Origin: a candidate division WOR-3 bacterium
Lineage (GTDB): Bacteria; Hydrothermota; Tepidihabitantia; SM23-42; JAOAFX01
Length of the DNA stretch: 16,884 nt
NCBI GenBank assembly: GCA_037444665.1
Contig: JBBILZ010000052.1
Span: forward strand, 1-16,884
Direction: 5' to 3'
Made by a program: the position numbers and the translations under genes. Shown here piece by piece: positions 1 through 16,884 of this stretch. Numbering within the stretch: position 1 is the stretch's first letter; each line of letters opens with the position of its first letter. Below the pieces are notes generated by a model. That model was not told the origin of the DNA. It worked only from the letters and a program-made list of their open reading frames with translations, and did no database searches.

Positions 1-37
1 AGTTAACATTTTCCAGACAGGTTGGAAATTGTTAACT
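1..37. repeat. Imperfect inverted repeat (15-bp arms, 7-nt loop); possible terminator or palindromic repeat unit
   Basis: AGTTAACATTTTCCA (1-15) and TGGAAATTGTTAACT (23-37) are 14/15 complementary and followed by TTT. It lies about 220 nt downstream of the metF-like stop and may extend beyond the window edge. Confidence 0.5.
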
Positions 38-171
38 TTTGTAGAAGATGTTTTTTTCCTTATCAGCAATCCCGGATATGAAGCCCTCCACTTCATTTTT
101 GGAAAGATTTGTCATTTATGGTAAATCTTCCTATTCTTTTCATTCAACATTTCACCATGAGCCAATAAAAT

Positions 172-222
172 AAATGCCTAAAAGTCCAAAATGCCTAAAC
201 GCCTAAAGAAAATGCCTGAAAG
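172..222. repeat. Short degenerate direct-repeat cluster (AAATGCCTAAA-like)
   Basis: AAATGCCTAAA at 172-182 and 189-199, GCCTAAA at 201-207, AAATGCCTGAA at 210-220. Confidence 0.7.
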
Positions 223-259
223 AATAAGATGTTGTTTTGATTAAATGGTTTTTATGTAG

Positions 260-1093
260 TTATATCATTTGTCTGATACCTTTAATAAGTTCAATTGCAT
301 TGGTATATTTACCAATTGATATAATATAGAATCCATCTACAAAATCTTTTACTTGTTTGACCATATCAAGTAGCATCTCGGCTTCATTCTTTACTTCTAT
401 ATTTGTTATATACTCATACGGAATTCCCAAAAATTTCATTAATGAGAATGCCCTTTTTTTGGTGTATAAAAAAGAAAGCCCGGCAATAATCTTAGCTCCT
501 TTGTGTTGATTACGAAAATTTTTGAGAATCTCAATAAATCTCTGCGGTTGAAAAACTGGTTGGGTAAAAAAGACCTCTGCCCCACACCGACACTTTTCGC
601 CTATTTTCATAAACTCGCCCTGAATATTTGGAACATTAGGGTTAAAACTTGTGCACAGACAAAAGTCTATCGGCGCGACTATCATACGTGCTGAAGTTAA
701 ACCCTGGCGTAGATTTTTTGCAACTTCCAGTAGACGAATAGAATTCAATTCAAACATACTTCTGCCTTCAACTGGTGAATCACCAGTGACACAAAGGATA
801 TTTTCTATACCCAGAGCCTTTGCACCAAGCAACTGGCTTTCAAATGATAAAAGTGTAAAATGTCTTGCAACAAAATGGGGAATTGTTTCTATTCCAAGTT
901 TTTCTTGAAGGATATGGGCAAAACTAACAGAATCTGGTCTAAGTTTGCCAAGTGGATTAGAGGGAATATTAAGTGCATCAACATACGCTTTAAATGGTTC
1001 AAGTTCCTTTAAAAGATTTGAATAATCTACTGAAACAGGCAGGAGAACTTCAAGCGTGATTATCTTTTTATTTTTGAACTTATCTCTGAGCAT
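260..1093 (-). CDS. metF: Methylenetetrahydrofolate reductase family protein (MetF-like, resembling the YitJ-type MTHFR domain)
   Basis: Motifs ITLEVLLP, IPHF, LCVTGD and FFTQPVF fit the MTHFR barrel. The gene overlaps the metH stop. ATG at 1093 is preferred to TTG at 1099. Confidence 0.8.
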   Translation of the reverse strand: MLRDKFKNKKIITLEVLLPVSVDYSNLLKELEPFKAYVDALNIPSNPLGKLRPDSVSFAHILQEKLGIETIPHFVARHFTLLSFESQLLGAKALGIENILCVTGDSPVEGRSMFELNSIRLLEVAKNLRQGLTSARMIVAPIDFCLCTSFNPNVPNIQGEFMKIGEKCRCGAEVFFTQPVFQPQRFIEILKNFRNQHKGAKIIAGLSFLYTKKRAFSLMKFLGIPYEYITNIEVKNEAEMLLDMVKQVKDFVDGFYIISIGKYTNAIELIKGIRQMI

Positions 1094-3431
1094 GTTCAAT
1101 TTTTTCCAACACTTTTAAACCATCAAAGGCATTCTGCACTGCTGCAAATGCACCAATCATCTTTGCAAATCTATCACTTACATTGGGCCCACCAATAATC
1201 ACAGGAATATTAATTTTGTTCATCCTGCATAATTTAATTACATTACCCATTTCTGGCATTGTTGTAGTTAATAGAGCACTTAATCCAACTGCAATTGGTT
1301 TATATTTTTTTACAGCCTTTACAATCACTTCACCCGCTACATCCTTCCCTAAATCAATCACTTCATAGCCAGCAGATTCAAAGACCATGCCTGCTATGTT
1401 TTTACCAATATCATGAATATCACCTTTTACTGTTGCTAATATTATCTTACCTTTTTTTGCTTTGCTTGTAAAGTATTTTTTCAATAAATCAAGGACTGCC
1501 TTTGCTGTGTCTGCTGCTCTTAAAAGGTCTGGTATAAAGAACTTACCATCTTCATAATTTTTTCCCACTTTTTTCATTCCAGTTGCAATATAATTATCAA
1601 TAATTGTCTGGGGTGATATTTTTTTTGCAAGCAATCTTTCTGTCAGTTCTATTGCACGATTGGTATCTCCATTAATAATCAATTCTACTAAATTATCTTT
1701 GCCAGTATCTTCTTTTCTGATTTCCGTATTATTCACTGACAACATTTTTGCAAAATTCAGGTATTCAATGTTCTTTTTATAAAACAATGCCTCAGCTCCT
1801 TTGATCGTTGCCAATAAAGCATTATCCATTGGATTAATAATTGCAAAGTCAAGGCCTGCTCTGATTGCGTTTGCAAGCAACACACTATTTAAAATAGTCC
1901 TTTGAGGCATTCCAAATGATACATTAGAGATACCAAGGATTGTTCTGTATCCCATTTTGTTTATTATGGCAACCGTGTTCAAAGTATGTTCAATCTGTTC
2001 TGACTCTGTAGCAGCAGAAAAAACAAGGGGGTCAAAGATAATATCATCAGCAGGGAATCTTATTTTTTTTGCAATTTTTAGAGCAAGTCTGACATTGTTG
2101 AGCCGTGCTTCAACATTTTTAGGAATACTTTTACCAATAAGGGATATGACTACCTTAAAACCGAATTTTTTTACAAGAGGTAGCCATTTTAATAATTCTT
2201 TTTTCCTTGCTGCGACAGAATTCAATACACCAATACCAGGATAAAATTTAAGCACATACTCTGCTGCCTTAAAATTTTGTGTATCTATAAAAACTGGAAG
2301 ATTACTTGACATTATGACCTCATACATACCATTTTTTAGTGTTTCTATTTCATCTATACCTGGAACAAAGGCATTTACATCAAGGCAGTGGGCACCATTA
2401 TTTTCCTGTTGTATTGCTTCCTGCGCATAAATTTTAAAATCATTTGTCTGAATACTCTCTTTAATCTTTTTTCTTCCTGAAGGGTTGAGCCTCTCCCCTA
2501 CAATTATCAGAGAACCTTTTTCCAGTTTTATTATCTTTTTTGGCGAAGCAAGATAAAATTCTTTTCGGACAATTCTTTTTGCCGGAGCAACTTTTTTCTC
2601 TTTTATCATTTTTATATATTCTGGGGTGGTTCCACAACATCCACCAATAATTTTAGCACCTGCCAGCACAAAATCTTTAAAATAGTCAGCCAGCTCTTTA
2701 TCAGAGATTGTATGAGTTATTCTATTCTTTTCTATCTTTACCTGTCCAGCATTAGGTTTTGCAATTAAAGGCAAGTTCGTAACCTGTGCCATTTTTCTGA
2801 TTATTTCTAATGCTACTTCTGGTAATGTGCAATTCACACCAATCGCCTTTGCTCCAAGTTTTTCAAATGTGATGGCAATAGATTCTGGATTTTCACCGAA
2901 CAGGGTTCTGCCATTATTTTGAAACGAAAAACTTACCAGTATATCATCTGTATAATTTTTTGCCGCAAGAAACGCTGCTTTTGCCTCAATAATTGAATTA
3001 AATGTTTCAATCAAGAAAATTTTTAAATTTGATTTGTAAAAAGTTTTAAAAATTTCATGATAGATTCTATAAACTTCATTAAAATCACCATCGCCATAAG
3101 GTTTTATTAAAATTCCAGTGGGTCCCACATCTCCAAACACATATCCTTTTTTCCCTGCGGCACGACAGGCAATCTTTATTCCTGCCCGAATAATTTCTTT
3201 ATATTGGGCATTTTTGAAATTTAATGGATTGGCACTGAATGTATTGGTAAGAATGACATCACTGCCTGAATCTATATAGGCTTTTTGTAATTTATAAACC
3301 GCCCCAGGGTTTCTTAAATTCAAACTTGCTGGTGATTCACCAGGTTCAAGCCCTTTATCAAAAAGATTTGTCCCTGTAGCACCATCAAGATAAATAATTT
3401 TTTTGTTTAACAGATATTCTAATAATTTCAT
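1080..3431 (-). CDS. metH: Cobalamin-dependent methionine synthase (Hcy-binding, pterin-binding, cap and B12-binding domains; no C-terminal AdoMet reactivation domain)
   Basis: Motifs: LDGATGT, TNTF, Zn ligands GVNC and GGCCGT, pterin domain VGERLNPSG / FDPLV / LGISNVSFG, B12 motif GDIHDIGKN and SALLTTT. The protein ends at 783 aa, directly after the B12 domain. Confidence 0.92.
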   Translation of the reverse strand: MKLLEYLLNKKIIYLDGATGTNLFDKGLEPGESPASLNLRNPGAVYKLQKAYIDSGSDVILTNTFSANPLNFKNAQYKEIIRAGIKIACRAAGKKGYVFGDVGPTGILIKPYGDGDFNEVYRIYHEIFKTFYKSNLKIFLIETFNSIIEAKAAFLAAKNYTDDILVSFSFQNNGRTLFGENPESIAITFEKLGAKAIGVNCTLPEVALEIIRKMAQVTNLPLIAKPNAGQVKIEKNRITHTISDKELADYFKDFVLAGAKIIGGCCGTTPEYIKMIKEKKVAPAKRIVRKEFYLASPKKIIKLEKGSLIIVGERLNPSGRKKIKESIQTNDFKIYAQEAIQQENNGAHCLDVNAFVPGIDEIETLKNGMYEVIMSSNLPVFIDTQNFKAAEYVLKFYPGIGVLNSVAARKKELLKWLPLVKKFGFKVVISLIGKSIPKNVEARLNNVRLALKIAKKIRFPADDIIFDPLVFSAATESEQIEHTLNTVAIINKMGYRTILGISNVSFGMPQRTILNSVLLANAIRAGLDFAIINPMDNALLATIKGAEALFYKKNIEYLNFAKMLSVNNTEIRKEDTGKDNLVELIINGDTNRAIELTERLLAKKISPQTIIDNYIATGMKKVGKNYEDGKFFIPDLLRAADTAKAVLDLLKKYFTSKAKKGKIILATVKGDIHDIGKNIAGMVFESAGYEVIDLGKDVAGEVIVKAVKKYKPIAVGLSALLTTTMPEMGNVIKLCRMNKINIPVIIGGPNVSDRFAKMIGAFAAVQNAFDGLKVLEKIEHAQR

Positions 3432-3437
3432 ATTGCT

Positions 3438-3465
3438 ATTTTATCTAATTTGATTTGAATGTCAA
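3438..3465 (-). promoter_or_regulatory. Sigma70-type promoter for metH (predicted leaderless)
   Basis: Minus strand: TTGACA (3465-3460), N16, TAAAAT (3443-3438), then 6 nt to the ATG at 3431. No Shine-Dalgarno sequence. Confidence 0.75.
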
Positions 3466-3478
3466 TAATACTATATCA

Positions 3479-3506
3479 TTGACACCATTTATAATATCAA
3501 TATAAT
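3479..3506 (+). promoter_or_regulatory. Sigma70-type promoter for murJ (predicted leaderless)
   Basis: TTGACA (3479-3484), N16, TATAAT (3501-3506), then 6 nt to the ATG at 3513. Confidence 0.8.
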
Positions 3507-3512
3507 GGAAAA

Positions 3513-5069
3513 ATGGCAGATATAACAAAGGGCGTGCGTTCATTCACCCTGGGTACAGCCATCAGCAGGGTTACCGGCCTATTTCGCGAGATGGTCTTTG
3601 CCTTTCTCTATGGCGCAAATACTGCCACAGATGCTTTTCAGGCTTCATTCAGGCTCCTTGACCTCTTAAGAGACCTCTTTGCCGAAACAACCCTATCATC
3701 AGCCATCATTCCGATACTGACCGAAGAAAAGGCTCAAGGAAAGCGCAAACAAAATTTACTCGCCAGTAACATCTTTAATCTACTCTTCATTGTCGTAGGT
3801 ATTATCACACTGGTTTGTATCATTCTTGCCCCATATCTGGTGCGCATCATTGCCTTTGGTTTTGTTAACATTCCGGGCAAACTTGACCTAACTGCACGAC
3901 TTGCCGTAATAATCTTTCCATTTTTATTATTTATTGCCTTTGCTGCCTGGGCAATGAGTTATTTAAATACTGAAAATAAGTTTTTTATTCCAGCGGTTGC
4001 TCCTGCCTGGTTCAATGTGTTTTCAATCCTTGTGCCGATTTTGCTTTACGCCTATCTTGTAAACCGTGGGGTAAATCCCATATTTGGTATGGCTTATGGT
4101 GTTCTTGTGGGTGGTATGATGCAATTTTTTATCCAGGTACCGGCGTTAATGAAAAATGGCTTCCGCTATTCTTTCTATTTTAATTTAAAAGACCCGGCAT
4201 TAAAGAAAGTTATACTACTATTTTTACCTGTTGCAATAGGGCTCGCTGGTTCAAGAATTAATGTTATGGTAGATACAATAATGGTCTCTTTTTTAGAAGA
4301 GAGAAGTATTACCTGGCTCCATTATGCATTCAGAATAATGCATTTGCCAATGGGTTTGTTTGGAATTGCAGTAGGAGCAGTAGCATTACCATCGCTATCA
4401 AAACTCGTGGTGGAAAATAATTTTGTGGAATTGCGTAAAACCGTGACCGAATCGTTAAAGCTTGTATTTTTACTAACAATTTTCAGTTCGGTTTTTATTA
4501 TATTTTTTTCACACCCACTTACCGAAATTATTTATCAGCGTGGCAGATTTAATACCTTTGATACTACTGCCACTGCATCAGCATTAATTTTTTATGTTAT
4601 CGGCGTCCCATTTACATCTGGCTTGCGTAATGTTGCTGCTGCATTTTATGCACTCAAGGATTCAAAAACACCAATGTATGTGAGCCTTGCAATGGTTGGT
4701 GCAAATGTTATCCTTAACTATGTTTTAATGAGATTGATGAGTTATCGCGGCATTGCCCTTGCTACATCCATATCGGCATTTTTAAATTTTGTGATTTTAT
4801 TGAGAATACTGCCCAGTAAGATTGGTAGCATTGAAATAAAGGACCTGGTGCAATATATTATATTAATAACTATCATCGGAATAATAAGCAGTTTATCGGG
4901 GATAATTTTATTTAACTATCTTGTAAAATTTTTATTATGCGGGCTATTCATTAAAATAGTAATTTTTATTGCGATTACTTTTTTGGTAATTCTTATTTTT
5001 TATCTGCTGTGTAGGCTATTCAAAATAAATGATGCAGTAAAATTTTTCAATCGTTTCTTTAAACGCTGA
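3513..5069 (+). CDS. murJ: Lipid II flippase MurJ (MviN)
   Basis: 518-aa polytopic membrane protein with N-terminal SRVTGLFREMV..YGA...DAF..SFRL..LLRDLFAE, plus AFRIMHLPMGLFG, IYQRGRF, AFYALKDSKTP and GIALATS. Confidence 0.95.
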   Translation: MADITKGVRSFTLGTAISRVTGLFREMVFAFLYGANTATDAFQASFRLLDLLRDLFAETTLSSAIIPILTEEKAQGKRKQNLLASNIFNLLFIVVGIITLVCIILAPYLVRIIAFGFVNIPGKLDLTARLAVIIFPFLLFIAFAAWAMSYLNTENKFFIPAVAPAWFNVFSILVPILLYAYLVNRGVNPIFGMAYGVLVGGMMQFFIQVPALMKNGFRYSFYFNLKDPALKKVILLFLPVAIGLAGSRINVMVDTIMVSFLEERSITWLHYAFRIMHLPMGLFGIAVGAVALPSLSKLVVENNFVELRKTVTESLKLVFLLTIFSSVFIIFFSHPLTEIIYQRGRFNTFDTTATASALIFYVIGVPFTSGLRNVAAAFYALKDSKTPMYVSLAMVGANVILNYVLMRLMSYRGIALATSISAFLNFVILLRILPSKIGSIEIKDLVQYIILITIIGIISSLSGIILFNYLVKFLLCGLFIKIVIFIAITFLVILIFYLLCRLFKINDAVKFFNRFFKR

Positions 5070-5071
5070 AT

Positions 5072-5869
5072 CTATGGAGTAAAAATTATCTCTAACAGGT
5101 GGGCATTGGCAAACTGAGTATAGATAAATGAATAACCAATTTCATACTCATCAAAAGATATTGTTAAACCACCAGAAAAATTAATATCAGCAAAAGAGAG
5201 CCTTTCCACATATTTTTTTGGTGAAAGGTATTTCATTCCGCAGAAGATTTTAAGATTATCATATTCATATAAAAATCCACTGCTCAATTCAAAATTTAAA
5301 CCCCGTGCTTCAATAAAAAATGAAAAATCTTCAGGTAGTTTAAATCTAATACCAGTGCCAATTATTATGGGAAGGTCAACCTTTTGTAAAAATTCTGCAC
5401 CTAAATTATCAATCCTGGCACTGACCGCAATGCTTTTTAAATCAATAAATGAACTGATGCCTCCGGCAATACCAGTATATAGCACTGAGTCAACCCGTGA
5501 TTGAAAATTTTTTAAATTTAAACCAAAACTACCAGCTCTTTTTGCAATTGCTATCATTAAATCATAAGGAGCAAATTGGTGCGTTGGGAATCCATATTCA
5601 TCATAACCCTGTATTATTCCATAATTAAGATAATTGATGCCTAAACCATAATCCTTATATTCCGCTCCCAGACTGAGTAAATTCGTTTCATTAAACCAGC
5701 GACTCACAGTAAAATTAAATTTTGTCGTGCGAATTAATGCCGGGTTATGAAAAGCAGAGAGTCCTTCATTAATTAAAAGTGTAATACCACCCAAACCATT
5801 TGATTGCACACCGGCAGGCAATCTTATGGCATTGTCAATATAAATATTTATTATTAAAAAAAGCATCAT
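5072..5869 (-). CDS. PorV/PorQ-like (FadL superfamily) outer-membrane beta-barrel protein
   Basis: N-terminal GVQSNGLGG...SAFHNPA matches the GARxxGMGG...NPA motif. YLNYG and alternating amphipathic strands are present. It is ATGA-coupled to a gene carrying a T9SS CTD. Confidence 0.7.
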   Translation of the reverse strand: MMLFLIINIYIDNAIRLPAGVQSNGLGGITLLINEGLSAFHNPALIRTTKFNFTVSRWFNETNLLSLGAEYKDYGLGINYLNYGIIQGYDEYGFPTHQFAPYDLMIAIAKRAGSFGLNLKNFQSRVDSVLYTGIAGGISSFIDLKSIAVSARIDNLGAEFLQKVDLPIIIGTGIRFKLPEDFSFFIEARGLNFELSSGFLYEYDNLKIFCGMKYLSPKKYVERLSFADINFSGGLTISFDEYEIGYSFIYTQFANAHLLEIIFTP

Positions 5870-7077
5870 TTTATTACTGCAAGTTTTTCACGATAATTGT
5901 ATTGGTGATATTTTGTAAAAATTTGAACATTAACAAAATAAATACCGACATTAAATTTATCAGCGCTTATCATCGTGCCTGATGGATTAAAGCCTTCAAT
6001 TTCATAGACCCTCTGGCCAAGAATATTAGTAACTGTAATTTTGAATTTTTGGAAATCATCAAAGTGTGGTAATTTAATTTGAGCTTGCCTAGTCATAGGA
6101 TTTGGATAGATCACAACCTTTTTGTATTCAAGCGGACTTATATACCCATCCAAAATAATAACCGAAATCGGCAGATGGTCAGAGGCATAATAGAGTGCAG
6201 TTGCAATCTCATCAGGCACTGCATAATTTGTGCCACTATTTATTGATTTATTAAAATGTTTACTATCATTTCCAAAGACAATATATGATTCAACCGGCAA
6301 AAATAGTCCAGCAGTATCAAGCAATCCAGGTGAGCAGAGAACAAAATCAAAGCGGTCATCAAGCCCACCAGTAGCGCCCGAATCATCTAATTTTTCATTC
6401 CTTGTGGATTGGGTATGGACATAGGCATAATTGCGATTTTCGTGCCAGATACCGGGGATTCCCAGTGGATCGCGCAATCCTCTGGGACTTATTTCAATAC
6501 TATCCACAAGTTTACAATAAGCAGGTTCGTTGTAGTAAAAATTACAATCACCCATTACCAGATAATCTATATTCTCTGGCAGGGAATCAAGATGAGTTCT
6601 TAATATTGATGCCTCCTGTAGTCTTATCAGTTCATACTCTTCTCCAGATTTTAAATGAATAGAAAATATAAATAGTTCTTTATTTGACTCTTTTATTTTT
6701 ATTCGGTAGCGTGCAATATCTCGTAAATCCGTAGGTATATAAACCGCATCAATGAACTCTACTTTAGTGCGACAGTAGAACAGACCATTATCAGTATCAG
6801 GACCATCATTGAATGGCGCAAAAGAAAAATTTGCCGTATTATGATTTAAAATAGAATCCCTGAAAAGTTCCATACCCACCTGACTCTGCATCTCCTGAAC
6901 TACGAGAATATCTGGTTTCAGATAATCCATTATCTGACGAAAATATTTTATACGCTGATAACCAGCAATATTAGGAAAATTTAGAAGATTATAACTCGCA
7001 ATTTTTAGTTGTGCAGAATAGCAAAAACAGCATATTAAAATTCCAAAAATTGATTTTCTGATAAGACAATTTAGCAA
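5866..7077 (-). CDS. Secreted endonuclease/exonuclease/phosphatase (DNase I-like EEP) with a C-terminal T9SS type A sorting domain
   Basis: EEP motifs SYNL, VVQE, IHLKS, MGDCN, RFDFVL and SDHLP. CTD pattern IYPNP...NILGQ...GIYFV...EKLAVIK. The start is uncertain: TTG at 7077 gives a signal peptide (IRKSIFGILICCFCYSA) and removes the 77-nt overlap produced by the 7161 start. Confidence 0.85.
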   Translation of the reverse strand: MLNCLIRKSIFGILICCFCYSAQLKIASYNLLNFPNIAGYQRIKYFRQIMDYLKPDILVVQEMQSQVGMELFRDSILNHNTANFSFAPFNDGPDTDNGLFYCRTKVEFIDAVYIPTDLRDIARYRIKIKESNKELFIFSIHLKSGEEYELIRLQEASILRTHLDSLPENIDYLVMGDCNFYYNEPAYCKLVDSIEISPRGLRDPLGIPGIWHENRNYAYVHTQSTRNEKLDDSGATGGLDDRFDFVLCSPGLLDTAGLFLPVESYIVFGNDSKHFNKSINSGTNYAVPDEIATALYYASDHLPISVIILDGYISPLEYKKVVIYPNPMTRQAQIKLPHFDDFQKFKITVTNILGQRVYEIEGFNPSGTMISADKFNVGIYFVNVQIFTKYHQYNYREKLAVIK

Positions 7078-7084
7078 TACATTC

Positions 7085-8590
7085 TTATTTGCGGGCAACA
7101 TCAATGATTCTTCCTTCAATATCTTTACTGACTGGTGAATGTTTTTTAATATACTCGGCAATAATATTTCTTAAATAAGTGAATGTTTCCTGTATCTCCT
7201 TACCTTCTTTAAATACTACATAATCACCACCACCAGCAGCAAGGAAGGAATTAGTTACGATTAAATATTCTGCATCTCTTTTCAGAGGTTCACCATTCGC
7301 AAGTGTTACCTCCAATATCCTTTCATTAACAGTTTTTTTTGAGTTGTATTTAAATTTTATACCTGAGACCTGAAAAATTGCATGGTGTCCATTTACTCCG
7401 ACCTCAAGAACCTTTAATATCTGTTCCCCGGTCATTTTCATCAAGACCGCAGTATTGGAGAGTGCATCCACATTATAACAATCACGATAAGTGATCTCTC
7501 CCTTTTCAATATTCGCCCTTATTCCTCCCGAATTATGGATGGCTATATCTGCGCCATAATATTCACGCATTGCATCGGTTATAAGATTACCCATTGTTGA
7601 TTCTTCAAAACCAGCGCGTGTCAGCTCATTCTTTGCATAACCAATAACTTCATCAAATCCCTTTTTTGTTATCTTTTCCCAGTTCGTTAAAATCATTAAA
7701 AGGGCAGTATCCGATTCAATCTCGTCAGTCAAAAGGTCAATAAGTTCACCCCCATATTTTTTTATCTTTTTGTTTTTTTTATCAATCACTAAATCAAGGA
7801 AACCGATGCTGGTCAAGTGGCTATAATTCTGACAGATAATTGTGTGGTTGATTGAATCTTCATAAGGTTGCTCAAGGGCAGTAGCACTATGTGAACCAAA
7901 AATTACATCAATATCTGCGACATTTTCAGCAAGACGCTTGTCATGGCGTAAACCAATTCCAGTCATAGCAAATACCAAGTCTACGCCCTTTGATTTCAAT
8001 GTATCTACAAATCTTTTTGCAGTTTCAATCTCCGGTAAGACAGTATGATTTTTAAAGCGCTCTGGCGTGGTCATTCCCCTCATATATTCAGTGAGTAATC
8101 CAAACACACCGATTTTCAATTCACCAAATTCTATGATTGTATAGGGTTTTAAATAATCAACATTTTTTTGTGTTTCATCGTAAATAATATTACTACAGAT
8201 AAACTGTGCATTCACACTTTTAACAAATTCTTTGAATACATCAACACCCATATCATAATCATGATTACCAGGAGATAGAAGGTCGTAACCACAGTAATTA
8301 AAATAATCTATAACTGCCTTACCTTGAGAAAATTCACCAATGGGTGAACCCACAAACATATCCCCGGTATCAAGCAATAGAAAACCATAACCAAGGCTAT
8401 CCGCCTCTCTTCTTTTTTCTTTAATCAATGTTGCAGCAGCAGCTGCATTTCCCAGGGGTGGCGGAAAATACGAGCTCATCCACCAGGCAGTGCTGGGTAA
8501 TAGACTTCCTTCTATGTCATTTGTATACAAAATATAAATATGTTCAGGGACATCAGTTGTTAATACATATATCAAAAGACAAAAAAACAT
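7085..8590 (-). CDS. UshA-like bifunctional metallophosphatase/5'-nucleotidase family protein with divergent metal ligands
   Basis: Motifs TNDIEG, LLDTGD and GNHDYD. The 5'-nucleotidase C-domain has ESTMGNLITDA, NSGGIR, QVSGI and TNSFLAAGGGDY. The N-terminus is hydrophobic. Confidence 0.88.
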   Translation of the reverse strand: MFFCLLIYVLTTDVPEHIYILYTNDIEGSLLPSTAWWMSSYFPPPLGNAAAAATLIKEKRREADSLGYGFLLLDTGDMFVGSPIGEFSQGKAVIDYFNYCGYDLLSPGNHDYDMGVDVFKEFVKSVNAQFICSNIIYDETQKNVDYLKPYTIIEFGELKIGVFGLLTEYMRGMTTPERFKNHTVLPEIETAKRFVDTLKSKGVDLVFAMTGIGLRHDKRLAENVADIDVIFGSHSATALEQPYEDSINHTIICQNYSHLTSIGFLDLVIDKKNKKIKKYGGELIDLLTDEIESDTALLMILTNWEKITKKGFDEVIGYAKNELTRAGFEESTMGNLITDAMREYYGADIAIHNSGGIRANIEKGEITYRDCYNVDALSNTAVLMKMTGEQILKVLEVGVNGHHAIFQVSGIKFKYNSKKTVNERILEVTLANGEPLKRDAEYLIVTNSFLAAGGGDYVVFKEGKEIQETFTYLRNIIAEYIKKHSPVSKDIEGRIIDVARK

Positions 8591-9666
8591 TACAGTTTAA
8601 AGCCGAAAGAGAGTAAAATATAATTTTGTGTTTCATCAAAAATATATTTATTTTCTATACCCAAGCCTCCGAAATCTGTATTTGCATAGTCTCTCTTTCC
8701 AAATGCGTAACCCACATCAAAATAATAATTCCCTGTCTGCCCGCCAAAACCGAGCGTAATGTTTGTAGTCCAGACTGCAGGCTCAACATAGTCGGGAAAG
8801 ATACAAAAGCCATACCGTAAATGGTAATTATAAAGAATCGTGTGTTCCACGCCAAATTTATAAATTAACAGAGGCTCATCCCAGAGTTCATAATCAATCT
8901 CTGCCAGAAACTTTGTGGGAACACGATGAGGAGGTTGATAATAAGCACCAAAATTATGGCAGCTAGGAAAATGCAGTGATGCGGTATCACTGGTCACATT
9001 TGCTTTATGAGAATAATAATAACCAAGGCGAAAATGCGATGATGGAGCAAAAATCAGACCAAACTTTGTATTATTCCCAGACCAATTGTGTTTTATATTT
9101 ATTATAGAATCTTCACCCTGCGGAAATAGTGTTCTCAAATCCCGCTCTGTTTCGCCAAAAATAAAACCCTGTTCCACACCGATATTTATTCCTTTGAAAT
9201 TAATACCCACAAGCGGTGCAGTAGAGTTAAGGGAACCTGTATAGAGATTATCTACAGTTTTGATAATTTGATAAAAATCATCGCGATAATCATAATGGTA
9301 ATGATAATTGAAATCCTGATAACGATAATATCTTACACCAAATCTTAAGAATTTTATCGGCAGCAAAAATCCAGCCGGTGCAAAATCCAAATCAGTGGTT
9401 CTATTTATTGAGATTGTGGCAATACCGATGTTGTTACCATAATCATCATATACCCGCAAACCTCTTTTTTCTGCACCGCTATATAAAATTCCATTAAAAT
9501 TGAAACAGACCCTATCTATTAAACCACTACTTGCAGGATTGAGATTATTTTCAAGAACTGTAAGATTGCCACCAAGTCCCAGAGAACGGGCATCATAGAA
9601 AAATATGCGGTCGCCATTATTCAGAACGCCGGGCAATGTAAAATTTAAAAGAATTAAAAGTAGCAT
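8590..9666 (-). CDS. Outer-membrane beta-barrel protein (FadL/OmpP1/PorV-like)
   Basis: DARSLGLGG...NPA motif, aromatic-rich alternating strands and a C-terminal strand YILLSFGFKL. TAATG-coupled to the nucleotidase gene. Confidence 0.7.
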   Translation of the reverse strand: MLLLILLNFTLPGVLNNGDRIFFYDARSLGLGGNLTVLENNLNPASSGLIDRVCFNFNGILYSGAEKRGLRVYDDYGNNIGIATISINRTTDLDFAPAGFLLPIKFLRFGVRYYRYQDFNYHYHYDYRDDFYQIIKTVDNLYTGSLNSTAPLVGINFKGINIGVEQGFIFGETERDLRTLFPQGEDSIINIKHNWSGNNTKFGLIFAPSSHFRLGYYYSHKANVTSDTASLHFPSCHNFGAYYQPPHRVPTKFLAEIDYELWDEPLLIYKFGVEHTILYNYHLRYGFCIFPDYVEPAVWTTNITLGFGGQTGNYYFDVGYAFGKRDYANTDFGGLGIENKYIFDETQNYILLSFGFKL

Positions 9667-9691
9667 TATTGATTTTGCTCAACCTTTTATT

Positions 9692-10237
9692 TTATGGCAC
9701 TAACACCGCAGCAGCGATAACTGTAGTCCAGAGCCCGTATTTGTCTCCTATTGCAGTCTGGGTCATATTCATTGTTTTAACAATCTTTGTGGAAATCTTC
9801 CATAATTCTTTTCTTTCATCATAACTTGTATCCGGGTCAAATGGAACACCGAGCGTTGTAGCAAGCATCTGTGCGGCAAGGTCTTCAGCCTTATCACCTG
9901 CTTTTGGTTCGGTTTCGCCATAGGAATGGTATTCAGAAAGATAACCATATTGGTTTCGATCCGCTGGTATTGCTACACCGATTGATGCGGCAATAAGACG
10001 ATGTGGTTCATTTGTGCTACATTCTGCAACAATTGTATACACAATTTCACCGGGCGACAAATACTGCAAGCCTTTTGTCTTTGAAACAATCTTAGCACCA
10101 GGAGGCAAGATACTTGAAACCCTTACAATATTGAATGGTGCAATTCCCGCATCCCTGAGTGCTGACTCAAAGCTTGCTAATTTTTCTTTATGTTTACCAA
10201 CACCCTTGGTTAGAAAAACTCTTTTTGGTATAATCAT
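9692..10237 (-). CDS. pdaD: Pyruvoyl-dependent arginine decarboxylase
   Basis: PKRVFLTKGVG, SFESALRDAGIA.FNIVRVSSILPP (Ser-Ser self-cleavage site), YGYLSE and WTTVIAAAV; 181 aa. Confidence 0.92.
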   Translation of the reverse strand: MIIPKRVFLTKGVGKHKEKLASFESALRDAGIAPFNIVRVSSILPPGAKIVSKTKGLQYLSPGEIVYTIVAECSTNEPHRLIAASIGVAIPADRNQYGYLSEYHSYGETEPKAGDKAEDLAAQMLATTLGVPFDPDTSYDERKELWKISTKIVKTMNMTQTAIGDKYGLWTTVIAAAVLVP

Positions 10238-10251
10238 TTTCTCTTCTTATC

Positions 10252-10324
10252 TGGAGCAGACCAGAGTCGAACTGGCGGCCTTCTCGCTGCGAACGAGACG
10301 CTCTCCCAACTGAGCTACTGCCCC
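10252..10324 (-). tRNA. tRNA-Ala (anticodon CGC); 3' CCA not encoded
   Basis: Sequence GGGGCAGTAGCTCAGTTGGGAGAGCGTCTCGTTCGCAGCGAGAAGGCCGCCAGTTCGACTCTGGTCTGCTCCA. It folds as a full cloverleaf with the G3:U70 Ala determinant, anticodon stem TCTCG/CGAGA, a TTCGA T-loop and discriminator A73. Confidence 0.97.
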
Positions 10325-10338
10325 ATTAAAATTTTATG

Positions 10339-10366
10339 ATTATAACAAAAATTTAATAAATGTCAA
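10339..10366 (-). promoter_or_regulatory. Consensus promoter for the tRNA-Ala/pdaD operon
   Basis: Minus strand: TTGACA (10366-10361), N16, TATAAT (10344-10339), with a TGn extended -10. It ends 14 nt upstream of the mature tRNA. Confidence 0.85.
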
Positions 10367-10411
10367 CAATGATGTTAAATAAATTTTGGCGTTACAATAT
10401 TTTACCTCATT

Positions 10412-10433
10412 GTAGTTGCCCGATTTATCGGGC
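10412..10433 (+). repeat. GTAG-type REP-like palindrome
   Basis: GTAG-TT-GCCCGAT-TT-ATCGGGC: a GTAG tetranucleotide followed by a GC-rich palindrome with 7-bp arms, in an AT-rich intergenic region. Confidence 0.6.
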
Positions 10434-10481
10434 GTAAATTAAATTTTTGTTCAGGTGGAAAGGGGGATTGAAAATGGTTAT

Positions 10482-10644
10482 TGGTTATAGGGCATAGATG
10501 CTGGTATGGTTAAAGAACAAGGTTATTGGATTTTAAAAAGACCTTGACCTCTTGACGAAAGACGAAACGGGCTGCGCAACCGTATAACGAGCGACGATTT
10601 AGTGAATAGTCTATGGTTGTAAGGCATGGCAGCCAGTATGGTTA
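10482..10644. repeat. Pair of degenerate 31-nt direct repeats built from TGGTTA(T)-like units
   Basis: 10482-10512 TGGTTATAGGGCATAGATGCTGGTATGGTTA versus 10614-10644 TGGTTGTAAGGCATGGCAGCCAGTATGGTTA (24/31 identical). ATGGTTATTGGT also occurs twice. Confidence 0.6.
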
Positions 10645-10708
10645 TTGGTCATGGCTGAAGATATTATACAGAGAGTAAAACTGAAAAGGATTAAGCCATC
10701 TAAGGTGA

Positions 10709-10736
10709 TTGACTTTGTCTCTCAATTGTGTATAAT
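10709..10736 (+). promoter_or_regulatory. Promoter for the LUD-domain gene (predicted leaderless)
   Basis: TTGACT (10709-10714), N16, TATAAT (10731-10736), then 5 nt to the ATG at 10742. No Shine-Dalgarno sequence. Confidence 0.8.
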
Positions 10737-10741
10737 CTATT

Positions 10742-11383
10742 ATGGACGAAGTGAGAATATGGCAGCAAGAAAAATTATTATTAAAAGTTGTTGACGCATT
10801 AAAAAGGAGAGACTTCAATGCACAATATTTTACTACAGTAAATGAAGTGGATGATTTCTTATTAAAATCTATTCCGGTTGATTCAAGCATCGGTATTGGT
10901 GGTTCAATGACCGTAAGAGAAATCGGTATTATTGAACGATTTGAACAGAGAGGGAATAAAATTATCCATCACTGGCAAAAGGGGTTGACCGAAGAAACCG
11001 ATAAAGTGGTCAGAAAAAATGAGATGCTCGCTGATTATTACCTGACCAGCGCGAATGCCATCACCAAGAACGGAGATATAATAAATATTGATGGCATTGG
11101 CAACAGGATTGCGGCGATGATTTATGGACCAGAGAATGTATATATCATTGCGGGTTATAACAAGATTGTATCATCTATTCACGATGGCATAAAAAGGAGC
11201 AAAGAAATTGCAGCAGTGATGAATGCCAAAAGAGTAAGTGCGAAAACACCATGCGTCTCTACTGGTATTTGCACTGATTGTAATGTTAAAGGCAGAATCT
11301 GCCGGGTAATATCAATAATGCAATTCCGGCCCCTGCAAACAAATATCTCGGTCCTGCTCGTTAACGAAATCCTTGGGTTTTAA
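10742..11383 (+). CDS. LUD-domain (lactate utilization / DUF1121-type) protein with a C-terminal Cys cluster
   Basis: Motifs GIGGSMT, ADYYLTSANAIT..G.IINIDG.GNRIAAMIYGP, GYNKIV and TPC..TG.C.DC....RIC. Confidence 0.85.
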   Translation: MDEVRIWQQEKLLLKVVDALKRRDFNAQYFTTVNEVDDFLLKSIPVDSSIGIGGSMTVREIGIIERFEQRGNKIIHHWQKGLTEETDKVVRKNEMLADYYLTSANAITKNGDIINIDGIGNRIAAMIYGPENVYIIAGYNKIVSSIHDGIKRSKEIAAVMNAKRVSAKTPCVSTGICTDCNVKGRICRVISIMQFRPLQTNISVLLVNEILGF

Positions 11384-11394
11384 TATTAGTTAAA

Positions 11395-14142
11395 CTATTT
11401 CTTTCTCTTTTTTACTGGTTTTGTTTTATAAAGAACATTTGCCTGAGCCGCGGCAAGTCGGGCAATGGGCACGCGGAATGGTGAACAGGAAACATAATCC
11501 ATATCCACTTTATGGCAGAAGTGAATGGAGTTTGGGTCTCCCCCATGCTCGCCACAGATTCCAACTTCTAAATCCGGTCTTGTCTTTCTTCCCCGTTCAA
11601 TCCCGATCTTTATCAATTCACCGATCCCTCTGGTATCAATTGACTGGAATGGGTCACCGGGTAGAATCTTTTTATTTAGATAATCAGGCAGAAAACCACC
11701 GATATCATCCCTTGAAAAGCCAAATCCCATCTGGGTAAGGTCATTCGTTCCATAAGAAAAGAACTGGGCAACCTGTGCAATTTCATCAGCAACAAAACAG
11801 GCTCTTGGAATCTCAATCATTGTCCCATACATATATTTTATCTTTTTCAAGCCGAATTTTGTCAGAACTTCTTTATATACGCGTTCCACAATCTTTACCT
11901 GGTCTCTCAATTCATTAACCTCACCAACAACCGGCACCATAATTTCAGGATATGGGGCTTTGCCCTCTTTTATCAGTTCGGCAGTTGCTTCAAAAATTGC
12001 CCTTATCTGCATTTCACTTACTTCAGGATAGGTAATGCCAAGACGAACACCACGATGTCCCATCATAGGATTTGATTCGTGAAGATTCTCTGCACGCTCG
12101 TTTAATTCATCAAGCGTAATATTAAGTTCTTGTGCCAGTTTTTCTCGCTTTGCAGGTTCATTCGGCACAAATTCATGGAGTGGTGGGTCGAGTAATCTGA
12201 TAACAACTGGATAACCATCCATTGCCTCAAGTACACCCTTCATATCATTTTTTACATATGGAAACAGTTCTTCAAGTGCCTTTCTACGCTCTTCCACAGT
12301 TTTGGAAACAATCATTTTCCGCAACAAGAAAAGAGGCTCATCAGAACCTTTTCCATAAAACATATGCTCAGTTCGCATAAGGCCAATGCCTTTTGCACCA
12401 AATTTCCTTGCCCTTTGAGCATCTGCAGGTGTATCCGCATTTGCCCTGATACCTAAATGTTTTACTGCATCGCAAATTTTTAAGAAATCCTGTAATAGAA
12501 CATTCTCCTCAGCTGATGCGAGCATGGGCAATTGACCTTCATATACATTGCCTTTCGTTCCATTTAAGGTCAGCCATTCACCCTCTTTAAAAACTTTTCC
12601 ATCCACCATTAAAACCTTCTCATCATAATCAACCTGTATTGCACCACAACCAACAATACAGCACTTACCCCATCCTCGGGCAACGAGTGCAGCATGCGAT
12701 GTCATTCCTCCCCGCGCTGTGAGAATTGCCTGTGCTGCCCTCATACCATCTACATCTTCAGGATTGGTCTCTTCGCGCACAAGGATTACCTTTTTACCTT
12801 GTTTTGACCACTCAACTGCATCCTTTGAAGTAAATACAATCTGTCCATTCGCTCCACCAGGACCTGCTGGCAAACCCCTGGCAATAGGTTTTACATTTCG
12901 TTCTGCATTGGGGTCAATCATTGGGTGCAATAATTCATCAAGTTGTCCTGGAGTAACGCGCATTACTGCTTCTTCTTTTGTAATCAACTTTTCCCTTAGC
13001 ATATCAACTGCCATCTTTACTGCTGCAGGGCCATTCCTTTTACCTACCCTACACTGGAGCATATAGAGCGTGCCCCGTTCAATCGTGAATTCAATATCCA
13101 GCATATCCCGATAATGACGCTCAAGTTTTCTCTGCCATTGATAAAGTTCTTTATATGCCTCAGGCATAGCCTTTTCCATTGAGACCAAATCTTTGTTATG
13201 TTCGCTCTTGGAATATTCATTGACCGGAGCAGGTGTTCTTATTCCTGCCACAACATCTTCTCCCTGAGCATTGATCAGATATTCACCATAAAATTGATTA
13301 TCACCATTGCCCGGATTGCGTGTAAAGCCAACACCGGTTGCAGAATTTTCGCCCATATTACCAAAGACCATTGCCTGCACATTGCATGCTGTCCCCCAGT
13401 CATCAGGAATTCCTTCAATCTTTCTATAGGCAACTGCCCTCTTCCCATTCCATGATGCAAAGACTGCCTTTATACCACCCCAGAGTTGTTCTTCCGGGTC
13501 ATCAGGAAAATCTTTTCCTAAAACTTCTTTCACCTTTTGTTTGAACAAAACACACAATTCTTTCAAATCCCGTGCAGTTAAATCAGTATCATTTTTATAA
13601 TTTTTCTCTTTTTTCATTTCATTCATAATCTCTTCAAGTTGGTGCCTGATACCTGAATTATCATCCTTTGGCTCAATACCTGCTGCCTTTTCCATTACCA
13701 CATCAGAATACATCATTATTAATCTACGATATGAATCATAAGCAAACTTCTCATTTCCATTACTCTGTTTTATCAATCCAGGAATGGTCTTCTCAGTGAG
13801 ACCAATGTTCAAAACCGTCTCCATCATTCCCGGCATTGATGCACGCGCACCAGAACGAACTGAAACGAGAAGAGGATTGTCCGGGTCACCAAATTTTTTT
13901 CCTAAAAGCATCTCAATCCGCTTCATTGCCTTATTTACTTCGTTTTTCAAAGGTTTTGGTAAACTCTTTCTATTTTTATAGTAATAATTGCAGACATCAG
14001 TTGTGATTGTAAAACCAGGAGGAACTCTGATGCCAAGATTTGTCATTTCAGCAAGGTTTGCACCTTTACCGCCGAGCAGATTCTTATCCCTTGCTGAACC
14101 ATCAGCCTTTTTGCCTCCAAAATTATAGACCAATTTTTTCAT
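11395..14142 (-). CDS. ppdK: Pyruvate, phosphate dikinase
   Basis: LLGGKGANLAEM, LVSVRSGA, AQGEDVVAG, phospho-His motif GGMTSHAA, GTNDLTQ and catalytic Cys in GICGEHGGDP. The start is placed at ATG 14142, behind the SD sequence GAAAGGAG. Confidence 0.97.
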   Translation of the reverse strand: MKKLVYNFGGKKADGSARDKNLLGGKGANLAEMTNLGIRVPPGFTITTDVCNYYYKNRKSLPKPLKNEVNKAMKRIEMLLGKKFGDPDNPLLVSVRSGARASMPGMMETVLNIGLTEKTIPGLIKQSNGNEKFAYDSYRRLIMMYSDVVMEKAAGIEPKDDNSGIRHQLEEIMNEMKKEKNYKNDTDLTARDLKELCVLFKQKVKEVLGKDFPDDPEEQLWGGIKAVFASWNGKRAVAYRKIEGIPDDWGTACNVQAMVFGNMGENSATGVGFTRNPGNGDNQFYGEYLINAQGEDVVAGIRTPAPVNEYSKSEHNKDLVSMEKAMPEAYKELYQWQRKLERHYRDMLDIEFTIERGTLYMLQCRVGKRNGPAAVKMAVDMLREKLITKEEAVMRVTPGQLDELLHPMIDPNAERNVKPIARGLPAGPGGANGQIVFTSKDAVEWSKQGKKVILVREETNPEDVDGMRAAQAILTARGGMTSHAALVARGWGKCCIVGCGAIQVDYDEKVLMVDGKVFKEGEWLTLNGTKGNVYEGQLPMLASAEENVLLQDFLKICDAVKHLGIRANADTPADAQRARKFGAKGIGLMRTEHMFYGKGSDEPLFLLRKMIVSKTVEERRKALEELFPYVKNDMKGVLEAMDGYPVVIRLLDPPLHEFVPNEPAKREKLAQELNITLDELNERAENLHESNPMMGHRGVRLGITYPEVSEMQIRAIFEATAELIKEGKAPYPEIMVPVVGEVNELRDQVKIVERVYKEVLTKFGLKKIKYMYGTMIEIPRACFVADEIAQVAQFFSYGTNDLTQMGFGFSRDDIGGFLPDYLNKKILPGDPFQSIDTRGIGELIKIGIERGRKTRPDLEVGICGEHGGDPNSIHFCHKVDMDYVSCSPFRVPIARLAAAQANVLYKTKPVKKRKK

Positions 14143-14213
14143 TTTTCTCCTTTCAATATTACTATTCACTTTGCGCTGATTAAAAAACTTTCTGCGCCAA
14201 GACTCAATAAAAT

Positions 14214-15527
14214 CTATAATTTAAGACAATTTTTAATGAGTCTCACGAGAATATTGCCATTCTTTTCTTTTAACTCATAAGTTACTTTTACTGCAGGTTT
14301 ATTTATATTTAAAAATTTCCGTAAATCTACTGGTGTTCCAATAACCACAACATCGGCAGGAGTATTATTAATGCTCTGATTCAATTCCTCTATTTGTTTT
14401 TGTGAATAGCCAAGCGCTGGAATGAGCGGTCCAATTTGGGTATATTTTTCATAAGTTTTTTTTATAGAACCCACCGTATATTTTCTTGGGTCAACAATGC
14501 TTTTTGCATGATATTTTTTTGCTGCGATTACACCTGCACCAAAACTCATTTCACCATGGGTCAATGTTGGACCATCTTCAACAACTACCACTCTCTTGTT
14601 TTTAATGAGTTTAGATTTATCAACGACCACAGGAGAATATGCTTCCAATATGATAGCATTTCGGTTTAGCATTTTTAGATTTTTTTTCATTTTTTGTACA
14701 ATTTTCGGATTTGCTGAATCTACTTTATTAATAATGATAATATCAGCCATGCGCACATTTGCTTCACCTGGATGGTATGTAGATTCATTGCCTGACCTTA
14801 ATGGGTCAACAACAACGATGTGCAAATCTGGTTCATAAAATGGTAAATCATTATTTCCACCATCCCAAACAATCACATCGGATATTTTTTCAGCAGCTTT
14901 CAAAATTTTTTGATAATCAACACCAGCAAATACCGTATTCCCTCGTTTTATATGGGGCTCATACTCTTCCCGCTCTTCAATGGTGCAATTATATTTATCT
15001 AAATCCTGAAGCGTTGAAAATTGTTGGCTCTCCTGCTTTGTTAAATCGCCATAAGGCATCGGGTGTCTGACCACTGAAAACTTAATACCATATTTATTCA
15101 AAATATCACAAACCCTTCTTGTGGTCTGGCTCTTTCCTGCGCCGGTGCGTGCCGCACAAATGGAAATAACCTTTTTACTTGACTTTAAAATTGAAGATTT
15201 AGGTCCCATAAGCCAGAAATCAGCGCCCGCAGCAAGCACTTCAGATGCCTTATGCATAACATACTGGTGTGAAACATCAGAATAAGAAAAGACTACCACA
15301 TCTATTTTAAATTTTTTTATCAAATTAGTCAAATCCTTTTCAGAATAAATGGGGATTCCAGTTGAATAATATGGTCCAGCTAAGTCTGCTGGATACTCTC
15401 TACCTTCAATATTTGGTATCTGGGTAGCTGTAAAACCAATAACCTTATAGTCGTGATTATATTTAAAAAAAGTATTAAAATTATGAAAATCTCTGCCTGC
15501 AGCACCCATAATTATAACCCGTCTCAT
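14214..15527 (-). CDS. COG2403 P-loop ATPase (usually auto-annotated cyclic 2,3-diphosphoglycerate synthase/GTPase); likely arginine synthetase (ArcE-type)
   Basis: Motifs GAAGRDFHNFN, ATQIP.IEGR.YP, P-loop RTGAGKSQT, RHPMPYGDL, EEREEYEPH, WDGGNND and EDGPTLTHG. Strong SD sequence TAAGGAGG. Confidence 0.8.
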   Translation of the reverse strand: MRRVIIMGAAGRDFHNFNTFFKYNHDYKVIGFTATQIPNIEGREYPADLAGPYYSTGIPIYSEKDLTNLIKKFKIDVVVFSYSDVSHQYVMHKASEVLAAGADFWLMGPKSSILKSSKKVISICAARTGAGKSQTTRRVCDILNKYGIKFSVVRHPMPYGDLTKQESQQFSTLQDLDKYNCTIEEREEYEPHIKRGNTVFAGVDYQKILKAAEKISDVIVWDGGNNDLPFYEPDLHIVVVDPLRSGNESTYHPGEANVRMADIIIINKVDSANPKIVQKMKKNLKMLNRNAIILEAYSPVVVDKSKLIKNKRVVVVEDGPTLTHGEMSFGAGVIAAKKYHAKSIVDPRKYTVGSIKKTYEKYTQIGPLIPALGYSQKQIEELNQSINNTPADVVVIGTPVDLRKFLNINKPAVKVTYELKEKNGNILVRLIKNCLKL

Positions 15528-15682
15528 AGAACCTCCTTACTATCTTCCCTTAAACCAGAAAAAAACTGGGCACATAAATAGGCTCTCTATTAAAGCCCTG
15601 ATATCCTTCACTGTTTTCTGTCCAGTGAGTAAAGGCTCCTTGATTAATATGTTTATGTCTATCAGACTTATCCTGGTAGCAT

Positions 15683-15710
15683 ATTATATCCAGATTTAAG
15701 CAAAAGTCAA
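15683..15710 (-). promoter_or_regulatory. Promoter for the ArcE-like/ppdK unit, giving a 5' leader of about 150 nt
   Basis: Minus strand: TTGACT (15710-15705), N16, TATAAT (15688-15683). Confidence 0.75.
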
Positions 15711-15807
15711 TAAGCAGGTAAATCTCCCTATCTTCCCCTGCTATAAAAGGTTTGTCAATATAAAAATTTCCTCTTTACAATCTCCTTTCTATAAATATAA
15801 TTTACTG

Positions 15808-15945
15808 TCCGAACTATACCTAACGGCTAAAACCAGCCTGCTATTCGGTCATTCAAGACCAAGGTATCTGTTCGGAGTGGCTGGGCCGCCTAATCTTTGA
15901 AAGAATCATTTTATGATTAAGGGAGAGAAGAGGCTTACCCAGCCA
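15808..15945 (-). ncRNA. Candidate bridge RNA / seekRNA of the IS110 element
   Basis: Domain 1: stem TGGCTGGG/CCCAGCCA, stem GCCT/AGGC, a 12x12-nt internal loop and hairpin AATCAT-AAA-ATGATT. Domain 2: stems TCCGAAC/GTTCGGA and ATACCT/AGGTAT enclosing hairpins GGTC/GACC and GGCT/AGCC. It sits directly downstream of an IS110 recombinase gene. Confidence 0.62.
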
Positions 15946-16600
15946 TTCTTCTTTTTGTCATACAACTAACATAATCCATTTGCCACTGCAACATCTGATA
16001 AACGATCGTAGCAATCTTTCGTGCTAAAGCCACCCTGGCTACACCCATCCCTTTATTCTTTACAATCCGGCGATAATAAAGCCGTAATACCGAATCCAAA
16101 TCCTGAGATTTAACCGCTGCCGTCGCTACCTCTATATAAGCATACTTCGAATACACATTTGCCTGCTTGCAAAGATGCCCATTCCAATATTTACCCCCAC
16201 TTCCGTATGTCCGAGGCACTAACCCCGCATAGGCAACATAACGCTTAGCAGAAGGAAACCGCTCAATCGGACCTGTCTCGTAAAGAATCGTCAACGCCCA
16301 AATCTTACCCACACCAGGCACCGTCAAAAGCCTTTGTGCCTCCCCAGACAAAACTACCTGCTCTTGAATCCTCTTATCCCAATCATTAATCTGAACCGTC
16401 AAAGCATCAATAATCGTAAGAAAATTCTTTATGATTGCATCATAAGGCATACCCAATGATACCCCCGCTAAAAACTCACGGCCAGACCCACCCCAGATAT
16501 TAGTATAAGGAAAAGTAATATTGAACTTTCCCAGAATACTCCGAATAATGTTCTTACAAACCACCCGCATCCTTACTAATCTGGCACGAACGCGAAACAT
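15935..16600 (-). pseudogene. IS110-family transposase/recombinase, C-terminal fragment (coiled-coil plus Transposase_20 domain); the N-terminal RuvC-like DEDD domain is missing
   Basis: Motifs R..LVRMR...KN.I.SIL, LLTVPGVG, ETGPIERFPSAK, YAGLVP..YGSGG (catalytic Ser) and VARVALARK. Only 221 aa remain, and the upstream DNA belongs to another element. Confidence 0.88.
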
Positions 16601-16634
16601 ATTGTCGTATCAATAGACATCCTCCTAATGATTA

Positions 16635-16662
16635 TTGACAGCTTTGGCTATAAAGATATAAT
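16635..16662 (+). promoter_or_regulatory. Consensus promoter inside the second IS
   Basis: TTGACA (16635-16640), N16, TATAAT (16657-16662), followed by SD GGAGG (16673-16677). Confidence 0.75.
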
Positions 16663-16682
16663 TACAATGATTGGAGGTTCTC

Positions 16683-16884
16683 TTGAAAAACAAATGGATA
16701 AAATGGATGTTTAAGAAGATTGAAGAAGCAAAAAAGAGATACGAGCATCTTGAAAAACGAAAAATTAAGAGGGAGTTGCTTAAGAAGCATCGCGCTGATA
16801 TTGAAAGAAGGTTAGCATGGATTAACTACTATTATAAATTGTTAGACCAAGGGAATAAGGCAGCCAAGACGATGGTCTGCAATA
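16683..16884 (+). CDS. Partial ORF running off the window; probable N-terminus of an HTH-containing transposase (IS481-like)
   Basis: TTG start after GGAGG; translates MKNKWIKWMFKKIEEAKKRYEHLEKRKIKRELLKKHRADIERRLAWINYYYKLLDQGNKAAKTMVCN with no stop. The RRL.W..YY......N....C pattern resembles the lead-in to transposase HTH domains. Not in the supplied ORF track. Confidence 0.6.
   Translation, partial: MKNKWIKWMFKKIEEAKKRYEHLEKRKIKRELLKKHRADIERRLAWINYYYKLLDQGNKAAKTMVCN

Follow-up and report, generated by a model that had tools for sequence, protein, structure and literature searches.

A putative guide RNA gene beside a truncated IS1111-type transposase gene in a candidate division WOR-3 bacterium

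In a 16,884-nt stretch of DNA from a candidate division WOR-3 bacterium (hereafter the window), a transposase gene of the IS110 family is followed on its 3′ side by a non-coding region for which two nested stem-loop domains had been drawn by eye. This raises the question of whether the region encodes a guide RNA (seekRNA or bridge RNA), as the original prediction proposed, and, if so, which of its segments would read the target and which the ends of the element itself. The fold, loops that follow the flanks, a copy of the donor end within the RNA and a promoter formed by the joined ends all agree with that proposal. We consider it very likely that the folded region is the guide RNA gene of an IS1111-type element, carried on the transposase strand. 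The anatomy of the element, the covarying structure, the deduced guide code and the junction promoter are demonstrated by sequence comparison, and the predicted RNA is a divergent addition to the recently described class of IS1111-type guide RNAs. Coordinates are collected in Table 1.

Table 1. Features of the element remnant, its putative guide RNA gene and their surroundings (minus is the strand of the transposase gene)
Feature	Positions	Strand	Basis
Right half of target, REP-like palindromic repeat unit	15715..15737	-	related uninterrupted units elsewhere in the genome
Core dinucleotide AG and right end (last base 15738)	15738..15739	-	homolog divergence; run X1 unitig boundary at 15737
Right subterminal inverted repeat TTGACAAACCTTTT, containing TTGACA	15745..15758	-	homolog alignment
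Promoter-like site TTTACA-16-TATAAT (11/12), pointing into the putative guide RNA gene	15774..15801	+	promoter scan
Conserved AAUUAUAU motif, candidate right-donor guide	15795..15802	-	complement of left-end TATAAT; 3′ of domain 2
Domain 2, putative donor-binding multiloop (three-way junction)	15809..15875	-	closing stem P1, stem P2, hairpin A, short hairpin B
Putative left-donor guide AUAGCAGG	15837..15844	-	same sense as right end + core AG + first flank base
Domain 1, putatively target-binding	15879..15944	-	fold and RNAalifold; outer stem, GCCU/AGGC stem, 12x12 internal loop, apical hairpin
Putative left-target guide UUUCAAAGAU, 3′ side of loop	15893..15902	-	same sense as left flank + AG + first two left-end bases
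Putative right-target guide UUCUCUCCCU, 5′ side of loop	15920..15929	-	complementary to top strand, core AG + right flank
IS110-family (IS1111-type) transposase gene, 3′ remnant, 221 aa	15935..16600	-	PF02371 and GLVPRTYGSG
IS481-family element, left end, interrupting the transposase gene	16600..16884	+	second copy on C90; NF033577; rve domains

The transposase gene and the ends of the element

The 221-aa open reading frame has a single domain match, to the C-terminal domain PF02371 (E 2.4e-18). Against the model NF033542, 'IS110 family RNA-guided transposase', it scores 147.1 bits (cut-off 140) over positions 127-339 of 343 only, compared to 231.5 bits over positions 1-340 for a complete homolog (L009), in which PF01548 is also found (E 2.4e-17). 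As judged by the domain search of the open reading frame, the N-terminal DEDD (RuvC-like) domain is absent from the window copy; no catalytic domain is recovered here because the copy is truncated. The serine motif GLVPRTYGSG can be read in the translation and fits the GL-P----S(t)G motif which, together with subterminal inverted repeats of 7-17 bp, characterizes the IS1111 family in the published description considered here (Siddiquee et al. 2024, PMC11187229). Transposases of the complete homologs are 355-361 aa long, against 330-350 aa given for the family in that description. We therefore assign positions 15738-16600 (minus strand), with high confidence, to an IS110-family element of the IS1111 type, of which they represent the 3′ two-thirds.

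The interruption is due to a second insertion sequence. A second copy of the repeat starting at about 16600 lies on contig C90 of this genome (L002, 11-1553), where it carries a 391-aa transposase assigned to the IS481 family by a match to NF033577 (224.7 bits) and by rve domains. In contigs of sequencing run X1, probably the source sample, several further flanks are attached to the repeat at 16600-16603, and its depth is 62, compared to 16 for the unique flank. The IS481-family element has its own promoter, with 12 of 12 consensus positions, at 16635-16662. Its insertion cost the IS110-type copy its left end as well as the catalytic DEDD domain; this copy is dead in cis. Searches of the assembled genome of this bacterium found neither an N-terminal DEDD domain of the window lineage nor a left end; thus what the window holds is a 3′ remnant. 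Nor did searches of that genome, including one with a covariance model of the RNA whose only match was the window copy, find a second copy of the element. The sole PF01548 match of the genome belongs to an unrelated copy on contig C59 (C59:1173-4430, L003), a complete IS110-family gene of 408 aa with both domains. An IS110-family fragment also lies at the end of contig C6 (C6:63891-64067, L005).

A search for related loci across the genome contigs returned one locus only, and homologs were taken from genome searches. Matches to the 221-aa query were found in 8 of 16 genomes of the taxonomic family (E <= 1e-10), matches to an alignment of three proteins in 30 of 272 genomes of the phylum (E <= 1e-40), and matches to the covariance model of the RNA in 10 of 49 genomes of the order (E <= 0.001). 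The lineage had been described as poorly sampled, a fair statement given that the best plasmid-borne relatives of the transposase are 33-34% identical and that the 8 longer homologous proteins obtained from a big collection are 29-35% identical, too distant to help.

Within the close clade of 11 homologs, the 3′ non-coding region is conserved as far as ...TTGACAAACCTTTTATAGCAG and diverges completely beyond it. This sets the right end of the window element at 15738, in keeping with the earlier placement of the end near 15737-15745, and gives a downstream non-coding region of 197 nt from the stop codon to the right end. At the other side, the left non-coding end of L009 spans about 63 nt from core to ATG (counted by eye). 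Left ends were obtained from 6 homologs, each reading flank, AG, then ATATAAT(A)AAAGGTTTGTCAA, and the AG core is common to both junctions of the complete homologs. The subterminal inverted repeat is 14 nt long, with AAAAGGTTTGTCAA on the left (L036, L045) matching the right arm; the window keeps only the right arm, and the left one turns up in a run X1 contig. The TTGACA of the right arm (15753-15758, minus strand) provides the -35 half of a junction promoter. When right and left ends are joined at AG, TTGACA and TATAAT come to lie 16 or 17 nt apart, with 12 of 12 consensus positions in all 6 complete homologs. This agrees with the earlier view that the outward-facing TTGACA would form a promoter on circularisation.

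Fold, covariation and strand of the non-coding region

The 145-nt segment taken after the open reading frame (15803-15947, minus strand) folds at -59.6 kcal/mol, compared to a mean of -35.7 for shuffled sequences (z = -6.19; 0 of 200 shuffles were as low). The two domains drawn by eye are found at the positions described, and the computed fold contains both the 12x12 internal loop of domain 1 (CTTCTCTCCCTT / CTTTCAAAGATT), capped by an apical hairpin AAUCAU/AUGAUU, and the three-way junction of domain 2. Rfam covariance models run against 15400-16884 gave only two chance-level matches (E 4.3 and 5.9).

RNAalifold on 13 sequences recovered domain 1 and hairpin A of domain 2, with 10 of 21 predicted pairs kept through two-sided changes. 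Of domain 2, only hairpin A was obtained since the registers of the closing stem shift in some homologs. A two-domain structure, hand-written from the window fold and from inspection of homologs, was therefore counted on 10 sequences. Standard pairs are formed in 92.6% of 378 cells and two-sided changes occur in 13 of 38 pairs, counts which overstate independence, the homologs being related MAG sequences with several junctions orthologous or in similar repeats. None of 500 shuffles reached these values, and sliding the 3′ partners by 1-3 columns reduced pairing to 18-40%. Pairing is complete or nearly so in helices 1 and 2 of domain 1 (97.5% and 100% of cells paired, 7 pairs changed on both sides) and in hairpin A (100% paired, two fully compensatory pairs, UA/GC/CG). 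Helix 4 of domain 2 (85%) and hairpin B (87.5%) are paired to a lesser extent; hairpin B is supported mainly by two invariant G-C pairs, and the register of the closing stem is shifted in L021 and L023. The stems are thus conserved and covary among homologs, as would be expected if the proposal were correct.

A conserved structure at this place could also be a mere 3′ UTR, acting as a terminator-like stabiliser of the transposase mRNA, with matches to flanks and ends arising by chance or from target-site bias. The transposase stop codon (15935-15937) indeed falls within the first stem, the outer stem of domain 1. However, the stems are not followed by a T run, and a scan of 15738-15947 found no terminator on the minus strand. 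Further evidence on this reading comes from the loops, as described below.

Folding energy alone cannot choose the strand, the value for the opposite strand being nearly as extreme (z = -5.82). Among the paired cells, 32 are G.U, which pair on the transposase strand only, compared to 13 A.C, which would pair on the other strand only; U.G occupies one pair in all 10 sequences and a second pair in 8 of them. This excess favours the transposase strand, where the published IS1111 seekRNAs also lie in the descriptions compared here (PMC11187229).

The opposite strand nevertheless has a promoter-like site of its own pointing into the putative guide RNA gene, and a functional transcript could start there, either as the true guide or as a regulator. 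Ten of 11 homologs have such a site, matching at least 10 of 12 consensus positions, in the equivalent location 32-40 nt from the right end. Moreover, the guide logic is mirror-symmetric, so that base-pairing with flanks does not by itself exclude such a transcript. It is at odds, however, with the fixed-position G.U pairs and with the strand of the published seekRNAs, and the wobbles formed between the right-target guide and DNA would become A.C mismatches. In addition, a sense-strand element is another possible reading of these motifs. On balance, a functional transcript from the opposite strand appears very unlikely. Because an antisense regulator could coexist with a sense guide, the two readings compete only over which RNA is the guide. 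Keeping the transposase strand for the guide, one might speculate that the conserved inward promoter yields an RNA antisense to the long guide RNA, serving as a brake or as a processing partner.

The letters of this promoter-like site have other possible readings. The AAUUAUAU motif doubles as its -10. Its -35 and spacer coincide with a start-stop pair at 15775-15786 (minus strand), consisting of a Shine-Dalgarno-like AGGAG(G), 0-7 nt, ATG or TTG, then TAA, which is present in 10 of 11 homologs.

Candidate target and donor guides

Among elements, the stems of domain 1 are constant but the internal loop varies on its 5′ side. In a fixed register, this putative right-target guide is the reverse complement of the core AG and the next seven bases of the right flank. 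For the window copy, RNA UUCUCUCC-CU faces DNA AG-GGGAAGA, contiguous from the junction, with 7 Watson-Crick pairs and 1 G.U of 9 positions, and one mismatch. It had been proposed that the pyrimidine-rich TCTCCCT and TCTTC of this loop are complementary to the purine-rich flank. The complementarity is real, but the register was wrong: the homologs support the contiguous one.

Taking one representative for each of 8 target classes, loops scored against their own flanks gave 65 of 72 Watson-Crick pairs. Among all 40,320 permutations of flanks to loops (mean 38.6), only the true one reached 65. When all 16 junctions were considered, 14 had at least 7 of 9 Watson-Crick pairs (L025 scored 8), although several are orthologous or in similar repeats and hence are not 16 independent events. 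The remaining two, L071 (6) and L074 (3), fit neither the right-target guide nor position 8 of the donor guide. A looser statistic, the longest complementary run between loops and flanks with G.U allowed, gave no separation (self 8.2, shuffled loops 6.2, non-self 4.8). It is uninformative because loops rich in pyrimidines pair with flanks rich in purines whatever their order, and it was replaced by the fixed-register Watson-Crick test.

The 3′ side of the loop would read the other flank. Identity of the putative left-target guide to left flank, core and start of the left end is 9-10 of 11 in all 6 elements with a left end, which represent three distinct target classes only. Loop sequences thus follow the flanks on both sides, as the original prediction had it. 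From the left guide (C)UUUCAAAGAU of the window copy, a left junction TTTCAA-AG-AT would be expected; the window does not include it. In a run X1 contig, ...CCCTCTCCCTTTTTCAAAGATATA stands before the inverted-repeat arm from 15743; this is a left end whose flank agrees with the prediction (10 of 11 positions). The predicted junction, TTTTCAAAG followed by ATATA, corresponds there to a flank ...CCCTTTTTCAAAG followed by ATATA.

These results bear on the 3′ UTR reading introduced above. It gains something from the flanks being low-complexity purine runs and from the failure of the loose G.U-run statistic to separate self from shuffled loops. Against it stand the fixed-register score, reached by the true pairing alone, the variable loop bases that change along with the flanks on constant stems, and the left flank predicted from the guide and then encountered in the sample contigs. 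A mere 3′ UTR is therefore extremely unlikely, and we retain the guide RNA gene as the explanation for these loops.

The left-target guide ends with AU (15893-15894), the first two left-end bases. Bottom-strand guides thus run past the core and match integrated junctions. Whether this matters for the element is a separate and equally speculative point: core-crossing guides of this kind might read integrated junctions and so serve excision.

The target of the window element is a REP-like palindrome, CCCTTTTTCAA-AG-GGG. A pattern requiring both guides (left half, AG, and right half with G.U allowed) had a single match in the 2.5-Mb genome, on contig C33 (C33:26309, minus strand), and the reversed control had 0. 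This empty site is a unit of a palindromic repeat family (CCCTTT..AAAGGG, then a G-rich tail ..TAGGG..), other units of which lie at C10:44004, C14:45370, C16:32952, C25:32415(-), C70:4501 and C80:2877(-). Since the C33 unit matches the guides and the right flank in the window is the right half of another unit, the target would be REP-like, as it is for many IS110/IS1111 elements. The left flank in the run X1 contig is one base off the C33 unit, a difference which hints at an insertion absent from the assembled genome.

Other run X1 data point in the same direction. The unitig 15737-16576 has a depth of 22.3, against 16 in the flanking sequence. Position 15737 is also joined to other flanks, and a contig of 3,157 nt continues past 16602. 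A second right flank joined at 15737 is missing from the assembled genome and is not matched by the guide. These observations suggest that a further copy, perhaps intact, is present in the sample but missing from the assembled genome. It could be imagined, then, that the remnant still produces its guide RNA and supplies it in trans to an intact copy elsewhere in the population, as the run X1 data suggest one or more additional copies in which the guide region is identical. On the other hand, the promoter scan saw no minus-strand promoter within 15947-16884, and the assembled genome is without a second copy and without the N-terminal domain of the lineage. Furthermore, in the published account considered here, IS1111 guides are reported as transcribed from the junction promoter of the circle, which the window copy cannot form (PMC11187229). 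Activity in trans is thus unlikely, and the window copy is best regarded as a dead remnant, with no functional consequence other than as a marker of a REP-like target site directly upstream of a promoter. The latter is a promoter-like TTGACT-16-TATAAT (11 of 12 consensus positions) at 15683-15710 (minus strand), in the flank just past the right end. It points at a 437-aa CobW-domain gene (14214-15527), so the element landed immediately upstream of the likely promoter of this gene.

Recognition of the donor would involve domain 2. The minus-strand segment ATAGCAGG at 15837-15844 is, as had been noticed, repeated exactly at the right end (15737-15744); the whole window has 3 matches, against 0.41 expected. 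The proposed donor assignment of this segment is strengthened by the homologs, in every close one of which AUAGCAG in domain 2 is identical to right end plus core. At 12 of 16 junctions, the base that follows AUAGCAG (15837 in the window) is the one with which the right flank begins, and G, T and A all occur among these matches. The segment had been described as largely single-stranded. This holds in part: four of its bases (UAGC) pair with GUUA in the minimum-energy fold of the window, a pairing which is lost in homologs.

A search for the right-donor guide did not locate it with confidence. The sole recurrent complement of the left end is ATTATA, 3′ of domain 2, which is found in 3 of 6 elements (L009, L022, L045); a fourth element matches with a shift. 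As judged by eye, the multiloop of a neighbouring clade (L027, L029) has a 5′ strand that could pair with the left end, which is not so in the window clade.

Relation to known guide RNAs and to other clades

By analogy with the published IS1111 and IS621 mechanisms, the element would excise as a circle, in which the right-end TTGACA and the left-end TATAAT would form a promoter driving a transcript of transposase gene plus guide. The guide RNA would begin within the last transposase codons, on the same strand, and the transcript would be processed to a short and a long RNA. The transposase would then bind the RNA and recombine the circle with a target at AG.

We compared the features of the window family with those published for the IS1111 seekRNAs of ISEc11, ISPa11 and ISKpn4 (PMC11187229). 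As in the accounts compared here, the non-coding region lies downstream of the transposase gene, and a guide complementary to the top strand stands 5′ of a bottom-strand one, the two overlapping at the insertion point. Two guide segments in one internal loop, directed at opposite target strands and overlapping at the core, are a feature of seekRNAs and bridge RNAs alike. Subterminal inverted repeats, a junction promoter and the GL-P----SG motif are also common to the window family and these IS1111 elements, and a REP-like target is shared with ISPa11. Domain 1, which would correspond to the short seekRNA, is about 66 nt long, against 70-100 nt for the published short forms, and domains 1 and 2 together about 140 nt, against 145-170 nt for the long forms. 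The three-way junction of domain 2 had been taken for a variant donor-loop architecture. This view cannot be kept, as a multiloop donor domain of this kind was already described for many IS1111 orthologues, in the part of that study considered here (Durrant et al. 2024, PMC11208160).

The IS621 bridge RNA (PMC11208160, PMC11208158) resembles the RNA predicted here in having a target and a donor domain, target guides that include the core, and a dinucleotide core; in both, left guides are directed at the bottom strand and right guides at the top strand. In contrast to IS621, the RNA lies 3′ and not 5′ of the transposase gene, the loop has its guides in the opposite order, the core is AG and not CT, and the donor guide is located in a multiloop instead of an internal loop. 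The bases that cross the core are carried here by the bottom-strand guides (left-target guide +2, left-donor guide +1), whereas the handshake guides of IS621 adjoin the right-target and right-donor guides.

ISPpu9 and MITEPpu9 of Pseudomonas putida share an AG crossover and REP targets with the window family, as far as their published description was compared (PMC12288879). That description reports no hybrid junction promoter for ISPpu9, in contrast to the perfect one found in 6 of 6 complete homologs here; it also reports that the Ssr9 RNA of ISPpu9 is not needed for transposition. Derivatives that lack the transposase gene and keep a downstream small-RNA region are found both as MITEPpu9, in the same description, and in the relative genome G008. 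The inward promoter-like site, the putative core-crossing guides and the transposase-less derivatives go beyond the published IS1111 descriptions compared here.

Taken together, these comparisons add a divergent and well-defined IS1111-type family of predicted guide RNAs, from uncultured subsurface and sediment bacteria, in which natural reprogramming would have produced at least 8 target classes among 16 junctions. Its guide code appears readable (core AG, with right and left guides of about 9 nt each), and the family offers comparative material for the less-studied IS1111 branch, including donor recognition by a multiloop.

Genome G008 holds at least 3 copies of a short transposase-less derivative (L070, L077, L079). 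Each consists of the last ~60 nt of the transposase gene, a complete guide RNA region and the right end, with a shared palindromic repeat in front, and each lies in a TGGAGAG-type flank that fits its own guide.

The same plan is seen in distant IS110-family clades of the phylum (L027-L035; L033/L034/L037; L038-L044), whose ends read ...CATAGGTGAC, ...CATAGAAG and ...TTTCAAAGAAG. In each of them, as judged by eye, the second RNA domain contains a copy of the right end and the 3′ side of loop 1 corresponds to the left flank.
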